Shown here: positions 1 to 64,000 of the stretch, one piece after another | How the letters are laid out: every line of letters starts with the position of its first letter | Numbering within the stretch: position 1 is the stretch's first letter | IMG/VR virus record: IMGVR_UViG_3300027976_000006 | Span: 1 to 64,000 of that record | Source: a virus | DNA: 64,000 nt | Strand: one strand, 5' to 3' | Notes under the pieces: model-generated | Told to the model about the DNA's origin: nothing | Databases searched by the model: none | The model's input: only the letters and a program-made list of their open reading frames with translations | Position numbers and translations under genes: made by a program

Positions 1-2
1 CA

Positions 3-1937
3 CACGGACCACAAGGAACAAACGGGCCACAGGGTGCACACGGACCACAAGGTTCTCGTGGAGCACAAGGAACAAACGGAACAAACGGAACAAACGGGAC
101 AAACGGAACAAACGGAACAAACGGAACAAACGGAACAGACGGAACAGACGGAACAGACGGAACAGACGGAACAAACGGAGCAGCAGGGCCAGCCGGAACT
201 AACGGAACTAACGGAACTAACGGAGCAGCAGGGCCAGCCGGAACTAACGGAACTAACGGAGCAGCAGGGCCAGCCGGGCCAGCCGGAACTAACGGGACAG
301 ACGGATCGCACGGACCACAAGGACCTCAGGGGCCACAAGGACCTCAGGGGCCACAAAGCCCACAAGGAGCGCACGGACCACAAGGAGCACACGGACCACA
401 AGGATCGCACGGGCCACAGGGTGCGCACGGACCACAAGGAGCACACGGACCACAAGGATCGCACGGACCACAAGGATCGCACGGACCACAAGGATCGCAC
501 GGACCACAAGGATCGCACGGGCCGCAAGGAGCAGTCGGAACATTTGCTAATGGTACTGCTCAGTATCAAGTTCCAGTTACAAGCTCAACTCCTTTTGCAC
601 CTGTGTATACAACAGCTACAGGAACAGGGGCTCCAGTACTAGCTACTTCGCCGACTTTAGTAACTCCAGCTTTAGGTGTAGCTTCAGTAACGACTGTAAA
701 CAAAGTAACTATAACAGCACCAGCAACCGCCTCAACCCTCACCATTGCAAATGGTGCAACATTAACAGCTTCTGCGACTGCTTCCGTATCAGGAACAAAT
801 ACGGGGGATCAGACTACTATTAGCGGAAACGCAGCAACCGCAACCACAGCAACAAATATTGCGGGTGGTTTAGGTGGTTCAATTCCTTATCAGACAGGAG
901 CAAACATAACGGGAATGTTGGCAGCGGGAACAGCGGGTCAGGTGCTACAAACTAATGGATCGGTAGCAGCACCCACATGGGCAAGTCGAGTAAATTATAC
1001 CGCTAGTACTTCTGCACCTTCTAGCCCTGCAATTGGCGATCAATGGTTTGACACAAACAACGGGGCTATGCTTGTTTACATTAACGATGGAAACAGTTCG
1101 CAATGGGTAGAGGCTGGAAGCCCAAGTGTAGGTTCTTCGGCTATTCAGTCTAACGGGCGACTAACTCTTGAATCTGGTGTTCCTGTTTCTACTACGGATC
1201 AAACAGCAAAAACCGTTGTTTACTTTACCCCTTATAACGGTAATTTGATTAGCCTATACAATGGAGCAAGCTGGAATGCGTTAAGCTTTTCGGAAATATC
1301 TATAACAACCTCTGGCTTATCAGCTAATGCTAGTTACGATATATTTGCGTACGCTAATGGCACTACTGTTACTTTGGAATATAGTGCCGCTTGGACTAAC
1401 GACACAACAAGAAACAATGCTTTAGTTCTACTAAATGGTGTTTATGTTAAATCATTAGATAACACCAGAAGGTACTTAGGTTCTATTAGAAGCAACGCAT
1501 CCGCACAGTTTACAGATTCATTAGCGAATAGATTACTTTGGAACTTTAACAATAAAGTTTTGAGATCTCTTTATTTGGTAATATACGCTAGTAGCCACAG
1601 CTACAATGGAGGTGCACGGGAGTGGAACGGCGGAGCAAGTGTAACTCGACTGTATTTCATAAGCGGAATAAATGGTGAAACTTTTTTTGCTAACGGTTAT
1701 TCTGCTATTACTTCTGGTGGTTTTGCCTGTAATGCTCTCTTCGGGGTTGATTCAACTACGGTACAGTTTGGCCCCTCAACGACAGATGCCCGTAGTGCCG
1801 GTTTTACGAGACGATCAATGTCATCAGTGGGGCAAATAAATCTTGGGTTCCACTACTTGACAGGGATACAAAGCACGGAGTCGGCTGGAACAAGTACATT
1901 TTTAGATTTTGTTGCTGGCGGTTCTTTATTTTGTTAA
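3..1937 (+). CDS. Tail fibre / receptor-binding protein with N-terminal collagen-like (Gly-X-Y) region; 5' end lies outside the window
   Basis: The frame starting at nt 3 reads [13 protein letters not shown]... with no stop and runs into ORF 603..1937. Thr/Ala/Gly-rich stalk, [14 protein letters not shown] motif and [11 protein letters not shown] domain resemble phage fibres. Confidence 0.85.
6..539 (+). repeat. Collagen-like Gly-X-Y coding repeats ([21 protein letters not shown])
   Basis: 9- and 18-bp tandem units such as ggaacaaac and ggaccacaaggatcgcac; Gly at every third codon. Confidence 0.95.
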
Positions 1938-1946
1938 AGGAAATTT

Positions 1947-2831
1947 ATGCCAATTGATTTTCCGTCATCGCCTTCAACGAATCAAATCTACTCTTACAAC
2001 AGTAAGTCTTGGAAATGGAACGGTGCGTCTTGGCAGAATTATACTTTGCAAGTAAGTAACATTTACGCAGCACAAGGTAGGTTGACTTTAACTTCTGGAA
2101 CGCCAGTATTAACAACAGATGTAAGCAGTTCTACTTTATACTTTACTCCTTATTCTGGGGATTTAATAAGTCTTTACGATGGATCAACTTGGGCGACTTA
2201 TTCTTTTGCAGAAAGATCCTTAGCATTAAGCGGTTTAACTTCAGCAAAAAATTACGATGTGTTTATTTATAACAACTCTGGAACTTTAACTTTAGAACTT
2301 ACTGCGTGGTCTACCGATACTGCAAGAGTTACTGCATTGGTTTTAACCAACGGTGTTTATTTAAAGTCAGGTGCTTTAACTAGAAGATACCTAGGAACAT
2401 TTAGATCGACTTCAACCAATACCACAGCAGACAGGTTAAATAACAGATTAGTCTGGAATTTATATAATCAGGTAGAACGACCAGTTAAAATGGACACTTA
2501 TACTTATTATGGTTACTCTGGTCACACATATACCACAAGTGCTTGGAGAGCGTGGAACAACGATTCAGGTTTAATAATTGGCTATGTAGTTGGGTTAGAC
2601 CGTGGAATTGCTGTTGGGTTTGGTGCCGGGGGCAGTGGTTTTACTAGTACGGCTGCTGCTTGGGATGGGGCTACACCCGCGTATGATACTATTGATCTTA
2701 ACGCAAGAGCCGGACGGACTTATTCAACAAGAGGTTCGGTTTTAGGTTATCATTTCGTAAGGATGATGCAGTATGGGCAGGCTTCGGCTACTTATATTCA
2801 AGGTTTTTTAGAAGGCACTTTTTGGTCTTAA
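1947..2831 (+). CDS. Second tail fibre protein, paralogous to the C-terminal half of the first
   Basis: Shares GRLTLxSGxPV..TTD, YFTPYxGxLISLYxG, LxNGVYxKS..TRRYLG and NRLxWN with the upstream fibre. Begins MPIDFPSSPS..WKWNG. Confidence 0.8.
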   Translation: MPIDFPSSPSTNQIYSYNSKSWKWNGASWQNYTLQVSNIYAAQGRLTLTSGTPVLTTDVSSSTLYFTPYSGDLISLYDGSTWATYSFAERSLALSGLTSAKNYDVFIYNNSGTLTLELTAWSTDTARVTALVLTNGVYLKSGALTRRYLGTFRSTSTNTTADRLNNRLVWNLYNQVERPVKMDTYTYYGYSGHTYTTSAWRAWNNDSGLIIGYVVGLDRGIAVGFGAGGSGFTSTAAAWDGATPAYDTIDLNARAGRTYSTRGSVLGYHFVRMMQYGQASATYIQGFLEGTFWS

Positions 2832-2852
2832 TACTTTTGTAAAGGAAAATTT

Positions 2853-3350
2853 ATGCTTGTTTTACTGCACGAAAAAATAAACGCTATTACTCCAATTTCA
2901 GGAGTATCCAATAACGGAGACGGTACTTACACGGTTAGTTACATAACCGAGCCGTCTGAACCTCAGCTGCTATTAATAAATAAAGCCATAGAAGGCTTTC
3001 CATTAGAAATAGCTAAAGCTCAAAAGCTAGAACAGATAGGGTCCGAGTGGTCAGCGTTTGAAAAGGCTGGATGGGATTCTGGTCTTGGTTATTCGCTAGG
3101 AATAACCCCAGCGGATGTGGCTTTACTAGTGGGGGTGTTTGCACTTGCTAAAGAGGCCGCAGCCTTAGGACTACCAATCCCTTCTGTTATCAGTACTACC
3201 AATACAGTAATAAGCTTTACATCTATTGCCGAGATGACTATGCTGCTTTTACAATACGGTCAAGCTCGATCCACTATGGCGACGGTATATGCAGCTAGAA
3301 GAAAAGCGGTTGAAGTTGCTTTAACTGTCGAAGAACTAGTAGGAGTTTGA
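2853..3350 (+). CDS. Putative tail fibre assembly/chaperone protein (DUF4376-like)
   Basis: Follows the fibre genes; AKAQKLEQI N-terminal helix and AVEVALTVEELVGV C-terminus. Confidence 0.5.
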   Translation: MLVLLHEKINAITPISGVSNNGDGTYTVSYITEPSEPQLLLINKAIEGFPLEIAKAQKLEQIGSEWSAFEKAGWDSGLGYSLGITPADVALLVGVFALAKEAAALGLPIPSVISTTNTVISFTSIAEMTMLLLQYGQARSTMATVYAARRKAVEVALTVEELVGV

Positions 3351-3351
3351 T

Positions 3352-3999
3352 ATGCCTGTATCTGATTCCACGGAAGATCCTTGTGACTGCGGAGATGAGC
3401 CCCCTTGCGAAGAGTGCGAGCACTATGCAACGTATACGGCATATACAAACAGTGGCGGGACATGCGGGTGCTGCTACGTATCTATTATAGTGAAACAGAG
3501 GAATGATTCTGGAGGGTACACAGGAAATTATTATTCTGCGCTTCATGACATAATAGCAGCTTACAGCTGTCCTAGCGCAAATGACCCATGTCAATCACTT
3601 ACCGCAGAGTGCGAAGGCTCAAAAAGTTATTACTTTTCTTCCGGCCCCACCTGCTCAAGCCCATGCTGCGTATCGCAAATTTGCGTACAGGGGCCAGGAG
3701 GAAACTATTATTACGAAAATTATGAATACCACAGGAGTAGCGAGGAGGACTGCTACTCGCCACGCGATTCTACTATTTGTGATGCCGACCATGTCGGACA
3801 CATTCTTGAGGGAAATGGTATTCAAACCACGATTGCGGAAGGGTGCCCTTCGCAAGCCTGTTCATCTGAGGCATGTAGTTGGGTTGAAGAAACTCCCTGC
3901 CCTTACGGCTGTACATCATCTCCGCCGTACCCAGACCCCACACCCCCATGTGAAGGTACCGTGGAAGTTGTATGCATAGGGACATGCTGTGACGATTAA
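3352..3999 (+). CDS. Cysteine-rich protein; the Cys-rich frame continues past the stop to 4176
   Basis: Very high Cys content; starts immediately after the previous stop. Confidence 0.7.
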   Translation: MPVSDSTEDPCDCGDEPPCEECEHYATYTAYTNSGGTCGCCYVSIIVKQRNDSGGYTGNYYSALHDIIAAYSCPSANDPCQSLTAECEGSKSYYFSSGPTCSSPCCVSQICVQGPGGNYYYENYEYHRSSEEDCYSPRDSTICDADHVGHILEGNGIQTTIAEGCPSQACSSEACSWVEETPCPYGCTSSPPYPDPTPPCEGTVEVVCIGTCCDD

Positions 4000-4194
4000 A
4001 CACCATGTGGCGGGACTTGTACATTTGAGTGCTACGAGTTTAGTGGGACTTATGGGCTACGCACAACAACTGACTGCACAGACCCAGGATGTATGTGCGT
4101 TTACAGTATTACGGACTACCCTTGCGATTCCAGTAATATAGGACAAAGCCGCACTATTTCTTGTTCGGTTAGGTAGTCGGCTTAGATATGTTAT

Positions 4195-4488
4195 TTAGTC
4201 TTTAAACGCTACAAACCTATTGCGTACAAACAATAGGTTTGCAAAGAATCCACAAAAGGCTAAAACCAAGTAATCAGAATACATAGGTTCTTTTAGCTGC
4301 TCTAAAGGATTAATTAAAAAAGAAATTCCCAAAGAGAACCAAAAGCTGCTGCACTCATGGCAGAGCATAGCCGCTCTGATATAAGGAATTCTGGCTACTA
4401 AGTTGCGAGCCGGCGCTGACACATCTGTGTCGGTCCAAGCGTACGTAACACCTAGGCATACAGTTAGATAAATTATAAATAGTGTCAT
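4195..4488 (-). CDS. Small membrane protein (DUF1360-like CxxC..W)
   Basis: Hydrophobic segments; LCHECSSFW motif; 4-bp overlap with its upstream gene. Confidence 0.55.
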   Translation of the reverse strand: MTLFIIYLTVCLGVTYAWTDTDVSAPARNLVARIPYIRAAMLCHECSSFWFSLGISFLINPLEQLKEPMYSDYLVLAFCGFFANLLFVRNRFVAFKD

Positions 4489-4895
4489 AAAAAGTATACC
4501 GTCAATTCGTTATTCTCTTTTACGACAGAAAATCCTCTAAACATTTTACCCATCAAACTTTCTTGAAAAGTCTTCCAAGATTCTGCACTGGCCCCCACTT
4601 TAAATGTTTTACCCGAAATATTGTTTTCGGCCCTCTTTAATTTTAGAAGATCCATCTCTGTCGCTATTTCTTTTGTGTGGTACTTAGTCAACAACAAAGG
4701 ATCAACAACGGATTGATCGGCAAAAAACTTGCCTACCCTACCTCGGCAAGAGCAGTTAGGGTTTAACTTAAGGCTGGTCAAGTCCGCCAATAGGCTTGGG
4801 AACTCGTCTTTCATTTTTTTAAACTTGTCTTCGTCTCTTATGATTATGCTTATAAGATCCGGAAGAACCGACTGATCATAAACTATGTCGCTCAT
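4485..4895 (-). CDS. Hypothetical protein (NPNCSC motif)
   Basis: ORF with a purine-rich RBS on the minus strand; coupled to the downstream gene. Confidence 0.65.
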   Translation of the reverse strand: MSDIVYDQSVLPDLISIIIRDEDKFKKMKDEFPSLLADLTSLKLNPNCSCRGRVGKFFADQSVVDPLLLTKYHTKEIATEMDLLKLKRAENNISGKTFKVGASAESWKTFQESLMGKMFRGFSVVKENNELTVYFL

Positions 4896-5025
4896 ATTTT
4901 ACCCTTTCGAATTTTGAATCGTAAACCACCCCACAAATATTAACTATTAATTTGAAAAAATCAAGGTTTATTATTAGGATAAGTAAAGTTATAAACACAA
5001 TAAGTTTAAAGATTGGATACATTCG

Positions 5026-5355
5026 ATGAAACAACGAGTTGCAATTCGACTAAGTATGGAAGACCCGCAAGATCTAGCTCCGCTTGAACAGGCTTATTGC
5101 GTACTTTCAGAAGTACTTATGAATCTTGAGCTGGAAGCTATTATTGTTGTGTTTAAATGTTGGCGTAATGAACAAGCATTTCTTGCCAATCGTAAATCGT
5201 TTAACACGATTCAAATACCTTTTGAGCCAGAAGAAGGTGGAAAAGAGTTTTTTCAAAATTGGAACAAGACTAGCGGCTACCTTCAGCTAAACGATTATTT
5301 AAAACAGCATTGTTTAAAGCACCCACTCTTAGCACAAGCGAAGATATGTGAATAA
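5026..5355 (+). CDS. Hypothetical protein
   Basis: ORF overlapping the start of the glycosyltransferase. Confidence 0.6.
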   Translation: MKQRVAIRLSMEDPQDLAPLEQAYCVLSEVLMNLELEAIIVVFKCWRNEQAFLANRKSFNTIQIPFEPEEGGKEFFQNWNKTSGYLQLNDYLKQHCLKHPLLAQAKICE

Positions 5356-7297
5356 AACGCAACTGGTTATTAAGCATAAATGGGCATTGGGCGACACTGT
5401 GTTACTGACCGCACTCGTCCGAGATATCCATCGAGCATACCCAGAGCGTTATCAAATTCTAGTTGATACCAATTGGACAAATGTTTGGTGGAACAATCCT
5501 TATGTTTTACCTAAAAATACAACTATATCAAGCCGGGCCACGCAAGTAGAAATAGGCTGGGGCGATGCTATCCGCTGGAACTCTTACGCTAAGTACGGAG
5601 ATCGGCGAGAGATGAAACACATCCTAGCTTGGTACCATTACGATTTTGAGCGCAAAACTAATATTCATATCCCAGTCACCGATCCTTGGCCGGACTTGCA
5701 TATGTCCGAACAAGAGCTGATTCCTCGGATTAATGGTAATTACTGGGTCATCCTGTCAGGAGGAAAGCTTGATCTTACTGCCAAACACTGGCATGCACAT
5801 CGAGCACAAGAAGTAGTGGATAAGCTCATAACCAGAGGCATCCGCTGTGTTCAAGCTGGAGCTGCCCATGCCAACCATATCCATCCACCGTTACAAAATA
5901 CTACTGATATGCTAGGTAAAACTGAGAATGTAAGAGACCTGTGGAATATTATTCGTTATTCTGACGGGGTTATTTGTGGTGTAACAGGTGCAATGCACAT
6001 TGCGGCTGCGTTTGAAAAGCCTTGTGTGGTTTACGCAGGCGGTCGAGAAGACCCTTGGTTTGAAGCTTATGTAAATGCGTTTCAAGCTTTTGGCCCTACC
6101 GCGAACCCAGTACGAGTAGAGCATAAGTTTTTACACACTATTGGGCTGCTGGAATGTTGCGAAATACAAGGTTGTTGGAAAAACCGAACTGTAGCTTTAG
6201 ATCCGCAAGACTTGACAAAAAAGGCACATACTCTTTGCAGGCAGCCGGTACGCTCCAGCGATTCGCACCCAGTTCCAAAGTGTCAGGATTTAATTTCTTC
6301 AGACCATGTTGTGGAGGCAGTTATGGACTACTACAGGCAATCAGTATTTCCTCCTATTAAAATTCCAACTGTAAGCATAGTGCAGGTGCAAGACGGTAAT
6401 CCTGTGCCAATAGCCCCGGTACAGGTCAGCAGAGAACCTTCTGTTGACAGTAAAGTACAACAACCCTATCAAAAAGTTCACCCACAAGAGCTTACAAAAT
6501 CGGGAGTTGGGCAGATAAAACGAAGTCTGCCTATTATGGATAACCCGATAATAGGGGGTAAGCTGACTATCTGTGTTCTTTGTTATGGCCCTTATCCGGA
6601 ATTGGCTAAAACTTGTCTATCCAGCATTTTAGCTACCGTACCCGCCGAGCGCTTAGATTTGCGGATCGGGCTTAACGATGTCCACCCAGACACATTTGCT
6701 TATGTTAAAACATTGCCAGCTACAAAGATTTACGCAAACAACCTTAACCGTTACAAGTACCCCGTTATGCGTGATATGTTTTGGGATGCGCAACGGCCTA
6801 TCACCACTAATTATGTGGTGTGGTTTGATGACGACACTTGGGTAGTTACTCCAAACTGGATTACTGATCTATGCCATACCATTGTTGAAAATCATCCTAA
6901 CAATTATCGTATGTTTGGGTCTTTGATGTATCACGATTTAGCTATGTACGCCAAAAACGGCAACGATCCTACTGCCTGGTTTAAAGCTGCTGACTGGTAT
7001 CAAGGGCGTAACTTTAGAATGCGCGGTAGCCAGAAAGAACAGCCTAATGGCAGTGTAATTGACTTTGCGGTAGGGTGGTGCTGGGCTGTGGCAACAGAAG
7101 CCATACGCAAAGCAAACATTCCCGACATACGGCTTATGCACAACGGGGGAGACATAGCTTGCGGAGAAGCCATACATCAAGCTGGCTTTAATGTTAAAAA
7201 GTGGAATTTAGGAAAAGCTCTGGTAGCCTGCCCAAGCCGGGAACAAGGCGGGAGACGAGGATACTCTGAAAAATTCTTATGGGACAATAAAATTTAA
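5348..7297 (+). CDS. Two-domain glycosyltransferase: GT9 (heptosyltransferase-like, GT-B) plus GT-A-like C-terminal domain
   Basis: ALGDTVLLTALVRDI, AKHW, DMLGKT..RDL and VTGAMHIAAAFEKPCVV match GT9. The C-terminal domain has WFDDD (DxD). Confidence 0.8.
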   Translation: MNKTQLVIKHKWALGDTVLLTALVRDIHRAYPERYQILVDTNWTNVWWNNPYVLPKNTTISSRATQVEIGWGDAIRWNSYAKYGDRREMKHILAWYHYDFERKTNIHIPVTDPWPDLHMSEQELIPRINGNYWVILSGGKLDLTAKHWHAHRAQEVVDKLITRGIRCVQAGAAHANHIHPPLQNTTDMLGKTENVRDLWNIIRYSDGVICGVTGAMHIAAAFEKPCVVYAGGREDPWFEAYVNAFQAFGPTANPVRVEHKFLHTIGLLECCEIQGCWKNRTVALDPQDLTKKAHTLCRQPVRSSDSHPVPKCQDLISSDHVVEAVMDYYRQSVFPPIKIPTVSIVQVQDGNPVPIAPVQVSREPSVDSKVQQPYQKVHPQELTKSGVGQIKRSLPIMDNPIIGGKLTICVLCYGPYPELAKTCLSSILATVPAERLDLRIGLNDVHPDTFAYVKTLPATKIYANNLNRYKYPVMRDMFWDAQRPITTNYVVWFDDDTWVVTPNWITDLCHTIVENHPNNYRMFGSLMYHDLAMYAKNGNDPTAWFKAADWYQGRNFRMRGSQKEQPNGSVIDFAVGWCWAVATEAIRKANIPDIRLMHNGGDIACGEAIHQAGFNVKKWNLGKALVACPSREQGGRRGYSEKFLWDNKI

Positions 7298-7620
7298 TGT
7301 TAATTTTTGATCACAACATAATGTACACATTGTGGCAGGATACGCTATTTTGGGAATGTGTTCCTTGCTTTGAAAACTACCGGGAAGAAGCCGAGGAAGT
7401 GGCGGCACAAGCGAATATTTTACAAAGTAGCCTAAAAGTAAAACATAGTTTACTGTATACTTTATGGTTGCAACTACTACAAGAGTGGGTGACAACGAAG
7501 CCCAATAACATAGAACAGCTAGTTGCCTATATTCAGAAAAAACGAAAACATTGTGTTGAAGCTATCGTACTGCCGCTTGTAGCTGGGCAAAAAGATCAAG
7601 TGTTTCTTTTTAGGAATTAA
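7297..7620 (+). CDS. Hypothetical protein
   Basis: TAATG coupling to the previous gene. Confidence 0.6.
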   Translation: MLIFDHNIMYTLWQDTLFWECVPCFENYREEAEEVAAQANILQSSLKVKHSLLYTLWLQLLQEWVTTKPNNIEQLVAYIQKKRKHCVEAIVLPLVAGQKDQVFLFRN

Positions 7621-7624
7621 TTAC

Positions 7625-8044
7625 ATGACTCGGCGCATATGCCTTACTAGATCGGCAACCACAACCACTGAGCAGGTTAATTATGGAACCTACAGACTAC
7701 GCGTTGATGCCACGTTAGCGGAAGGAGCAGACCTCGACAACAACATCTTTGTATACAGGCATAATTCCCCAAGTCCGTATACTACACTACCTACGGATAT
7801 ATTTGAGGCGGTGGCAGGGCCACAACAGTTGGCGAATATACCAGCAGGGGCTGCCGATCCTAACCTAAGCTGGCCTTACTATCGCTTAGCCCATATCGAA
7901 CTAGATGTAGCTTCCACGGCCCAGGCAGATTCGATATGGACAGAAATTAAAGCAGAAGTGCAAGCACTTCTAAAAGCCATGGATCGGCTAGAACAGCTAC
8001 AAGTAATTCAAACTGTATGGTTTCCATCACCACCGCCTCCCTAG
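7625..8044 (+). CDS. Hypothetical protein (possibly virion-associated)
   Basis: ORF within the operon. Confidence 0.65.
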   Translation: MTRRICLTRSATTTTEQVNYGTYRLRVDATLAEGADLDNNIFVYRHNSPSPYTTLPTDIFEAVAGPQQLANIPAGAADPNLSWPYYRLAHIELDVASTAQADSIWTEIKAEVQALLKAMDRLEQLQVIQTVWFPSPPPP

Positions 8045-8062
8045 AAACAAGGAATACGAACT

Positions 8063-8368
8063 ATGGCCGAATTAAACAAACTATTGATTTTGGAAGAGTC
8101 TGTGCTGCTAGGCATGATTAACAATCCAAACTTCGTAAAAGAATTTCCATTTCTTACTGGAGCTGAAGGCGTCATCAAGGCTAAGGCAACTGGATGCGGT
8201 CGTTGTAACCAGAACGCAGGAAGACGCATTCAAGCACTTAATGGGATTAAACAATCAATCATTTCTATGAGCGTAGAGCAGAAGCAAAAGCTTAAACAAA
8301 TGGTAAATTCTGAAAAAGTCCGTGTTCTTATATCTGCCAATGGTAAGGTTACTGCACATACTTTCTAA
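8063..8368 (+). CDS. Hypothetical protein (GCGRC motif)
   Basis: AAGGA RBS; last gene before the repeated promoter. Confidence 0.65.
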   Translation: MAELNKLLILEESVLLGMINNPNFVKEFPFLTGAEGVIKAKATGCGRCNQNAGRRIQALNGIKQSIISMSVEQKQKLKQMVNSEKVRVLISANGKVTAHTF

Positions 8369-8422
8369 ACCTAAATAATAGGCAAATCCGTGTCATTATT
8401 ATATAGAGGGAAACCTTAACTA
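8369..8422 (+). promoter_or_regulatory. Repeated promoter-like element, copy 1
   Basis: acctaaataataggcaaatccgtgtcattattatatagagggaaaccttaacta; near-identical copies at 9449-9502 and 10081-10133; AT-rich -10-like box; each copy precedes a gene. Confidence 0.75.
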
Positions 8423-8472
8423 ATGTGTGTTAAGGTTGATCCTTTGTTTCTTTGTTTCTATGGGAGATACAT

Positions 8473-8784
8473 ATGTTCGATAGAATGATTATGGATTACA
8501 ATACTGGTTTGACCGAGAGCATCTTGGTTAGGATCAACAAGGAATTCTACGTAGGCCTAAACGGCCTACGTCAGCTCATGGGCGGGGGTAGCATGATTAC
8601 CCCAAAACTCTTGGGCCAGGTGCTAGGGTCCACCTACGGCATCTCCAGGGATCCAGCTGCCTTCTGGCACGTGTACTCGCAGTATATCGTCCAGGAAGCG
8701 GGGGATACTCCAATTTCCAAAACACAATTGGAAAGAGACCGGAAAAAGTTTATAGCGGCATTCGTCTCTTACCTACAATACTAA
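8473..8784 (+). CDS. Cassette 1 hypothetical protein
   Basis: GGGAG RBS before ATG 8473, in frame with ORF 8452..8784. Confidence 0.7.
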   Translation: MFDRMIMDYNTGLTESILVRINKEFYVGLNGLRQLMGGGSMITPKLLGQVLGSTYGISRDPAAFWHVYSQYIVQEAGDTPISKTQLERDRKKFIAAFVSYLQY

Positions 8785-8791
8785 ACATAAT

Positions 8792-8828
8792 CCCACCAAT
8801 ACCCTCGGGTGTTGGTGGGCTTTTTTTT
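8792..8828 (+). terminator. Intrinsic terminator
   Basis: cccaccaataccc-tc-gggtgttggtggg hairpin followed by T8. Confidence 0.85.
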
Positions 8829-8840
8829 AGCTATTAGGCG

Positions 8841-9242
8841 TTGGCTGGGTATTTTGGGCATTTTTGGGCAAAAGCGGAAGAAGGGTCAATCCCCGATAGG
8901 ATGGCACAGCACATCTCGCCGACTGGTAGTTGGGTAAGCGGCACGGGTCGCTTCTCAGTAACAATAAACCCACAAACTGCAGTGGTGTCGATCGACATAA
9001 ACCGCAAGGGCTACGGCCCAGTGGTTTATGTTGAAGGAAACCTCGGGGCTATGCCCCGAGTTAAGTTAATTGGCAAATGGAAGATTCGACATCTGCAGGC
9101 AGCTAAAGCTTTGTTAGACGAACTTTTCGGGGTCGCAGGTGCTGATATTCTGTACAAGGAAGTAGAAAAATCGGATTATTTCCCGCGGGAAGAGGCTCAC
9201 CCCACCTCCCGCTTTTTAAACCCCCCAATCTACAAGGCGTAA
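8841..9242 (+). CDS. Hypothetical protein (start uncertain)
   Basis: 133-aa ORF between a terminator and the ncRNA. Confidence 0.5.
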   Translation: MAGYFGHFWAKAEEGSIPDRMAQHISPTGSWVSGTGRFSVTINPQTAVVSIDINRKGYGPVVYVEGNLGAMPRVKLIGKWKIRHLQAAKALLDELFGVAGADILYKEVEKSDYFPREEAHPTSRFLNPPIYKA

Positions 9243-9259
9243 GTGCGTCATAATAGAAT

Positions 9260-9436
9260 GATAGACATACCTGTTAGGGGTAGTTTGTAAGGCAAACGAA
9301 AGATCTCTGCAGGGGTCTGGATACTTACAAACTACACTAACTCAAATCAATGAGTTAGTTAGCGTCCCTGTATGTCTATCTCTCAGCAGACTTCCAAACC
9401 CAGCTGCCCTTCGGGGTAGTTGGGTTTATTTTTTTT
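9260..9436 (+). ncRNA. Candidate structured non-coding RNA (multi-stem junction) with its own promoter and terminator
   Basis: Stems gatagacatac/gtatgtctatc (11 bp), gtagtttgtaag/cttacaaactac (12 bp), ctaactca/tgagttag (8 bp) and agatctc/ggggtct; no ORF; promoter-like gcgtcataat upstream. Confidence 0.65.
9396..9436 (+). terminator. Intrinsic terminator (identical copy at 10028-10068)
   Basis: aaacccagctgccc-ttcg-gggtagttgggttt followed by a T-tract. Confidence 0.9.
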
Positions 9437-9448
9437 AGGTATTGTCAT

Positions 9449-9502
9449 ACCTAAATAATGGGCAAATCCGTGTCATTATTATATAGAGGGAAACCTTAAC
9501 TA
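9449..9502 (+). promoter_or_regulatory. Repeated promoter-like element, copy 2
   Basis: One mismatch to copy 1. Confidence 0.75.
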
Positions 9503-9503
9503 T

Positions 9504-9568
9504 AGCAGAGGACACCCCCTTGGGTGTAATGCACTGTGGCTTCTTAGCCACACCGGTTCCAAGTCCGG
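9504..9568 (+). ncRNA. Twister-like self-cleaving ribozyme (circularly permuted) in a 5' leader
   Basis: GCA-GA-GGA-[CACCC cctt GGGTG]-TAA-TGC-AC-[TGTGGC ttctta GCCACA]-[CCGG TTCCAAGT CCGG]. P1, P2, P3, P4 and both pseudoknots (TCC/GGA, AC/GT) fit the twister fold. Confidence 0.75.
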
Positions 9569-9656
9569 GCATTTGATTCAGCTACCTATTTTTAGTTCAT
9601 TGTGAACTTTAGGGTAGCTGTAATTGTTTTATGGTTTCTACGAAGGAGATTGTATT

Positions 9657-10022
9657 ATGTTGAGTAAAATGTTGGCTTCTGTTAAAAACTGCCGCGCCGA
9701 GCAAAAAGAATTTCAACGAGCTAGGTACGCTCGAGTTGCGGAGCGACTGAATGCGCTGGGGGATGGACTTCTCCAGTTTGAGGTAAAGGGGTGCGCTGGG
9801 CTTGACGACCCACGACATTGGGTTGAGGTCGAGTTGCCCCGCGGGGGGACTAACCACGTCCATGCCTTAAAGCTGTCCTTGACAACTGACCCCGGTTTTC
9901 TCAAGGTGACCGACCATGTCGGGACCAAGTGGGAAAAAATCGACGAAGACGAGCTGATGGGGCACATTGCACTGGATTTCACGGCTCACTTCGAGCCGGA
10001 GGAACCAGAAAAATATTGGTAA
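9657..10022 (+). CDS. Cassette 2 hypothetical protein
   Basis: AAGGAG RBS before ATG 9657, in frame with ORF 9624..10022. Confidence 0.7.
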   Translation: MLSKMLASVKNCRAEQKEFQRARYARVAERLNALGDGLLQFEVKGCAGLDDPRHWVEVELPRGGTNHVHALKLSLTTDPGFLKVTDHVGTKWEKIDEDELMGHIALDFTAHFEPEEPEKYW

Positions 10023-10027
10023 CCAGT

Positions 10028-10068
10028 AAACCCAGCTGCCCTTCGGGGTAGTTGGGTTTATTTTTTTT
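10028..10068 (+). terminator. Intrinsic terminator
   Basis: Identical to 9396-9436. Confidence 0.9.
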
Positions 10069-10080
10069 AGGTATTGTCAT

Positions 10081-10133
10081 ACCTAAATAATAGGTAAATC
10101 GGTGTCATTATTATATAGAGGAAACTTTAACTA
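10081..10133 (+). promoter_or_regulatory. Repeated promoter-like element, copy 3
   Basis: A few substitutions and one indel relative to copy 1. Confidence 0.7.
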
Positions 10134-10188
10134 TTATGTTGGTTAAGGTCGTTCCTCTATTCTTGGTTTCTATGATGGAGATATCGCT

Positions 10189-10404
10189 ATGAGTTTTGCA
10201 AAAAATGAGCGGGTAAAAGACCCGTTCTACGGAGAATTGTCTGCCGAAGAGGCGGAACTCCTGCGGGTGCCCCACGGTACCACTGCCACCGCAGTAACAA
10301 AACTTAGAGAGATTCTAAGAATCTCTCGGCTGATCTGCACATCGGTGGCGGTGGTGTCGGCAGTGGTAATCGCAATGACTGTTGCGATTGCAATTATTTT
10401 TTAA
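10189..10404 (+). CDS. Small membrane-anchored protein
   Basis: GGAG RBS; hydrophobic C-terminal helix. Confidence 0.7.
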   Translation: MSFAKNERVKDPFYGELSAEEAELLRVPHGTTATAVTKLREILRISRLICTSVAVVSAVVIAMTVAIAIIF

Positions 10405-10473
10405 GCAACAACCCCCTGCGTCTAGGTACAAACACAGGGGGATAATTTCAGTACCAAGGAATCGGAGTTTAAA

Positions 10474-10779
10474 ATGGTGCAGATCGTGATTGAAAAGAGG
10501 GCGGTCGTGACGAAGACAATGTTCAGTTGGGCGGATGAAGATAATCTGCTTCACCTGCAGGACGGCATATTAAAAATCCTTACCCGAAAGGGGAAGGAAC
10601 TGAAAAAGGAAAGTTCGGGGATTCCAGCCGGATTTCAGCTGGATAGTCTCGACCCTGCCGGTGTGGGCGTGATGGAGTGCGCATCAGATGCGTATACACC
10701 TGAGCAATTGGTAAAACTGTGGCCGAGAACAGTTGATCCGGACATCTGCTATTTTTATGAGGGGGACAAATCGTGTTAA
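10474..10779 (+). CDS. Hypothetical protein
   Basis: GGAG RBS. Confidence 0.65.
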   Translation: MVQIVIEKRAVVTKTMFSWADEDNLLHLQDGILKILTRKGKELKKESSGIPAGFQLDSLDPAGVGVMECASDAYTPEQLVKLWPRTVDPDICYFYEGDKSC

Positions 10780-10961
10780 TACTAACCCGAAAAACCGGCG
10801 AAACCTTAGCAATAAGGTTCGATGGCAAAGAAGTGGAGGTGCACATTCTAAGCACCCACACTGGTCGAGTTTCTTTGGGGTTTATCGCCCCAAAGGAAAT
10901 CACAATCGCGAGGGGCAGGATTAAAAATCCTGCCAGTATGGCGGGGGGAGTAATTGGGTAA
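10773..10961 (+). CDS. csrA: Carbon storage regulator CsrA/RsmA-like translational regulator
   Basis: MLILTRKxGE...V.V.IL....GRVSLGFIAPKEITIAR matches the CsrA consensus; GAGGGGG RBS, GTG start. Confidence 0.85.
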   Translation: MLILTRKTGETLAIRFDGKEVEVHILSTHTGRVSLGFIAPKEITIARGRIKNPASMAGGVIG

Positions 10962-11034
10962 CCAATGGTCGCAGTATGCGATTTGTTTTTTGATGCTGTA
11001 AAAGCACCAATAACAAATCACATACTGCGATCTT

Positions 11035-11069
11035 CCTTCTTATTACTATATTGTAATAAGGAGGTTTTT
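11035..11069 (+). terminator. Intrinsic terminator closing cassette 3
   Basis: ccttcttattac/gtaataaggagg stem plus T5, followed by ttagctatt as after the 8792 terminator. Confidence 0.65.
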
Positions 11070-11097
11070 CTTAGCTATTGGACAACGAGGGGTAAAA

Positions 11098-11301
11098 ATG
11101 GACAAGTTAGAAAGAGACAATGTGTCAGATGTCTATCAAAGCTTTATGCTGCAAGTGCAGACTGTGCTAGAAGCTAACCTTGCAGCAAAAGCAAAATTAG
11201 ACATCATTGCAGAAGTGGTGGAAGACTTTCAAAAGTTTCGCAAAGCATGCCGGCATGTCAAACGGGTGCTGCGAAAACAAAAATTAGAAGGTACGCATTA
11301 A
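11098..11301 (+). CDS. Hypothetical protein
   Basis: GAGGGG RBS. Confidence 0.6.
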   Translation: MDKLERDNVSDVYQSFMLQVQTVLEANLAAKAKLDIIAEVVEDFQKFRKACRHVKRVLRKQKLEGTH

Positions 11302-11370
11302 TTTTTAGTTCCTTTTTATAAAAGGATACAATAGAATGTCAATAATTAGTTTTACAGAAAGGAACTAAAA

Positions 11371-11700
11371 ATGGCTGTGAAAGCATTGCAAGTAGATATT
11401 CTAGGGGACGGCAGTCGGGGAATGGTATTAATCGAAAGCGATTTACCCTCGTTTGTAGACCAGATTGAGGAGCTAGGGTCGGCTAAGGCACGAGAGTTCG
11501 TGCTGCACGCTACCATCAAGGCTGGCATCAAAGGTTTACCCGGCATAAGCCGAACCGTAGATTCAGCCTATCCTGTAAACAAAGACGGGGAAGCACTGGA
11601 AACCTTAAAGGACGAAAAAGGTAATCCAATTCCGCTTACGGATAAGCGGGCAGCCCCTAAACGCTATCGTGCCAAGTATGAAGTTACGGCACGCCAATGA
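11371..11700 (+). CDS. Hypothetical protein
   Basis: AAAGGA RBS; ATGA coupling to the next gene. Confidence 0.7.
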   Translation: MAVKALQVDILGDGSRGMVLIESDLPSFVDQIEELGSAKAREFVLHATIKAGIKGLPGISRTVDSAYPVNKDGEALETLKDEKGNPIPLTDKRAAPKRYRAKYEVTARQ

Positions 11701-12188
11701 GTCAAGAACTTATTATGCTCGATGAGTCGGCTAAAAAACGGCTCATTAAAGCTATTAATAGCGATCTCGAACAGCTACTGTGGTTGGCAGACTGGTTGCT
11801 CCACCTGAATATATTTTCAGACGCACAGATATACGATGTGCTAAACTTCGTAAAATCCGGAATTGAAGATTTTGCAGAAGCGCTGAAGGAACATAGGACA
11901 ATAACGACTACCATCTGTGTGTGCGATTCTCGCTGGATTTCTATGTCAAACGGAGTTGGATTTTTAGACACGCAAACGGGAGAAGTGATAGATGCGTTAC
12001 CTCAACCTGTCGTAACGGTTATCTTTTGCGACCTTTGCGCGTTGTTACTGCGGATGGAGCACCGAAAGAGGATGTTCAATGGAAACACAAGTGAACGACC
12101 GCCTGCTGAAAACTCTGCTCAAGCAGGCGAACAGCCAGCTGTCGAAGCCAGTACCGAAACTGCTGCAGCGAACACTACTGCTATCTGA
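11697..12188 (+). CDS. Hypothetical protein
   Basis: Coupled ORF. Confidence 0.65.
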   Translation: MSQELIMLDESAKKRLIKAINSDLEQLLWLADWLLHLNIFSDAQIYDVLNFVKSGIEDFAEALKEHRTITTTICVCDSRWISMSNGVGFLDTQTGEVIDALPQPVVTVIFCDLCALLLRMEHRKRMFNGNTSERPPAENSAQAGEQPAVEASTETAAANTTAI

Positions 12189-12864
12189 AGATGCGTTTGC
12201 TACGCCCTTATTTCTGCTAGTTATGGACCGATACGGAGCAGAAGCCTTACACTGGGCACCAGAAACCATTCGGATGGAACTGGAAGACGATTTTCAATGT
12301 AAGCTTCCTTCCGTGTCCTTAGATAAAATTATGGCTGCGATTACAGTCGTAACCACTAATTTTTTCTACAAAGATGTGAGCAGATTCATTTCTATATGTA
12401 ACATTTTTGCAGGTGACGACTTTAATCCCACGGTCTTTGACCCAGCAGATCCTGATGAGCTGTTACTTGGAATCACAGAAAGTATGCTGTTGTGGCCACC
12501 AGACGAAGATAAACAAGACACAGAATTCTCAGAAGAAATACGAGAATACATTAAGCAAACGTTAAGCGTTGAAGGTATACTTCAGCCATTCGATGTCCTG
12601 CGACTGGCGTTTCCCGCCGACCAGTCGATAAATGTTGACGCAGATTACGCCGATGATCCAGAGATGTATTCTGCCATTTATCAAGTACAGCAGGGGAAGA
12701 CGGACGAAATGCGGGGCATATATCTGGATAATATATCAGCACTGGCTCAACAATTATCTGCGTTATCTTTGAAAAACGGTAGCACAGAACCTGTAGTTAA
12801 ACACTTACAGGATATTGTACAAAAGGCAGGGCTGGGAGATAGACAAGAAGGAGAGTCATTATGA
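12079..12864 (+). CDS. Hypothetical protein
   Basis: 261-aa ORF; GAGG RBS. Confidence 0.7.
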   Translation: METQVNDRLLKTLLKQANSQLSKPVPKLLQRTLLLSEDAFATPLFLLVMDRYGAEALHWAPETIRMELEDDFQCKLPSVSLDKIMAAITVVTTNFFYKDVSRFISICNIFAGDDFNPTVFDPADPDELLLGITESMLLWPPDEDKQDTEFSEEIREYIKQTLSVEGILQPFDVLRLAFPADQSINVDADYADDPEMYSAIYQVQQGKTDEMRGIYLDNISALAQQLSALSLKNGSTEPVVKHLQDIVQKAGLGDRQEGESL

Positions 12865-13022
12865 TGACTTTGGCATTGGCATTGGCGTTTGTAACTTCTG
12901 AACCTGCAGCAAGATGCGCAGGAACTTGCAGCAATACTGCTACCGTTAAAAAGGTAGTAGTAACTAAAACGAGAACAAGAAATTGTTCAGCAAGAGCACA
13001 CAGAGTAAAACGCTGTCGTTAA
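12861..13022 (+). CDS. Small signal-peptide-like, Cys/Arg-rich peptide (53 aa; below the ORF-track cutoff)
   Basis: AGGAG RBS, ATGA overlap, MMTLALALAFV...CAGTC...RVKRCR, then a terminator. Confidence 0.65.
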   Translation: MMTLALALAFVTSEPAARCAGTCSNTATVKKVVVTKTRTRNCSARAHRVKRCR

Positions 13023-13041
13023 GTTACTTTTAACCAAACGT

Positions 13042-13079
13042 AAGGGCTAGCATTTTTTACAGATGCTAGCCCTTTTTTT
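13042..13079 (+). terminator. Intrinsic terminator
   Basis: aagggctagcat/atgctagccctt stem plus T-tract. Confidence 0.85.
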
Positions 13080-13099
13080 ATTACACAGAGGAGAAATAA

Positions 13100-13333
13100 A
13101 TGATAGTCAATTTATTCTTTGATGAGCGGGGGCGAGCTTGGTCTAGAGGACCATATAACCCACTCAAAAGGAAACGCTGCCCTTTTAGCCACAACGAGAA
13201 AATCGTCGTAAAGTTGGCAGCGGCTTTAAAGAATCAGACTATGAGAGACTACATAAGGGCGACAGTCGTACCAAAAGCTTTTCAAGACGCAAAAGAAATA
13301 AACGAAATTCTTAACTTGGAGATTGGTATATGA
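13100..13333 (+). CDS. Small ribbon-helix-helix-like (DUF1778-like) protein
   Basis: EKIVVKLAAALKNQTMRDYIR pattern; GAGGAG RBS. Confidence 0.5.
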   Translation: MIVNLFFDERGRAWSRGPYNPLKRKRCPFSHNEKIVVKLAAALKNQTMRDYIRATVVPKAFQDAKEINEILNLEIGI

Positions 13334-13352
13334 ACAAGAAAGGGAAAAAAGA

Positions 13353-14054
13353 ATGAGTCATTTAGCAAGCGGGTTTTGTGTTACAGACATCGAGGCGTTG
13401 GCATTAACCGTGAAAGAGAAATGCCCGCAACTTGAGTTAGTACGCCAAAAAGAATATAGGACATGGGCATCAGACCATGGTGGTAGGCTGGTAGGAGATT
13501 ACCCATTGCCGGGGTTGTATCAGTTGCTAATGGTGGCAGCCTTAAGAAAACAAGGCATTAATGTCCACGCTAAAGCTGCAGCACTTGGAGTTAAGCTGCC
13601 GGCTAATCTAGTAGACTTAGAAACAAAGCCTTGGGATTTAGCTCAACAACGACTATTGCTCCAAGACGAAACGTTTAAAGCTGCGTACGAGAAGATATGT
13701 ACAGAAACAGTGGGCAAGGACGCTGAATTTGTTATTAGATACAAAAAACAAGAAGAAAATAACTATGCGTACGAGATAGGCCTAATACCTCATCCAGTAC
13801 GCAAAGGGGAGTTCGTAATGTTGACGGACTTTTACGCCCAAGGCAACGGATTGCTAAGCGCAAAGGGTGTCGGAGTGCACACAAGCGAAGACAACAGCTG
13901 GGGCGGAGAGCTGAAACAAGCCTACGCAAGTATGGCCGCAGAAAGAGCAATTGTAACTCAGATTAAAGCGGGTAACCCCGAGTACGGTAGGTACGAAAAA
14001 ACGGTACTTTCCGACGGCAAAATTAAGATCGAAGTCTTTCCAAAAGGGAGTTGA
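13353..14054 (+). CDS. DUF1257 (Ycf35-like) family protein with an internal insertion
   Basis: MSH start, D..AL, YEIGL, DFY, LKQAYA, DGKIKIEV; adjacent to DUF2997 and the AAA gene. Confidence 0.65.
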   Translation: MSHLASGFCVTDIEALALTVKEKCPQLELVRQKEYRTWASDHGGRLVGDYPLPGLYQLLMVAALRKQGINVHAKAAALGVKLPANLVDLETKPWDLAQQRLLLQDETFKAAYEKICTETVGKDAEFVIRYKKQEENNYAYEIGLIPHPVRKGEFVMLTDFYAQGNGLLSAKGVGVHTSEDNSWGGELKQAYASMAAERAIVTQIKAGNPEYGRYEKTVLSDGKIKIEVFPKGS

Positions 14055-14055
14055 G

Positions 14056-14253
14056 ATGAGTGATAAAAGAATTGTCGTCATCATTGACGACAAAGGCGGA
14101 GTTCAAGTAGAAGCACACGGGCATAAAGGAGGAAGTTGCAAAGAAGCAACAAGTCCTCTAGTCAAAACGCTGATTGGTGAAAAAGGAGGAGATCGGGAAA
14201 AACCCGAATTCTACCAAGGCGATTTCAAAATTAGAATTTCAGAATTTGAATAA
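14056..14253 (+). CDS. DUF2997 family protein
   Basis: I.IDDKG.V.VEAHG.KGGSC.EAT..L..KPEFYQ. Confidence 0.75.
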   Translation: MSDKRIVVIIDDKGGVQVEAHGHKGGSCKEATSPLVKTLIGEKGGDREKPEFYQGDFKIRISEFE

Positions 14254-14272
14254 CTACTTAAAGGGAAAAAAA

Positions 14273-16105
14273 ATGAAAATTATAGAAAAGTTGTCGGGGT
14301 ACTTTGCAGCAGGCCAATCGGGATTAGTATTAACTTCGGTCGAGCCGGAAGAATGCCTGCGCGAGCTGGCCGAAATGTCTAGATTCTCGCAAGGGGCCGA
14401 GGACAAGCTAGACCTGCTGTTTTGGGACGCAGCGGATGGCGTCACGGATGCGGCAGGAGAGATGGTAAACCTAGAAGAAGAAGACAGCACAAATCAGGAT
14501 ATTGCAGCATTGGGGATTACCCCAACTTCCAAAAAAATAGGATTACATGATACTTTTGTGCTGGTGCTGCGCATGATCAGAGATCGAAGCTACCGAGAGG
14601 CTGCGGGCGAAAGCAGCAACGGGGATAAAAATATACGCATCTTGCTGGTGCGAAACTTTGACAGACACTTGATGCCGCAAGGGCAACAAGGACCAGTGGA
14701 CGGGCTGTTGTTAGCACAAGCTCAGAAAATCATCAACGAAGGGCAAGCTGTGCAAGTATTTCTGATAATGCAAACAACTCCAGAGTTTGAGTTACCTACA
14801 GAGCTTATGGTGCATTGTGAGTATGTGGCACACGATCTACCTGCCAGCGAGGAGCGTAGTAGCATTATTACAGAGCTTGGAGTAGCCGAAGTTAGCCAAG
14901 CGGTGTTAAACGCTACGGCTGGGCTTTCTAGGGCAAAGACTGCTCAGTATGTGGCAGAAACGATGGCAAACTTTGGGTACTTGAACCCAGCTGCTATCTT
15001 TCAGAAGAAAGCGTCGCATTTGAGTCGTGCCTCAAAGCTAGATGTTTGGAGCCCAGAGTTCGTAACACAGATCAAACTTTGGCCGACGCCAGCATGCATT
15101 GAGTTGCAAGAGGCAAGCGATGTAACAATGGTGCAAGAAGAAAGCCATAGCAATAACAAGCAGCTGAAGGAAGGGGAAGTGCGAGTTCGCATCAAATATG
15201 TGAGCAGTGGAAAGAAAGCCATTGAAAAATGGCTAGACCCTATGCCCTTGTCTGACTTTGAAAATAGGTACCGACCTGAGCGAGATTTCTTTTCACTTAA
15301 ATCAGTCGTGGGTTTAAGCGGTTTAAAAGAATTTCTTCGTAAAGGTTTTAGACCTGGTGTTCCAGATCGTGCCCGTATGAAGCATGTTCTAATGCTCGGT
15401 GTCCCAGGCACTGGCAAGTCGTTTACTATGCAATGCTGCTCGGGAGAGTTCAACACTCCGTTGTCTTCAATGCAGGCATCCAATCTGTATTCAAAGTGGC
15501 TTGGTGACACGGACAAGATCTTAGCTAGAATGCTAGCCACAGTTGAGATGATCGGCGGTATTCTTGCCATAGACGAGTTTCAACGATTTCTACCGACTGG
15601 CGGAAGTGGGGGCGAAAGCGGTGGTGTAGAGAGCCGGATGTTGAGCACGCTGCTTAGCTGGTTTAACAATCAGCAGAGTAATTTAGTCTTGTCCGCTGCG
15701 AATAACATCAGCAACCTACCTGACGAGATCACCAGGTCTGGTCGTGTAGATGCGTTAATGTTTGTAGGCTTCCCAGGCCGAGAGGCTAAGGACGCAGCTT
15801 GGCAGATGTACATGCAAAGACACGAGCTTGCCGAACAAGACAGGCCAGAAGATAACTACTGGACTCCAGCAGATATTATGTCTTGCTGCCGGCTAGCCGA
15901 ATTACAAGGCGTATCAATCAAACACGCAAGTCGGTGGATTACACCCTCGTACGAGAAAAACCAAACGCAAATGGACGGGCTGATGGAATGGGCCGAGTCG
16001 GCGGGTTGCATATGCTCCGAAAGCGGAGAACGATTTAAGCGTATAAAAACAAGCTCAGTAACGGGGCCTAAAAAAGTCATCAGAAAAGTAAAAACAATTT
16101 CTTAA
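14273..16105 (+). CDS. AAA+ ATPase (Ycf46-like)
   Basis: Walker A GVPGTGKS, Walker B IDE, SKWLG, AANNISNLPDEITRSGRVD (second region of homology, Arg finger). Confidence 0.9.
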   Translation: MKIIEKLSGYFAAGQSGLVLTSVEPEECLRELAEMSRFSQGAEDKLDLLFWDAADGVTDAAGEMVNLEEEDSTNQDIAALGITPTSKKIGLHDTFVLVLRMIRDRSYREAAGESSNGDKNIRILLVRNFDRHLMPQGQQGPVDGLLLAQAQKIINEGQAVQVFLIMQTTPEFELPTELMVHCEYVAHDLPASEERSSIITELGVAEVSQAVLNATAGLSRAKTAQYVAETMANFGYLNPAAIFQKKASHLSRASKLDVWSPEFVTQIKLWPTPACIELQEASDVTMVQEESHSNNKQLKEGEVRVRIKYVSSGKKAIEKWLDPMPLSDFENRYRPERDFFSLKSVVGLSGLKEFLRKGFRPGVPDRARMKHVLMLGVPGTGKSFTMQCCSGEFNTPLSSMQASNLYSKWLGDTDKILARMLATVEMIGGILAIDEFQRFLPTGGSGGESGGVESRMLSTLLSWFNNQQSNLVLSAANNISNLPDEITRSGRVDALMFVGFPGREAKDAAWQMYMQRHELAEQDRPEDNYWTPADIMSCCRLAELQGVSIKHASRWITPSYEKNQTQMDGLMEWAESAGCICSESGERFKRIKTSSVTGPKKVIRKVKTIS

Positions 16106-16115
16106 GGAGGATTCA

Positions 16116-16703
16116 ATGTTTTCAAGTCTAATGGCAACTCTGTTAGGGCAAGAGCAAATTAATAAACTTATCAAAGAGGTGGTAGAAGAAAAGTTTAATT
16201 CAGCTTTGATGAATGAAACCATAAAAGGTTTCATAGAAGCTGAGGCAAAAAAAGTGGTTGAAGATTTAGATCTTCAATCGACTATGGCAAAAAAGTGGAA
16301 GTTGGAAGAAATTGCGGAGGCCGTTGCCGATGTCATTGATTTAGATGACTTGGCAGATAAAGTAGTTGCTAACATTGCAGTAAGCGACATAGCCAACGAA
16401 TTGGATTTAGATGACTTGGCAGATAAAGTGGCTAAAAAGATAGATCTTGAAGTGGTTGCAAACAGCGTAGATACAGACGACATCGCTAAAAACATCAAGC
16501 TGGGAAAGCTTGCTCGTGAGTTTAGCCCCAGTGACATTGCGGCAGAGCTCGATTTAAAGAGCATTGCGGAAGAAATAGATCTAAACGATTTAGCAGAAAA
16601 TTTAGATGTGAATGCAGTCGCCACGCGTTTTACAGCAGATTATGCTGCGTTAGCACAAGCTTTGCTGGCTCGTATTAAAAACATGGAAACAGCAGACAAA
16701 TAG
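16116..16703 (+). CDS. Acidic repeat protein (D-L-x-x-L-A-x-x-x, ~9-residue repeats)
   Basis: DLDDLADKV occurs twice exactly, plus degenerate copies; AAGGAGG RBS. Confidence 0.75.
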   Translation: MFSSLMATLLGQEQINKLIKEVVEEKFNSALMNETIKGFIEAEAKKVVEDLDLQSTMAKKWKLEEIAEAVADVIDLDDLADKVVANIAVSDIANELDLDDLADKVAKKIDLEVVANSVDTDDIAKNIKLGKLAREFSPSDIAAELDLKSIAEEIDLNDLAENLDVNAVATRFTADYAALAQALLARIKNMETADK

Positions 16704-16710
16704 AACACGC

Positions 16711-16738
16711 AAGGGAGCAATCGTGTTGCTCCCTTTTT
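16711..16738 (+). terminator. Intrinsic terminator
   Basis: aagggagcaa/ttgctccctt stem plus T-tract; same stem as 30972-30999. Confidence 0.85.
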
Positions 16739-16769
16739 ATTTAAAACCAATTTTTTAAGGGGAACTAGT

Positions 16770-18068
16770 ATGACAAAAGTGCAAAAAGAAATGTTCAATG
16801 CCTCCGGAGAGGCAATAGTGAATAATAAAGCAGTGACCTATTGCACTGTAAAGTTTACGGTAGGCTGGCTCCCGGGATCGATAGGATTTACAGAGCAGGC
16901 CAAGGCTGTGTTAGCCGCCAACCTCGGCACTGACTCTAAGGTTATTAGAGGAGCGTATGCAATCTTAGGTGCGTCAAGAGATTCGCTTATCCAAGAAGGA
17001 GCAGCTCTTAGAAGATTGCTAGCCCTAATCAGGGATGGCTATACAATTCCGGAGTATACCTTGGTGTCTTCCGCTGCTTCCGATGTCTCCCACCTGAAAC
17101 CAGAAAAAATCAAGGGGAGTTATTTGATCGAGTCTTGCAAAGTAGAAGAGTTTATGGAAAGGTTCAGCGACGTTCGTTTGCAGTACCTCATGTGGGGAAA
17201 ACGGGTAGCTGAAACCTCTAACTACGATCGGATCAAGGACGCTGATAGAGTCAGTCTCGCCAAGGATTGGGATATTATATGCAGTAAGTACCCGACTGCT
17301 GCGCAATTGGCGGACTCGATTACATGTGATATGCCCCGCATCGAACCATTCGATGCTACATTCACATTAGCAGATGTTGCACCAGCAACCGCAAAGTACC
17401 TAAGGGAGCAAGCGGAGGCTAGGCTTAATGCATCAGTGGAAGGGGCTACAGCCGAACTCGTAGCTGAGTTCAAAGACATGGTTGAAGCTGTTTCTAAAAA
17501 TTGCGGCAAGAGAATTAGGCTTCTGCCGTCTCTTACGCACAAAAACCAAGAATTGCGTTATGCGGAGGTGCAGCAGATTGTGCAGCATAGCGATGACGAA
17601 GAAGTGCCAGTAGGCAAGGTGCTAATCACCGTGCAGACGGCCAGCTTAAAAACTGGCTCTGTGGACTCGTTTGTCCAGACTGGTAAACCTATAACGATGC
17701 TTATGACAGCAACCGAATACAAGGATTTGCAACCATATGAAACTGAAGAGCATCGAGCGTTGACCCAGTCAGCATTTGAGAATCTTCAGTGGTTAGCGCA
17801 AAAGATCTCAGCAGTAAAAACAATGCTGGGAACAAGCGATCAAGTCAACGACCTAACCAGTCTGGCAGACGAGATCACCGCAACTCTAGGCCAATTAGGG
17901 GGCTCGGCAGCTGATATAACCAAACAGTTAAAGAATTCCAATTTTGCTAGGGCAACAACCAAGCAGACATTTGGCAATTTTTTCAACCGTCTTGTTACGC
18001 AAGACATTGAAATTAAAGCAAAAAGTAAAGCGGCACGCCGCATGATTAAAGTAGGGGGAATCAAGTGA
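16770..18068 (+). CDS. Hypothetical protein associated with the AAA module
   Basis: 432-aa ORF, AAGGGG RBS. Confidence 0.75.
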   Translation: MTKVQKEMFNASGEAIVNNKAVTYCTVKFTVGWLPGSIGFTEQAKAVLAANLGTDSKVIRGAYAILGASRDSLIQEGAALRRLLALIRDGYTIPEYTLVSSAASDVSHLKPEKIKGSYLIESCKVEEFMERFSDVRLQYLMWGKRVAETSNYDRIKDADRVSLAKDWDIICSKYPTAAQLADSITCDMPRIEPFDATFTLADVAPATAKYLREQAEARLNASVEGATAELVAEFKDMVEAVSKNCGKRIRLLPSLTHKNQELRYAEVQQIVQHSDDEEVPVGKVLITVQTASLKTGSVDSFVQTGKPITMLMTATEYKDLQPYETEEHRALTQSAFENLQWLAQKISAVKTMLGTSDQVNDLTSLADEITATLGQLGGSAADITKQLKNSNFARATTKQTFGNFFNRLVTQDIEIKAKSKAARRMIKVGGIK

Positions 18069-18379
18069 TCGTCTTCATAGAAAAAGACGGAACAACGAAA
18101 GGGTTAGTCAGCCCAGTTACCCAGCTACTCCGGCTGGGTAACATTAGAAGGGTCAGCCACATTGAACCTACTAACGCGGTATTGCGTTGGTTGTTCCATT
18201 GCGTTCGATATCAGGTGGCTGACACCTCTTACCTCGCAGCGTTCACTCGTTGCTGGCCTTGTCAATGGCGTGCAAACATTGTTAACGGGCCTACTATGGG
18301 CCCGTTCAGAAACCGGCAAGATGCCATCAAAGCGGAAGTTCTTTGGATTGAAACAAAATTAGGAGTTAATTATGAATAA
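18065..18379 (+). CDS. Small protein with RRxSHxEP...GPF..R.DA..AE..W motif
   Basis: Motif recalled from proteins that accompany DUF1257/DUF2997/AAA modules. Confidence 0.65.
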   Translation: MIVFIEKDGTTKGLVSPVTQLLRLGNIRRVSHIEPTNAVLRWLFHCVRYQVADTSYLAAFTRCWPCQWRANIVNGPTMGPFRNRQDAIKAEVLWIETKLGVNYE

Positions 18380-18959
18380 GTTTAATGATTTGAGCATTGT
18401 GGAAGTTACTGCGCTACAGAAGCTAGCTGAAAAACAACTAAAACAACTGAAGGATGGCGGTGAAGTGGTTGACCCTGGCAACCATGCCTTTAATTTTAAT
18501 GTACATCTTGATGGCAGCATTTCAAGAGAAGCCGACACAAAAGTTTTCCCGCCCTTCTCTTTAGCACAGTTTCTTAAGCCGATGTTGATTAAGTACGCTG
18601 AGGCGCTAGGGAAGGAAGAAGGTCGGCAATGGCTACAGACTTTAATGAACAGCCAAGGGGCTTTAGGTGCGGTGATTCAGTTAGGGTCTGAAGCTGTATT
18701 AATGTCGGCAGGTCCTGAGCTGACTGGCATATGGGCCATTGCCGAAGCAAAGGCCAAAGAAAAGTTTCAAGAAGTGACCCAGAAGGTTGGCAGAGCTGGA
18801 AACACAGTGGTGGTGGGTGCGCTGGAAACATTTCTAGACGTAAACACAGCTAGAGCCAAATTTACTGAGTCGGACTTTGATCCAGCTTCACTGCGCTTGC
18901 CAGATCCAGAGTATCCCCCAATAAAAGCAAAAGTTAAATCAGCCAAGAAAAAGAACTAG
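18372..18959 (+). CDS. Hypothetical protein
   Basis: AGGAG RBS; its TAG overlaps the TAG of the convergent gene (CTAG). Confidence 0.7.
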   Translation: MNKFNDLSIVEVTALQKLAEKQLKQLKDGGEVVDPGNHAFNFNVHLDGSISREADTKVFPPFSLAQFLKPMLIKYAEALGKEEGRQWLQTLMNSQGALGAVIQLGSEAVLMSAGPELTGIWAIAEAKAKEKFQEVTQKVGRAGNTVVVGALETFLDVNTARAKFTESDFDPASLRLPDPEYPPIKAKVKSAKKKN

Positions 18960-20134
18960 CCGTGCCCGTAGGCTTTAGCTAGCTCTTCTAGAGTTTTGTC
19001 GTCAATTTCTCTAAACTCTGCTGACTTGCTCAGTTGTGGATGCTGTCCAGCTTCGCTCATCAAGCGTTCAAGCAGCTCCGCATCTGGGCGAGGCAGAGTA
19101 TGAGCAACTTCTGCAATTTTTTCTGGGTCTATGTCAAACCCGCGACACACTTCAGCAGCAAATTCATTGCCGAATAAACTGATCACATCTTCGCGTGCAA
19201 GCTTAGCAAATTGCGACTTGTCGTAAGCGTTACCTGTTTGTAAAGTGCACAACTTACCAATGTCTGCGGCAGCTTTAGTGTAGCTAACTTTAAAAATCAC
19301 ATCTTCGGCTCTTGGTATCAAATCGGTGTATTTGCCTTTAAGCCCAATATTGTGGTCAATTAGATCGACTATTGCGGCTAGCTTAATTAGCTCTTTGGGT
19401 TGCAAAGCGGTGTTGGGTGTGACACGAACAGCCGCAGCGAGTTTTGTAATTGCATCACGCTGGTCTTGTTTCTTGGCAAGTTTTGCACGATTTTCCAACA
19501 TATAACAAACTTCAGCTGGGTCGGGTATTCCACGCCCTGCCTGCTTCTCAATAAAGTCGGTTATATCTTCGCCCATGTTTGCCCCATACCTAGCCGCTTT
19601 CTCCAGAATTTTATTTGAAATTATGTTGCGGTCAACGAATGGTATTCTGTCGCGATTTGATTGTAACCATTCAGCCGCAGTTTTAACTTGCAATGCATTA
19701 GTCATCGGGTAATATCGTTCTTGGCCGCCGTCCTTGCTTTGCCAAACATAGGCATAGCTGCTGTCTGGAAGTTGATCACTACCCCTCAACTCAGCAGCAC
19801 GCTTGACTATTGCGTCATAGGCTGGTCGAATAGCAAAGTAGTCTGCAAACTTTTGAAACCGTTCACAAATTCGACTTTGTTCGTTAGGATGGTATTCGGC
19901 GGATTTCTCGTGAAAGTACGCGGCAGACAGCCAAGTGGCTGGTGCAGAATGACACGCGTATTTTTTATGCACTGGGTCTGCATAAGCAGTGACGGCGATA
20001 GTTTCTGGAACCATTGTGGCTTCCAGATCGGCATTCCGCACAAATTGCGGAAAATCATAACGTTGAGCAATTTTAACCAGCTCAGCTTTATTTTTGTCAC
20101 TTGCAGGGTCTAAAATCACAGAAGGCGAAGGCAT
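18956..20134 (-). CDS. Hypothetical phage protein (possibly head morphogenesis; KxAA motifs)
   Basis: 392-aa ORF; GAGGAG RBS on the minus strand. Confidence 0.75.
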   Translation of the reverse strand: MPSPSVILDPASDKNKAELVKIAQRYDFPQFVRNADLEATMVPETIAVTAYADPVHKKYACHSAPATWLSAAYFHEKSAEYHPNEQSRICERFQKFADYFAIRPAYDAIVKRAAELRGSDQLPDSSYAYVWQSKDGGQERYYPMTNALQVKTAAEWLQSNRDRIPFVDRNIISNKILEKAARYGANMGEDITDFIEKQAGRGIPDPAEVCYMLENRAKLAKKQDQRDAITKLAAAVRVTPNTALQPKELIKLAAIVDLIDHNIGLKGKYTDLIPRAEDVIFKVSYTKAAADIGKLCTLQTGNAYDKSQFAKLAREDVISLFGNEFAAEVCRGFDIDPEKIAEVAHTLPRPDAELLERLMSEAGQHPQLSKSAEFREIDDKTLEELAKAYGHG

Positions 20135-22373
20135 TGTGTCTCTCCTCGATATTCATGCAGGATTAGCATACACGGCGATTGCCCCCTTGATCGGGATGGA
20201 ACCAGCCGTAGCTTACCCAATTTCAGCTAAGTGCCCGTACTGTGAGGCACAAGCTTGGTCTATTAATCAAGATACCAGAACTTTAGAAGAATGGTATTAC
20301 TGTTCCCAGTGTAAAGCCACAGGAACTATCTTGGCAATGGCAGCTGCGAGATTAAATATGCTCCCAGAAGAAGCTATGCAGTATTTAGCCGAACAATTAA
20401 ACCAAACCGTAAGCCCCAGCGATGTCCGATTATACCGGCGTGCTCAGGGCTTTTGTGCAAAATTACAAGAATTATGGAAACAATCTCAATTCGCTACACA
20501 ACTCAAGAGTAAAGAAAATTATAGAGCGTTGGTTCGGCTGGGTTGGAATACGATTAGTCAGATGAGTCCAGAGCGTTACAAGGCTGGGCCTGGTCAGATA
20601 TTAGGCATTTTATCTCCGGAACAGGTGGCTAAGTACGGGAAAGCCAATAAATTACTTAAAAAGAAAGAACCTACGGTACTAGTGCCATACTACCGGTCAC
20701 CCACGCAAGTAGGAGCATTGGCCTGCTTCAACGAAGGTACTGAAGTATTCCTTAACCCAAGAACAGGGGGTGAAGTGGGCTTTGTCGGCCTGCCTTTCTT
20801 GTGGCAGATGCAGTCAGAAAATCTTGTTCTCACCTCGATGTTAACCAATATGGTGCGGCTGCATCTACGCAACTTTAACAGCTCCGAGCTGCCACTGCCC
20901 GTCCTAGCGTGGCGCCAGTTCTTGATTACGGAGCGAAAGAAGCAATGGCCGATGTTGGGAGGAAGACAACTCATTTTTTGGGAATGTCAGCCAACCGCAG
21001 CGTTACTTCACCAAGCTATGCTGGCCAACGCCTCCATAAGTTTCACTGGCCCCGAGGTTATCCGGCAACAAGCCAAAGAAGTTAATGGCGATAGATGGCA
21101 TCGCTGGATGTCGGATATGCCGGCAACAGAAATCTATCAACAGATAGTTCGCACGGCTAAGCCCTACGAAAGGGCCTTACACAACTGGGCAAAATATGCT
21201 GCTCCTGCTGACAAGATTAAGTTGTTACAAGATGCGGAACAACAGAATTGCGAGCTAGCTAAATTAGTACGCTCTCATATTGCACCAAATTTGTTAACGG
21301 AAGTAGGTAGACGCATTAGAGTTCCAATAATGCAAAGAGTTGCAACCATGGGTGGAACTAATTTTATGGTAATAGTAGAAAAGAATAACAAGTGGCACGA
21401 CGATGCGGGAAATGTAAGATTTCCAGGAATTGTCCGTGTGGACAAACTTGTGGTACGCCCGGACAAATCCAAAGAATACATTGGCTACCTACAGACGAAC
21501 AAAGGTAAATATCCATTTCGTGTACCCGTAGAGAAAGCCAACTTAGCGTGGTTGACTGAATTTGGACTAAGCCACGGAATAATATTACAGTCTGATTCTT
21601 TTTACAACATATGGCGTAACCACTGGTTAGAAAGATTTAATCCTTTTGTGGCAGCTTGCCAGATTGAATTGCCTGAAGTGGTTAATGGGCTAGTGTCTAT
21701 CGGCTGGGATGGAAGCGGGTTTCAATTTCGTAACTCTAGGTTGTGTCGAGGAGAGTTTTCTTCAAATCCGGAATTTACATTTCCGGAGGACGCACCAGGA
21801 CCTAAGCAATTAATTTGTCGGCTGCGAGACGATGTAATCGCCGCAATCAGCGATGAAAGTCTAGAATTAGAAATAATCTGGGCTGTTGCTATGGCTATAT
21901 GTGCACAAGTTACTGCACCTGCTGTAGATCTTCCAGCTTATGGTATATGGATAGACCAGTCTGAAAATAACTTGTTTTTACAAGAAGTATATCACAGGTT
22001 TGAAATAAAGTGCGGGTTGCCTCAAGGCTGGGTACATAAATGGCCACGAAAAATTAAAAGGTTTATTACTGCATTGACACAGGAAGATACTGGATTTTTT
22101 ATTACTAGCTTTACAAAAAGGCAATGCCACAGCAACACGACTAATCTAATAAAAGTTACAAACATTCCAGAGAACCTACAACCTCGAAAGGTAACACACA
22201 GTTGTGACAAAATCGTGTTACAGTACCTAAAACAGTTTAGCAAAACAGATCATCCCCAGCCTGCAAGTTGGGAGGCGTGGAAAGATTACACCGTAACACA
22301 GATGCTGCAATTGTTTAGCTTTATAAAATCTAAAGCGCTAGACAATGCGGCAAGCCATCTGCATATAACATAA
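20094..22373 (+). CDS. Large protein with an N-terminal primase-like Zn finger (start uncertain: GTG 20136 or ATG 20196)
   Basis: CPYC...WYYCSQCKATG followed by a helical A..YL segment, as in primase Zn-binding domains; no clear TOPRIM motif. Confidence 0.6.
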   Translation: MSLAGSKITEGEGIVSLLDIHAGLAYTAIAPLIGMEPAVAYPISAKCPYCEAQAWSINQDTRTLEEWYYCSQCKATGTILAMAAARLNMLPEEAMQYLAEQLNQTVSPSDVRLYRRAQGFCAKLQELWKQSQFATQLKSKENYRALVRLGWNTISQMSPERYKAGPGQILGILSPEQVAKYGKANKLLKKKEPTVLVPYYRSPTQVGALACFNEGTEVFLNPRTGGEVGFVGLPFLWQMQSENLVLTSMLTNMVRLHLRNFNSSELPLPVLAWRQFLITERKKQWPMLGGRQLIFWECQPTAALLHQAMLANASISFTGPEVIRQQAKEVNGDRWHRWMSDMPATEIYQQIVRTAKPYERALHNWAKYAAPADKIKLLQDAEQQNCELAKLVRSHIAPNLLTEVGRRIRVPIMQRVATMGGTNFMVIVEKNNKWHDDAGNVRFPGIVRVDKLVVRPDKSKEYIGYLQTNKGKYPFRVPVEKANLAWLTEFGLSHGIILQSDSFYNIWRNHWLERFNPFVAACQIELPEVVNGLVSIGWDGSGFQFRNSRLCRGEFSSNPEFTFPEDAPGPKQLICRLRDDVIAAISDESLELEIIWAVAMAICAQVTAPAVDLPAYGIWIDQSENNLFLQEVYHRFEIKCGLPQGWVHKWPRKIKRFITALTQEDTGFFITSFTKRQCHSNTTNLIKVTNIPENLQPRKVTHSCDKIVLQYLKQFSKTDHPQPASWEAWKDYTVTQMLQLFSFIKSKALDNAASHLHIT

Positions 22374-22411
22374 CAAGTAAATATGCTGGTGCAGTACCTC
22401 TTTACAAAAAA

Positions 22412-22624
22412 GTGAGAATGAAAATGATAATAAAAAATAAAAGAGAATTAAAGGAATGGATAACAGAATGGAGTGATGTAGAGGAAGACGACATAGACAA
22501 AGTAATCGATAGGATTTTAAACGACAAAATGAAACCCCCGTTTGGAACAGATTATACAGCCTATCTTCATAGCCTAGGGGTATCGGCAGTAATTATTGGT
22601 GGAAGTAAAGGGGAAGGAGAATGA
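22412..22624 (+). CDS. Hypothetical protein
   Basis: Short ORF. Confidence 0.5.
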   Translation: MRMKMIIKNKRELKEWITEWSDVEEDDIDKVIDRILNDKMKPPFGTDYTAYLHSLGVSAVIIGGSKGEGE

Positions 22625-22792
22625 CTCGAAAATTAATAAACCAAGCCCTAGAGGCGATGCTATCTGTTCGTGTTGTGTGCAATGATTTGAACCACAAAAG
22701 GGGAGATCAGCACCAAGACGATGAAACCTGCAAACCATTAGAGAGATGGAACGCCGCAATCGAAGCTTTGTTAAAACATAGGGAGGATAAAA

Positions 22793-23140
22793 ATGGATGA
22801 AGAAAGCAACTATGAAAAATACAGGGGCAAATGTAAGGAGTTTAGCGTAGATGCCTGCGCTGAAGATTCAACCTTAACCTTGGTGCGCGGGCATTTTCGT
22901 TGCCCGATCACAGACAAAAGAGAACCTCACTGGTGGACGACTAGACCAGACGGTTCTATCTATGATCCAACACAAAAACAATTTGTATATTGGACAGACG
23001 ATCCTAAAAATTACGAACCTTACGATGGCACTTGCCGCTGCAAAATATGCGACAAGGTTACACTAGAAGAAGACACTTGTTTCTATGGAAAAAACACTTT
23101 TTGCAGTGGTGAATGCTATGACCAATTCTGTCAATTATAA
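22793..23140 (+). CDS. Cys/His-rich hypothetical protein with a C-terminal Zn finger
   Basis: GGAGG RBS; HWW, YDPT, CKIC...FCSGEC. Confidence 0.65.
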   Translation: MDEESNYEKYRGKCKEFSVDACAEDSTLTLVRGHFRCPITDKREPHWWTTRPDGSIYDPTQKQFVYWTDDPKNYEPYDGTCRCKICDKVTLEEDTCFYGKNTFCSGECYDQFCQL

Positions 23141-23157
23141 AGAAGGACGGGACAAAA

Positions 23158-25113
23158 TTATTCTGGGTCAACTAACGCACGACCTTGCATAGCAGAGCGA
23201 ACCTCGTCGCTGACGTGCATTTGCTCATAAGCGGACAAATCAGGCCAGCGCCCGTGCATTTGAAAGAGCATCATAGCCCCCATAGTGACCGCCTGCGCAA
23301 AATCGTCTGGACCTGCCGGATCTCGCAATATACGATAGTGATCTCGCCCGCTACCAGACTCGGCCTTATCTTCAATAAGGTTAAGAAAATCGTGGAGTAA
23401 CCCCACATCCTCTGAACCTTTGTGATCGTATTGAAAGAACCTAATGATGTGCGACTTAATAAACTGACAGCAGTAGTTTAAAGCACGATTACGGTCCATC
23501 GTGTAATGATTTCGAGGGTGCAGCTGATTAGCCGGTTTGAAGTTAATTAATCCTCTTTTAGCCGGGCCGATGTAGGCTACTGCCAGTATATTGGCAATGT
23601 CCACACCAGACTGTACTAGTAGGGTTTCTCGGACAGTACCGGCTCCGGTGTAATCGTGTACAACATGGCTGCAATGAAATGTTTGCATAATACCAAGGAT
23701 AAGCCTAGCCTCCCGCACATGATCGTGCGGAGTCAAGCTGCGTAAACCATAAATAACATCCACACGCCCATCCGGAGTTAGTCCGCAAACCGCTACCGTG
23801 GTGTAAGATTGCAAACTCATACTAGATTTGCCACGACTGACACCACCGCCGCCCCAATCGACAGAGACAAAGCGGTAGATATAATGGTCAATATTATTTT
23901 TTGCTTCGTCAACAAGACAAGCCCAAGGAAGACAAGCAGCCTGCTTTAAGTCGGTCACTGTTACTAGCTTGGAACCACTGTCCCAGGACTCCCCGCAAAC
24001 TTCGTTGTAGAACACATTAATCGGAACATTGCCTTTTCCATTCAGTTTGTCTACAAGTTTTTGCCATTTTTCTGGGTCAGCGTAGTGCATAGGCATAATT
24101 AGCTGAGGAACATGATACCCAACAAACGACCACCGCCTATCTGCATGCCGATGCACCCAGCGTCCCGTGCCGCCTTGTGCAGCAGGCCGGGGATTTATAG
24201 GCTTTGCACATTTGGCACAAATTACGCCGGGCACAGTCTCGCTAATGCCGGAATGGGGAGGACCGATCATTTTGATCAGGTCATACTCTAGCGCCGGTAT
24301 ATTCCAGTGCCCGCAACCCGGGTGGGGACAACGGATAATCCATTCAGCCATGGACGAGTCGTTCCAAAGTTTTTCAATGGTATTGTCTAGCGTTTTGGGA
24401 GTACCGGCATATTGAATGATCCCCCAATCCCTGGAAGCCGACAATGTCTCGTGAATGATAGGTAAAAATGAAATGTCCATGTACTGGATTTCATCAATAC
24501 AATTTTTGTCTGCACTTACGCCACGAATTCTTTCAGCGTCGGTGTAAGCAAAAGAAAAAAGCATTTGAGACTTGTTCTTAAACGAACGCTGCAGCACATT
24601 GTTAACCGTAGTCTCCCCGGAGAATAAGCGGCCCACAGGGCTGCTTTCTATAAAAGGAGCTACGTAGTTTTGCGAAAATCTTCGCACCATTTCAAACAAT
24701 GGTGTGATATAAAGCGTTGAAAAATAAGGAATACAGTTGGCAAATAATACTCCTTGCGCTGCAAGTGAAGTGGACTTTGACACCTGTCTTCCTGTTTTTA
24801 ATAAGGTAGTGCGTGGCATCCTTGTTCTAAAGAAAGGAGCGAAAGGAAAATGGTCATGTAAGTGATAAGGTTTACCTCTGATGGATAGCAGCAGGGGTAA
24901 TAAAGGTTTCAAAGTTAAATAACCGGTTTTAGCCATAACATGCTGGACCATGCGTAACTGTTGAATTTGCTGAGTATCTAAAGAATTCTTCATGTAATCA
25001 GACAGCAGCGACGACTCCAGCATCGAACTAAAATCAATTTCAGTCTTTGACTCTCGTTCTTCTGCTAGCATCTGACTAGCAGTCTTTTTTATTGCGTTTA
25101 TTTCATTACTCAT
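23158..25113 (-). CDS. terL: Terminase large subunit (GpA-like ATPase plus RNase H-like nuclease)
   Basis: KTGRQVSKST (Walker A region), RIRGVSAD, CIDE (Walker B), GTPKT, CPHxxC/CxxC Zn motifs, FYNEVCG, SVDWG nuclease Asp, PDD. Confidence 0.85.
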   Translation of the reverse strand: MSNEINAIKKTASQMLAEERESKTEIDFSSMLESSLLSDYMKNSLDTQQIQQLRMVQHVMAKTGYLTLKPLLPLLLSIRGKPYHLHDHFPFAPFFRTRMPRTTLLKTGRQVSKSTSLAAQGVLFANCIPYFSTLYITPLFEMVRRFSQNYVAPFIESSPVGRLFSGETTVNNVLQRSFKNKSQMLFSFAYTDAERIRGVSADKNCIDEIQYMDISFLPIIHETLSASRDWGIIQYAGTPKTLDNTIEKLWNDSSMAEWIIRCPHPGCGHWNIPALEYDLIKMIGPPHSGISETVPGVICAKCAKPINPRPAAQGGTGRWVHRHADRRWSFVGYHVPQLIMPMHYADPEKWQKLVDKLNGKGNVPINVFYNEVCGESWDSGSKLVTVTDLKQAACLPWACLVDEAKNNIDHYIYRFVSVDWGGGGVSRGKSSMSLQSYTTVAVCGLTPDGRVDVIYGLRSLTPHDHVREARLILGIMQTFHCSHVVHDYTGAGTVRETLLVQSGVDIANILAVAYIGPAKRGLINFKPANQLHPRNHYTMDRNRALNYCCQFIKSHIIRFFQYDHKGSEDVGLLHDFLNLIEDKAESGSGRDHYRILRDPAGPDDFAQAVTMGAMMLFQMHGRWPDLSAYEQMHVSDEVRSAMQGRALVDPE

Positions 25114-25128
25114 AGTAAGGAGCTTTAT

Positions 25129-25287
25129 ATGTCAAAGCCAGAAATTAGCCAAACAATTGGCTTGTTAGTTGCCTACCCAGCACTTGTTATGGGACTAGTA
25201 TGTTACTATACTGGAGCAGGCCTGACAAGTGCTGGATCTTTTTTGATAAATGCAAGCGGGCTAATACCGACTAAGGTAATAGATTAA
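25129..25287 (+). CDS. Small membrane peptide (52 aa)
   Basis: AAGGAG RBS; hydrophobic; not in the ORF track. Confidence 0.55.
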   Translation: MSKPEISQTIGLLVAYPALVMGLVCYYTGAGLTSAGSFLINASGLIPTKVID

Positions 25288-25309
25288 CTTAACCCAAGGG
25301 GAGGCTACC

Positions 25310-25525
25310 ATGCCATCTCGCAGTGCCTACGCCTACCAAATCAGAAAAAGAATGCGACCGCTCGGAGGGCTGTCGCCATCGTTTTCTACTAAACAACTAT
25401 TAATTCACCAATACCCAGATCCCACTGGAAAACCTTTGAGCGAATTAATAATTGGTGAAGGCACACCTCCCCCGGATCGAGTAGTATTGTCATCGTGGTC
25501 TCCTCCTAACCCGGAAGAGCCATAA
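25310..25525 (+). CDS. Hypothetical protein
   Basis: GGAGG RBS. Confidence 0.6.
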   Translation: MPSRSAYAYQIRKRMRPLGGLSPSFSTKQLLIHQYPDPTGKPLSELIIGEGTPPPDRVVLSSWSPPNPEEP

Positions 25526-25527
25526 AA

Positions 25528-25662
25528 ATGGATCCAGATATTGCGCTTTGGGCGCTATGCTACGGCATAGCCGCCGTTGTTATGTTTTCCTTGGGATTAT
25601 ACCTTCCTGCGATACTCGCAGGGGGTATATTATATGTTGGCTTGCGTCTAGCGGGCCATTAA
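25528..25662 (+). CDS. Small membrane peptide (44 aa)
   Basis: Fills the gap between two genes; strongly hydrophobic. Confidence 0.5.
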   Translation: MDPDIALWALCYGIAAVVMFSLGLYLPAILAGGILYVGLRLAGH

Positions 25663-25671
25663 GGAATATTT

Positions 25672-26004
25672 ATGCTGATTATCGTTGCGGCGTTAGCCAC
25701 TTGGCAGATCGTGGAGATATGGAGACATTCAAAACTAATGGCATCGATGCGTAGTCGCACCGAAATGTGGGATAACCGGCTAGGTGAATTGCTTAGCTGC
25801 CCTTTTTGTCTATCGGTTTGGGTAAGTCTCTTTTGTCTGCTTGGTCTAGAGTTGACTGACTATGGGTTGGCGGGTTACACATTATCACTGATGATCAATG
25901 CCTTAGCGATATCTAGACTTGCCAACCTGGGCAACGATGTTTTTAAAAAGTTTTGTATGACTCCAAAAATAAATGTAAATTTCGAAGAAAAGGAAAATCA
26001 ATGA
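25672..26004 (+). CDS. DUF1360-like membrane protein
   Basis: LGELLSCPFCLSVWVS. Confidence 0.7.
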   Translation: MLIIVAALATWQIVEIWRHSKLMASMRSRTEMWDNRLGELLSCPFCLSVWVSLFCLLGLELTDYGLAGYTLSLMINALAISRLANLGNDVFKKFCMTPKINVNFEEKENQ

Positions 26005-26351
26005 GCCAAGAATCCGAAATAGAAACTAAATTTATGTTTGATGAAAAATTAAACAATAAGTTTAGAGAGGCGGCACACGCCGCGTTTTTGGAAGTACCGG
26101 AGTTGCGTAGTGTGATAGTAGTATACGATTACTACCGAAATCTAAACGACATGCCGGACATCAGCAAAGGTTTATGGCTGACTGCCGAGAATAGCGATAA
26201 AAAACCAATAGACTCAGTTGCGGGTTCGTTGGGTGCGTTATTGCAAAGTACTGCACACATCTTGGATGAAATGTTTGCCAGACATCAAGCACTGCAAACG
26301 CAACTAGTGGAACTTTCCAAACAAATCCTAGAAAAGAAAATGGAGATTTAA
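26001..26351 (+). CDS. Hypothetical protein
   Basis: AAGGA RBS, ATGA overlap. Confidence 0.65.
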   Translation: MSQESEIETKFMFDEKLNNKFREAAHAAFLEVPELRSVIVVYDYYRNLNDMPDISKGLWLTAENSDKKPIDSVAGSLGALLQSTAHILDEMFARHQALQTQLVELSKQILEKKMEI

Positions 26352-26354
26352 AAA

Positions 26355-26780
26355 ATGAATAATACAGTCAAAGAGACTAAAAGTTTAAGACAGCGGGTTA
26401 TTGTCGCTATTCTAGAACGACCGGAGGGGGTAACCGATAAAGAACTAGCTGGGCTAACTGGTGGCCAACAAGTCGCCGTTACGGCGATACGGTACAATGC
26501 AGTCCAGACTGGGCTGGTTAAGTATCACGGAACGCGAATGGGCCGAGCTGGGAGTTCAATCAAAACGTGGGTGGCGGCCAGTACCAAAGAAAAAAAATCG
26601 TTTAAGTATGCGGCAACTACATCTATCGATTCTTTGCTAGACGCAGCAACGCAGAAGCTCGCAGGACTGTTTGAGCAGCATAAAAAAACAAGTATTGATT
26701 TTGAATCTCTAAAAGTAATGCTAGCCGAGCTTAAACAAACTGCGGAAAACAGGGTTAATGAAATTTCCAAGTTACTGTAA
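26355..26780 (+). CDS. Putative winged-HTH protein with coiled coil
   Basis: ILERPEGVTDKELAGL...GLV pattern. Confidence 0.5.
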   Translation: MNNTVKETKSLRQRVIVAILERPEGVTDKELAGLTGGQQVAVTAIRYNAVQTGLVKYHGTRMGRAGSSIKTWVAASTKEKKSFKYAATTSIDSLLDAATQKLAGLFEQHKKTSIDFESLKVMLAELKQTAENRVNEISKLL

Positions 26781-26794
26781 AGAAAGGAATTGGG

Positions 26795-27043
26795 ATGAAA
26801 AAGGAAAATTATATGGTGCCTAGCCCCGATATCGCAGCAGCTGAAACGCAAGCTTTGATCGTTCCAGTGCTTGTGGTTAGAAAAGACGGCAATGACACGA
26901 GTACGCAGTTAAGAATCAGTTGCATAGGAAATGGGTATTTAGTAAAGACGGGAAATACTCCAATTTATTACGCAACTAAAGAGGACATGGCGAAAGCTGT
27001 CTATTTGGGATTGTTAAGTCTAACCTGTGGCGTTGAAAAATGA
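26795..27043 (+). CDS. Hypothetical protein
   Basis: Coupled to the methyltransferase. Confidence 0.6.
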   Translation: MKKENYMVPSPDIAAAETQALIVPVLVVRKDGNDTSTQLRISCIGNGYLVKTGNTPIYYATKEDMAKAVYLGLLSLTCGVEK

Positions 27044-28299
27044 AATACTTATCTGTGTGCTCCGGCATAGAAGCAGCCACTGTCGCATGGCATCCACTTA
27101 AATGGGTGCCAGTGGCTTTTTCTGAAATTGATAAGTTTCCTTCCGCAGTACTCAGGCACCACTACCCAACCGTGCCTAACCTTGGCGACATGACTAAGTA
27201 TAAAGATTGGAAACCACATGCAGAAATCGACCTACTCGTCGGAGGAACTCCTTGCCAAAGTTTTAGCATCGCAGGATTACGCAAAGGTCTTGAAGACCCC
27301 AGAGGTAATCTTATGCTTACCTATCTTGCAATCGCTGAAAGTTACCAACCTCGGTGGCTCGTTTGGGAAAATGTCCCTGGCGTTCTGTCAAGTAACCAAG
27401 GAAGGGATTTTGGAACCTTCCTCGGAGCGCTGGGGAACTTGGGGTATGGGTTCGCCTTTAGGGTGCTGGACGCTCAATGGTTCGGAGTGGCGCAAAGACG
27501 TCGTCGTGTGTTCGTTGTCGGATGTCTTGGAGACGCAGGCCGTGCCGCCCAAGTTTTATTTGAGTCCGAAAGCGTGCGCCGGAATCCTACGCCGAGCCGC
27601 GAAAAGGGGCAAAAAATTGCCGCCACTCTTACAGATGGCTCTGGAGAGCGTGGCGTCGATGCCGATCAAATAGCCAATGGTAACTATGCAATTGGTACGG
27701 ATTGTTACAACGGTTCGATCACTGGTGAGGTAGCGGCAACGCTAGGCACACCGGGTAGTAGTTCTAATGCGTCAGGTCCTACAGTTATGCAAGCCATGTG
27801 CTTTGATCGACAAAGTAGTGGAGAGTATGGGACTGCACCAGTAGCTTCGACCATGGCTGCCCGCGATCACAAAGGTGCAAGCGACATCGTGGTACATCCA
27901 ATTGTTTTAATGGATCAGGGTGGCAGCGTAATGAATGTAATGACAGATGGCACAATTGGAACTTTGCGTAGAGAAACAAAAGGGCATGAACCTTCAATTC
28001 TTTGTTTTTCAACAGCAAAAAAGGCTGGAACATTGCGTGCCAACCCAGACAGTGGTTTTCAGTCAGACGGTTCTCCAGTTGAGGGGGTTGTTATTAACAC
28101 ATTCCCTTTGGCAGTTCGCCGTCTGACCCCTCGTGAATGCGAGCGACTTCAAGGATTTCCAGACGATTACACCGCGATTCCTTGGGGTAAAAAATCAGCA
28201 AGCGAATGTCCTGATGGTCTGCGTTACAAAGCATTAGGCAACTCAATGGCTGTGCCTGTAATGCGGTGGATTGGCGAAAGAATCGACAAGTTGAAGTAA
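27040..28299 (+). CDS. dcm: C5 DNA cytosine methyltransferase
   Basis: Motif I CSGIEA, IV GGTPCQSFS, VI ENV, VIII QRRRRVF, IX RRLTPRECERLQGFP, X GNS. Confidence 0.95.
   Translation: MKYLSVCSGIEAATVAWHPLKWVPVAFSEIDKFPSAVLRHHYPTVPNLGDMTKYKDWKPHAEIDLLVGGTPCQSFSIAGLRKGLEDPRGNLMLTYLAIAESYQPRWLVWENVPGVLSSNQGRDFGTFLGALGNLGYGFAFRVLDAQWFGVAQRRRRVFVVGCLGDAGRAAQVLFESESVRRNPTPSREKGQKIAATLTDGSGERGVDADQIANGNYAIGTDCYNGSITGEVAATLGTPGSSSNASGPTVMQAMCFDRQSSGEYGTAPVASTMAARDHKGASDIVVHPIVLMDQGGSVMNVMTDGTIGTLRRETKGHEPSILCFSTAKKAGTLRANPDSGFQSDGSPVEGVVINTFPLAVRRLTPRECERLQGFPDDYTAIPWGKKSASECPDGLRYKALGNSMAVPVMRWIGERIDKLK
27218..27673 (+). CDS. Overprinted alternative-frame ORF inside dcm (start may be ATG 27371 or 27446)
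   Basis: 151 open codons in the +1 frame, ending SLSDVLE...KFYLSPKACAGILRRAAKRGKKLP. Confidence 0.5.
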   Translation: MQKSTYSSEELLAKVLASQDYAKVLKTPEVILCLPILQSLKVTNLGGSFGKMSLAFCQVTKEGILEPSSERWGTWGMGSPLGCWTLNGSEWRKDVVVCSLSDVLETQAVPPKFYLSPKACAGILRRAAKRGKKLPPLLQMALESVASMPIK

Positions 28300-28541
28300 T
28301 TTTATCAATTATATTGTGTGCGTATTTGCACACCCAAAAGGAGGTTTGAATGAGGATAAAGCTAAGTGTTGTGTTGTTAACATTAGTGTTGTTAGGCAAC
28401 ATAGGCTGTACACGCACGCTGGAATACACCACCAGCACCGAAGTGTATCCAACCAATCCCAACGTGATACAAAAAATAAACATAAGCACAACAATTAAAA
28501 CTCAATGGTAAAGAGTTAAATTTATAAAAAGGAGATTAGAA

Positions 28542-28934
28542 ATGACACCGTATCATCATGCGGTATCCTCCGCCAGCAGATTTGGTGGTAATGCCGAGGA
28601 TTATATGGAAATCCACAACTGGTTCGATGAGACCAAAGGCTTCACAGGTAATTGGACTCATCGGGCTATGCGCCACCATTCCGCAGGGGTAGAATGGGCG
28701 ACACACAAATTTGGACACACCATAGTAAACAGTGATAAAATTAAAGTCCCAGTCAAATTCATTGCCGAACAGCACATAGAGGAAGACTGTGGATTTATCC
28801 CAACGATTCAAACTTGGTTAAAACCTCTCACAGAACAGCCAGAATCTTGGATGTTGAGAGTAGCTAAAAAAAGCACTAAAAGCGTTTTAAAAATCGAACA
28901 AACGCCCACAGAGGAGGAAGAAAAACAATGTTAG
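28542..28934 (+). CDS. DUF6915-like His-rich protein
   Basis: PYHHAVSSA..FGG..EDY..IH.WFD, HRAMRHH, EQHI.ED.GFIPT. Confidence 0.7.
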   Translation: MTPYHHAVSSASRFGGNAEDYMEIHNWFDETKGFTGNWTHRAMRHHSAGVEWATHKFGHTIVNSDKIKVPVKFIAEQHIEEDCGFIPTIQTWLKPLTEQPESWMLRVAKKSTKSVLKIEQTPTEEEEKQC

Positions 28935-29266
28935 ACCCAATAGCGTTACCAAGGGAAATTTTTGACCGAGCTCGCAAGTTTGGGATAGAAGCTATTGTAC
29001 TTAATTTCGAAGGAGGAAGTGACGAAGGAAATTTACTGATAAACTTAAAAAGAAAGGGCAACCAGCCTCACAAAAACTTCGATACATTTGAATCCGAGAT
29101 AGAAGACTGGGCATGGTCTGCCTATGTGTACAGCGGAGCCGGCGACGGCTCGGCTTATGGAGACGATATCACTTATGATCTCATGAATATGGAAGTGGAC
29201 ACAGCAGAATGGTATTGCCAAAGAGTCGAGGGCGACGGTGCCTCTGTTGCATTAGAAATAGAATAA
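28928..29266 (+). CDS. DUF6878-like acidic protein
   Basis: GIE.IVLNFEGGSDEG; adjacent to the DUF6915-like gene. Confidence 0.55.
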   Translation: MLDPIALPREIFDRARKFGIEAIVLNFEGGSDEGNLLINLKRKGNQPHKNFDTFESEIEDWAWSAYVYSGAGDGSAYGDDITYDLMNMEVDTAEWYCQRVEGDGASVALEIE

Positions 29267-29293
29267 ATAAAAAAAAACTAAGGAGAAAAATTA

Positions 29294-29995
29294 ATGAATG
29301 CTAATGATTTAGAAATAGAAAATTACGGAGCAACCTGCTTAGATTTGTTAGAAACCAAAATGTACCGACATTTGTTTTCTCTGGCAGAACACTGGAAGAA
29401 CTACGCATATTTCACCCCCCAAGGTGGAGCCCGCCTAGGATCCATTGCGGGGTACATCACCGCATTAAAGCATCTTGGCAAGCAAGAACTTGCGGAACAA
29501 ATGGCAGAAGATTTTATAACTAAAATGGCGTGGTTAACTCGAGTTAACTACAACTCAAACTCTATCGTAATAAATCATCAAGAATCCATGATAGAGACCC
29601 AACTTTTATTTTCAGCCGAAGATACTTCTCCGGTTAACATAAGAGTGCCAAGGCAAAAAGTTATCTTACACGATGATGGTTGCCTCCATAGTTTCAATTT
29701 TGTTGTGTATTTTCCGTTAGACTATAAACTATACTGGGAATGTTTTAAAAAGCACGCAGAGGAAAAGCAAAATCCGCATCAAAGCGTAGTGGAGGAGTTG
29801 AAGATAGAAACAGGGATTCGTAACCACGAAGGATACGAACAATTAATCAATGAACATGCGTACAAAAATGGGTATAAATATACGCAGTATTACACCTACG
29901 GTTACAACGGCGGGCTTATTTATCATGGGCCAGATGCGGGAGAAACATTTTCGGTGTGCGTGCAAAAAAATGTTTTGTGGAGCATTCACACTTAA
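29294..29995 (+). CDS. Hypothetical protein (C-terminal GGLIYHG...WSIHT motif)
   Basis: AAGGAG RBS. Confidence 0.7.
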   Translation: MNANDLEIENYGATCLDLLETKMYRHLFSLAEHWKNYAYFTPQGGARLGSIAGYITALKHLGKQELAEQMAEDFITKMAWLTRVNYNSNSIVINHQESMIETQLLFSAEDTSPVNIRVPRQKVILHDDGCLHSFNFVVYFPLDYKLYWECFKKHAEEKQNPHQSVVEELKIETGIRNHEGYEQLINEHAYKNGYKYTQYYTYGYNGGLIYHGPDAGETFSVCVQKNVLWSIHT

Positions 29996-30010
29996 TTAGG
30001 AAGGGAACTT

Positions 30011-30607
30011 ATGAAAAACAAAGGTTACGAAGCGTGGGCGTCTCGGCTGCAATTCTTTAATGGAGAATTTGGTTTTGGCCCCCTTAAACTAATCAAAAAC
30101 GAAGACGGTAGGCTGCACTGTGACAACGGTCCAGCTTACATTAGTCTTACCAGAGTAATCTGGTACAAAAACGGCCAACTACACGGCATGGATGCGGATA
30201 AATTTGGTAGTATTTTATACTATTACGAAGGAGTGAGGATTCCTCCCCACTTTTTCACAAAGCCTAAATCCGTTACACTAAAGGAGGTATTGCAAAATCC
30301 GAATGCGGAAGTAAGATATGTGGGGATAAAGATCATTGGGCTGGATAATATTATGGCTTTGCCGACCACACTGGTGATCCACAAAGATGTGGATCAGTTT
30401 GGAAGAGAAAGAATTTTATTTGAAATCCCAAAAGTGTTTGACGAACCTACCTTGTATGTAAAGGTAGTTAATTCAACGGCAGAACCCGATGGTACTTATA
30501 AGAATTATTTCTTGTGCGTACCACCAACGATGAAGACCTGTTTAGAGGCGGTGGCGTGGACCAACTACATGAAGGCAGATGAATACTGTCCTTCGCAAGA
30601 ATCTTAG
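30011..30607 (+). CDS. DUF6745-like protein
   Basis: GRLHCDNGPA, NAEVR, VKVVNST.EPDGT.K.YFL.VPP, EAVAWT. Confidence 0.7.
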   Translation: MKNKGYEAWASRLQFFNGEFGFGPLKLIKNEDGRLHCDNGPAYISLTRVIWYKNGQLHGMDADKFGSILYYYEGVRIPPHFFTKPKSVTLKEVLQNPNAEVRYVGIKIIGLDNIMALPTTLVIHKDVDQFGRERILFEIPKVFDEPTLYVKVVNSTAEPDGTYKNYFLCVPPTMKTCLEAVAWTNYMKADEYCPSQES

Positions 30608-30617
30608 GAGTTATATC

Positions 30618-30944
30618 ATGAAGAAGTTTCAAGCGCGGCAAGGTGATATCTTTTTTACGGTAGTAGCTAAACCAAAGAATTTACACGGTATGAAAATACA
30701 CGACTCCCGAATTCTAGCGTTCGGTGAGGTGACTGGTCACAGTCACGCCCTCAAAGAAGGGTCAGCAGTGCAGCGTTATGTTAATGCGGGAGGAGATATT
30801 TATTTATTCTCCGAGGAAGAAACCAGCGTTGGGCACGACGAGCATTCCGATATAAAACTTCCAGCCAACAAATGGATCAAGGTTACACGACAACGGGAAT
30901 TTGATCCACTGGCTGCTAACCGACAGCGTACAGTTGCAGATTAA
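30618..30944 (+). CDS. Partner of DUF6745 (RQGD...GExTGHxH...HxEH...RQRE; His-rich beta protein)
   Basis: Motifs as listed; AGGAG RBS before ATG 30618. Confidence 0.7.
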   Translation: MKKFQARQGDIFFTVVAKPKNLHGMKIHDSRILAFGEVTGHSHALKEGSAVQRYVNAGGDIYLFSEEETSVGHDEHSDIKLPANKWIKVTRQREFDPLAANRQRTVAD

Positions 30945-30971
30945 GTTTTAGTCTAGTTTACCCGTCGAACC

Positions 30972-30999
30972 AAGGGAGCAAGTGTTTGCTCCCTTTTTT
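30972..30999 (+). terminator. Intrinsic terminator
   Basis: aagggagcaa/ttgctccctt stem plus T-tract. Confidence 0.85.
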
Positions 31000-31037
31000 A
31001 TTTGAATTGATAGTTTTTATTTTAAGGAATTAATGTT

Positions 31038-31355
31038 ATGGAAAAAGTAAAAAGTCAGTCGTCTTTAGTAAACCCTACTGGCAGCCCCGCTCTAAGCCTG
31101 AGCGAAGTGGCACAACAATACATAGGGCAGCAATGTGCTGTACTCTGTGCACGGTACAACTACCGTGGAATTATGAGCGCCGTAGGTTCAGATTTCATAA
31201 TATTGGCACAAGCTCGTGCCGTGGAAACTTCAGGGGCATCCTCACTGGAAGAACCGCAAACAGAAGATATCATCACTTCGAGCATAGTAATCAGCCTAGG
31301 TGCGATAGAAATCATTTATCAGCCACGCTGGTGCTTTGCACCGTTGGATAAATAA
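31038..31355 (+). CDS. Small beta-barrel protein, Sm/LSm-like fold predicted
   Basis: YIGQQCAVLC..YNYRGIMSAV..DFIILAQA...IVISLGAIEII resembles the Sm1/Sm2 pattern; AAGGA RBS. Confidence 0.55.
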   Translation: MEKVKSQSSLVNPTGSPALSLSEVAQQYIGQQCAVLCARYNYRGIMSAVGSDFIILAQARAVETSGASSLEEPQTEDIITSSIVISLGAIEIIYQPRWCFAPLDK

Positions 31356-31454
31356 TAATGCGTAAAATCGTAGATATAAGGGCTAGAGCATCGCTCTAGC
31401 CCCGTGGGCGTGTTTTAGCACAATGAAACCTTCACACATAAAAGGAGTGATGCA

Positions 31455-31604
31455 ATGATAAGAAGGTCTGTTAGCACAACGCATAAATCTGAATCTTGGT
31501 TTAGGTGTGTATCTTGGTCTAAACTTTTACGGCAGACTTGGTCTGCGTCTTGGTCTACTGCCCAACAAGAATCGTACAATGTAACAAGAGTCGCACGGCG
31601 GTAG
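31455..31604 (+). CDS. Divergent Ser/Trp/Arg mini-ORF (49 aa, MIRRSV...SWFRCVSWSK...WSASWS)
   Basis: AAGGAG RBS; ATGATAAGA start like the array units; tct-tgg relics. Confidence 0.6.
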   Translation: MIRRSVSTTHKSESWFRCVSWSKLLRQTWSASWSTAQQESYNVTRVARR

Positions 31605-31717
31605 ATCAATAATGATAATGAACTTTGGCCTAACCCCAAGACTTGCTATAAGTCTTGGGCACTCATCCATAGACTTCATGGTTTTTCTAAAAACGCTAAA
31701 TAATGGAGACATAAAAA

Positions 31718-31903
31718 ATGATAAGACTAGCATTCAGACCACGCCTTGTCGCCAAATCAAGATGTTGGTCTGTGCCTACCCCTTGGTCTAGTAATTGGGC
31801 CAAGTTTAGATCTGTATCTTGGAGTTGGGGTCGTTCTATATCTTTACATTATTGGCGTACTTGTTATCCTTACAGCCAAAGTTGGCACAAACCAATAAGG
31901 TAA
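31718..31903 (+). CDS. Divergent Ser/Trp/Arg mini-ORF (61 aa)
   Basis: GGAG RBS; MIR start; SW-rich. Confidence 0.6.
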   Translation: MIRLAFRPRLVAKSRCWSVPTPWSSNWAKFRSVSWSWGRSISLHYWRTCYPYSQSWHKPIR

Positions 31904-31924
31904 AATTCACTTTAGGAGTTATCA

Positions 31925-32089
31925 ATGATAATGAAAACAATTGATTTTAATACAGCCAGATCCCATGGGTGGTCTAGGCGACTTTATAAGTCTCGATCTT
32001 GGACTGCATATTGGGACCGGTCTAGAGGCCCGAGCGCGTCTTTATCTATGCTGTTTTCTACCTCTAAGTTTATAAGCCAACGACAGTAG
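31925..32089 (+). CDS. Divergent Ser/Trp/Arg mini-ORF (54 aa, MIMKTI...WSRR..SRSW)
   Basis: AGGAG RBS; ATGATA start. Confidence 0.55.
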   Translation: MIMKTIDFNTARSHGWSRRLYKSRSWTAYWDRSRGPSASLSMLFSTSKFISQRQ

Positions 32090-32152
32090 TATTGAGTCTT
32101 GGTCTAGGTCTAGGTCTGTGTCTTGGACTAAAAACAAAACTAGGAGTGCTAA

Positions 32153-32395
32153 ATGATAAGAAAAGTAACCATATGTCACCCAGATACTATGTCTGTGTCT
32201 TGGTCTAAGTCTTGGCCTGGGTCTGGGTCTGCGTCTCGGTTTGGGTCTTGGTCTGGGTCTTGGTCTGGGTCTTGGCCTGGGTCTGGGCCTTGGTCTGGGT
32301 CTTGGTCTGGGTCTTGGTTTTGGTCTTGGTCTTGGTCTCGGTCTCGGTTTGGGCCTGTGTCTTGGTCTAAAAACAAAACTAGGAGTGCTAAATGA
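32153..32395 (+). CDS. Array unit 1: MIRKVT leader, (Ser-Trp/Gly/Arg)n, TRSAK tail (80 aa)
   Basis: AGGAG RBS, ATGA coupling. Confidence 0.65.
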   Translation: MIRKVTICHPDTMSVSWSKSWPGSGSASRFGSWSGSWSGSWPGSGPWSGSWSGSWFWSWSWSRSRFGPVSWSKNKTRSAK

Positions 32396-32565
32396 TAAGA
32401 AAAGTAACCGTATGTCACCCAGCTATGTCTGTGTCTTGGTCTGGGTCTTGGTCTCGGTCTCGGTCTGCGTCTTGGCCTGGGTCTTGGCCTGGGTTTGGGT
32501 CTTGGTCTGAGTCTCGGTTTGGGTCTTGGTCTTGGGCTGAAAACAAAACCAGAAGTGCTAAATGA
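32392..32565 (+). CDS. Array unit 2 (57 aa; below the ORF-track cutoff)
   Basis: MIRKVTVCHPAMSVSWSGSWSRSRSASWPG...ENKTRSAK; ATGA overlaps at both ends. Confidence 0.65.
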   Translation: MIRKVTVCHPAMSVSWSGSWSRSRSASWPGSWPGFGSWSESRFGSWSWAENKTRSAK

Positions 32566-32774
32566 TAAGAAAAGTAACCTTATGTAACCAGGATGCTCTG
32601 TCTTGGTCTGGGTCTCGGTCTAGGTCTGGGTCTGGGTCTTGGTCTGGGTCTTGGCCTGGGTCTGGGCCTGGGTCTGGGTCTTGGTCTGGGTCTTGGTTTT
32701 GGTCTTGGTCTTGGACTAGGTCTCGGTTTGGGTCTATGTCTTGGGCTAAAAGCAAAACCAGGAGTGCTAAATGA
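32562..32774 (+). CDS. Array unit 3 (70 aa)
   Basis: Same leader and tail; ATGA coupling. Confidence 0.65.
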   Translation: MIRKVTLCNQDALSWSGSRSRSGSGSWSGSWPGSGPGSGSWSGSWFWSWSWTRSRFGSMSWAKSKTRSAK

Positions 32775-32989
32775 TAAGAAAAGTAACCATATGCCACCCA
32801 GATACTATGTCTTGGTCTTGGTCTAAGTCTTGGCCTGGGTCTGGGTCTGCGTCTCGGTTTGGGTCTTGGTCTGGGTCTTGGTCTGGGTCTTGGCCTGTGT
32901 CTCGGCCTGGGTCTCGGTCTCGGTTTAGGTCTGGGTCTTGGTCTGAGTCTCGGTTTGGGTCTAAAAACGAAACCAGGAGTGCTAAATGA
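32771..32989 (+). CDS. Array unit 4 (72 aa)
   Basis: Same leader and tail; ATGA coupling. Confidence 0.65.
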   Translation: MIRKVTICHPDTMSWSWSKSWPGSGSASRFGSWSGSWSGSWPVSRPGSRSRFRSGSWSESRFGSKNETRSAK

Positions 32990-33237
32990 TAAGAAAAGTA
33001 ACCTTATGTAACCAAGATACTATGTCTGGGTCTTGGCCTGGGTCTTGGCCTGTGTCTAGGTCTGGGTCTGGGTTTTGGTCTTGGTCTATATCTATGTCTT
33101 GGTCTGGGTCTTGGCCTGTGTCTCGGCCTGGGTCTCGGTCTCGGTTTAGGTCTGGGTCTTGGTCTGGGTCTAGGTTGGGGTCTCAGTCTTGGTCTGACAT
33201 ATATCTACCGACAGGAGTAACTTATGATGAAGATTAA
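32986..33237 (+). CDS. Array unit 5 (83 aa, unique tail)
   Basis: Same leader; the tail contains the AGGAG RBS of the next gene. Confidence 0.65.
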   Translation: MIRKVTLCNQDTMSGSWPGSWPVSRSGSGFWSWSISMSWSGSWPVSRPGSRSRFRSGSWSGSRLGSQSWSDIYLPTGVTYDED

Positions 33238-33511
33238 GATAAAAAAACACGGGAACCCGGACTACGGGCAAAACCCCAACAAAACAGAAAAGGAAGAGCT
33301 TACTGCAACCACGATTGCAGAACTACGTGCAAAGGTGCGAGAATGGCAATTACAAACTAATTGTGGTGGAGGTAACTGGGGAGTATGCTCTGTGCATATA
33401 AACGACAAAATTGTAGGGTATATGTCCTACAATGGTCGAATTTGGAAAGAAAAGAAGTGGAATCCTAGTTGCATTGAAATAAATGATGATAATCTAATCG
33501 TATGTGAGTAA
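33224..33511 (+). CDS. Hypothetical protein (GNPD...GGGNWG...SYNGRIW)
   Basis: AGGAG RBS. Confidence 0.7.
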   Translation: MMKIKIKKHGNPDYGQNPNKTEKEELTATTIAELRAKVREWQLQTNCGGGNWGVCSVHINDKIVGYMSYNGRIWKEKKWNPSCIEINDDNLIVCE

Positions 33512-33570
33512 TAACAAAGTCAACTCGTTGTTACACTTATGCTTGAATCTTTTTATTTTAAAGGTGACAA

Positions 33571-33885
33571 ATGGAACTACACGGCGGTCCGTTCAAACGT
33601 AGACGAAGAAAACCTCCAGATCAAATCTGGATGCAATTTATGTCTGACGACGAAAAAGAGAAAATGAAAATAGAACAATGTCAGACCGTATCTTTGTCGG
33701 ATGTCGGACTGCCGGTACGCGTAGCTAACACGTTAGAAAATTATGGTTTATTGACCATAGGGGACTTGGCTAAAATAACGATAGAGGATCTAGAAAGCAT
33801 TCAAAACCTTGGCGAGATAACCATAGCTCGCTGTGTTAGACTGCTGGATGAAATGTGCCTACCCCATAAATTACGCAAAAAATAA
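33571..33885 (+). CDS. Stand-alone RNA polymerase alpha-subunit C-terminal-domain-like protein
   Basis: LSDVGLPVRVANTLENYGLLTIGDL...DLESIQNLGEITI matches the alpha-CTD consensus L.L.VR..N.L...GI.TI.DL...L..I.NLG.KS. Confidence 0.8.
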   Translation: MELHGGPFKRRRRKPPDQIWMQFMSDDEKEKMKIEQCQTVSLSDVGLPVRVANTLENYGLLTIGDLAKITIEDLESIQNLGEITIARCVRLLDEMCLPHKLRKK

Positions 33886-33890
33886 GCATA

Positions 33891-33966
33891 TGTTAATATA
33901 GGTAAGAGTTACAAGGTAACTTGCCCCTAGGGGCAAGTTACCATATTCTACTATCTTCGATAGTAT
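33891..33966. repeat. Left copy of a 76-bp inverted repeat containing a 28-bp perfect palindrome
   Basis: Reverse complement of 35167-35242 with one mismatch; palindrome ggtaacttgcccctaggggcaagttacc at 33915-33942. Confidence 0.95.
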
Positions 33967-34009
33967 CGAGTCGCGCACACAAACCACACTTTTAAAGGGG
34001 GCAAAAAAA

Positions 34010-34546
34010 ATGGCTGTTAAATTTCTCAAACTAGGGAAACTGGTCGTAGATTGCGGCGATGTCGTTTGTTTCAGCATGGATAGCGTTATCGGATTAGCAG
34101 AAGAATGTGGTTACGACATCACTAAACTGCAAGAATTCATCAAACGATGGAAGGGCGTAGAATGCGATTTACGCAGCGATGGCATCTACACTGTAGATCG
34201 AGTAACGGCGGTAGATCAAGAAGGTTCAACCTATAGTGCCATCATCATTGGTGCCGATGTTCCAGAAATAAAACGGTTTTTACTAACAAACGAAGAAGAG
34301 TTTTCAGATTTTTATAAACGACACCCTAAAGCCGTAGAAGTTAGAAAAGGCAAATCTTTTAATCGTGATTTATTTTCTGAGATTAACGATGAGTACGTAG
34401 GGGCAATAATGAAAAACCCAACCAACCTTCAAGCTGAACCAACTAAACGCAAGGATGGGGCTAATTTCGACGCAGAACACACAGCTACGACTGACAAAAA
34501 GAATCTTCAAGTAGAGCTAGACAAACACATAAAAGGAGGAAGTTAA
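34010..34546 (+). CDS. Hypothetical protein
   Basis: AAGGGGG RBS. Confidence 0.7.
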   Translation: MAVKFLKLGKLVVDCGDVVCFSMDSVIGLAEECGYDITKLQEFIKRWKGVECDLRSDGIYTVDRVTAVDQEGSTYSAIIIGADVPEIKRFLLTNEEEFSDFYKRHPKAVEVRKGKSFNRDLFSEINDEYVGAIMKNPTNLQAEPTKRKDGANFDAEHTATTDKKNLQVELDKHIKGGS

Positions 34547-34638
34547 AATAGGTAAGTAGTACTTTGTTTGACTCTTGTCAGCGGCAGCCAACTTTTGTCT
34601 GTCGTGTATTTATAGTTTTTAAACCGGAGGTATAGCAG

Positions 34639-35136
34639 ATGACAAACGAAAATGGACCTTTTATCTCGTTCATAAGTGGCGAACTTGGTGAAGAAACCTA
34701 GACACTGGAAGAGTGGCAGCAACATTACACAAATTATGTTGCTGTGTTAAAAAGCAGATTAACAAAAACTAGTGAAAGTCAAAAAAGTTACAGTAAAATG
34801 CTTAACGCAAAGGGCAGATACTATGCCCAAGACCACAATGCTAGGTTCTATTTAGGCAGGCACGAAAATCAGACTTTAGAACTTGCTAAAGCTGAGGAAG
34901 AACTTGGTTGGATAGTGGCGGAACAAAAGAGAAAACTTTTAAATCCAGAGAATGTATCGCATGAACAGTTAGAGAATTTTCTGATCCACGGTCTTTACGA
35001 ATCAGACTTCCCCTTAACGGGTATGGACGAAATATTGGGTGTAGATGAAGCGGTTGCGATGCTAGTTTCAATAACTAATGACGAATATCATTTAGCAGAG
35101 TTTAGAAAAGATGTTTTAAACCACAAAATTGTTTAA
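34639..35136 (+). pseudogene. Gene interrupted by an in-frame TAG at 34699-34701 (pseudogene or read-through)
   Basis: GGAGGT RBS and ATG 34639 are in frame with ORF 34744..35136, with only one stop in between. Confidence 0.55.
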
Positions 35137-35166
35137 CACAAAAATGACACATTCTGGTCATTTCGT

Positions 35167-35242
35167 ATACTATCGAAGATAGTAGAATATGGTAACTTGC
35201 CCCTAGGGGCAAGTTACCATGTAACTCTTACCTATATTAACA
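35167..35242. repeat. Right copy of the 76-bp inverted repeat (32-bp perfect palindrome at 35189-35220)
   Basis: Direct sequence comparison with 33891-33966. Confidence 0.95.
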
Positions 35243-35254
35243 AAGGACACAAAA

Positions 35255-35782
35255 ATGTCTCATTTACAGCAGCTAGCCTACGTAGAATCAATTAAAGCTA
35301 TTTACCCGAAATATTTTTTAAGCTCAAAAGTTTTAGAAATTGGCAGCTTAGATGTAAACGGGACAATAAGACAATTTTTTGAAAATTGCGATTATACCGG
35401 AGTTGATCTAGGTGCTGGGGCAATGGTTGATGTTATAGGTGAAGGTCAAAAGTTGAATTATGCTGATAACTCGTTCGACACAACGGCATCTTGCGAATGC
35501 TTTGAGCATAATCCATACTGGAAAGAGACCTTTGAGAATATGTACAGGATGACTAAAAAAGACGGGCTTCTGTTTTTTACTTGTGCAACAACAGGAAGAC
35601 CGGAACACGGAACAAAAAATAACTTTCCGGACGCTGCCCCGTTACTTATCTGGGATTATTACAAAAATTTAACGGAAGAAGACTTTACTGGCGATCTGGA
35701 CATAAAAAAAATGTTTAAGGAATATGAATTTAAACTGGAGATTAGTAGCTGTGATTTGTATTTTTACGGGATCAAAGTGTAA
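35255..35782 (+). CDS. Class I SAM-dependent methyltransferase
   Basis: VLEIGSLDVNG, YTGVD, DNSFD...ECFEH, K.DGLL. Confidence 0.85.
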   Translation: MSHLQQLAYVESIKAIYPKYFLSSKVLEIGSLDVNGTIRQFFENCDYTGVDLGAGAMVDVIGEGQKLNYADNSFDTTASCECFEHNPYWKETFENMYRMTKKDGLLFFTCATTGRPEHGTKNNFPDAAPLLIWDYYKNLTEEDFTGDLDIKKMFKEYEFKLEISSCDLYFYGIKV

Positions 35783-35811
35783 CTCTTACCCATCTTAGCA
35801 AAGGAATAAAA

Positions 35812-36114
35812 ATGGCTAAACTTAAAGAAGAAGAAAAGTTGTTTAATCGCGTTAAACGATTTGCTTCAGCGTACGAAGATACGCATGTGTTCACTGCCGC
35901 TCAGTGGGCTATTAAAGAAGAAGAAAATTTATTTGGCGAGGTGGTGTTAGTCGCTGAAGGAGAGCTGTATCATTTGCTTAATGTAACTAACTCCCGCACG
36001 GCTGTCCGCAATAAAATGCGGAAAAAATTGAATAAGATACTTGAAAAATATGACTATTATGTGGAACAAGGTTTTCACTGGTCTTGGCATTTTTGTAAAA
36101 AGCAAGGAGTTTGA
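35812..36114 (+). CDS. Hypothetical protein
   Basis: AAGGA RBS. Confidence 0.7.
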   Translation: MAKLKEEEKLFNRVKRFASAYEDTHVFTAAQWAIKEEENLFGEVVLVAEGELYHLLNVTNSRTAVRNKMRKKLNKILEKYDYYVEQGFHWSWHFCKKQGV

Positions 36115-36115
36115 T

Positions 36116-36799
36116 ATGCGTGATTTTAAAAGTCTGAATTATTTGACAATGCCGGTCGATGCGGGTCAGATCGTGGTGGTGGCGTATGCAATCGATGCCA
36201 CATATTTGTATCGTCGATCATGCGATCAGAGCGACAATACCGCTAGCTACAGCCGTGCAACTTTAGATTTGGAGTCTAATGGGAATTTTGAGCCACAGAA
36301 CAATTCGCTACCCATAATTGGAGATTGGGAGGAGTATGTCACCAGATTTCACCTGAGTGACGATGGCAGCTCTGAGGAAATTGAGTCCGACGATATGGAC
36401 TCGGCAAAAGAAGAGGCCGAAGAACTGTGGAAGGGTGGCGATTGGGATGAAAAATGCCGCATATCGGTGCGGATACAGGAGATAGATTGGGACGATAACG
36501 ACGTTGGTGACCCAGAGTGGATTGCGGTCGAGTGCGGAGAGGACCCTGCATCACCAGACTGTGACGAGGACGACCACGAGTGGGAGACACCTCATGCGGT
36601 GGTAGGCGGCCTAGACTCAAATCCTGGATGTTGGTCTACCGGTGGCACTAGCATGAAATTTAAGTCAGTTTGCAAACATTGTGGAATTTACAGAATCGAA
36701 CACCATACCGGCGCACAGTACAATCCAGGTGAAGTGGATACGGTCGAGTATGAGGACGCTGACGAAGATTCGTTGAAATTTGTTGAGGAAAATAAGTAA
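36116..36799 (+). CDS. Acidic hypothetical protein with C..H.W...CKHCG Zn motif
   Basis: AAGGAG RBS before ATG 36116. Confidence 0.7.
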   Translation: MRDFKSLNYLTMPVDAGQIVVVAYAIDATYLYRRSCDQSDNTASYSRATLDLESNGNFEPQNNSLPIIGDWEEYVTRFHLSDDGSSEEIESDDMDSAKEEAEELWKGGDWDEKCRISVRIQEIDWDDNDVGDPEWIAVECGEDPASPDCDEDDHEWETPHAVVGGLDSNPGCWSTGGTSMKFKSVCKHCGIYRIEHHTGAQYNPGEVDTVEYEDADEDSLKFVEENK

Positions 36800-36866
36800 T
36801 GGTTTAGTTTTTCCCGCAGGGTGTTCCTGCGGGCGTTCAGTAGAAATAAGTTAAGGAGATAAGAAA

Positions 36867-37091
36867 ATGGCTATAAATATTCAACTTTTTGAACCACCTC
36901 AACCAACCAACCCAGCGGTTCCAGCAGTGGTGGTTGAGACTAGGGAGGGTCGGTTTTTGGTCTCATCGCCTGGAGGGTGGGAGGCGAAGGTTCCTTACGC
37001 CGGCGCAGTTCGAAGAGATTCTAGTGGATCGTGTTTGCGTGGGCTCGCCTGGGCGTTGTCGGTGCCAGGCAGTAAAGATGCCTACGGATGA
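36867..37091 (+). CDS. Hypothetical protein
   Basis: AAGGAG RBS. Confidence 0.6.
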   Translation: MAINIQLFEPPQPTNPAVPAVVVETREGRFLVSSPGGWEAKVPYAGAVRRDSSGSCLRGLAWALSVPGSKDAYG

Positions 37092-37133
37092 AGAAGTAAC
37101 AAATCTTATTACTAAAATCAAAGGAAGATTAAA

Positions 37134-37388
37134 ATGAAGTATTTTATCGCGGAGATCAAAGAACGAAACGGAGAACTGGAGTATGACACAGATTATTTGT
37201 TTCAAACGGAGGGTGACCCAATTATCTACTCCGACACGGTGGCAAGGGGTTGGAGGGGCGACGATGAAGACAAAGACAAAGCCGCTGGAGGGTATTGGTG
37301 TGATGGAACATTAATCTTTGACAAGGGAAGGCAGGAAATACCAAAAGAAGATTTTGATATCTTAAAAAAGTATCTAGTTGTTTTGTAA
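37134..37388 (+). CDS. Hypothetical protein
   Basis: AAGGA RBS. Confidence 0.65.
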   Translation: MKYFIAEIKERNGELEYDTDYLFQTEGDPIIYSDTVARGWRGDDEDKDKAAGGYWCDGTLIFDKGRQEIPKEDFDILKKYLVVL

Positions 37389-37407
37389 ATTACAGCAACG
37401 ATAATTT

Positions 37408-37812
37408 ATGTCAAAGATGAAAGTTAAAATGAAAGTTAAAATGAACAAACAATTAGATGAAAATTTTTTTAATCTTAATTACATATCTTTGTTGTACAAC
37501 GATAAATTAATAAACAATCGGCTGGGTTACCACACGGAGCTGGCCGGCCTCTTAAAAATTTGGAATGAAGAATTAAAACAATTCTGCAAACACGTAGCTG
37601 CAAATAAATTTCCAGTTGGTTATGCAATTTTTGTTCCTGATTTTTTCGGCATAAACTTCGGTAAAAATCAAATAAGACAGCAAAAGGAGATAGATTTTCT
37701 TTACCGAAGCGTGCTTGCTGTTCGTAAAGTTTTAGCGTTTCAAGCACAACAAAACCAAGTAAGATCTATTTTAATTTATAAACCTTACCCTGGTACACTG
37801 TTTATCTGGTAA
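37408..37812 (+). CDS. Hypothetical protein
   Basis: ORF; start uncertain. Confidence 0.55.
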   Translation: MSKMKVKMKVKMNKQLDENFFNLNYISLLYNDKLINNRLGYHTELAGLLKIWNEELKQFCKHVAANKFPVGYAIFVPDFFGINFGKNQIRQQKEIDFLYRSVLAVRKVLAFQAQQNQVRSILIYKPYPGTLFIW

Positions 37813-37829
37813 CAAGAGAAAGGCTTATT

Positions 37830-38633
37830 GTGGTCAAGCAAATAAATAAGTTAAAAGGCACGGTGCAGCACAAGCTTCGATTTAAAGACGAAAACACCTC
37901 GTTGTTACTTTTGCGACATTGTGTTTTGCAAGCATTGGGTATGTCGCAAGGTTCTGATGTATTCCGCGTACAGATATTGCAACAAAAGCTTAGATATCAG
38001 TATTATCGTGCAATAAGCAAAGACGAGGCTAAGCGGTATGCCCATACTTACAGCTTAAACTGTTGCCCTGTTGGGTTTTCTGTGAAGCCAAAGACACGAT
38101 TTTGTAACAATCCAAAAGTGTGTCCTTGGTGCTTTGTGCGCTGCTGGCTGTATCCTACCTATTCGGCTTTATCTGTCGTTCCAAAGGCCGTTCGCCAAAC
38201 TTTCAAAGTTATCGTTTGGCAACGAGTAGTAAATTTCAATTTACAAGAATTACCTTTTTTTCGTGCAAATAAAGGTCCGCATCAGTGGTGTTCTGCTTTG
38301 GCTACTGTTCAGCTGTGTGTGCCGTTTGTGTCGGCGGAGAACAATGACTTACAGCTAAAACATATCGGGCTTCAGCTTGTACCTGCCGACTGTGACTTTG
38401 TTAAACAACTTTCGCGCCGTGCTGTTTTTCCTGGCTTAAGTTTTGCAAGCTTTGACCGAGGTACCAACACAAACATTATGCGGGCGATGGCTACGGTTTT
38501 GCGACTTCCGTGGGCAAATTTATTCGCGCTTAACAATTTGCAAAATTTTCAATTGCTGTTAAACGGGGTTCAAAAAACTCGTTTATTGCGGATTACTAAC
38601 TACAAACAACAACAGACAACAAGGAGATATTGA
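37830..38633 (+). CDS. Basic hypothetical protein with C..C....CPWC Zn motif
   Basis: NCCP...RFCNNPKVCPWC. Confidence 0.65.
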   Translation: MVKQINKLKGTVQHKLRFKDENTSLLLLRHCVLQALGMSQGSDVFRVQILQQKLRYQYYRAISKDEAKRYAHTYSLNCCPVGFSVKPKTRFCNNPKVCPWCFVRCWLYPTYSALSVVPKAVRQTFKVIVWQRVVNFNLQELPFFRANKGPHQWCSALATVQLCVPFVSAENNDLQLKHIGLQLVPADCDFVKQLSRRAVFPGLSFASFDRGTNTNIMRAMATVLRLPWANLFALNNLQNFQLLLNGVQKTRLLRITNYKQQQTTRRY

Positions 38634-39169
38634 TGGAAATCGATTCACCGCCGTACCCGAAAAATAATAGCTCTCCTAGCGACTTGTTTAACAGTCTAGT
38701 AGAGTTATATCAATGGGTAGCAACACAGTTTGAGTGGGTAAACACGGAGGCAGCCCGACTGGGGGCTCCTTCTGCCCCTTTCATTAAAAGCTTGGGGGTT
38801 GAGCCGTTACCTAACAAAAATTCGATTAATCGGTTTACTCGGTTAGCCGTTCCGGATATGTTTATGTCTTGGCAAGCTTTAAGGCGTATCCGTGAAAAGC
38901 ATGATTCGATTATTCGTAACTACGAGAATGCAGAAGATTGGAATTCGGATGGGTGCATTTTTCACCGGATTTCACTTGTTAGATCGGCTATAACGCTACT
39001 CTCGATATCGTTTCTGGACTTCGAAAGGCGAGAAGCAAAGGGGATGGACGCGGCTAGGAAAACGCGTAAAGAATTTTTTAAGTATACTAAAGGAGCATTC
39101 TACGAGTTGAACGGAGGAGAAGAAGATGAAGAAGTTGATTTCGACGCTTTCCCCGCCGAGGAAGCTTAG
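38630..39169 (+). CDS. Hypothetical protein
   Basis: AAGGAG RBS. Confidence 0.7.
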   Translation: MMEIDSPPYPKNNSSPSDLFNSLVELYQWVATQFEWVNTEAARLGAPSAPFIKSLGVEPLPNKNSINRFTRLAVPDMFMSWQALRRIREKHDSIIRNYENAEDWNSDGCIFHRISLVRSAITLLSISFLDFERREAKGMDAARKTRKEFFKYTKGAFYELNGGEEDEEVDFDAFPAEEA

Positions 39170-39449
39170 GCCAAGCATCTGTAGGATACACGTGGCTAGA
39201 GCAGATTTGCGGGATAACATAAAGAACAATACGGACAATCCTGTAATTGGGGTGCATAGGCGGGGACGCAACTTGCGAGGCAACTCGGTAATTATTTACG
39301 ACAAGCTCGGAAACGAAGTAGCTAGGATTGTGCAAAGCATGCACAAGCCTTTGAAATGCGGAGCTCGTGTGTGGATTGAAACATATGGAACTGTAATGAT
39401 AGCTTATAATGAGGGCGAAACAGTAAGGTCAGAAGTGCTGGAAAGCTGA
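39126..39449 (+). CDS. Small phage protein (IHV...PVI.V...KPL.CGARVWIET)
   Basis: Motif recalled from many phage hypothetical proteins. Confidence 0.65.
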   Translation: MKKLISTLSPPRKLRPSICRIHVARADLRDNIKNNTDNPVIGVHRRGRNLRGNSVIIYDKLGNEVARIVQSMHKPLKCGARVWIETYGTVMIAYNEGETVRSEVLES

Positions 39450-39811
39450 CTAATGTGGTTCATCTTGCAATCGCTAAACTCGGGCTGCCCGGCTAGCAAA
39501 GTAATTTCATTTTTAATGGAAACTCTGACGCAGTTTAAATTCCGTATTTGAACAGCTCGTTTTCCAATCTCGGCTAACCCGAGTTCGTTGTCTAGGCCTT
39601 TGCGTATGTCGTGTTCTGCGTCCCATATTTGTCCGTTGATGTCCAGTAAATCCGATACCAATTTGCAAAGATTGGGTAAGGTGTAGTCAACTCCGCTCTC
39701 GTAATGTGTGATTTGTTTTTGCAACAAATCTTTGTTTAATTCGCCAAGGGGCAGTCGTTGCATTTTTAATTTTGCAATGGTAAGTCGATCGCACACTTCG
39801 CAGACTGGCAT
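39404..39811 (-). CDS. DUF6165/DUF4254-like helical protein
   Basis: DRLTI..LK..R, N..IWD.E..IR, N..R..IKNEI. Confidence 0.65.
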   Translation of the reverse strand: MPVCEVCDRLTIAKLKMQRLPLGELNKDLLQKQITHYESGVDYTLPNLCKLVSDLLDINGQIWDAEHDIRKGLDNELGLAEIGKRAVQIRNLNCVRVSIKNEITLLAGQPEFSDCKMNHISQLSSTSDLTVSPSL

Positions 39812-39855
39812 AGAAACTAGTTGTGTATTATTTTTAAACATAAAAGGAGTATCCT

Positions 39856-40968
39856 GTGAAAATATTAGTGTCAAGTGATTTACATCTGAGTAATCGTATT
39901 TGGAATCATCGTACCATCGAAGGTGACAGTTACTGGTCTTGGAAACAGATTGTGTCTCAGGCCATTAAACATAAGGTAGAAGCCGTAATATTGGCTGGAG
40001 ATATACTAGACAAACAAGTAAATTCGTCTGAGCCAATACAGCACCTTTTAGCAGGAGTAAGCGAATTAGCCAAAAACAATATACCTGTGTATTATACGCA
40101 AGGGCAGCACGAGTTTCAAGAAACTCCTTGGTTAAAGGCTGCCGCTGGAGCCGTTTGGTTACACGAGCAAACGGTGCAGTTTCGTAATTGGCAAATTGCG
40201 GGTTGTGACTACCAGAACAACGCAGAAAAATTGTTGCAATTTTTAAAAAGCGAAAAAGCATTTACTTCTCAAATACTCGTGTGTCATCAAGTGTGGGAAG
40301 ACTTCATGGGGGAGCTGGCTAAACCACAAGGGTGTTTTGGGGATATTCCATTTAATGTGAAGTATCTTATCACTGGTGATTACCACAAAAATCTTATACA
40401 CAAGCACGGTAATCTAACCGTATTAAGCCCCGGCAGCACACATATGCGCAACATTACAGAACCGGAGGATAAAGCAATTTTTTTAATTGAAGACGATCCC
40501 CTTGCTTTTGAACACCAATTAACAATAAAAACTTTGCCCTTGTTAACCAGAAGAAAAATAGTTGTATCCACAATTGATTGTTTTCACAAATGGGATGTCG
40601 TAAAAAGTGCAACAGCTGCTTTGATGAGGAAAGCTGCTGAATATGCGACAGCAGCTAACTTACCTGCTGAATTAATTATGCCTTTAATTTATCTAGTATA
40701 CACACCGGCTGACACGGAGCTAGTGGATAGGTTTAAACAAACTTTTGAACAAAAAGGGCATTTGTTTTTTAAGCAAATAGAATCGAAACAAGCAGAAGAT
40801 CAAGCACAAGAACAAATTCTTGCTACGGACCGCATAAGTATGCTGCAGTGCGTAGACAACTATGTAAACAAAGCGGAACAACCGTTAGTTTACGACTTGA
40901 TTGTAACTTTGTTGCAAAGTCCAGATTCTAACCAAGCATTGAAGTTATGGGTTAATTCTAACATTTAA
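39856..40968 (+). CDS. sbcD: SbcD/Mre11-like metallophosphoesterase nuclease
   Basis: SDLH, AGDILD, GQHE, CHQ, GDYH, PGS. Confidence 0.9.
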   Translation: MKILVSSDLHLSNRIWNHRTIEGDSYWSWKQIVSQAIKHKVEAVILAGDILDKQVNSSEPIQHLLAGVSELAKNNIPVYYTQGQHEFQETPWLKAAAGAVWLHEQTVQFRNWQIAGCDYQNNAEKLLQFLKSEKAFTSQILVCHQVWEDFMGELAKPQGCFGDIPFNVKYLITGDYHKNLIHKHGNLTVLSPGSTHMRNITEPEDKAIFLIEDDPLAFEHQLTIKTLPLLTRRKIVVSTIDCFHKWDVVKSATAALMRKAAEYATAANLPAELIMPLIYLVYTPADTELVDRFKQTFEQKGHLFFKQIESKQAEDQAQEQILATDRISMLQCVDNYVNKAEQPLVYDLIVTLLQSPDSNQALKLWVNSNI

Positions 40969-40978
40969 GGAGTTACAC

Positions 40979-43108
40979 GTGTACATAGAACAAGTGGAGT
41001 TAAAAAACATTGGGCCTCACCTCAGTTTAACGGTTAAGTTTGATTGTGGCTTAGTGGGTATCGTTGGAGCCAACGGGGCTGGTAAATCTACATTAGTTAA
41101 TGCAATTTACGCTGCACTAACTAACGACTTTAGCCGGCTTGGAAGTGTTAAGACTGACATTATTACGAACGGGGTTAAAGGAGAAAGCTACATACGCGTA
41201 GAGGGAAAACATCAAAATCAATCTTTTGTTATAACTAGGTGGCTTCATCCCAATAAGAATGAGTTTAAAATCGGGAAAGCCGTATTTGAAAAAACAACAG
41301 ATGTTAATGAAGCGGTAATGACTTACCTGAATATTAGCAAAACTGTAATTGATAAGTATGTATTCGTAGCACAATGGGAAATGTTTAATTTTCTAGACCA
41401 AACGGCGAGCGAGCGGGCAAAGACCTTTCAGTACTTGTGTGGTACGGAGTCAGCTTCTAGCCTGCACAAAACCTGTTTAGACTATGTGACGAAGCAGCAA
41501 GGAATTGAGGTAATAGACAACCGCAACGAACTGGAAGAGTCATTAAACGAAGCCCAAGTGGCCATAGCACGGCATCGCGCAACAGGGCAAGCAGCTAAAG
41601 TGCATATAATGGCAGAAGAAAAGTTAGAAGCGGGAAAAAAGTTGTTAGCGAGTTACGGGTTAGGCAAAGAAGCTCAAACCCAATTGGTTAAGACTATTAT
41701 AAAAATTGAGGCATTGGAAAACTGTTTAGCTCGGTTTCAAAAAAGTCAATCTAAAGTTAAATTTGTCCGGCGCAAAGACTGGCAAGCCAAATTTAAAGGC
41801 AGGGTAATTGCTGCCCAGCAATTGTTAACTAGATTTGAAGATCATAGACTTGCACACATAGAATTTTTAGAAAAAGCTAAAGAGTACAAAGTCTATGCGC
41901 ATGGAGTTGAAATCCTACAAAGGCGTAAACCGTTAGCTCCCCCGCATTATGTTGGTTTAGAAGAACAAAAACTTCTTACTAAACAGCGGCATGGACTTGA
42001 GTTTCAATTAAAACAAATTGTAAGTTTGGATTCGCATGAACGCTATTGCACGCAGTGTCACCAAGCGATACCGGAAGAACACATCGCAAACATTAAAGCT
42101 AGTAATGAAAAAAGAAAAAGCGATCTTGCTCACGTTGTGCACATTTTAGACATTTGTGAATCGCACGATACCCGCATGTCTGAGTATTTAGTCGGGATGA
42201 AAGCATGCGAGAATATTTGTGCTAGGGTGCAAAATGAATTAACTGTTGCAAAAGAAACGATGGATTTGATTGTTGCAGATTTAAAAGGATTTAATGCAGA
42301 ACACAAAGACGAGGCAACAAGATTAAGAGCTAAGAATTCTATTGTAGAACAGCAATTAGTTCATTACGGTGCAGAGGTCAATAAAGAAGAACAACGCATT
42401 CTAGGCCTACAGGGTGAGCTTAAAAGCAACTTAGAGCAGCAAGTTGTGTTACAACAACAAGTAAATAGGATGCCGAGTGTTACGAAAGTAGCAGGTATGA
42501 CTGCAGAATTAGGTAAACACGAAGAATCTTTGCTTGTATGGCAGCAAGCATTAGGTGGTCATCAAGAAGCCAAACGGTCTAAGTTCCGCATTTTAGCGAA
42601 TTTAGAGCAGCTTACAGCTAGGCTAGCAGCGCACGAAAAAACTCGTAAATTGTTAGACATTGTTAGTACAGCCGGTGATGTGTTTCATTGGAACAACTTA
42701 CCTAAAATGGTTTCTCAGGCTAACCTTCAACTTTTAGTTGGAGACATTAATTCTAATCTGCAGTTGTTTAGCAACCCGTTTTTTGTGGAAGCGGATGAAG
42801 ATTTAACCTTTAAAGTTTTCTTCGCAGGGCAAGAAGCAGTTAAAGCGAAGCAGCTTAGTGGCGGGCAAAAAGTTATTCTTTCTATAGCTTTTCGTGCTGC
42901 TTTAGACCGAGTTTTTGGGCATAATATTGGTATGATGTTCTTAGATGAACCGACTTCGGGCCTAGATTCGGACAACGTGAGTTTCTTTAAAGAAGCATTA
43001 CAGCGCTTAACACAGAAAGTCGGAAAAGAACATCAGCTGATTGTAATTACGCACGTTCAAGAACTAGGAAAAGTTTTTGACCAGTTGATCGAGATAAAAA
43101 AAGGATAA
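40979..43108 (+). CDS. sbcC: SbcC/Rad50-like SMC ATPase
   Basis: GANGAGKS, Q-loop, CTQC Zn hook, LSGGQ signature, LDEPT, ITH. Confidence 0.92.
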   Translation: MYIEQVELKNIGPHLSLTVKFDCGLVGIVGANGAGKSTLVNAIYAALTNDFSRLGSVKTDIITNGVKGESYIRVEGKHQNQSFVITRWLHPNKNEFKIGKAVFEKTTDVNEAVMTYLNISKTVIDKYVFVAQWEMFNFLDQTASERAKTFQYLCGTESASSLHKTCLDYVTKQQGIEVIDNRNELEESLNEAQVAIARHRATGQAAKVHIMAEEKLEAGKKLLASYGLGKEAQTQLVKTIIKIEALENCLARFQKSQSKVKFVRRKDWQAKFKGRVIAAQQLLTRFEDHRLAHIEFLEKAKEYKVYAHGVEILQRRKPLAPPHYVGLEEQKLLTKQRHGLEFQLKQIVSLDSHERYCTQCHQAIPEEHIANIKASNEKRKSDLAHVVHILDICESHDTRMSEYLVGMKACENICARVQNELTVAKETMDLIVADLKGFNAEHKDEATRLRAKNSIVEQQLVHYGAEVNKEEQRILGLQGELKSNLEQQVVLQQQVNRMPSVTKVAGMTAELGKHEESLLVWQQALGGHQEAKRSKFRILANLEQLTARLAAHEKTRKLLDIVSTAGDVFHWNNLPKMVSQANLQLLVGDINSNLQLFSNPFFVEADEDLTFKVFFAGQEAVKAKQLSGGQKVILSIAFRAALDRVFGHNIGMMFLDEPTSGLDSDNVSFFKEALQRLTQKVGKEHQLIVITHVQELGKVFDQLIEIKKG

Positions 43109-43111
43109 GTT

Positions 43112-43999
43112 TTGTTACAGCAATTTAATACTTGTTTTCATGTGGATTGTGATGGAACTACTTGGGTTACTACTCCAGAAGGTATACCTACGCAAGTGCT
43201 TGATACATATCGGCCTAGTAACTTAGTGGCTACTATTTATCGTGTTGTAGGTATACCTCGTAATTACAAACTTATTATTTCTTTATATTTGTCTTTAGTT
43301 AACAAAGAAATAAAAGGTAGTTTGCTGGTAGGGCATCCTCGAATATGCCATCGGTATCAAGACTCAAGTTTACAATTGTTAAATTGCATTTCTGTAATTA
43401 ATCCGCACGACAATTTACCCCATACTTGGCACAGCGTAGACAGTACAAGTTATCGTAATTTTTTGTTACTGCAGCTTAAGCAAGATCCGCTTTGCGACTC
43501 ATCTGCAAAATTGCGGGATAGGTTACAACACTGTTATTTTCTTCATATTACTTACCCATTTTGGCGGTTTTTAAAAATAGACACTTGTGTTGATTTAGTA
43601 TTAGGAATAATTTCTGCAATAGCTGACCCTCGTTGGTACTTTAATGTAGATCATCCGAACAGATTAACACGGCTAGACGATTATTTCGGTTTATTGGTTT
43701 TTGCAAAGTTTTGGAATTTGTACGAAAGAAAAGAAATAAAAAAATTCAGCAAGGAAGAAAGTCGAACATATTTATTAGCGGAAGCAATAAAAGCACTACC
43801 TTCCGATAGCCCAATTTTGTTGGATTTAACTTGTGATAGAGCCAATATGCAAGACATGCGGCGTGCTTGTCGAATGCTACTACACTTTATTGTTCGCAAC
43901 TGGTTGGCGGGCAGTAGGCAGCACGCTGAGTTTGACCCGCATATGTTTTTTCAAAACAAGGCAGTTAAAGATAGTTTTTTAAAGCAATTTGGAGAATAG
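43112..43999 (+). CDS. Hypothetical protein with an IS110-transposase/Nop-like motif
   Basis: IISAIADPRWY...RLTRLDDYFGL resembles the IS110 Transposase_20 pattern (AEIGD..RF....L.AY.GL); no DEDD RuvC motif is evident. Confidence 0.45.
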   Translation: MLQQFNTCFHVDCDGTTWVTTPEGIPTQVLDTYRPSNLVATIYRVVGIPRNYKLIISLYLSLVNKEIKGSLLVGHPRICHRYQDSSLQLLNCISVINPHDNLPHTWHSVDSTSYRNFLLLQLKQDPLCDSSAKLRDRLQHCYFLHITYPFWRFLKIDTCVDLVLGIISAIADPRWYFNVDHPNRLTRLDDYFGLLVFAKFWNLYERKEIKKFSKEESRTYLLAEAIKALPSDSPILLDLTCDRANMQDMRRACRMLLHFIVRNWLAGSRQHAEFDPHMFFQNKAVKDSFLKQFGE

Positions 44000-44001
44000 T
44001 T

Positions 44002-44499
44002 ATGCGCGAATTGTCTGTTCGTATCAGGTTTACAACCCCGAGTTTAGGTAATGAAAAAGAAAAAGAAACAGGTCGTTTTCAGTTTCAAAGAAGCCACGGA
44101 AAAGACGGTAAAATTTTATTTTTAGCTACCTGGCATCATTCTAATATGAAGTTGGCCGCAGAAATGCTAGGGAGGCATCAAGAATTAGTTAAACAGATTT
44201 GTTGGGACATAGGGCTTGATGCTGAGATTCGAGATAAATGTTTAACTCGTTGTTTTTACCAGAAATCTGTAAATGGGCGGGAGCGCTGGTCGTTGCATGA
44301 ATCAATTATGGCCAACCAGACGGTTGTGATTAACTGTGTAGTGCCCTCTGCAATTGACGAACAAGATTTTTGGACGTTGATGCAAATTGCGGGTAAGTAT
44401 AAAGGTTTGTCTCCGTGGCAGCCGGGCAAATACGGGCACTATGAGGTTGTAAGCATACAGCAACGAAGGCATACTCAAACAAACATTTTAGACGATTAA
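44002..44499 (+). CDS. Stand-alone RAMP (Cas7/Csm3-like RRM fold) protein
   Basis: Beta1 VRIRFTTPSLG, F.R..DGKI.F.ATW..MK.AA, thumb ..HESI, and C-terminal G-rich loop AGKYKGLSPWQPGKYGHYEV. Confidence 0.6.
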   Translation: MRELSVRIRFTTPSLGNEKEKETGRFQFQRSHGKDGKILFLATWHHSNMKLAAEMLGRHQELVKQICWDIGLDAEIRDKCLTRCFYQKSVNGRERWSLHESIMANQTVVINCVVPSAIDEQDFWTLMQIAGKYKGLSPWQPGKYGHYEVVSIQQRRHTQTNILDD

Positions 44500-44500
44500 T

Positions 44501-44572
44501 AAAACCACCGGCTAGGTGCGGAATTCCAGCCGGTGGCGACGTGTAGCGGGTGCGATTGCTTCGCCAACCCAC
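44501..44572 (-). ncRNA. Candidate ~70-nt small RNA convergent with the RAMP-like gene
   Basis: Minus strand: TTGCAT-16 bp-TAGAAT promoter (44606-44579); hairpin GUGGGU..GCGA/UCGC.ACCCGC; terminator CCACCGGCU/AGCCGGUGG plus UUUU. Confidence 0.55.
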
Positions 44573-44623
44573 AGTCGCATTCTACTTAATCAATACATAA
44601 ATGCAACACAATAAGGAGTTAAT

Positions 44624-46132
44624 GTGCAAGAAAAAATTGTTACGTTGTACAAAAATGGGAATACTATTTACATAGACCCAACTAGCGATTACATGTTTGA
44701 ATTGCTTAAACCAGTTTTAAGCTTTACCGAACGCAAATGTTATTTCGGTTACGAGGCAACACAACGCAAGCAGCAAAATTTAGCAGTTTTTGAATTACAG
44801 AATCATTCTCTTTTGGATGTCGATCACAAGCAGCGTATTGTAACTTTTTATGGCTTTTTTGCTTTAATTAGACAGACGCTTACTAAAGCGGGTTACACCG
44901 TGAAGTTTAAAGATCTTTCCCCCATGGCGGCTGAAAAACTAGAACCGCGATGGAAAAACATTAGTTCGTACAAATTACGGGCAAACCAAAATGAATTTTT
45001 GCAAAAGATTTTAGCTAATCGTTGTGGTAGATTTGATTGTCCCCCGGGCTTCGGTAAATCTTTTATGATTGGTTTAATCGCTGCATTGCTGCCCAAGGCA
45101 ACAATTGATGTGGTCACGAGACGAGTATCCGTGCTGCGCGACAGAATTTATCCAGAGCTGTGTCAGATGGTAGGCGATGTAGGAATTGTCGGGGGCAGCA
45201 AAAATGTAAGAAACAAACGGGTGATGTGTTACACTGTCGGTTCCCTTGGGCATAGTCCTGCTACTTCGGACTTTCTGATCGGGGACGAGTGTCACGAACT
45301 CTCTGCGGACAAAGCGGCTGGAGAATTAGTTCGGTGGCAAAACAGTCGAAATTTCGGGTTATCCGCTAGCCATGATCTTCGTTGGGATGGCAAAGATTTT
45401 AGAAATCTCGGTTTGTTCGGTCCCGTCATCTTTAAAGTAAATTACGCGCAAGCACAATCTGCAAATATGGTAGTCCCCATCCATGTGAAATGGACATCTG
45501 TAGTAATGGACCAAGACCCTTGCATGGATGCCGCAGATATACAGAAGAAACGACAAGGTATCTGGTGTAATGATTATCGGAATCGACGAATAGCCGAAGA
45601 TGCCCAGCGTTACGATGATAACACTCAAGTTTTAATTACGGTAGAGACTATAGAGCACGCATTAAACCTAAAAAAACAATTACCTAATTTTACTTTAGTG
45701 TACATGGAAAACGGGTTAAGCAAAAAAGATATAGAATATTACGCCCGCCGTGGGTTTTGCAAAGAAGATGAACCTTTAATGGATTTAGACCGCAGACAAA
45801 AATTAACTCAAGATTTTGAAAAAGGCGTATTAAAAAAAGTAATTTGTACCACAGTATGGAATGTTGGTGTATCGTTTAATAGCTTGGCCGTTTTAATCCG
45901 AGCTGACGGCGGTGGTAGCCCTATTAACGACATTCAAATCCCAGGCCGTGTGTCTAGAATTTCTGCAGACAAGCCTTACGGGCAAATCCACGATTATCTG
46001 GACCAGTTTAACTATACATTTAAAACTCGAGCAAAAAATCGTAGTACTTCGTATGCGCTTAATAACTGGCAACAAGATTTTCCTTCTGCTGGCTTGCAAA
46101 AGGAATACCACAGAATAACTCCAGCATTTTAG
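44624..46132 (+). CDS. Superfamily 2 DNA helicase (UvsW/XPB-like)
   Basis: PPGFGKS, DECH, GLSAS, QIPGRVSR. Confidence 0.9.
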   Translation: MQEKIVTLYKNGNTIYIDPTSDYMFELLKPVLSFTERKCYFGYEATQRKQQNLAVFELQNHSLLDVDHKQRIVTFYGFFALIRQTLTKAGYTVKFKDLSPMAAEKLEPRWKNISSYKLRANQNEFLQKILANRCGRFDCPPGFGKSFMIGLIAALLPKATIDVVTRRVSVLRDRIYPELCQMVGDVGIVGGSKNVRNKRVMCYTVGSLGHSPATSDFLIGDECHELSADKAAGELVRWQNSRNFGLSASHDLRWDGKDFRNLGLFGPVIFKVNYAQAQSANMVVPIHVKWTSVVMDQDPCMDAADIQKKRQGIWCNDYRNRRIAEDAQRYDDNTQVLITVETIEHALNLKKQLPNFTLVYMENGLSKKDIEYYARRGFCKEDEPLMDLDRRQKLTQDFEKGVLKKVICTTVWNVGVSFNSLAVLIRADGGGSPINDIQIPGRVSRISADKPYGQIHDYLDQFNYTFKTRAKNRSTSYALNNWQQDFPSAGLQKEYHRITPAF

Positions 46133-46171
46133 AAAATCGGGCAAACGCATTAACAGAAAGAGGGGGAAAAC

Positions 46172-46945
46172 ATGGAAAACAAGAATTTTAAGTTTAGTCG
46201 CCCTCCTATCCCAAATTTAAACTCGCGGCCTTCTGCTGATAGTTTTAACGAGCTTCCGGCAGAGGTACGGCTTTTTAAAGATACCTACATACAGGAAAGA
46301 CGAGTTTTGGAACGTTTTAGACAGGGTAGCAGTGTGAGTGTTTACCAACCTGCTTCAAGTTTAGATGGGAAATCTAAATTTGATTCGTTGGAAGAAAGAA
46401 AAACTACAAATCAATGGCAAGCTGTGCATAAAAAGCTAGGGCTGCTTCAGCATTTAAAGCCAACAAATTATGTACGCATTCTTTTTTATATCTTGAGAGG
46501 CAGCGCACTGACCGTACCTACTTTGAATCAGTTAGCTGCCCCTAAAACAATTGAAATGGTTCTTGATAGTTTTCAAAAAATAGAAGATGATTTACGCTGG
46601 CAGTTCATTGCAGAGAGCCAGCGAATCAAAACGGCTATCGTAATTTACCAAAAAGGCGATGGTTACTCGTTGAGCTTGGCTGTTTACTATGCACTGGCGG
46701 ACAATAGGCTAGAATTGTCTCCGTTATTTAAATATTGTATTGCTACTTCTACCTGCGAGCGTCTTCTGCAAAGCGATAAAAAAGACCCACACATTAAAAA
46801 GTTAAATAAAATAGCGAAACAATTTGAATTTTTGGCGGCGATGGATTACACTCTTTTTCCCCAACTTTATACTGCGGTGCTGGGGAAGATAATTCCAGCG
46901 GATTTTTGTGTAGCGGCGGCTGGTATAGTATCGGCTGCTCGGTGA
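46172..46945 (+). CDS. Hypothetical replication-region protein
   Basis: GAGGGGG RBS; lies between the two helicases. Confidence 0.7.
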   Translation: MENKNFKFSRPPIPNLNSRPSADSFNELPAEVRLFKDTYIQERRVLERFRQGSSVSVYQPASSLDGKSKFDSLEERKTTNQWQAVHKKLGLLQHLKPTNYVRILFYILRGSALTVPTLNQLAAPKTIEMVLDSFQKIEDDLRWQFIAESQRIKTAIVIYQKGDGYSLSLAVYYALADNRLELSPLFKYCIATSTCERLLQSDKKDPHIKKLNKIAKQFEFLAAMDYTLFPQLYTAVLGKIIPADFCVAAAGIVSAAR

Positions 46946-46960
46946 CGATAAAGTAATTTT

Positions 46961-48643
46961 GTGCTAGAAAGGATGCACATGCCAACCAACCGACAAGACA
47001 GTCGGCTGTCAGCTGCTCATCTGCGTTTATTTGTTGCAATTCTAATACAGAATGAAACAATATTTGCGCATTTTAAAAACAAGCTGACTGTCGCTCATTT
47101 TTCCGAAGAAAGCTATCAACTGCTTTATCGGGTGTTATTAAATTTTTATACTGAAAATAATAATTTGCCTAGTTTTGCCGAAATATGGGCAGATCTAGAA
47201 TCAATGTTTGAGCAAGACTCTGAAATTATTTCTGACGAGAATCGTGAAGAACTTGAAGATTTTTTATATTATGCGGCAGACCCAGACGTCTTTAGTGGGG
47301 CGCCTGCTCAAGATAAGAAGTTAGAAAACTTTGCTTTTAAGGCAGGGAAGCGTGTGCTTTTACAGGCACATTCTCGTGATTTACAATTAGCTTTACAACA
47401 AGGCGTAAAGTTGGAAGATTTGCCTTTTGTTTTGCAGCAATCCCAGTTGGAACTGGAGATTCTGAAGACGATGGGTGTTAAGAACAAGAGTGCTTTAACT
47501 TTTGATCATAATTGGGATAAACGCGATCCTAAAATTATTCGTACCACAGGTATCGGTTTTTTAGACAAGTATCTTAATGGCGGTACTTCCGCGGGTGAAG
47601 TGTACGGGCTTATGGCTCCGTACGGTACTTGCAAAACGACTTTGGCTGTTATGTTATGGTGCACGGCGGCACGCCATTGCTACGAAGAAACGCTAAATGG
47701 GGCTACGGGCAAGCATGGTATTTCCGTTTTAGTTACTTACGAAGCACCTAAGTCTCCTGAGCTTTTGCACCGTGCTTTAATGTACGCAGCAAGAGTTAGT
47801 CGTCAAAGTTTAGATAAAATGGGGGCGGATGGGCTGAGTGCACTGCTTAACGATCCGACAGCTCCTTTGGATTACGAACGAAAGCGATTTGCAAAAGAGA
47901 TTGCCGATGGCGTATTTGAGCCGGAACAAGTTAGGGTAGAAAAGTCTATAGCTTGGTTAAACAAGCATACTTTGTGTTTAGATTTTTCTGGCAGCGACGT
48001 CGAATTTCCCACAGCTGGCACAGGCGGCATTGCTGAGATTGTTCATCGCATTAAACTGGAGCTTAGGGCTCGTGATTCTTCTTGTTATTTGCATAGTGTA
48101 ATCGTGGATTATCTTGGGTTGATGGTAGACCGGGATATAACATTAGCAACAAAAGCAGGTTCGAAAGACGAAGATCATAAGACATATTCAACTGCTGTTT
48201 CCAGACTTGGGAATGAACTTTGCAAACCATTTAAATGCCACAGTTGGGTTTTTCACCAGCTTAGCGGTCTGGCTAATTCAATGCTTAGTCCTACGAAAGT
48301 TTTGCACCATACTGATGCACAAGGCAGCAAAAGCTTTGGTGCCAATCTAGATTTTTCTTTTGTAATAGGTAATCTGAACGCAGATTCAATGGGACAGATC
48401 GCCTGCACAAAGCACAGGCGTAACCGTAGAATGATTCCCAGCATTATACGGGTAGACGGTGAATTTAATTTGGTGACGGCACCTGACAATTATCACATAG
48501 ATAGTCGGGGAGAAATCGTAGAAAAATCTACTTTATCAGACGCAGGTGGCGGCGGAAATGTCAGTTCGCATGGTGACATTCCAGCTCAACTGAGTTTGCC
48601 AGTTGCAGCCGGCTCTGAAAACATAGACATGGATGAATACTAA
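46961..48643 (+). CDS. dnaB: DnaB-like (SF4) replicative helicase
   Basis: TGI.FLD..L.GG...GE, APYGTCKT (Walker A), TYE, IVDYL, HQL. Confidence 0.8.
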   Translation: MLERMHMPTNRQDSRLSAAHLRLFVAILIQNETIFAHFKNKLTVAHFSEESYQLLYRVLLNFYTENNNLPSFAEIWADLESMFEQDSEIISDENREELEDFLYYAADPDVFSGAPAQDKKLENFAFKAGKRVLLQAHSRDLQLALQQGVKLEDLPFVLQQSQLELEILKTMGVKNKSALTFDHNWDKRDPKIIRTTGIGFLDKYLNGGTSAGEVYGLMAPYGTCKTTLAVMLWCTAARHCYEETLNGATGKHGISVLVTYEAPKSPELLHRALMYAARVSRQSLDKMGADGLSALLNDPTAPLDYERKRFAKEIADGVFEPEQVRVEKSIAWLNKHTLCLDFSGSDVEFPTAGTGGIAEIVHRIKLELRARDSSCYLHSVIVDYLGLMVDRDITLATKAGSKDEDHKTYSTAVSRLGNELCKPFKCHSWVFHQLSGLANSMLSPTKVLHHTDAQGSKSFGANLDFSFVIGNLNADSMGQIACTKHRRNRRMIPSIIRVDGEFNLVTAPDNYHIDSRGEIVEKSTLSDAGGGGNVSSHGDIPAQLSLPVAAGSENIDMDEY

Positions 48644-48666
48644 TTTACAACATTAACGAGGAGCCA

Positions 48667-49749
48667 ATGGACAATGCTGAAAAGAACGCATTAAATCGTG
48701 CTTTGTTTCGTAGGTGTAAAGCCGTTTTTGGTAATGTGCGTATTGCACATTCCGGAGAAAAACAATTACGAAAATCAAGTGTTGATTTGATCACGGGAAA
48801 ACCGATAGAAGTGATTACACATTCTGGTGAATACTATGCCGTATGCTGCCCTTTTTGTAACGATACTCGCTTTCGTTGTTACATAAATCACAGATACGGC
48901 ACAGATAATAGTTGGGGTCGCCCTCAATTAAATCTTGCTATCTGTTTTAACGGAGGTTGTCCCCTCTCGCTTAAGGAGGCGGAGACTTATCAAAAGTTAG
49001 AACAAATGCTGGTAGGTCATCACTTACTAGATTTACGCAAGGTTCAAATAAAGGAAGGAAAACCAGTTGATTTAACTAAAATAAGAACAAGTTGGCCGGG
49101 TAAAGTTACTCGAATTGATAAACTGCCTTCCAGTCACGAAGCCAACCTGTATCTAGAAAGTCGAGGTTTTGACCCCGAGAAGATTGGTAGGTTTTACAAT
49201 GTGCATTGGTGTTACGAAAGCGATAAGTACATTTGTAGAAATCGATTAATTATTCCCATTTATCACGACATGCAGATGGTTGGTTGGCAAGCTAGGGCTG
49301 CTTTTGAAACAGATTGGAAAAAATCTAGTTTGCCTAAGTATTACACAGCGCCGGGAACTCCAAAACGAAATATTCTTTACAACTTGGGAAATGCAGAGCA
49401 GTACGAAGTAGGTATTATTGTGGAAGGTGTAACGGATGTTTGGCGTGTAGGGCCGCAAGCTGTATGTACTCTCGGTGCTAGCTTAACGGCAGGGCAACAA
49501 ACTTTGTTTAGGCAACGTTTTAAAGATTATGCGGGAGTATTGGTTTTTGACCCGGATGTTAAAGACAAACTCGCATTAAAAGTAAAAGAGATAGAAACAG
49601 ATTTGAACGAACATTTAAAATCCGGATTTTGCAGCGTGCAACTTCCTACCGGTACTGACCCTGGTTCCTTAGACCGAGCAATGCTTCGTGAGTATATTAC
49701 AAAGCAGGCAAAGGATAAGGGCGTAATTATTTCTTGGAGGAAAAGGTAG
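48667..49749 (+). CDS. dnaG: DNA primase (Zn finger plus TOPRIM)
   Basis: CPFC..C...C, YLESRG, RLIIPI, PKY, IVEGVTD, FDPD, DPG. Confidence 0.88.
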   Translation: MDNAEKNALNRALFRRCKAVFGNVRIAHSGEKQLRKSSVDLITGKPIEVITHSGEYYAVCCPFCNDTRFRCYINHRYGTDNSWGRPQLNLAICFNGGCPLSLKEAETYQKLEQMLVGHHLLDLRKVQIKEGKPVDLTKIRTSWPGKVTRIDKLPSSHEANLYLESRGFDPEKIGRFYNVHWCYESDKYICRNRLIIPIYHDMQMVGWQARAAFETDWKKSSLPKYYTAPGTPKRNILYNLGNAEQYEVGIIVEGVTDVWRVGPQAVCTLGASLTAGQQTLFRQRFKDYAGVLVFDPDVKDKLALKVKEIETDLNEHLKSGFCSVQLPTGTDPGSLDRAMLREYITKQAKDKGVIISWRKR

Positions 49750-49751
49750 AA

Positions 49752-52700
49752 ATGGTACATCGCAAGATAAAGATAAAAGGAAATACAATTGCTTCCGTTA
49801 CTTCAATTTCCTCCGTGGCTGTCGAGAAAGTACACAAACAGCGGTTATACGCGGTGCAAAAAAATGGAGCAATATACCCTTTAGACGCCCCTGGGTTACC
49901 TGCGTTACCGCCTAATTCTGCATTTCTTCGTCATGCTTTAGCATTAGGCGACATAGAGTCTAAACTGGTAGAAGAAACAAAAGAAAACGCAGAGGGTAAA
50001 AAAATCAAAGAACGCCGGTTAATCTACGGCGATGAGTTAATGCAACTGGTTCAGTCGGCGCTACGAATTACGCCTTTCACTCTAGGTGTCGAGATCGGAC
50101 CTCACTATTACAAAGAAGCAGAGTTTGTCCTTGGTCATTTGCAGGGGGCAGCCACTGCAACTGGACCAGTGCCCGCCGACGTAATGATTATCGGGCGTAA
50201 TCCTTGGGTAGAAGAAGTCAAAGCGGCAAGGTGTATGGAGGGGGCAGACGGCCAACTGCTAATCGAAACATTTCGTAAATTAAAAGCACTCGATTTAGCT
50301 AAATTCTATTTAACAAATTTAGTTAAATTTAGACCTCCAGATTGGAAGGTTAATTTAAAAGCGGTGTGGATAAAAGATTGTATGCATTTGCTGTATCAAG
50401 AAATAAAGATCGTACAGCCTAAATACATTCTTTGTTTAGGGGCAGACGTCAGTAAAGCTTTGCTTGGGGGTAAAGCGGGTGTAACCGAAATGGAAGGTAG
50501 GATAGAAAAGATAAAGTACAATACTGCGTTCATAGGTAGAGACCAAGAACAGTGTTGGAAAGAAGCACAAGTTATGACTGTAGTACATCCACGCCAAGTT
50601 ATTCGAGACCAGTCGGCAGGAAGGCAGCTGGAGAATGGAATAGCCCGATTCGTGGCTTTAACAAAAGGAGTTGTAACCGGTTCTTCTGAAACAATAGATC
50701 ACAGGGTAGTCGATAACCACTGGGATCTGTTGCAGCAGCTTATCAGCGTCGAGTACGACACAGACAAAAGAGATAATGTAATTGCAGTTGATGCAGAATG
50801 GCACGGTAAGCACCCAATTAATAAAAATGCTTATATGCGAACGATGCAGCTATCTTGGTGTGAAAAGAAAGCACTTGGCATTAAGTTTCACGAGGCGGGC
50901 GGGGAAATGGCAGTTGGCTTCGCTTCAGGTATGCCTAGGCAGCTACTCCAAAAAACGCTAAAACTTTTAAATGTTTTCTTTCTTGGTGGTGTCTTTAAAT
51001 ACAAAGATGCAGAAGAAGTTAAAGAAATTAAGTTTAGGCGCAAACGGGTTATTGGTCATTTCTTTAACGCAGATTTGGAGTGGTTGTTAGATTACGGTAT
51101 TAACATCCAAGATTGTTTTTCTTGCCGGTTGTATGACTACGAGATGAAACCAGAAAATGTCGATAAGAAGTTGTTCAAGGCGTACCAAAGCGAAGGGTTT
51201 AAAGCGGAAGAAATTGTGCCGGCGTGGTATCGTACTAAGTTTGAAGGAGGGGCAGACACAGGGTTAATGGCCCACGCTATTGAAGAAACAGCCAGTTATA
51301 AACTGGAAACTTTGGCGATGCGCTACACGGCAGCTCCAAGATACGATCGGGAGCTGCAGCGGTGGAAAGTATCTTACTGTAAGATTCAAGGGATAACGAA
51401 TTCCGATTTAGAGGGGTATGGCGAATGCCCTGACGATATCTTGTTGCCTTATGGTATGTACGATGCCGATGTTACCTTGCGCCTTTTTTACAGATTGTCA
51501 GTATTATTGGACGAGGATTACGAGGGCAATAACTGTCGGGAAGCTTTTTGGGAGTCTCAAATTGCAACTCCTGCTGTGCTGGAAATACATCGTAATGGTA
51601 TTACCGTAGACAAAGAACGAATTGATTTTTTAACTAAAAGTTTTATGCAGGCTAAAGCTGCGCTAGAAATTAACTTGCGTGAAAAAATTCGCTGGCCTAC
51701 CTTCAATCTCAGGTCTACGCAGCATGTTCGAGAATTACTTTACGGGCACGCACTCAATGGGCATAAAGATAAAAAAACCGGAGAAATGCTTAGGCTACGC
51801 CCGCCCGATGCCGTCAGTTTAAATCTTGAACCATTATTTGACACAGGCAAACCACCTAAAGCATGGGGTGAGATTAAAAGGGGAGGAAGAATGAATGAAC
51901 ATTCCCCCTCTACTAACAAATTAATTTTATCTTTGCTGGCCCAGTCGGCGGCTACAGAGACTAAAGCTAAATTAATAAATCAATTAAGAGACTATCGTTT
52001 TTTAGACCAAGTGCTTAAAACGGTACTTCATCCGCCTGACGAGGATGGTCCCACCGGTGAATCAATCTACAACGAGGAGGGTAATTTAGAATATTCTGAC
52101 GGGCTTGCTTCTCTTTGCTGTGACGATGGCAAAGTGCGTACTCATGTTTACCAAACCAAGGAAACCGGAAGGTGGTCCAGTGCTCGCCCCAACTTGCAAA
52201 ATATCAGCAAACAGCGAGACCCGGACTACAAGAGATTGCTTGGGGAGGAAAACTATAAATACAGTTTGCGCAGTATTTTAAAAGCTTCACCTGGTCATGT
52301 GCTTGTGGAAGCGGATTATGTTGGGGCGGAACTATTTGGCATGGCGGTGATGGCTGGTGACGAGAATATGATTAAGCATGCGTTAAGAAACCAGCTACCT
52401 GAGTCCCACCCGGAATACTACGATATACACAGCAATGTGGCATGCTATGCGTTTAAACTAGCTTGTCCTCCAACAAAAAGTGGGTTAGCTGCTATAGGTA
52501 AAAAAAATCTTAGAATGGTGGCCAAATCTGTGATTTTTGGGATCGCGTACGGTAGGGGAGCTAATGCGATTGCGATAGCGGCAAAAGAGCAGGGCATTGA
52601 TATTAGCTTAGAGGAAGCCCGCAAACTTATTGATGCAATTTTTACCATGTATCCAAGGCTTCATCCATTTTTTTATGAATGTGTTGCGCGTGCTACTGGG

Positions 52701-53231
52701 GAATACATTGACCCAGTAACTGGCAGCAAAGTTGCAGCCCGCTATTTGTGTAATTGTTATGGTAGATTTCGGCGCTTCCCGGCTTCAAATAACGATACAG
52801 CATTAGCTGCGGAATTTGGAAGGCAGGCTATGAATTATCCAATTCAATCAATGATTGCCTCTGCAGTTAGCCGTGCGTTGGCCCATATTCACACCTATAA
52901 AGCGAAGCAGCTGTGTGCTGGTGTGGACATGTTTAAAATTCTGCTGCAGATTCACGATGCTGTACTTCTTGAAGTTCCTTACCGGTATGTTAAGCATGTA
53001 TGTGAATGGGTGCTACCGAAGTTTATGCGTGATGCGGTTCCTATCTATCCTTCTAGTTTAGATGGCGTGCCAACTGGTGCTGGTCCGTATTATCTAGGCA
53101 TCGAAGTGGAGGTGATGAAACACTGGGGGGAAGGGCTAAAAGAAAGTGAAGCGCTTGAGTTAGATCTTCCCACCGGGATAGGCGGAGTGGAAAGCTGTGT
53201 TGTAAATTACAGCAAGGCTAATAAAATATAA
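49752..53231 (+). CDS. polA: Family A DNA polymerase with N-terminal uracil-DNA-glycosylase-like domain and 3'-5' exonuclease
   Basis: UDG-like: VMIIG.NP, YLTNLVK.RPP, EI..VQPK.I.CLGA, HP. Exonuclease: DAE, YD.D. Polymerase: TGR.SS..PNLQNI, ADY..AE, R..AKS..FG..YG, QIHD. Confidence 0.95.
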   Translation: MVHRKIKIKGNTIASVTSISSVAVEKVHKQRLYAVQKNGAIYPLDAPGLPALPPNSAFLRHALALGDIESKLVEETKENAEGKKIKERRLIYGDELMQLVQSALRITPFTLGVEIGPHYYKEAEFVLGHLQGAATATGPVPADVMIIGRNPWVEEVKAARCMEGADGQLLIETFRKLKALDLAKFYLTNLVKFRPPDWKVNLKAVWIKDCMHLLYQEIKIVQPKYILCLGADVSKALLGGKAGVTEMEGRIEKIKYNTAFIGRDQEQCWKEAQVMTVVHPRQVIRDQSAGRQLENGIARFVALTKGVVTGSSETIDHRVVDNHWDLLQQLISVEYDTDKRDNVIAVDAEWHGKHPINKNAYMRTMQLSWCEKKALGIKFHEAGGEMAVGFASGMPRQLLQKTLKLLNVFFLGGVFKYKDAEEVKEIKFRRKRVIGHFFNADLEWLLDYGINIQDCFSCRLYDYEMKPENVDKKLFKAYQSEGFKAEEIVPAWYRTKFEGGADTGLMAHAIEETASYKLETLAMRYTAAPRYDRELQRWKVSYCKIQGITNSDLEGYGECPDDILLPYGMYDADVTLRLFYRLSVLLDEDYEGNNCREAFWESQIATPAVLEIHRNGITVDKERIDFLTKSFMQAKAALEINLREKIRWPTFNLRSTQHVRELLYGHALNGHKDKKTGEMLRLRPPDAVSLNLEPLFDTGKPPKAWGEIKRGGRMNEHSPSTNKLILSLLAQSAATETKAKLINQLRDYRFLDQVLKTVLHPPDEDGPTGESIYNEEGNLEYSDGLASLCCDDGKVRTHVYQTKETGRWSSARPNLQNISKQRDPDYKRLLGEENYKYSLRSILKASPGHVLVEADYVGAELFGMAVMAGDENMIKHALRNQLPESHPEYYDIHSNVACYAFKLACPPTKSGLAAIGKKNLRMVAKSVIFGIAYGRGANAIAIAAKEQGIDISLEEARKLIDAIFTMYPRLHPFFYECVARATGEYIDPVTGSKVAARYLCNCYGRFRRFPASNNDTALAAEFGRQAMNYPIQSMIASAVSRALAHIHTYKAKQLCAGVDMFKILLQIHDAVLLEVPYRYVKHVCEWVLPKFMRDAVPIYPSSLDGVPTGAGPYYLGIEVEVMKHWGEGLKESEALELDLPTGIGGVESCVVNYSKANKI

Positions 53232-53732
53232 AGAGCAAGGTAATGTTTGTAGGTAGCACCGGGGTGGGTTGCAATTAGGTTTACGCGGCTAACCCAGCTT
53301 AGCCACGGTATTAAAAGCGATGAGGCGGGCATAGCCGCTCGTTATACCCTATCAGTACTGTGCTATTCTGTCGCAAAGGCAGAGAAAGGAGAACGCAGTG
53401 AGACCTCAAAACATTTTGTTAGACTAGGGTATGCCTTATGGAGAATGCCAGTGCCTAACATAATATTTTTTTAACATTCCGATATTTTTTGCAATTAAAA
53501 ATATTGCACAAAAAAATATTCATGGGTACACTACTAAACCTAAAGATCTTCATGAAGAAGATGAAGTTTATCTTGAAAAAGTCAGATCTTTCTACTTAGC
53601 GGATTTAATGGATTATCATCCGATAACTGGTTTTGAGCTGCTTGATTGTGTGGTTTGTTTTCAACTTTTGTCGATTGCGGTAATCGACAATGAAATACAA
53701 ACACATGTTGTTTTTTTGAAAGGTAATTATCA

Positions 53733-55538
53733 ATGCGTAAGCAAAGAAGTTTAGTTCCTCGGACTATGGCATCGATCACTCGTCAGATGGATCCGACAAA
53801 AGACGACGTCGGTAGGCGGGGTATCCCAGCCGGGAACATCTGTATTAACTCAAATCTAACTAATGTCAGACTTGAAGGTTTACGGTCCTATACTGGGGGC
53901 AGAACAGTGTTGCGGGTATGGCCGATGTTGGATCCTGAAGACCCAAGTAACAAGCTGCTAAACGGGAGAATATCTCCATATGATATGTCGGGTCTTGGCG
54001 GTATGTCAATTTCGGAACCGGCGTATTGTGCGTCATACGCAGGTATAAAGAAGGACACTCTTCACTTTGGAGGTTCTGGGGATTTTGTTCCATGTAGCTA
54101 CATCATAGCTAGAAATAAAAACTCAGTATGTGAGGGTGTTACATTTTGGGATGAGCCGTATGTAAAACTGTACATGACAGTTAAAAAAGCGTTCGAGGGA
54201 AAAGATTTTGGATATGGTGGTATTTATGACCCGCGCTGGAATAGTCTGATGAGCACAAAAATGCCAGCGCTTGGGGCATTTAGACAACAATATTTTGTTG
54301 TTGCTAGTGTTTACGAGAACGGCCAAAACCTTGATCTTGTCCGCGAGCATATTGCGTATAAGCAGCAAGGGAAAGATATCACGAAAGACATACCTAGAAA
54401 CGGTGTGCCGTTGGGGGAGGACGAGAAAGATTCTTTGGTAGTCGTGCCATTGTCCGTGTCCGCCGGTAGGAATATGCTAAAGTTATGCTGCATTGAAAAA
54501 GCGGATTGGACTGGGGATGAAAATGCAAACCCCTCCATTATGTACAAGTATGGTGATCCTACTGGAATCTATGATGCAAAAACTAACACCGTTAAAGGTG
54601 GATTGTTTTTCACTATTTATAACCCAACTAAGGAAACAATAGATAAACACACCTCCTATTCCGGTGGGGGCAGCAAGGCTGCGGTTGAGTACGAAGTAGC
54701 TGTCAGCACTAAATACGTAGGGCCGAATGGAACAATTCTTACTGATCTAAACAGTCAACAAGTTGACAATGTTTTAAGTAAGAATGTGTTCTTGTGGAAA
54801 GAGAACGCAAGTGATCCTTCTGACTCCTATTTGCTGCATGAGCCAACGATGGAGGAAAGGTGCGTGTTGATTGCAAGGGCATTTCGCCAAGTACCAAAAC
54901 TTCTTGAGTTTGGCTGGATGAGCCACCCGGAGTATCTAAATTACGAAGCAGTAGCTACCATACTTAACCGCAAAGTAACCTCGGTGGTTACCCCTGTGGA
55001 AGAGGAAGACAGCGAGGATGAAATGTCGTCAAAACCACAGGCTCCTGTGGCTAAGACAAAAGTGATTGCAGCTAAGGCGGGTGTTTCCAACAGCCCCAAC
55101 CGAAGTAAATCACTTAGTGACAAAAAGACTTCGGCTGAACTCGCAGATGAATTCGACGCTGAATTCGACGAGGAAAAGTTGGAAAACAAGGAGACGGACG
55201 ATGAATTTGATGAAACCCCTGCCGAGAATGTCAAAGTCGGCAAAAGCAAGCTCAAAAGCAAAGACGACTTCGATGACGAAGAAATCGACGAAGACGAGCT
55301 TGAAGACACCAAAGAAGACGAGTCCGAAGAAGACGAGTCCGAAGACGAGTCCGAAGAAGACGAGTCCGAAGAAGACGAGTCCAAAGATTTCAAAGCCGAC
55401 GAAGCGCTAACGAGCCAGCTGAATAACAGTTTGGCACGTGCAAAAGCGGTGGCACGAAGCCGTAAACGAAGTTCGCCTGAAGAAGAAATGAATGAAATTC
55501 ATATCCCTTCGCCGGCTAAGAAAAAGCGTTCTCGTTAA
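53733..55538 (+). CDS. Hypothetical protein with a long acidic tail (candidate ssDNA-binding protein / recombination mediator)
   Basis: Lies between polA and recA; Asp/Glu-rich C-terminus with EEDES repeats. Confidence 0.55.
   Translation: MRKQRSLVPRTMASITRQMDPTKDDVGRRGIPAGNICINSNLTNVRLEGLRSYTGGRTVLRVWPMLDPEDPSNKLLNGRISPYDMSGLGGMSISEPAYCASYAGIKKDTLHFGGSGDFVPCSYIIARNKNSVCEGVTFWDEPYVKLYMTVKKAFEGKDFGYGGIYDPRWNSLMSTKMPALGAFRQQYFVVASVYENGQNLDLVREHIAYKQQGKDITKDIPRNGVPLGEDEKDSLVVVPLSVSAGRNMLKLCCIEKADWTGDENANPSIMYKYGDPTGIYDAKTNTVKGGLFFTIYNPTKETIDKHTSYSGGGSKAAVEYEVAVSTKYVGPNGTILTDLNSQQVDNVLSKNVFLWKENASDPSDSYLLHEPTMEERCVLIARAFRQVPKLLEFGWMSHPEYLNYEAVATILNRKVTSVVTPVEEEDSEDEMSSKPQAPVAKTKVIAAKAGVSNSPNRSKSLSDKKTSAELADEFDAEFDEEKLENKETDDEFDETPAENVKVGKSKLKSKDDFDDEEIDEDELEDTKEDESEEDESEDESEEDESEEDESKDFKADEALTSQLNNSLARAKAVARSRKRSSPEEEMNEIHIPSPAKKKRSR
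55314..55382 (+). repeat. Short tandem repeat (gaagacgagtcc, 5 copies) coding EDES
   Basis: Directly visible in the sequence. Confidence 0.9.
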
Positions 55539-55610
55539 TTGGCAACAATGTTAATTTAATTAAGAGTGGAGGTAATATTCCACTCTTATGTTTTAAAGGA
55601 AGGAATAATT

Positions 55611-57023
55611 ATGCTAGACGATACGGACGACTTGGCTGAATCAATTCTAAATCCACCCGAAAAAGCTAAAAAAAATTTAAAAAACGAGGCAAAAGAAAAA
55701 CCGGTTGAAACTACAGAACCTAAGAAAAAAACCGCAAGCCTATCCGGAGGAGTTAAGCTAACTAACAAGACTAAAAGTAGTGTACGCTCTCGTTGGTCAG
55801 AGGAAAATAGCGGGGAAAGCCGTGACTCTATGATGATCAAGTTACGATCAAATGCCAGAGATAAATTTGGAGCGGATCGAGTGTTCGTCACGCGAGAAGA
55901 CTTGGGTAAGCTTGCAATTGGTATTCCAACTCCTTCATTGGCGTTTGAATATTTAGTCGCAAATGATGTATTTCCTTTAGCTAGCGTCGTAATGCTTGCA
56001 GGCAGCTGGGGCAGCTGTAAGTCGGCGTTGTCCTATGAGTTTTTTCGGTGGTTTTACGAGCAGAAAGGAATGGCAATACACATTGACACAGAAGATAAAT
56101 TCGATGCCGATTTTGCATGCGATATTATGCGGGTAGGCCAGAATGTAGTGCCATTCATATCCAATCGGGCGAATTCCCTAGAAAACATGCAAAAAATTCT
56201 TACATTTCATTTGGGAGAAATGCAGTCGCTGCTCTTGGGTACGGCGGCTGACCCGGGCCCGGGTAAAACTAGACCAGTTTGTTTTTGTATTGACAGCCTT
56301 GCGGGTGCAACCTCGGAGGAAATTCAAGAAAAAATTATTAAAGAAGGTAGTGCGGGCCGAACTCATCCTGTTAATGCTTTAAAAAATACTATTTATTTAT
56401 CCGGCATTAAAAAGGAATTTGAAAATTGGCCCTTTACTTTATTGATCGTAAATCATCTAAAAGAAAAGTTAGACGACAGAGGTAACGCGCATCAGTACAC
56501 ATTAGGGGGTCAAAGTTATAACTTTCACGAAAGTTTAGAGTTGAGAAATTCGATCTGGAGAACAAAGTTTAAAAATCAACAATTTGAAGGATTAGGAGTT
56601 AAAATACAATGTGCTAAAAATTCATTTGGGCCCACGGGGCGTTCGCTTAAGACGAGGTTCCTGTGGTGGATTGAAGATGACCCTATAACAGGAAGTCCTC
56701 GCGATGTGTTTTTGTGGGATTGGAATTGGGCACTCTGCACTTTACTGAATGAAATGGATGGCATGCACAAAAATAGGTTGACCGACCGTGACTTAACCAT
56801 TAAATGCAAATCACCAGCAGCTGATGTCGAATGTCTGGCAAACTTTAGAGCGGTGGGGATGGGTAAAGATGAATATCTGCCTTTTCAGGAAGTCGGACAG
56901 CTTATCCAAGACAATCCTAAAGTGTGCGACAGCATTAGAGATGCCTTAAACATAAAACGGAGATATCGGCTCGATAAGCCATACGATACAATTGTCGAAG
57001 AGCACGTAAAGTCCTTGGAGTAA
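55611..57023 (+). CDS. recA: RecA/UvsX-like recombinase
   Basis: IPT.S, GSWGSCKS (Walker A), IDTE, IDSL, VNHL, GG, KN. Confidence 0.85.
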   Translation: MLDDTDDLAESILNPPEKAKKNLKNEAKEKPVETTEPKKKTASLSGGVKLTNKTKSSVRSRWSEENSGESRDSMMIKLRSNARDKFGADRVFVTREDLGKLAIGIPTPSLAFEYLVANDVFPLASVVMLAGSWGSCKSALSYEFFRWFYEQKGMAIHIDTEDKFDADFACDIMRVGQNVVPFISNRANSLENMQKILTFHLGEMQSLLLGTAADPGPGKTRPVCFCIDSLAGATSEEIQEKIIKEGSAGRTHPVNALKNTIYLSGIKKEFENWPFTLLIVNHLKEKLDDRGNAHQYTLGGQSYNFHESLELRNSIWRTKFKNQQFEGLGVKIQCAKNSFGPTGRSLKTRFLWWIEDDPITGSPRDVFLWDWNWALCTLLNEMDGMHKNRLTDRDLTIKCKSPAADVECLANFRAVGMGKDEYLPFQEVGQLIQDNPKVCDSIRDALNIKRRYRLDKPYDTIVEEHVKSLE

Positions 57024-57026
57024 CCT

Positions 57027-57590
57027 ATGGCCAAGAAAGTAAATCCATTGCACCCTTTGTTAAGCAAAATCGCCAAGTTTGAACAAGGCGATGTGCAGGG
57101 TAAACAATGGGAATCAAGTCGAGTCGAGTGGACGCTACGAAGGTTAAAGTTAGAACAAAAAAGAAAGGAAATTTTACAAAATGCGGTAGGTTCAAAATAT
57201 TCTTTTGAAGCCTTTAATCAGATAGCTAATTTTCCGATGTATCTGTTTGCGGAACCTCTAATAGGTGCTCCGCCAATTCATCGTGATCCTAAATCTATTC
57301 ACCCGTTTTGGTTTAAAGCTTTTCGCGGTCTACCCATTGTGGAGCGTTACGAAGAGCAACTCGAGGCTATGCTGGAGAAATATACAGATCGTCCAATCGG
57401 TATGGTTTTTCCTAGGAAAGGTTTTTTAGAGGGACTCTTAATTCACAACGGGAGCTGGGAAATGTTTGCCCCGTTTCAGGCCGGCACTCATGTGTTTAGA
57501 AGTAGCAGGGAAAAAGCGGCGACGCTGACTGTGCAACCGTACAGCGGGTTTGTCGATCACGTGCGAGATGTTCTTGCATGGTACGATTAG
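57027..57590 (+). CDS. Hypothetical protein
   Basis: GGAG RBS. Confidence 0.7.
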   Translation: MAKKVNPLHPLLSKIAKFEQGDVQGKQWESSRVEWTLRRLKLEQKRKEILQNAVGSKYSFEAFNQIANFPMYLFAEPLIGAPPIHRDPKSIHPFWFKAFRGLPIVERYEEQLEAMLEKYTDRPIGMVFPRKGFLEGLLIHNGSWEMFAPFQAGTHVFRSSREKAATLTVQPYSGFVDHVRDVLAWYD

Positions 57591-57620
57591 TTTTAAAATC
57601 TAGATTTTAAGGAAAATAAC

Positions 57621-58523
57621 ATGAATGAGCTAATTTCACTGTCAAATCAAAAAGAAAATAAAGAAGGTATTTTTCTTGCTATGGATAAAGTAACGCAAGC
57701 AATTGCGTTAGAGGGAGCAAAGAAAATGCAAACTGGATTTCAAGTTACGCTGTTAGTTCAATACGACCTTGGCACTATTATTAATGAACTGTTTAGCGTG
57801 GAGCATATAAATGAAGTACAAAGGAAGCAGGAAATAAAAAAGTTAGCAACTTATTGGAATTTATCCAATTTAAACATCATTTACGACCTGGTGAATGTGT
57901 CAACTTCTTTCACGCGTGACTTCATAAAGGCGCAGGTTGAGGAGCAGATGACGAATGGTAATTTTCTAAGCTGGAACCATTTTAAAGAATTGCAAAAAAT
58001 TGGCAGCGAGAAGAGACAATTACTTCTGCTCAAGCAGGTACGAAGACATTGCTGGTCGGCTAACGAACTTTCCTTGGAGATGCAAGGCAACAAGGAAGCC
58101 GAAATTAAGCGGGTGGGTGGACGAAAACCAAAATTGCCAAAGACACCAGTGGCGATGTTGCAAAAAATTTACACAACTGTACAGCAAACTGACAATTATC
58201 TAGAGGCGATGGCCGAACCTTTATCGGGCATGTTTTTAGAAATCGCTCCTAGTGATGTGTCAGAACAGTTCGTGTGTAACATTGAAAACACCATGGCTAG
58301 AATTACTAACGCACGAAATCAGCTTTCAAACACATTTGACGCGCTTTCGACTGTTTTAACTCGTTCAAAGGTGGTTTTGTCCCAGCAGGTTAAACCGGTT
58401 GGAACGGCGTCCGCCGCTAAAAAATCAGTTACTTTGCCTGATATGCCACAAGTGGCTGTATCGTCGCCTGCGGTTGTTTTACCTGCGACAAGAAGACAGT
58501 TAAAAAATCGGTCTGGCCTCTAA
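57621..58523 (+). CDS. Hypothetical helical protein
   Basis: AAGGA RBS. Confidence 0.7.
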   Translation: MNELISLSNQKENKEGIFLAMDKVTQAIALEGAKKMQTGFQVTLLVQYDLGTIINELFSVEHINEVQRKQEIKKLATYWNLSNLNIIYDLVNVSTSFTRDFIKAQVEEQMTNGNFLSWNHFKELQKIGSEKRQLLLLKQVRRHCWSANELSLEMQGNKEAEIKRVGGRKPKLPKTPVAMLQKIYTTVQQTDNYLEAMAEPLSGMFLEIAPSDVSEQFVCNIENTMARITNARNQLSNTFDALSTVLTRSKVVLSQQVKPVGTASAAKKSVTLPDMPQVAVSSPAVVLPATRRQLKNRSGL

Positions 58524-58538
58524 CTTGGTTTAACCCAG

Positions 58539-58572
58539 AAGCCCGCAGTTGTATTACTGCGGGCTTTTTTTT
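58539..58572 (+). terminator. Intrinsic terminator
   Basis: agcccgcagt/actgcgggct stem plus T-tract. Confidence 0.85.
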
Positions 58573-58596
58573 AACTATTACGCAAAGAGTTCATCT

Positions 58597-59421
58597 ATGT
58601 TTTCAATCTGTGCAATTTTTTATGGCGATTATTTGGCATTAGCCGAGAAGTTGTTAACATCTTTAAAGATTACGGCACATATTCAAGACGTTAGGCTTGG
58701 TTTAAACGCAGTTAGCCCGCAAGTTCGAAATTATGTGAATAGCTGGGCGTTGCAACAAATGTCGGCATACCCCGTGTATATTTACGAAGACGAGTGCAGC
58801 AATAATTTAGGTAAGTACCCGCTAATGCGCCAAATGTTTAAAGATAAAAAATTAGCAGCAAAGATCATGTGGTTTGACGATGACAGTTTTTTAGACGAAG
58901 TTTCTGTCGATTGGTGGGATACGGCTTTGATGCTTGGGCAACAATATACACAGGTTGGGGCATTGCACAGCATCGGACAAAAGCGGAAACAATATGAAGG
59001 CATCGCACAGCAATCTTGGTTTACAGGAAAACCAGTTAATGGGTACCATCGTTATAAGTTCGCCACGGGAGGCTGGTGGATTGCGGATACAGATTTTTTA
59101 ACTAAATGGGATTATCCTTTTGTCGTGCTACACCACAATGGGGGAGATTCTATACTGGGCGAATTGATAAGGCAGCAAGGAGGCAGTTTAGGGGAATTTT
59201 CTGCCGGTGTACAGTGTCATTGCGAAGGTTGTCTTAAAAATAAAATAAAGTTAAATTCAGTAGTTAGAATCAACGTGGGCGGTAGGAAGGGTAGGCGCGG
59301 GCTGGGTACCCTTGTCGAGCACTACCCTTGGGAAGATGGAAATGCAAATTCACCGATTAATTATCAAACATTTGGTCTAAAAATAGCCAGATATGTCAGC
59401 TGTAATAAGGAAAAAATATGA
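58597..59421 (+). CDS. GT-A-like glycosyltransferase, paralogue of the C-terminal domain of 5348..7297
   Basis: Shared R.GLN.V, KYP.MR.MF.D, WFDDD, FA.G..W, HNGGD..GE.I.Q.G, GRRG. Confidence 0.75.
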   Translation: MFSICAIFYGDYLALAEKLLTSLKITAHIQDVRLGLNAVSPQVRNYVNSWALQQMSAYPVYIYEDECSNNLGKYPLMRQMFKDKKLAAKIMWFDDDSFLDEVSVDWWDTALMLGQQYTQVGALHSIGQKRKQYEGIAQQSWFTGKPVNGYHRYKFATGGWWIADTDFLTKWDYPFVVLHHNGGDSILGELIRQQGGSLGEFSAGVQCHCEGCLKNKIKLNSVVRINVGGRKGRRGLGTLVEHYPWEDGNANSPINYQTFGLKIARYVSCNKEKI

Positions 59422-60332
59422 GCACGATGGAAAAGCATCCTCCGTTGCCGGGATTGTCAATTAAGCGGATTCTGGCACACAGAGATAAGTTAGTAAGTAA
59501 GTTAGTTTCGTTTGTAGGCGGAAAGCTAGAAGGCGCTCTATTCCATTCTTTTGTGGATAGTCTTCACGAGGCCTTGCCTGACGATATTCTTAAAACTACA
59601 GTACACAATAGCATTAAAAATTTGCTAACTGAAGAATTAACGCAAGCGCTACTGTTGGAAACTTGTTGGCGGATGGCTGGTAATATCCCTACTTTAATGA
59701 GACACCGTCCTGCCACTAGGTGGTTGTTTCAAAGTGATTTTGAATGGATACCTGCTAGCGTATCTGCTGTTTTTACTTTTAAACAGCATAAACAATTAGT
59801 AAATACATTTACTTTTCAAAGTTTAGCTGGAACTTTAGTTCCTAGAAAATTAATGCAAACATGGTCTTTAAAAAAAACACATTATCTGGCAACTTATCGA
59901 AACGAAAAAGGTCTTGGATTTGGGTTTTGTCGTTCACACATAAACTCAAGAGGAGAACAGCGCAATAAAAATTTATTTTCGAATGTGCAGCAGTTTTATG
60001 GGTTGCAATGTTTTTTACTGATTGACCCAGAACGATCGCAGCAGGATCCTTTTATAGTAGAAATTGGGCATAGCTATGCTACAGTGTTACATAATCGGAA
60101 GTTGATCGCATCCAGAGATAGGCAACAGACACCTTGTTTGAAAGGATTTCCTGAAACACATGAATGTTTTTGTTGCCCTTATGGCGTGGATAGGTGTGAG
60201 CTAGCCACGCATAATTTGACTTATATTAAAAGCAAATGTAAATGTTGTGAAAAGTTAAGTTTCTTAAATACAGAAGAAACGGATTATCTTGGATTTTGCA
60301 CGGTGTGTGCTACCACTAAAAGGATGTTATGA
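59418..60332 (+). CDS. Hypothetical protein with a Cys-rich C-terminus
   Basis: CFCCP, CKCC, CTVC. Confidence 0.7.
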   Translation: MSTMEKHPPLPGLSIKRILAHRDKLVSKLVSFVGGKLEGALFHSFVDSLHEALPDDILKTTVHNSIKNLLTEELTQALLLETCWRMAGNIPTLMRHRPATRWLFQSDFEWIPASVSAVFTFKQHKQLVNTFTFQSLAGTLVPRKLMQTWSLKKTHYLATYRNEKGLGFGFCRSHINSRGEQRNKNLFSNVQQFYGLQCFLLIDPERSQQDPFIVEIGHSYATVLHNRKLIASRDRQQTPCLKGFPETHECFCCPYGVDRCELATHNLTYIKSKCKCCEKLSFLNTEETDYLGFCTVCATTKRML

Positions 60333-60838
60333 CGCTACAAGCACGGATGAACGCAGACGATCGCAGACTTTATAACCCTAGTCGGGATGTTGCTCATAAC
60401 TTTCAACAAGTTATGGAACTAGTAGCAGCCCGGCTTGAGGATCAGAGTTGGCCGGAGCTAGCTGCAATATTGCAGCATGAGAAAGTAAGCATGGATGATT
60501 TAGGAGAAGCTTGTGCTTGCTACTGCAATTACATAGCTAGTGCCGCAACTTCTCCTACTTTAGTCATGGTTGCTAGTTTAGAGCAAAGCGGATTTTTTAA
60601 TTGCAAACCCGGGGCACAGGTAGCCGTGTTGGCTATGATTGGGACATGTTACGCTGGAATTCAATATGCTGGGGTGAGAGAAGCTACAATTGCGGGCGAA
60701 GGCCCGTTACAAACTGTGGGTGACCTGGTTAGAAGTGCTGAAAAGTTGCGTAGTTACATTGGTGTACCCAAATGGAAACGCTGGTTGCGCAAATGGAAGA
60801 TTCGATTAAAAGATATTTTTGTGGTTTTATCCAAGTAA
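60329..60838 (+). CDS. Hypothetical protein
   Basis: ATGA coupling. Confidence 0.7.
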   Translation: MTLQARMNADDRRLYNPSRDVAHNFQQVMELVAARLEDQSWPELAAILQHEKVSMDDLGEACACYCNYIASAATSPTLVMVASLEQSGFFNCKPGAQVAVLAMIGTCYAGIQYAGVREATIAGEGPLQTVGDLVRSAEKLRSYIGVPKWKRWLRKWKIRLKDIFVVLSK

Positions 60839-60852
60839 GGAAATGATTATAA

Positions 60853-61701
60853 ATGATTATTAACGCATGGGGATCGGAGTTTACGGCAAAGTACGGGGAC
60901 ACTTTACCTAGAAGTTATTTGTGTTTCGACACGGAGTTTACGGGCAGCAGTGAAGAGACTGATTTGATTGTGGAGATTGGACACACTCTGGTCGAAGATG
61001 GTAAAGTTGTAGACCAACTAAGCCTCATCTTAAATTGGTACGAGCATCCATCTATCTCGAGAAGTTGGTTGGATTACAAGCTAAATATGATGCGATCGGT
61101 CATAGGGGAAGGTTGGCGGTTAATGCCAGACAGGGTGCAGAAAGAAGGTATAGACCCTATGCAAGTGTTGCAATTTTATTACAAGTTGTTTCAAACTTGG
61201 AAAAATAGGAGTTTGCCGTTTGTGGCACAAAACGGGCAAAATGCCGACGAGCGCTTGCTTCGAGGTAACTTTAATCGTTTTTTAAACAAAAACTTTGAAT
61301 TGCCTCCTGACAATTACTTCGATACTGGTGGCATTTATAAAGCCACACAGGTCTGGGAGTCGTCTAATCCAAATTGTACTAATCTGCGTATGGCTATGCT
61401 CCCGCATAGATCAGATAACTTAAAAAGCTATTTTAACCGAGTAATTGGTACAAGAGTAGCGGGGATTAAATGGTCTTTAGCTTTAATTATGGAGCAATAT
61501 GGGTTAATGGCTAAGCACAATGTTTCTTTAGATCAAATGCACAGTGCCGGATTTGATTCGTTATGTCTGCATTGGATTATGGAAGAGTTTAGAGAACAGA
61601 TACAAAACAAGATGGATTTAAAATCTAAATCTGTAATTGCTACAAACACACAACTTGTTCCGGTGTCTGCCGGTGAAAAACGGCGGCAACGCTTACTGTA
61701 G
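60853..61701 (+). CDS. DEDDh 3'-5' exonuclease (DnaQ-like)
   Basis: FDTEFTG, IVEIG, VAQN...D, DT, HSA.FD. Confidence 0.85.
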   Translation: MIINAWGSEFTAKYGDTLPRSYLCFDTEFTGSSEETDLIVEIGHTLVEDGKVVDQLSLILNWYEHPSISRSWLDYKLNMMRSVIGEGWRLMPDRVQKEGIDPMQVLQFYYKLFQTWKNRSLPFVAQNGQNADERLLRGNFNRFLNKNFELPPDNYFDTGGIYKATQVWESSNPNCTNLRMAMLPHRSDNLKSYFNRVIGTRVAGIKWSLALIMEQYGLMAKHNVSLDQMHSAGFDSLCLHWIMEEFREQIQNKMDLKSKSVIATNTQLVPVSAGEKRRQRLL

Positions 61702-61714
61702 AAAGGAAGATAAA

Positions 61715-62083
61715 ATGGCGAAGCGTAAAAACTCACGGCAAAAGGGGGCGGTTGGCGAACGAGAATTGGCAGCAGAGTTAAATCGTTTATTTGGCACAAC
61801 AGCTAGAAGAGGGCAGCAGTATAGCGGGCTAGAGGGTGAAGACGTTGTTGGGCTGGGTAATATACACATAGAAAGCAAACGGGTGGAAAAATTAAATATT
61901 TATGACGCGGTAGAGCAAGCCGTTACGGATGCAAAATCCATCAAGATACCCGCAGTTTTTCACCGAAGAAACCATAAACCTTGGTTAGTTACGGTGCGCT
62001 TGGATGACATAGAAGCTTTTGCTGCCGCACTTCAAGAAGTGTTATCTAGGCGAATTGTGTTGCCACCAGCATCGGTTTCTTAG
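61715..62083 (+). CDS. Holliday junction resolvase-like PD-(D/E)XK nuclease
   Basis: SRQKG..GERE, D.....IHIESKR, QA..DA, P.V.HRRN..PW. Confidence 0.8.
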   Translation: MAKRKNSRQKGAVGERELAAELNRLFGTTARRGQQYSGLEGEDVVGLGNIHIESKRVEKLNIYDAVEQAVTDAKSIKIPAVFHRRNHKPWLVTVRLDDIEAFAAALQEVLSRRIVLPPASVS

Positions 62084-62118
62084 TTTATTTTAAATTCCAG
62101 ATTTTAGAAAGGATTACA

Positions 62119-62562
62119 ATGTCAGAAGAAAATATCGATCAACCAGTTAAAGAAGTTGATCCTGAGTTCGTCAAAGACATAGAACTAGTAGCAGATGTGG
62201 CTAATCACTTAGCCAGAAACAATTCTGATTTTAAGCAGGTGATTGCAAGCATGCTTGCGGCTAGACAGCTGTATGGTATGTGTCTGTTTGAGTTAGAGTG
62301 GCTTTGCCACCATACTGACTTTTCTAAAATTGGTGAGACCATCCCGATTACAACTGAGTCTATGACCGAGCAGCAACAGATTATGTTTAAAGAAGTACTA
62401 ATTAATGCCGCAGCAATGCAGGCACAGCAACCTTTCGACGAAAAGGTATTGTTTGATGGTATGACCAATACTGTTTTCCCTTGGATGCGGGCTGTAGTCA
62501 CCAAGCATAGTGCTTGGCAAAATGCAGAGAAAGAAAAACCGAACGAAAAGGAAAATTTATGA
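62119..62562 (+). CDS. Hypothetical protein
   Basis: AAAGGA RBS. Confidence 0.7.
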   Translation: MSEENIDQPVKEVDPEFVKDIELVADVANHLARNNSDFKQVIASMLAARQLYGMCLFELEWLCHHTDFSKIGETIPITTESMTEQQQIMFKEVLINAAAMQAQQPFDEKVLFDGMTNTVFPWMRAVVTKHSAWQNAEKEKPNEKENL

Positions 62563-63257
62563 ACGTATTTGTTAGTTGGGCGACGGTAACACAAGCTGAA
62601 GCTGGCTCTGATAATTTTTTTCAACAAGCATTTCCACCAAGTAAGAAGGGTGCTACTACTGTTGCTGCGGATGCTCCTGTACATATTTTGCATAGATCCA
62701 AGGTAAAATTATATCTTCCTGAATATTCTGAATATTTAGAAATTAAACAAAAGACGCTTGATGAATTAGATTTAATTAATGCGGATATACTTGCAATTCA
62801 ATTTGTTATCCCAGCTTTAGAAAAAGTAGTAACTTACCAGTTGGCTAAGCGAGTACCGGGCGATAATAGATTATCAGTAAGTTTGGCAGCTAGGTCCTTT
62901 TTATTAAACACTTTTTCCGGCGAATGGGATAACGAAAACAATTCCAAACGTGTCGTATTTATAGGTTTAGCCGGTTTAAAGGGTTTTATGCAAAAATTTG
63001 CTTATGCCTGTGCTGTGTTGGGTCAAGCTCTCCCTTTAAGTTTATGGCGCAACAATTCGCAAATAATTGAGCTTATAGACCAATTACCGGCAGCGGGTTT
63101 TATTAACGCTTGTGCTAATAATGCAAAACTGACAGATGCTGGCGTAGAATATTACAAATTAGTCGAAGAGTTTGAAACGGTGGGAATAGGGGCTAGTGCG
63201 GCACGAGACAGCTCAATATTACTGGCTATCGCGTTTAAACTAGGATTTGGCGGTTAA
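62559..63257 (+). CDS. Hypothetical protein
   Basis: AAGGA RBS, ATGA overlap. Confidence 0.65.
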   Translation: MNVFVSWATVTQAEAGSDNFFQQAFPPSKKGATTVAADAPVHILHRSKVKLYLPEYSEYLEIKQKTLDELDLINADILAIQFVIPALEKVVTYQLAKRVPGDNRLSVSLAARSFLLNTFSGEWDNENNSKRVVFIGLAGLKGFMQKFAYACAVLGQALPLSLWRNNSQIIELIDQLPAAGFINACANNAKLTDAGVEYYKLVEEFETVGIGASAARDSSILLAIAFKLGFGG

Positions 63258-63259
63258 AT

Positions 63260-63961
63260 ATGGATAAGTTTCCCAGGCCAGAAAATGATAAATTTTATGA
63301 ATTTAAGCCATTTCGTGTACCGAAATACCGAGTAGAATTTCAACGAGCAGTCAAGCTCGAAGATGTTCCAGGTTATGTTTGGTACACTCCTGCTGCTTTA
63401 TACCTGTGGGGAAGATACAGTGAAAACAATTTGGCGGATTTAGTACAGCGCCATAGTTTGCAAATATTCTGGTACAAGTTCGATAAACCAATTTTCAATG
63501 GATTTATTGTTAATGCCGACCCCAGCTGGAATCACACACTGTGGGCAGTGCGGGCGGATCAGTGGGATAAGTTCGTAGATGGAATTCTAGAAACGGTTCA
63601 ATTTGATATTCCAAACGCAAAACTTTATCAATATGCTTTGCAGCAATTAACCATATACGATCCTTTGTCCGTAGATGTACAAAGGATCGTATCTAGTGCT
63701 ACAGCTATTGTGAAAATTAATGCTTTTGCCGTGCTAAGTAACGAGCAACAATATGCGTTTGATACTCGTAAAAAAGATGTGCAATTAATCCCCTATATTT
63801 CTAGTTTCAAACCTAACCCTCTACATGTGTCAGCTGCTCGCCAGTTATTTTCTTCTGCCAATATGACGCAAGATAAAGCATTTAGTCGGTATAAAGAAAT
63901 TTTAACAAGTGAGCAGGATTCAGCTTATCAACAAAAAAACTTAAAAGGAAATAAACGATGA
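63260..63961 (+). CDS. Hypothetical protein
   Basis: ORF coupled to a further gene that starts at 63958 and runs off the window. Confidence 0.65.
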   Translation: MDKFPRPENDKFYEFKPFRVPKYRVEFQRAVKLEDVPGYVWYTPAALYLWGRYSENNLADLVQRHSLQIFWYKFDKPIFNGFIVNADPSWNHTLWAVRADQWDKFVDGILETVQFDIPNAKLYQYALQQLTIYDPLSVDVQRIVSSATAIVKINAFAVLSNEQQYAFDTRKKDVQLIPYISSFKPNPLHVSAARQLFSSANMTQDKAFSRYKEILTSEQDSAYQQKNLKGNKR

Positions 63962-64000
63962 GTAAGGACAAGCCCGCAAATAACGAAAAATGGAAAGCGT

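Follow-up and report, generated by a model that had tools for sequence, protein, structure and literature searches.

Organisation of the locus

The window analysed here is the first 64 kb (64,000 nucleotides) of a 156,975-base phage record in IMG/VR (IMGVR_UViG_3300027976_000006), which has a GC content of 44% and a CheckV completeness of 76%. The best terminase match of this phage, at 30% identity, is to large phages of Gram-negative hosts, and a BLAST search with the locus against 50,697 phage records matched nothing. The locus comprises three cassettes, and the one in the middle, cassette 2, is composed of parts that are all read from the plus strand. In order these are a terminator, a promoter-like element, a constant 5' leader, an RNA module, a constant RBS leader, an orphan gene and a second terminator.

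The intrinsic terminator of the upstream unit (9396-9436) is made up of a stem of 14-17 bp (9396-9427) and a T run. The terminator that closes cassette 2 (10025-10069) is identical to it, the two copies forming a direct repeat, and this identical terminator stands in front of both cassette 2 and cassette 3. In these two cassettes the terminator is followed by an operator-like palindrome, AGGTAT TGTC ATACCT (9437-9452 and 10069-10084), and then by the promoter-like element; cassette 1 lacks the palindrome.

The promoter-like element (9450-9489) is present in three copies in the record and is kept in related phages. An alignment of eight copies includes those of the relatives, which carry indels and were found by BLAST (a substitution-only pattern misses them). 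It contains two invariant blocks, CTAAAT at 9451-9456, which is like a -35 element, and GTGTCATTATT at 9470-9480, which holds TGTCATTAT at 9471-9479. CTAAAT lies 17 nt upstream of CATTAT, and TGTCATTAT, with its TG before CATTAT, reads as an extended -10 element. In the same alignment the blocks are followed by a GAGG-type start, and the element as a whole is read as a promoter with a putative start site near 9486-9492. A search of the phage for a T7-like RNA polymerase gave no match, and its control was equally silent.

The constant 5' leader (9486-9503, GAGGGAAACCTTAACTAT) is common to cassettes that carry different RNA modules. Together with the constant RBS leader (GTTTCTA..GGAGAT) this leader (AACCTTAACTAT) brackets the variable RNA module, and the cassette sequences part exactly at 9504, the first base of the twister ribozyme described below. 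Between the ribozyme and the RBS lies a long hairpin (9575-9625) with a core stem of 9579-9586 and 9613-9620 and an inner stem-loop. This hairpin, which the initial annotation had delimited as 9579-9620, is reproduced in the minimum free energy (MFE) fold and reaches -18.8 kcal/mol with a z-score of -4.5 when folded alone. The constant 3' leader with the RBS follows at 9633-9656 (GGTTTCTACGAAGGAGAT), includes the Shine-Dalgarno sequence AAGGAG (9643-9648) and is common to cassettes 1 and 3. The cargo gene at 9657-10022, defined by its open reading frame and RBS, encodes a 121-aa orphan protein. Comparison of this protein with Pfam and PHROG gave no match, no relatives were found in 5.8 billion clusters or in viral contigs, and a search of 1.84 billion representatives returned one weak partial match (E 3e-4) and nothing else.

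Sister cassettes and related phages

The element shared by the cassettes extends over 53 nt and has three copies in the 157-kb record, at 8370-8422, 9450-9502 and 10082-10134, and no others. The promoter blocks, the first 18 leader bases and the RBS leader are held in common, and the content of the slot between the constant leaders differs. Sister cassette 1 (8370-8437) has the same promoter and leader and a 5' stem-loop of 9 bp (8412-8420/8429-8437), and sister cassette 3 (10082-10149), again with the same promoter and leader, has one of 10 bp (10124-10133/10140-10149). Both stem-loops occupy the slot that is filled by the twister in cassette 2, and the earlier statement that the other two cassettes have only a short hairpin there holds for 8412-8437 and 10124-10149. 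A further hairpin of the region, 66 nt in length and near-perfect, is located at 10967-11032, before a terminator and beside a CsrA-like gene; it scores well below threshold with several microRNA-precursor models.

Two related phages (L065 and L076), with about 82% and 63% protein identity in the flanking genes, each have two copies of the promoter-like element in the corresponding interval, ahead of different cargo genes. In copy A of both phages the slot is occupied by another 5' stem-loop, and in copy B by a terminator-like hairpin with a U run. The copy B hairpin (L065:8353-8412, L076:3709-3768; CCCTCG..CGAGGG TTTTCTTTT) again stands behind the shared promoter and constant leader, carries compensating changes when the two phages are compared and has an upstream GAGGGC that offers an alternative pairing with GCCCTC. 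In sequence terms it looks like a leader attenuator. If the predicted start site is taken, every cassette that lacks a twister has a stem-loop formed from its first transcribed bases.

No twister is found at this locus in the closest IMG/VR relatives, and by this sequence comparison the twister module is specific to the present phage lineage. Because these relatives have no twister here, the locus itself provides no covariation. The twister may be a recent arrival at the locus.

A type-P5 twister ribozyme in the leader of cassette 2

The RNA module of cassette 2 begins with a genuine type-P5 twister ribozyme (9504-9568), identified by its sequence, its secondary structure and both of its pseudoknots. 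The initial annotation had described a permuted twister at this position, and each of the elements that it listed was found where it had been placed when checked against the letters of the window. P2 consists of 3 bp between GCA (9505-9507) and UGC (9530-9532). The T1 pseudoknot connects the P1/P2 internal loop to L4 by pairing GGA (9510-9512) with UCC (9558-9560). P1 is a closed hairpin (9513-9526) of 5 bp, CACCC (9513-9517) with GGGUG (9522-9526), which is present in the Rfam alignment and in the MFE fold. It is followed by UAA (9527-9529), which is part of UAAUGC. The T2 pseudoknot is formed by AC (9533-9534), at the junction after P2, and GU (9563-9564) in L4. P3 is likewise closed (9535-9552) and pairs UGUGGC (9535-9540) with GCCACA (9547-9552) in the MFE fold. 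P4 with L4 (9553-9568) has 4 bp, CCGG (9553-9556) with CCGG (9565-9568), around the loop UUCCAAGU. This order of elements is the type-P5 permutation, in which the chain ends at the P5 position and both P1 and P3 are closed by loops. The MFE fold of 9500-9625 reproduces P1, P2, P3, P4 and the long hairpin, with a z-score of -4.3 and none of 200 shuffles as good.

An Infernal search with the Rfam models matches Twister-P5 (RF02684) at 9504-9568 on the plus strand over model positions 1-58, the full length of the model. The score of 38.1 bits passes the curated gathering score of 37.6 bits, which confirms the permuted twister and identifies its permutation as type P5. The match is marginal, being 0.5 bit over the threshold where other phage copies score 40-62 bits. 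When all 4227 families are searched in the window the E-value of the match is 2.3e-4, and a search of the whole 157-kb record with this family by itself gives 1.3e-7. No other Rfam match in that record, which was covered by the window and the remaining 93 kb, exceeds its threshold, and a search of the cassette leaders for other Rfam families at E up to 1 gave nothing beyond long-hairpin noise. The upper-case consensus letters of RF02684 are all matched in the window copy, the exceptions being the T1 and T2 positions, which covary, and a fourth P2 pair that is optional.

Of the stems of the twister class P1, P2 and P4 are essential, and all three are present in the window copy. Some ten nucleotides in L1 and L4 are strongly conserved in the class, and its scissile bond, next to P1, joins a U of lesser conservation to a highly conserved A (PMC5408937). 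The cut that had been predicted at U9527/A9528 agrees with where the Rfam alignment puts the UAA that follows P1. The sequences that flank the window ribozyme on its 5' and 3' sides have no complementarity from which P5 could form. This stem is optional in the class (PMC5408937) and is not included in the pairs of the RF02684 model, and its absence is therefore no bar to membership. The element thus belongs to a known class and adds no new chemistry.

Comparison with type-P5 twisters of other phages

A scan of IMG/VR for the type-P5 block order, in which one variable position per pseudoknot and its partner were left free, produced 55 loci. Without duplicates and three identical pattern matches the scan set comes to 57 distinct instances, the window included. 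The three matches (L025, L031, L052) were set aside for lacking the P1 hairpin; L031, the only one of them that was scanned with Rfam, gave no match.

The free T1 position is paired in all 57 instances (42 G:C, 15 A:U), and so is the free T2 position if a one-base shift in register is allowed (30 G:C, 24 A:U, 2 G:U and 1 C:G). The window copy has A:U at the free position of both pseudoknots, whose complementarity (T1 GGA/UCC, T2 AC/GU) had already been pointed out in the initial annotation. Since pseudoknots are not scored by the covariance model, their pairing serves as an independent test of chance. It bears on the proposal that the element is a chance look-alike, or a decayed and inactive copy, for which the 0.5 bit over the gathering threshold, the short P1, P2 and P4 and the missing P5 could be cited. 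Such a proposal is nevertheless very unlikely, as it has to contend with an E-value of 1.3e-7 for the genome, the retention of every invariant letter, the compensation of both unmodelled pseudoknots in the same manner as in 57 of 57 relatives, the occurrence of the same architecture with other stem sequences elsewhere and an MFE fold that is the class fold.

A 3-bp P2 and the lack of P5, both of which had been described correctly from the start, had also raised the suspicion of a variant or inactive ribozyme. This suspicion is not upheld. The 3-bp P2 is the majority form, being present in 40 of the 57 phage copies, and P5 pairing in the flanks of the phage set has a mean z-score of about 0, with one of 58 below -2. 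As both features are normal among phage type-P5 copies, neither is a sign of inactivity. P1 and P4 of the window copy, with 5 bp and 4 bp, are among the shorter ones in the phage set, where a 5-bp P1 is found in 6 of 58 copies and an unextended P4, as in the window, in 9 of 58. The optional P3 hairpin is rarer still (3 of 58 copies in the viral set). Phage copies with P3 score 40-48 bits in Rfam and those without it 48-62 bits; P3-bearing copies thus score low in general, and the low score of the window copy can largely be put down to its P3 insert.

The subtype to which the window copy belongs, with an A:U pair in T1, AC in T2 and a P3 that is directly attached to T2 and P4, is found again in L080, L023 and L041 with P1 and P3 sequences that are entirely different from those of the window. 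In L080, a separate metagenome contig, P1 is CUGCC/GGCAG, P3 has 11 bp and the score is 38.3 bits.

The ribozymes at the 55 viral loci usually begin 0-8 nt behind a stop codon, and from their end it is 12-38 nt (median 26) to the next start codon. Many of the viral contigs contain arrays of 2-5 twister copies that are spaced by single small genes. Examples of arrays are L040:1247-3466, L007:96-3164 and L010:200-1297, with three to six type-P5 twisters and single small genes between them; the sixth copy of L007 scores 37.5 bits, just below the gathering score. The genes that flank phage type-P5 twisters are mostly short and of unknown function, and no PHROG recurs among the genes flanking the 55 loci. 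One contig (L028) has, about 340 nt upstream of its twister, a near-threshold match to the F. prausnitzii HDV-like ribozyme (2506-2576; 42.4 bits against a gathering score of 44), which would place two ribozyme classes next to each other.

Natural variation and origin of the module

Identical sequence is present in three freshwater metagenome runs, and in an estuary run as well, over the parts of the locus that each of them covers; no RNA run was listed for the locus. The contigs of a further run, X4, leave a gap at 9426-9678, and a gap in cover proves nothing. A diverged estuary strain (X5) covers 9502-9668 and is altered at 9570 (C9570), 9633 and 9634, with a further deletion at 9652. Altogether there are four substitutions and one deletion in its 102 covered flanking bases and none in the 65-nt ribozyme (p about 0.09), and this unchanged sequence is weakly consistent with constraint on the ribozyme. 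The hairpin region of X5 has no substitutions between 9570 and 9633, hence no covariation by which the hairpin could be judged. A helix between GAAACC (9490-9495) and GGUUUC (9633-9638), which forms part of the MFE structure predicted for the complete leader, was rejected, X5 having altered 9633 and 9634 with no compensation seen.

In an X5 contig position 8846 is joined to 9233 with 5 other letters between them. The 133-codon open reading frame at 8841-9242 is consequently absent from X5, and its loss is another sign of cargo swapping in the region. Another X5 sequence follows the constant leader (...AACTATA) at 9485-9504 and is then joined to a different sequence starting ACGCAAGGAAGCCCTCGCAGGG. 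It may represent a further cassette with another leader module, and as the contig is short and oddly joined it may also be an assembly artefact.

Cargo swapping of this kind leads to a different view of the twister, according to which an active ribozyme, the hairpin and the orphan gene arrived jointly by recombination from a phage in which the twister was an ordinary intergenic processing site. The ribozyme would then be a passenger with no cassette-specific role, beyond perhaps cutting transcripts that read through the upstream terminator. The intergenic location of typical phage copies, often in arrays of 2-5, is in line with such an origin, as are the relatives that have no twister at the locus, the exchange of cargo between constant promoter and terminator repeats and the divergence that starts exactly at the first base of the ribozyme. 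However, the cargo protein has no relatives through which a donor context could be demonstrated, the constant RBS leader downstream is the cassette's own and not that of a foreign operon, and the ribozyme is unchanged in X5 while its flanks change. This passenger reading as a whole is considered unlikely.

Predicted cleavage and the proposed role of the new 5' end

The preferred interpretation assigns the twister a function within the cassette. Following initiation at the putative start site the RNA is expected to fold during synthesis and to cut itself at U9527/A9528 by internal transesterification. The released leader would be about 36-42 nt long, with a 5' triphosphate, the P1 hairpin at its end and a 2',3'-cyclic phosphate. 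In type-P5 twisters P1 is wholly contained in the 5' piece, and with no more than the 3 bp each of P2 and T1 to keep the two pieces joined, they should part readily. The mRNA of the 121-aa gene would then begin with a 5'-OH, which follows from the chemistry of the twister class, and would carry P3, P4 and the 51-nt hairpin before an unchanged RBS. A post-cleavage helix between AAUGC (9528-9532) and GCAUU (9569-9573) that would bury the 5'-OH end is not supported. Across the phage copies helices of this type have a mean pairing of 0.36 compared to 0.31 in shuffled flanks (p 0.16), and in the window 13% of shuffles equal the helix and the X5 change at C9570 breaks it.

It is proposed that the type-P5 twister, placed in the RNA slot of the cassette, cuts the leader and thereby defines and shields the 5' end of the mRNA and uncouples it from upstream RNA, and on balance this is probably its role. 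A function in defining and shielding the 5' end is favoured because the slots of the sister cassettes hold 5' stem-loops and because the predicted layout equals that of RiboJ, an engineered ribozyme element discussed below. Protection of the 5'-OH end by the hairpins is plausible by analogy with the sister cassettes, which carry their 5' stem-loops in the same slot. A more far-reaching suggestion, which is tentative and on present evidence somewhat doubtful, is that the twister is a natural insulator of the RiboJ type and serves, in the standardised expression cassettes of this phage lineage, as a plug-in module for 5' ends that can be exchanged for a 5' stem-loop or an attenuator-like hairpin.

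The direction in which a 5'-OH end shifts the stability of a message depends on the RNases of the host. The opposite outcome can therefore be envisaged, in which the active ribozyme is a decay trigger: with the triphosphate lost the 5'-OH product would be degraded faster, and expression would fall below that of the sister cassettes. The glmS ribozyme is a precedent for a ribozyme in a 5'-UTR that lowers expression (PMC6765202), and before cleavage the twister leader lacks the protective 5' stem-loop of the sister cassettes. The set of RNases would be that of the host, to which the terminase points only as far as phages of Gram-negative hosts at 30% identity. Rapid decay is, on the other hand, hard to square with the two ribozyme hairpins and the 51-nt hairpin that would stay at the new 5' end. 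The window ribozyme moreover has no ligand-sensing part, and the RiboJ type of layout increases expression in E. coli, so that a decay trigger appears unlikely.

Comparison with known systems

Published work describes the twister class and the three circular permutations in which it occurs, and has linked it to phage genes (PMC5408937; PMC10085705; PMC6765202). The copy in the window shares with RF02684 the order of elements, the conserved letters, both pseudoknots and the U/A cut site. It is distinguished by the variable pair, which in each pseudoknot is A:U instead of G:C, by a short P1 and P4, by the presence of the optional P3 and by its location behind a promoter-like element and not between genes.

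Thousands of twister and hammerhead ribozymes have been catalogued near phage genes and their biological role has been called elusive (PMC6765202; PMC5408937). For those between genes of phages and prophages the processing of polycistronic transcripts has been suggested (PMC6765202; PMC10085705). Like these, the window copy is phage-borne, lies on the gene strand just upstream of a Shine-Dalgarno sequence and has small genes of unknown function nearby. Unlike the intergenic copies, which are wedged between stop and start codons and are often arranged in arrays, it is an outlier: a single copy, 88 nt away from its start codon, with a terminator and a promoter-like element ahead of it and a long hairpin after it. 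Most phage type-P5 twisters are situated between genes with no space for a hairpin behind them, and a RiboJ-like layout is therefore not the norm of the family.

The value of the present copy lies in its setting, a large freshwater phage in which a twister cassette stands beside two sisters that are free of ribozymes, a natural control design. The three cassettes thus lend themselves to a test of what phage twisters do to their messages, be it to stabilise or destabilise them or simply to trim them. If the insulator reading were true, the general role of phage twisters would be to provide messages with defined and shielded 5'-OH ends, and the sister cassettes would be its built-in control. A further possible use of the twister leader is as a compact, naturally occurring part for synthetic 5' insulation.

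In the glmS system a self-cleaving ribozyme likewise resides in a bacterial-type 5' leader and leaves a message with a 5'-OH, and the cleaved mRNA is degraded by cellular RNases (PMC6765202). The glmS ribozyme differs in that it needs a metabolite cofactor, lowers expression, has a different fold and is tied to one gene family, whereas the window copy has no sign of ligand control.

A parallel in layout is RiboJ, in which an sTRSV-derived ribozyme and a 23-nt hairpin are placed between promoter and RBS and which increases transcript and protein levels in E. coli (PMC6206723). With its putative promoter and its predicted cleavage the cassette would share with RiboJ the succession of promoter, self-cleaving ribozyme, hairpin, RBS and gene. 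In the window the hairpin and the RBS are present, the promoter is supported by its conservation ahead of varied cargo and the start site is a predicted one. In RiboJ cleavage strips the promoter-derived leader and leaves a 5' end that bears a hairpin, and the same is proposed for the window. RiboJ is engineered and originates from the sTRSV satellite RNA, whereas the ribozyme of the window is a natural twister, and the resemblance is one of functional analogy only and not of homology.

Follow-up and report, generated by a model that had tools for sequence, protein, structure and literature searches.

An Sm-fold gene followed by an array of putative Ser-(Trp/Gly/Arg) micro-protein genes in uncultured phages

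Introduction

In a window of 64,000 nucleotides of viral DNA, the whole stretch that we analysed, one small gene is followed by a tandem array in which a constant junction alternates with tracts of a six-base repeat. Does such an array encode proteins, does it act as nucleic acid, or is it a functionless expansion or an artefact of assembly? A first-pass annotation had left the choice between a diversified set of cationic, Trp-rich peptides and a set of repeat RNAs bound by an Sm-like protein, and its author knew of no characterised system with this layout. Consistent with that last statement, we found no published description in the literature of a system that pairs an Sm-like protein with Ser-X micro-proteins.

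Results

Every part of the locus given here lies on the + strand, and the terminator, hairpin, mini-ORFs, truncated unit and five complete units listed by the first-pass annotation are all present at the coordinates given below. The upstream operon is closed by an intrinsic terminator (30972..30995; 10-bp stem with 5 G-C pairs, 4-nt loop, T run), and the module begins 3' of it with the gene for a 105-aa Sm-fold protein (31038..31355). A 13-codon ORF, MRKIVDIRARASL, read from the sequence at 31358..31399, starts 2 nt past the Sm-like stop. In other phages a micro-protein gene starts at exactly this position relative to the Sm-like stop, and the short ORF is possibly the vestige of such a canonical coupled gene. 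Between the Sm-like gene and the array sits a strong hairpin (31380..31402) with a perfect 10-bp stem and a 3-nt loop. The surrounding 111 nt have a predicted folding energy of -30.7 kcal/mol (z = -2.8), and the hairpin was not called as a terminator in our scan because it lacks an adjacent T run.

Eight tiny coupled genes lie 3' of the Sm-like gene, five of them built from hexamers. The other three are diverged members of the family: a 49-aa protein starting MIRR (31455..31604), which has its own GGAG ribosome site and whose product is present, nameless, in a public protein collection; a 61-aa protein starting MIRL with 7 Trp (31718..31903), for which AlphaFold2 predicted no secondary structure; and a 54-aa protein starting MIMK (31925..32089). 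They are followed by a truncated unit (32097..32156) that consists of a tract end, a tail and a junction and has no start codon. The complete hexamer-tract units are unit 1 (80 aa, 32153..32395), unit 2 (57 aa, 32392..32565), unit 3 (70 aa, 32562..32774), unit 4 (72 aa, 32771..32989) and unit 5 (83 aa, 32986..33237), the last of which differs in its tail and extends over the start of the following gene (33224). With their present starts, these five units are absent from the public protein collection.

The junctions share an invariant 26-mer that occurs in exactly 5 copies, at 32145, 32384, 32554, 32763 and 32978, and 0 times in shuffled sequence; as had been proposed, every copy contains both the TGA that ends one ORF and the ATG that begins the following one. 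AGGAG lies 5' of the unit starts, replaced by AGAAG only before the unit at 32562. Between junctions, each of the five complete units contains 18–29 GTCTNG hexamers.

A separate assembly of the same phage allowed the array to be compared. The start of the array is identical in the two while the tract content differs; in unit 1 the difference is mosaic, with an 18-nt indel and clustered substitutions. The contig of the second assembly terminates within the array, and many other contigs are broken at such tracts. The array is real, with the number and order of its units given as they stand in one assembly.

The first gene had been read as a small, Sm-fold-like beta-barrel, and structure prediction supports this reading. 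The AlphaFold2 model of the 105-aa protein (pLDDT 77.7) has one helix (H21-26) followed by strands, which DSSP divides into six segments; two of these are adjacent (E83-86 and E90-94), and we read the whole as the five-strand Sm sheet. The model thus shows the N-terminal helix and strongly bent five-stranded antiparallel sheet of the fold. The best Foldseek matches were yeast Lsm1-7, P. abyssi Sm and A. fulgidus Sm1 (E 3e-4 to 3e-3), and target-normalised TM-scores of the top matches were 0.6–0.8. Additionally, hhalign linked the protein to the wider Sm-like subfamily A at 95 % probability. At the level of sequence, a PDB search with the protein gave no match, and the curated Sm-clan families gave no match above threshold, only sub-threshold ones (DUF2642, DUF6897, SM-ATX and LSM14). 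The DUF2642 match recurs in 17/19 members with a best E of 1.8e-5, and the window protein scores 14.2 bits against a cut-off of 22.7. As modelled, this 105-aa protein takes up an Sm fold. By eye, neither Sm1 Asn nor Sm2 Arg, the canonical residues of the uridine pocket, is kept in the window protein or the alignment, so RNA binding by this protein is not assured.

If the gene and the array belong together, homologues of 31038..31355 should be followed by similar tracts, and most are. In a forward test we evaluated 68 viral loci chosen solely by similarity of the Sm-like protein, and found a (Ser-X)n ORF directly downstream of the Sm-like gene in 57/68, X being mostly Gly, Trp or Arg. Where a contig ended just past the Sm-like gene, the start of a tract was already visible in 9/12 cases. 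The (Ser-X)n start overlaps the Sm-like stop by 4 nt at 18/48 loci, and a basic leader, commonly M-R-G-L-K-Q-K-Y-R-S, recurs in this wider class. The reverse test began from GGTCTN tracts, which occur in at least 120 viral contigs: 47/51 Sm-like ORFs in these loci have a same-strand tract within 400 nt downstream. As judged from these ORFs, well over a hundred contigs of uncultured phages carry the pair of an Sm-like gene and a (Ser-X)n gene. At four more distant Sm-like loci, family-like ORFs occur only as short chains several kb away.

We looked for an Sm-like domain fused to a tract in 132 local ORFs and in the 12 longer homologues examined, and found none. Some database proteins are a wrong-frame translation of a tract fused to the Sm-like gene. 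A scan for the junction signature in viral contigs beyond the known clade gave mostly single chance matches, neither a word-indexed search with the micro-protein family profile nor an ESM Atlas query with a micro-protein gave a usable match, and an exhaustive profile search recovered only 6 true members and one spurious eukaryotic repeat protein.

To what extent the small ORFs are genes can be judged from diverged relatives. Nine related phages carry 10–25 such genes each beside a single Sm-like gene, and these are mostly non-repetitive, ~61 aa long, basic and predicted to be disordered; across the family, lengths run from 40 to 110 aa. In 68 diverged units the MIRK frame alone is open. The Gly-Leu (+1) frame was weighed because it would put the variable positions of the hexamer at codon wobble sites; it contains 110 stops against 119 ± 7 in codon shuffles, about as many as chance gives, and was rejected as closed. 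ORFs on the minus strand that read Asp-Gln/Pro and overlap by GTGA were likewise rejected, being closed in diverged relatives and lacking ribosome sites. Adjacent units overlap stop to start by 4 or 1 nt in 53/81 pairs, and each unit has its own ribosome site, which in many is the TGGAG formed from the C-terminal Trp codon of the preceding gene.

The products are rich in Trp (11.5 %), Ser (17.3 %) and Arg (8.8 %) in the diverged units, with a median pI of 10.1. AlphaFold2, given a 71-sequence alignment, predicted no secondary structure (pLDDT 58.8, pTM 0.13). Only Trp is strongly conserved, at 98 % against 84 % overall, and differences per site number 0.015 in TGG codons, about seven-fold fewer than the 0.103 of the remaining codons. 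These comparisons indicate strong purifying selection on the Trp codons. Selection elsewhere is weak, with 45 synonymous and 75 non-synonymous changes among single-change codons. The peptide reading of the first-pass annotation thus stands, in that its frame is the sole open one and its Trp codons are conserved by selection; its division into a constant leader, variable core and constant tail as functional parts does not, since what close relatives share is limited to a short basic N-terminus, the tryptophans, and one Trp at the C-terminus that contributes to the ribosome site of the following gene. On the evidence of frame, overlap and ribosome sites, the small ORFs appear to be real, translationally coupled genes in the Ser-Trp frame, and we consider it very likely that they are such genes born from a microsatellite.

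Interpretation of the locus

We consider it fairly probable that the locus is a two-gene module, expanded here into an array, in which detachable multivalent disordered proteins act as partners of the Sm-like one. The module would comprise an Sm-fold gene followed by genes for tiny basic disordered proteins in which Ser alternates with Trp, Gly or Arg. Co-produced with the Sm-like protein, the micro-proteins would serve as its detachable partners: Trp and Arg may make the contacts, Ser and Gly may act as spacers, and the short basic N-terminus is a possible docking piece. In this way sticky contacts to RNA or to a host factor might be added to an RNA- or peptide-binding hub. The adjacency of the genes carries signals of co-inheritance and co-expression and is not proof of binding, and a complex prediction for the Sm-like protein with a micro-protein scored 0.00, which speaks neither for nor against it. 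Whether the two kinds of protein are functional partners we regard as evenly balanced, and a specific ribonucleoprotein or condensate role is a tentative proposal. Its fullest form, which we put forward as a doubtful speculation, is a two-component phage ribonucleoprotein or condensate whose micro-protein is a detachable multivalent tail with Trp/Arg stickers and Ser/Gly spacers, in which slippage yields variants of length and valency and arrays of 8–25 copies form a repertoire shaped by host conflict.

Alternatively, the micro-proteins could act alone, the Sm-like gene being a neighbour that is merely co-expressed. As cationic peptides rich in Trp they could act on membranes, or they could present multivalent Trp "hooks" that capture a host protein as GW/WG proteins do. 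Their many tryptophans, flanked mostly by Ser or small residues in a hypervariable, disordered and basic sequence, match Argonaute-binding W-motifs (PMC4615383; viral mimic, PMC2904775), the family turns over fast between related phages, and arrays have grown to 10–25 copies while the Sm-like gene stayed single. However, the gene pair is kept through deep divergence, with its stop/start overlap, while the surroundings change. No unit has a hydrophobic segment, and the phage has no Piwi-domain gene. We judge independent action unlikely.

The tracts might instead function as RNA or DNA, with (GGUCUN)n serving the Sm-like protein as a binding platform or G-rich structure and the ORFs being incidental. 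Among the window's hexamers, positions 1 and 4 never vary while position 5 can be any of the four bases; across lineages the X codon is NGG in 96–97 % of cases; and a T directly precedes TGG in 70 % of cases against 36 % genome-wide. Nevertheless, no single hexamer is conserved because the Ser codon differs between lineages (TCT in 21 ORFs, TCG in 19, TCA in 3, AGC in 3 and AGT in 2), although it is uniform inside an ORF. Deviation at the wobble position is equal in Ser codons (3.9 %) and Gly/Arg codons (4.0 %). Since Ser codons are lineage-specific and tract-uniform, and synonymous sites are equally frozen, the tracts are young products of slippage, with selection acting on the peptide. Old units have lost periodicity, with GGG down to 35 % of Gly codons, yet remain open and keep their Trp; a constraint on GG or on G-quadruplexes is unsupported. 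The bias behind a possible RNA-level T-TGG-NNT code is real, but we rejected the code itself, as the wobble T beside TGG changes at the background rate between orthologues. Additionally, it is the Ser-X frame whose starts, leaders and ribosome sites are conserved. A nucleic-acid function is thus very unlikely, and the repeat RNAs of the first-pass annotation, written in a hexamer alphabet, find no backing in codons that depend on lineage and wobble sites that selection has not conserved.

The neighbouring genes bear on a further reading, that the units are RiPP-type precursors with a short leader and a variable Trp-rich core, matured for instance by the His-motif protein encoded nearby. The clade-specific neighbours (30011..30944) are a DUF6745 gene (30011-30607; Pfam E 9e-25, phrog_27831) and a gene for the small His-motif "RQGD" protein (probable start 30615, end 30944). 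The latter had no match in PDB, Pfam or NCBIfam, and its Atlas neighbours are unnamed viral clusters. The DUF6745, RQGD and Sm-like trio is conserved in all close relatives, and tandem genes with a conserved N-terminus and a variable core do resemble precursors. The wider cassette, however, contains only the Sm-like gene: among 200 loci we found no RQGD and a single marginal DUF6745 match (E 5e-4), and the varying genes around it include no recognisable maturase. The 157-kb phage record contains no radical-SAM enzyme. We rejected the RiPP array as highly improbable. A defence-system scan of seven locus proteins gave no match.

Least probable of all is that the units have no function and are either microsatellites that expanded, neutrally or selfishly, in ORFs the phage can spare, or a product of misassembly. 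The weak selection outside Trp and the tracts that differ between assemblies and break contigs might suggest this. Against it, the Trp codons are protected, independent assemblies agree on the locus, well over a hundred contigs conserve the cassette, and Leu and Cys are rare at X while Gly and Arg are common, despite being equally accessible from TGG by mutation.

Returning to the two-gene module, its history can be sketched as follows. New tracts are born by slippage of one hexamer, a Ser codon plus TGG, and changes at the first position of TGG then give Gly and Arg. Older copies decay until they are no longer repetitive, and protection extends to essentially nothing but their tryptophans. 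In old units Trp still falls into a two-residue register in 84 % of cases, compared with 64 % for shuffles, and TCT accounts for 55 % of Ser codons, compared with 25 % genome-wide. Within the clade of the window, the gene for the micro-protein has multiplied to 8–25 copies, the five hexamer units being the youngest.

If the pairing is functional, it would define a widespread, undescribed phage module that joins a very old RNA-associated fold to a partner protein which phages repeatedly remake from a six-base stutter. It would also offer a naturally occurring example, easy to manipulate, of a gene born from a microsatellite, together with a family of disordered proteins whose tryptophans alone matter and a new way into the study of how phages deal with RNA or host factors. 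For annotation, the practical point is that Ser-X genes are overlooked or put in the wrong frame by gene callers.

Relation to described systems

The layout had been called CRISPR-like, with a constant repeat and variable inserts. We rejected a CRISPR array: the repeats are gene boundaries, recently duplicated and holding a stop, a start and a ribosome site, and what would be spacers are microsatellite tracts, related to one another, that lie within ORFs. We also rejected a diversity-generating retroelement, as no reverse transcriptase (RVT_1) was found in the 157-kb record, which is an estimated 76 % complete.

In eukaryotes, SmD1, SmD3, SmB and LSm4 carry disordered tails of RG or GR dipeptide repeats on an Sm/LSm core. 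The phage module similarly combines an Sm-fold core with a basic disordered dipeptide-repeat segment. In contrast to the eukaryotic proteins, its repeat is a separate, coupled polypeptide, fused in none of the proteins examined, and reads Ser-(Trp/Gly/Arg) rather than Arg-Gly.

Among phage proteins, GoF, MotB.1 and Frd.2 of Tevenvirinae have a predicted LSm-like fold and, like the window's protein, are small and uncharacterised with a suspected role in RNA (PMC12152347). The likeness is one of predicted fold, and the abstract of that study mentions no repeat micro-protein partner (PMC12152347).

The micro-proteins recall the GW/WG "Ago-hook" proteins of the GW182/TNRC6 family and their viral mimic, SPMMV P1 (PMC4615383, PMC2904775). 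Both have several Trp in a hypervariable, low-complexity, disordered sequence in which Trp alone is conserved (PMC4615383, PMC2904775). GW/WG proteins are large, belong to eukaryotes or plant viruses and bind Argonaute, whereas those described here are of micro-protein size, mostly Ser-Trp and encoded by a bacteriophage; the fit of their sequence pattern to W-motifs is an analogy only.

A further parallel is found in Borgs, whose Sm ribonucleoproteins are described as having disordered N-termini built of tandem repeats with units of 4–17 aa (PMC9879509). As described there, the Borg repeat lies inside the Sm gene, at the N-terminus (PMC9879509), whereas the phage repeat is a separate downstream gene of dipeptide units. 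In both, going by the same account, a mobile element encodes an Sm protein together with a recent, fast-evolving nucleotide tandem repeat that specifies a disordered region (PMC9879509). The features of Borg amino-acid tandem repeats are found in the phage array as well: the hexamer is in frame within ORFs, assemblies differ by the 18-nt indel and mosaic changes, and the product has no predicted structure.

Architecture and reading frame of the array

In the 156,975-bp IMG/VR phage record whose first 64 kb form the window, a sequence scan confirmed the terminator at 30972-30995, and the perfect 10-bp hairpin at 31380-31402 was likewise confirmed. The 26-mer occurs in five exact copies in the window and never in shuffles; each copy contains both the TGA that closes one ORF and the ATG that opens the following one. 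Tract units carry the ribosome site AGGAG 6 nt 5' of the ATG (AGAAG in one copy). The five tract ORFs (32153-33237) are 57-83 codons long, each with 18-29 in-phase GTCTNG hexamers, and upstream of them lie three diverged mini-ORFs (31455-32089) and a start-less truncated unit (32097-32156). Every feature listed by the first-pass annotation, from terminator and hairpin to stop/start junctions and hexamer tracts, is present. Additionally, a 13-codon ORF, MRKIVDIRARASL, at 31358-31399 (+) begins 2 nt past the stop of the Sm-like gene (31038-31355) and terminates within the hairpin. It may be the vestige of a coupled micro-protein gene, because such a gene starts at exactly the same position in other phages.

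The variable hexamer positions coincide with wobble sites in a Gly-Leu frame and in an opposite-strand Arg-Pro frame, and the minus strand also contains chained ORFs. The Ser-Trp frame was therefore not presumed, and we tested it in nine related phage loci whose homologue of the 105-aa Sm-like protein is 68-71 % identical. Each locus has 10-25 small ORFs around this homologue, starting MIR(K/R) and spanning 41-85 codons, mostly non-repetitive and with very high Trp, Ser and Arg content. Across 68 non-redundant units, only the MIR(K/R) (Ser-Trp) frame is open. The +1 frame contains 110 stops, where codon-shuffled sequences have 119 ± 7, and the remaining frames are also at the null level, which removes the Gly-Leu and other frames as coding candidates. 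Stop and start overlap by 4 or 1 nt in 53 of 81 adjacent unit pairs. In many units, TGGAG on the last Trp codon of the preceding gene is the ribosome site of the next, and 52 of 81 units have this Trp five residues from their C-terminus.

The Sm-like protein

AlphaFold2, using 19 homologues, modeled the 105-aa protein with a single helix ahead of a five-stranded sheet (pLDDT 77.7), and the top Foldseek matches were Lsm and archaeal Sm proteins, bearing out the proposed Sm-like fold. Pfam gave only sub-threshold matches, to divergent Sm-clan families. Among predicted viral structures, the best matches were mostly unnamed phage proteins, one of them annotated as RNA-binding; T4 is reported to encode proteins of LSm-like fold (PMC12152347). 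The Sm-like proteins of the cassette form at least two divergent subfamilies; profile comparison connects these with one another and with the window's clade (95 % and 98 % probability). Distant contigs among loci L131-L135 each encode two Sm-like paralogues.

The Sm-like gene is paired with an alternating-Ser ORF

The first-pass annotation had made its proposed system depend on an association between Sm-like homologues and hexamer tracts, and this association was found in both directions. A search for viral contigs with at least five consecutive GGTCTN hexamers returned at least 120 contigs. In those listed, the tracts lie inside small ORFs (median 70 aa) whose products begin with a short basic leader and continue as (Ser-[Trp/Gly/Arg])n. 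An iterated profile built from the window's protein detected an Sm-like ORF in 50 of the listed tract loci, and for 47 of 51 Sm-like ORFs the tract starts at most 400 nt downstream on the same strand (median ∼50 nt), a proximity expected by random placement in ∼3 % by our own rough estimate. In the forward direction, eight Sm-like query sequences without tract information were used, and the best 80 of 193 matching viral stretches were kept. Twelve of these 80 end at most 150 nt past the Sm-like gene, nine of them already showing the start of a hexamer tract. In 57 of the 68 evaluable loci, the Sm-like gene is followed downstream by an ORF in which Ser fills at least 60 % of one alternating register.

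Of 48 non-redundant pairs, 18 have a 4-nt overlap between the stop of the Sm-like gene and the start of the (Ser-X)n ORF. The leaders are basic, most commonly M-R-G-L-K-Q-K-Y-R-S. The genes around the pair differ from locus to locus and include a nucleotide kinase, an RNA ligase, a dCMP deaminase and many unknowns. In the window's clade the array is adjoined by the DUF6745 and His-motif genes; the wider cassette lacks both, bar one marginal DUF6745 match. No fusion of Sm-like protein and tract was found among 132 local ORFs or 12 longer database homologues inspected, the extra length of the latter being gene-calling artefacts. Arrays arise at other loci too: at L195:9193-10233 the entire cassette is tandemly duplicated, and L169, L185 and L187 carry repeated micro-protein genes with the leader MIKKSIYKRN.

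Selection on the micro-proteins

The micro-proteins have a median length of 61 aa and a median pI of 10.1 (W 11.5 %, S 17.3 %, R 8.8 %), with no hydrophobic segment in any unit. AlphaFold2, given the 71-sequence family alignment, predicted no secondary structure (pLDDT 58.8, pTM 0.13). Mean column identity in the family alignment is only 15 %, with ∼5 Trp columns conserved at 90 % or more, ∼10 residues apart and usually in S-x-S-W. Orthologous units across phages show 45 synonymous versus 75 non-synonymous single-change codons, indicating weak overall selection. Trp conservation is 98 % versus 84 % overall, and TGG codons differ at 0.015 per site versus 0.103 in other codons, so selection is concentrated on Trp.

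The micro-proteins matched nothing in Pfam, PHROG, NCBIfam or PADLOC, and when 1.84 billion representative proteins were searched with a profile, only six true family members came up. Gene callers mis-handle these loci: in the public protein collection, P0056 and P0063 join a wrong-frame translation (Gly-Arg or Val-Trp) of a tract lying upstream to the Sm-like gene, and the five tract units with their true starts are absent.

The CRISPR-like layout and hexamer code proposed by the first-pass annotation were not supported. The Ser codon is uniform inside one ORF (median share 1.00) and differs by lineage (TCT in 21 ORFs, TCG 19, TCA 3, AGC 3, AGT 2), hence no single hexamer is conserved; within tracts, synonymous deviation is equal at Ser (3.9 %) and Gly/Arg (4.0 %) wobble positions. 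NGG codons account for 96-97 % of X, and in the old MIRK units the share of GGG among Gly codons has dropped to 35 %. The NGG pattern is explained by Gly and Arg codons having descended from a founder TGG, with slippage keeping young tracts homogeneous. Of the X residues, 80 % are Gly, Trp or Arg; because Leu and Cys are rare though equally reachable from TGG, this composition points to selection on the peptide.

Probable origin by hexamer slippage

The two-codon register is kept even in non-repetitive relatives, where 84 % of Trp share one parity versus 64 ± 1 % in shuffles and the alternate register is 28 % Ser. TCT accounts for 55 % of Ser codons in old units versus 25 % genome-wide, low-complexity units of other phages use the same TCT-NGG dicodons, and T precedes TGG in 70 % of cases versus 36 % genome-wide. 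Between orthologues these wobble T's change at 0.11-0.14, in line with a background of 0.13; they record descent and are not a selected RNA code.

L131, the same phage in a second assembly, encodes an identical Sm-like protein and is at least 99.5 % identical over the 1.6 kb up to the array, within which its contig terminates; an 18-nt indel, clustered substitutions and a mosaic exchange set the tracts of the two assemblies apart. Its His-motif (RQGD) gene (L131:7578-7904) is only 84 % identical to window 30615-30941, flanked by DUF6745 (99.5 %) and Sm-like (100 %) genes, suggesting a patch of local mosaicism or recombination. We propose that the five tract units are the youngest family members, generated by gene-cassette duplication and hexamer slippage, and that the three upstream diverged ORFs are older, decaying members. 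The record contains no reverse transcriptase and no radical-SAM enzyme. Two Trp-rich small ORFs built of repeats lie outside the window at 100710-100958 (+) and 76996-77118 (-) of its record (G000:C1), one repeating an LPRWTL-type unit of ∼14 aa and the other NRWRS/NRWCG.

Other features of the phage

A few kb upstream of the module are a gpA-type large terminase subunit gene (23158-25113, -) and a C5 cytosine DNA methyltransferase gene (27040-28299, +). Downstream, 33571-33885 (+) encodes a stand-alone 104-aa protein matching the C-terminal domain of the bacterial RNA polymerase alpha subunit (PF03118, E 1e-10; NCBIfam rpoA models), which may be a decoy or modulator of host transcription. Contigs of the phage or its relatives (L131, L133, L135; L132, L134) fall into three MAG bins, assigned to Gemmataceae, Phycisphaerales (Lake Mendota) and Acidimicrobiaceae. 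Planctomycetota account for two of the three, a weak pointer to the host.

Discussion

With the CRISPR-like and hexamer-code readings dropped, a real, widespread module with an unusual evolutionary mechanism remains. Its two genes form a self-contained unit, the second of them repeatedly remade by slippage and here expanded to an array, and the small products are basic, predicted to be disordered, and Trp-dependent. We infer that the Sm-like protein and the micro-proteins act together. The main rival is that the micro-proteins act independently on a host target; it draws support from their Trp pattern, which matches that of published W-motif "hook" proteins, in which conserved tryptophans stand in hypervariable disordered sequence (PMC4615383). 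If the two products do work jointly, the micro-protein would serve the Sm-like protein as a detachable, multivalent partner, a disordered tail supplied as a separate polypeptide instead of being fused to the Sm core.

The module is assembled from parts of known kinds (a protein of Sm-like fold, a disordered protein born from repeats, a coupled operon); no description of the conserved pairing, the Ser-X/Trp micro-protein class or the array expansion was found in the searchable literature. Eukaryotic Sm proteins carry disordered RG tails. Borg Sm proteins carry tandem-repeat tails (PMC9879509). The phage pair appears parallel to both, with the difference that its tail would be a separate polypeptide.

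Follow-up and report, generated by a model that had tools for sequence, protein, structure and literature searches.

The gene at positions 44002-44499 (plus strand) of the window encodes a minimal, Vipr/Cas7-like RAMP for which structural modelling strongly supports the guide-RNA-binding fold of CRISPR Cas7 and phage Vipr proteins, and it lies within a phage replication-recombination operon. By the window we mean the whole stretch of DNA that was analysed, 64,000 nucleotides long and spanning positions 1 to 64,000 of the viral record IMGVR_UViG_3300027976_000006, which in full measures 156,975 bp, has a GC content of 44% and is estimated to be 76% complete. RAMPs are known as the guide-RNA carriers of defence and conflict systems, that is, of CRISPR class 1 and, recently, of phage VIPR. 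Here, a Vipr-like RAMP without the repeat-reading residues and without an array behaves as a housekeeping gene of phage replication and recombination, and a fold known for binding guide RNA seems to have been recruited to a different function.

The reading frame starts with ATG and codes for 165 amino acids with a pI of 8.9; it was characterised through the ORF itself, its homologues, their alignment and an AF2 model. The RAMP is a real gene, with 98 homologous clusters at 90% identity (E 1e-32 to 1e-96). The family comprises 149 representatives at 50% identity, and the contigs that carry homologues reach 235 kb; these phages occur in lake and marine samples. No name is attached to any of the family clusters found. 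An alignment of 37 sequences (A1) contains 17 invariant columns, namely G16, H45, N48, G57, W68, D69, H99, E100, C112, P115, L126, G131, G135, S137, P138, G145 and R155. Homologues at 23-90% identity are conserved in phages whose GC contents differ widely and which therefore probably infect different hosts.

Sequence searches give little indication of what this family is. Profile searches of Pfam, NCBIfam and PADLOC returned no match for the protein, the PF03787 profile found nothing in the 157-kb record at E <= 1, and PDB sequence searches with either the protein or the family profile as query were equally without match. One weak C-terminal match was obtained in PHROGs (phrog_4652, E 0.002). 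A tblastn search of 50,697 phage records, SUSP1 included, gave no match. Fused or longer forms of the RAMP were looked for and none was found, which is weak evidence. By the Pfam, PDB sequence and PF03787 searches, the protein is similar in sequence to no Cas7 subtype.

The structure is more telling. The AF2 model built from A1 (pLDDT 92.3, pTM 0.83) is a single RRM with the ferredoxin-like core β1-α1-β2-β3-α2-β4. Strand β1 (residues 2-10) is followed by helix α1 (42-56), strand β2 (~67-73) and a thumb hairpin at 81-102, formed by strands 81-87 and 94-102. The C-terminal part consists of β3 (107-114), α2 (120-133), a Gly-rich loop (134-146) and β4 (147-154). This loop, which joins α2 to β4, is the predicted G-loop, and G131, G135 and G145 are invariant in A1. 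The element order agrees with the original prediction, which was made from the sequence alone and had described a first strand ending in TP..G, a thumb ending in HE and a C-terminal helix with a Gly-rich loop.

Structural comparisons place the model among the RAMPs. Foldseek against the PDB returned 63 matches at E <= 0.001, and all matches listed are CRISPR RAMPs, including type VII Cas7 (8yhe/9j9e; E 6e-6, TM 0.62), Cmr4, Csm3 and type IV Csf2. With VIA-align, the top Z-scores are 11.4, 11.3 and 10.8 with 146-157 residues aligned; the best 30 rows hold CRISPR RAMPs only, and the first unrelated fold, of the RNase P Pop5 type, appears at Z 6.9. The nearest named cluster in the ESM Atlas is that of the PF03787 RAMPs (TM 0.70), and the best match in BFVD is a phage 'RAMP superfamily protein' (E 3e-7). 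The earlier proposal of a RAMP/Cas7-type RRM with G-loop and thumb is thus upheld by AF2, Foldseek, VIA-align and the ESM Atlas. RRM core, thumb and G-loop are common to the phage protein and the CRISPR Cas7 group (Csm3, Cmr4, type VII Cas7, Csf2 and the Cas7 domains of gRAMP/Cas7-11), whose solved structures align with the model at Z 9-11.4 over 140-157 of its 165 residues. However, the matched Cas7-group chains are ~40-120 residues longer, whereas the phage protein carries no extra domains. Equally, the context of the CRISPR proteins (an array, Cas5/Cas6/Cas10/Cas11 and a PF03787 sequence match) is missing here, and no counterpart of the catalytic Asp of Csm3/Cmr4 was identified.

A closer comparison is offered by Vipr, the minimal phage RAMP of VIPR systems, which polymerises on vrRNAs of 9-16 YNNGG units (bioRxiv 10.64898/2026.04.26.720920, 10.64898/2026.04.26.720927). 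According to these preprints, the GGY of the repeat is read by H17, R138, D177, W178 and R179 in the SUSP1 protein, with D177 reading G1. The phage stand-alone RAMPs with short-period repeat RNAs that the original prediction had mentioned are these VIPR systems, and a profile link to Vipr was indeed found. We located the SUSP1 Vipr gene in NC_028808 (L099:28474-29058, minus strand), where plain YNNGG tracts lie in both flanking gaps. Aligned by hhalign with the SUSP1-clade Vipr alignment (A8), A1 gave a probability of 70% (E 3.9e-5), and 209 RAMP-family against 120 Vipr-relative sequences gave 94.5% (E 8e-8); both matches span 39-40 C-terminal columns only, covering helix 2, the G-loop and strand 4. 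In this region the two families have in common the motif AG-x3-G-x3-W-x-P-x2-G-x-F/Y-x-V. Their first strands are similar as well (M-x-x-h-x-h-x-I-x-x-T-x-P-x-L). Both are phage-borne minimal single-RRM RAMPs of ~165-195 aa with thumb and G-loop, and both occur outside a CRISPR context.

The residues with which Vipr reads GGY are, however, not kept. D177 aligns with the invariant P138, and W178 with W139, which 24 of the 37 sequences retain. For R138 the counterpart is the invariant E100, in an alignment of low confidence, and H17 was placed on N17 by eye. The surroundings differ too. VIPR is a small two-gene interference locus with a (YNNGG)n vrRNA, whereas the RAMP is fixed inside a replication-recombination operon, in a record without a GGYNN array (the form scanned for), and its adjacent RNA is a single conserved hairpin-type sRNA on the opposite strand. 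The best reading of these profile alignments is that the RAMP family is a distant relative of Vipr which has neither the repeat RNA nor the repeat-reading residues.

The operon begins with an Mre11/SbcD-like nuclease (39856-40968, +; Pfam Metallophos), which heads the conserved block, and a Rad50/SbcC-like ATPase (40979-43108, +; Pfam SMC_N/AAA_23/SbcC_Walker_B), both assigned by domain and synteny. Next come the TasR/IS110-like gene X (43112-43999, +), whose stop codon lies 2 nt before the RAMP start, the RAMP itself and an XPB-like SF2 helicase of 502 aa (44624-46132, +). The helicase is recognised by Pfam Helicase_C/ResIII, phrog_16 and synteny, with a PDB match to XPBII at E 2e-5 and a weak NCBIfam match to XPB. 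Between it and a DnaB-like helicase lies Y, a conserved protein of 257 aa (46172-46945, +) without a match in Pfam, PHROG, PADLOC, NCBIfam or the Atlas; related loci have an ORF of 250-280 aa at this place. Further downstream are a family-A DNA polymerase (PolA) of 1165 aa (49734-53231, +), with ~26% identity to the nearest isolate polymerases, which belong to T5-like phages, and a UvsX-like recombinase (55566-57023, +; phrog_97, E 9e-14). Relatives of this PolA have an N-terminal UDG-family domain (Pfam UDG and DNA_pol_A in L002/L004).

Synteny was assessed in 25 viral contigs and 54 metagenome contigs, together with several identity-based look-ups. The order Mre11, an optional gene of ~220 aa, Rad50, X (270-320 aa), RAMP, SF2 helicase (~500 aa), Y (~260 aa), DnaB-like helicase, primase and PolA with its UDG domain recurs in more than 60 loci of differing GC content, including some with as little as 23-36% identity. 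The place of the RAMP is constant in these loci, which answers the synteny comparison suggested at the outset. The SF2 helicase lies directly downstream of the RAMP in every RAMP-bearing locus examined. Conversely, among 34 loci anchored on the helicase, the RAMP is directly upstream in 30 and X is present in 33. Exceptions exist on both sides. In the lineage of IMGVR_UViG_3300024348_000001 and its relatives (L120-L123), the TasR-like gene directly precedes the helicase and the RAMP is absent; no RAMP gene was found anywhere in the 186-kb record, which is 86% complete, so that this lineage can dispense with it. The converse case is a single contig (L014/L108) with a RAMP and no X. Because of this RAMP-less lineage and this X-less contig, the RAMP is a near-core gene that is neither indispensable nor an obligate partner of X. 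In one distant relative, the SF2 helicase beside the RAMP (L031:1129-3666) measures 845 aa and contains a LAGLIDADG_3 domain, which is probably an intein or a homing endonuclease insertion.

The upstream neighbour X, 295 aa long, combines an RNase H/RuvC-like N-terminal domain with a Nop-like helical C-terminal domain (AF2 pLDDT 89.3). Its best structural match is TIGR-TasR 9mty, with Z 12.2 over 237 residues that cover both domains, and Foldseek recovers the same structure at E 7e-3 with a probability of 0.99. The Nop domain of TasH (Z 8.7), IS110-family recombinases and, for residues 1-110, RuvC/YqgF-type folds come next. In the X alignment (A3) no D or E of the RuvC-like domain is invariant, and since no acidic residue is invariant, the domain is probably inactive. 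One divergent Tas branch has been described as compact, array-less TasR proteins in densely packed viral genomes, with the source of their guides left open (bioRxiv 10.64898/2026.09.09.750476). X resembles this branch (Faure et al. 2025, PMC12045711; bioRxiv 10.64898/2026.09.09.750476) in its RuvC-like plus Nop-like architecture and is likened to it by fold and context, as its viral genome is densely packed and has no array. The paper on the branch mentions no RAMP, helicase or replication context. TIGR-Tas systems have a Nop-domain protein beside a TIGR array and, in their nuclease forms, an active RuvC; for X no such array was found, and its RuvC-like domain has no invariant acidic residue.

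The RAMP was initially described as standing alone. This holds with respect to arrays and cas genes; it does not hold for its immediate surroundings, where X lies 2 nt upstream and a candidate small RNA gene lies tail-to-tail with it. Throughout the subclade with at least 60% identity, every locus conserves the 124-bp gap that follows the RAMP. On the minus strand of this gap we find a candidate sRNA gene of ~72 nt (44500-44572) with putative ends. The interval 44501-44572 had been put forward as a possible RNA ligand; it does hold a conserved candidate small RNA gene, and the strand is minus. A σ70-like promoter at 44579-44606 (-) consists of TTGCAT (44606-44601) and TAGAAT (44584-44579) separated by 16 nt. 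From 5' to 3', a spacer of ~6 nt after the promoter is followed by a 5' hairpin, a GCUACAC linker, a long hairpin and a U-run. The arms of the putative terminator hairpin lie at 44505-44513 and 44528-44536 (-), ahead of the U-run at 44504-44501, and its loop (UUCGCCAC) is conserved, more so than the stem.

Several lines of comparative evidence argue for this element. In an alignment of 31 sequences (A4), the plus strand shows (nearly) invariant A-T-T-N-T-A columns and, at a distance of 16-17 nt, equally constant G-C-A-A columns, which reads on the minus strand as an invariant TANAAT with TTGC 16-17 nt upstream. A consensus σ70/terminator scanner did not call the sRNA signals in the window; the -35 hexamer matches the consensus at 3 of 6 positions. 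The terminator helix has 11 pairs, of which 10 show compensatory changes, and 97.8% of the cells are paired, as compared with 34-48% in slid controls; none of 500 shuffles reached the observed covariation. Where the plus strand would have A-C or C-A mismatches, the minus strand forms G-U pairs, which favours the latter. With a covariance model (R1), each locus yields one copy, scoring 41-90 bits, and the 157-kb genome a single one; four further lineages have weaker matches at the same place. A search of the intergenic region against Rfam gave no sRNA family. Most of the distant, GC-richer lineages have a minus-strand TTGNNN-17-TANNNT at the same place (for example TTGCAA/TTGAAA-17-TATAGT) together with a strong hairpin and a U-run, and 9 of 19 of these distant elements have a CACACC motif in common (shuffled mean 0.8, maximum 4). 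In the RAMP-bearing L021, L029, L033, L074 and L083 the element is absent and has no room, as the RAMP and helicase genes abut. For the 5' part of the sRNA, trans targets were sought at gene starts, and the best energy equalled that of shuffles.

We propose, tentatively and at somewhat below an even chance, that the RAMP is a domesticated, non-programmable, Vipr-like RNA-binding factor of replication and recombination, with the adjacent sRNA as its likeliest ligand. In this model, the RAMP would have become fixed as a near-core replication-recombination gene in a clade of uncultured large phages (~150-235 kb). Its surface, made up of helix 1, the G-loop and the thumb, would hold single-stranded RNA, with no programmable guide array involved. 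As its ligand, the ~72-nt sRNA encoded on the other strand just past the 3' end of the gene would be likeliest. Protein and RNA would make up a fixed RNP, which the presumably nuclease-dead TasR-like neighbour might or might not join, and this RNP would act together with the XPB-like helicase on intermediates of replication or recombination, or in the regulation of these. The fold, the Vipr profile link, the lack of arrays, the synteny and the conserved, covarying RNA element rest on the analyses above; that the protein binds RNA, that the sRNA is the RNA bound and that the helicase takes part are inferred. The absence of the sRNA from several RAMP-bearing lineages, and of the RAMP from one lineage, speaks against this model. 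So do the lack of a short-period repeat in the sRNA on which a multi-subunit RAMP filament could be seated, the promoter that the σ70 scanner missed, and the trans-target scan, in which nothing rose above the shuffles; being cis-antisense, the sRNA might also do no more than regulate the RAMP/helicase transcript.

The main rival, which we regard as rather unlikely, does without RNA altogether. Here, the RAMP would be an RNA-independent handler of single-stranded DNA (SSB-like, a mediator or a helicase accessory) in recombination-dependent replication of the UvsX/Mre11-Rad50 type, and the sRNA an unrelated cis-antisense regulator. The core syntenic place of the RAMP among Mre11, Rad50, the SF2 helicase, DnaB, primase, PolA and the UvsX-like recombinase would suit this role, as would the pI and the good conservation of the family, which is unlike that of arms-race genes. 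The same lineages that have a RAMP and no sRNA count in its favour, and no SSB of the PF00436 family was found in the record. The lack of a Pfam SSB match is, however, not the absence of an SSB, as the record is 76% complete and PF00436 was the sole SSB family searched. Neighbour X, too, has an RNA-binding (Nop-like) fold. Moreover, to our knowledge every characterised RAMP binds RNA.

A more far-reaching form of the RNA-binding reading would join the TasR-like protein, the RAMP, the 72-nt antisense RNA and the XPB-like helicase into one fixed-guide RNP machine that serves the phage's own replication or recombination. We consider this unlikely. Such a machine might act, for example, in RNA-directed R-loop formation or in origin or fork handling; in that case, core genome maintenance would have borrowed its guide-RNA folds from conflict systems, or these folds would be ancestral to such systems. 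If the RAMP, the TasR-like protein and the sRNA do assemble into an RNP, DNA replication or repair would involve an RNA-protein machine that is not programmable, which would also bear on the origin of RAMP-based immunity.

The relationship with Vipr raises the question of whether the RAMP serves true VIPR-type interphage interference, with a guide that escapes recognition and the helicase as its vap gene. Such a guide might take the form of one degenerate vrRNA or of the neighbouring sRNA, or an array might lie in the 24% of the genome that the record lacks. Beside the Vipr profile link, it speaks for this possibility that VIPR types with a single vrRNA, with non-YNNGG pentanucleotide repeats and with helicase or nuclease vap genes have been described (bioRxiv 10.64898/2026.04.26.720920, 10.64898/2026.04.26.720927). 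The SF2 helicase and the TasR-like protein adjoin the RAMP as vap genes might, but they are genes of the replication operon, and the position of the RAMP in this operon is fixed across hosts.

Array searches also argue against interference. The whole 156,975 bp contain no interspaced repeats of the CRISPR type, and neither there nor in the window is there another cas gene recognisable by sequence, as had been stated for the window from the outset. No TIGR-type array (alternating 8-12-nt repeats with 9-nt spacers) was found in the 157-kb record. Scanning both strands of the 157 kb for GGYNN runs revealed none of at least five units and no window with 7 of 9 GGY-NN units. Two runs of four units exist in the 157 kb, both distant from the RAMP gene. 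The earlier observation that no short-period repeat lies beside the gene is therefore correct and extends, for GGYNN, to the entire record. The sRNA, when read for 5-nt periodicity, shows none; its sequence is conserved rather than hypervariable. The contact residues of Vipr are replaced (D177 by Pro, H17 by Asn and, at low confidence, R138 by Glu). Since the RAMP has a fixed place in the operon and is highly conserved, and since the contact residues are replaced and arrays are lacking, VIPR-type interference appears improbable, and a decoy function still more so. As an anti-CRISPR decoy, the RAMP would mimic Cas7 and thereby enter or poison class 1 effector complexes of the host, which we consider highly improbable: orphan viral cas genes do act as Acrs, for example AcrIB3/AcrIB4 (bioRxiv 10.1101/2023.06.24.545427), and the RAMP has a Cas7-like fold, but it is a fixed part of a replication operon, not of a variable cluster of anti-defence genes, is conserved at 23-90% identity across GC-diverse phages, and resembles no Cas7 subtype that it could mimic.

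Two further RNA candidates had been named in the original prediction. For 9260-9436, no link to the RAMP could be made. A terminator-like hairpin with a T-run lies at ~9399-9436, ~100 nt upstream of an intergenic match to the type-P5 twister ribozyme (window 9504-9568, +; 38.1 bits against an Rfam gathering score of 37.6, E 2e-4). The window contains no tRNA. The other candidate, the hexamer transcripts of 32.1-33.2 kb, coincides with five tandem, translationally coupled mini-ORFs (window 32153-33237, +; MIRKVT..., rich in Ser, Trp and Gly) that are built of (NCTNGG)n hexamers with constant junctions. As an RNA partner for the whole family this array was rejected: it occurs in the two closest relatives (G001, G002) only and is missing from the RAMP-bearing G003 (94% complete), G004 and G005 (98% complete), so that its distribution does not track that of the RAMP family.

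The candidates for CRISPR- or TIGR-like arrays turned out to be coding repeats, namely collagen-like sequences at the contig ends and a 36-nt repeat at 100.7 kb. The latter is a near-perfect tandem repeat of 36 nt x 5.2 (96% matches) at genome positions 100742-100929 (+), inside an ORF of 250 aa. The two ends of the record (genome 1-532 and 156611-156975) share one collagen-like coding repeat of 9/18/27 nt (CCACAAGGN). A single repeat-rich gene was probably split in the assembly, and the record may be close to circular.
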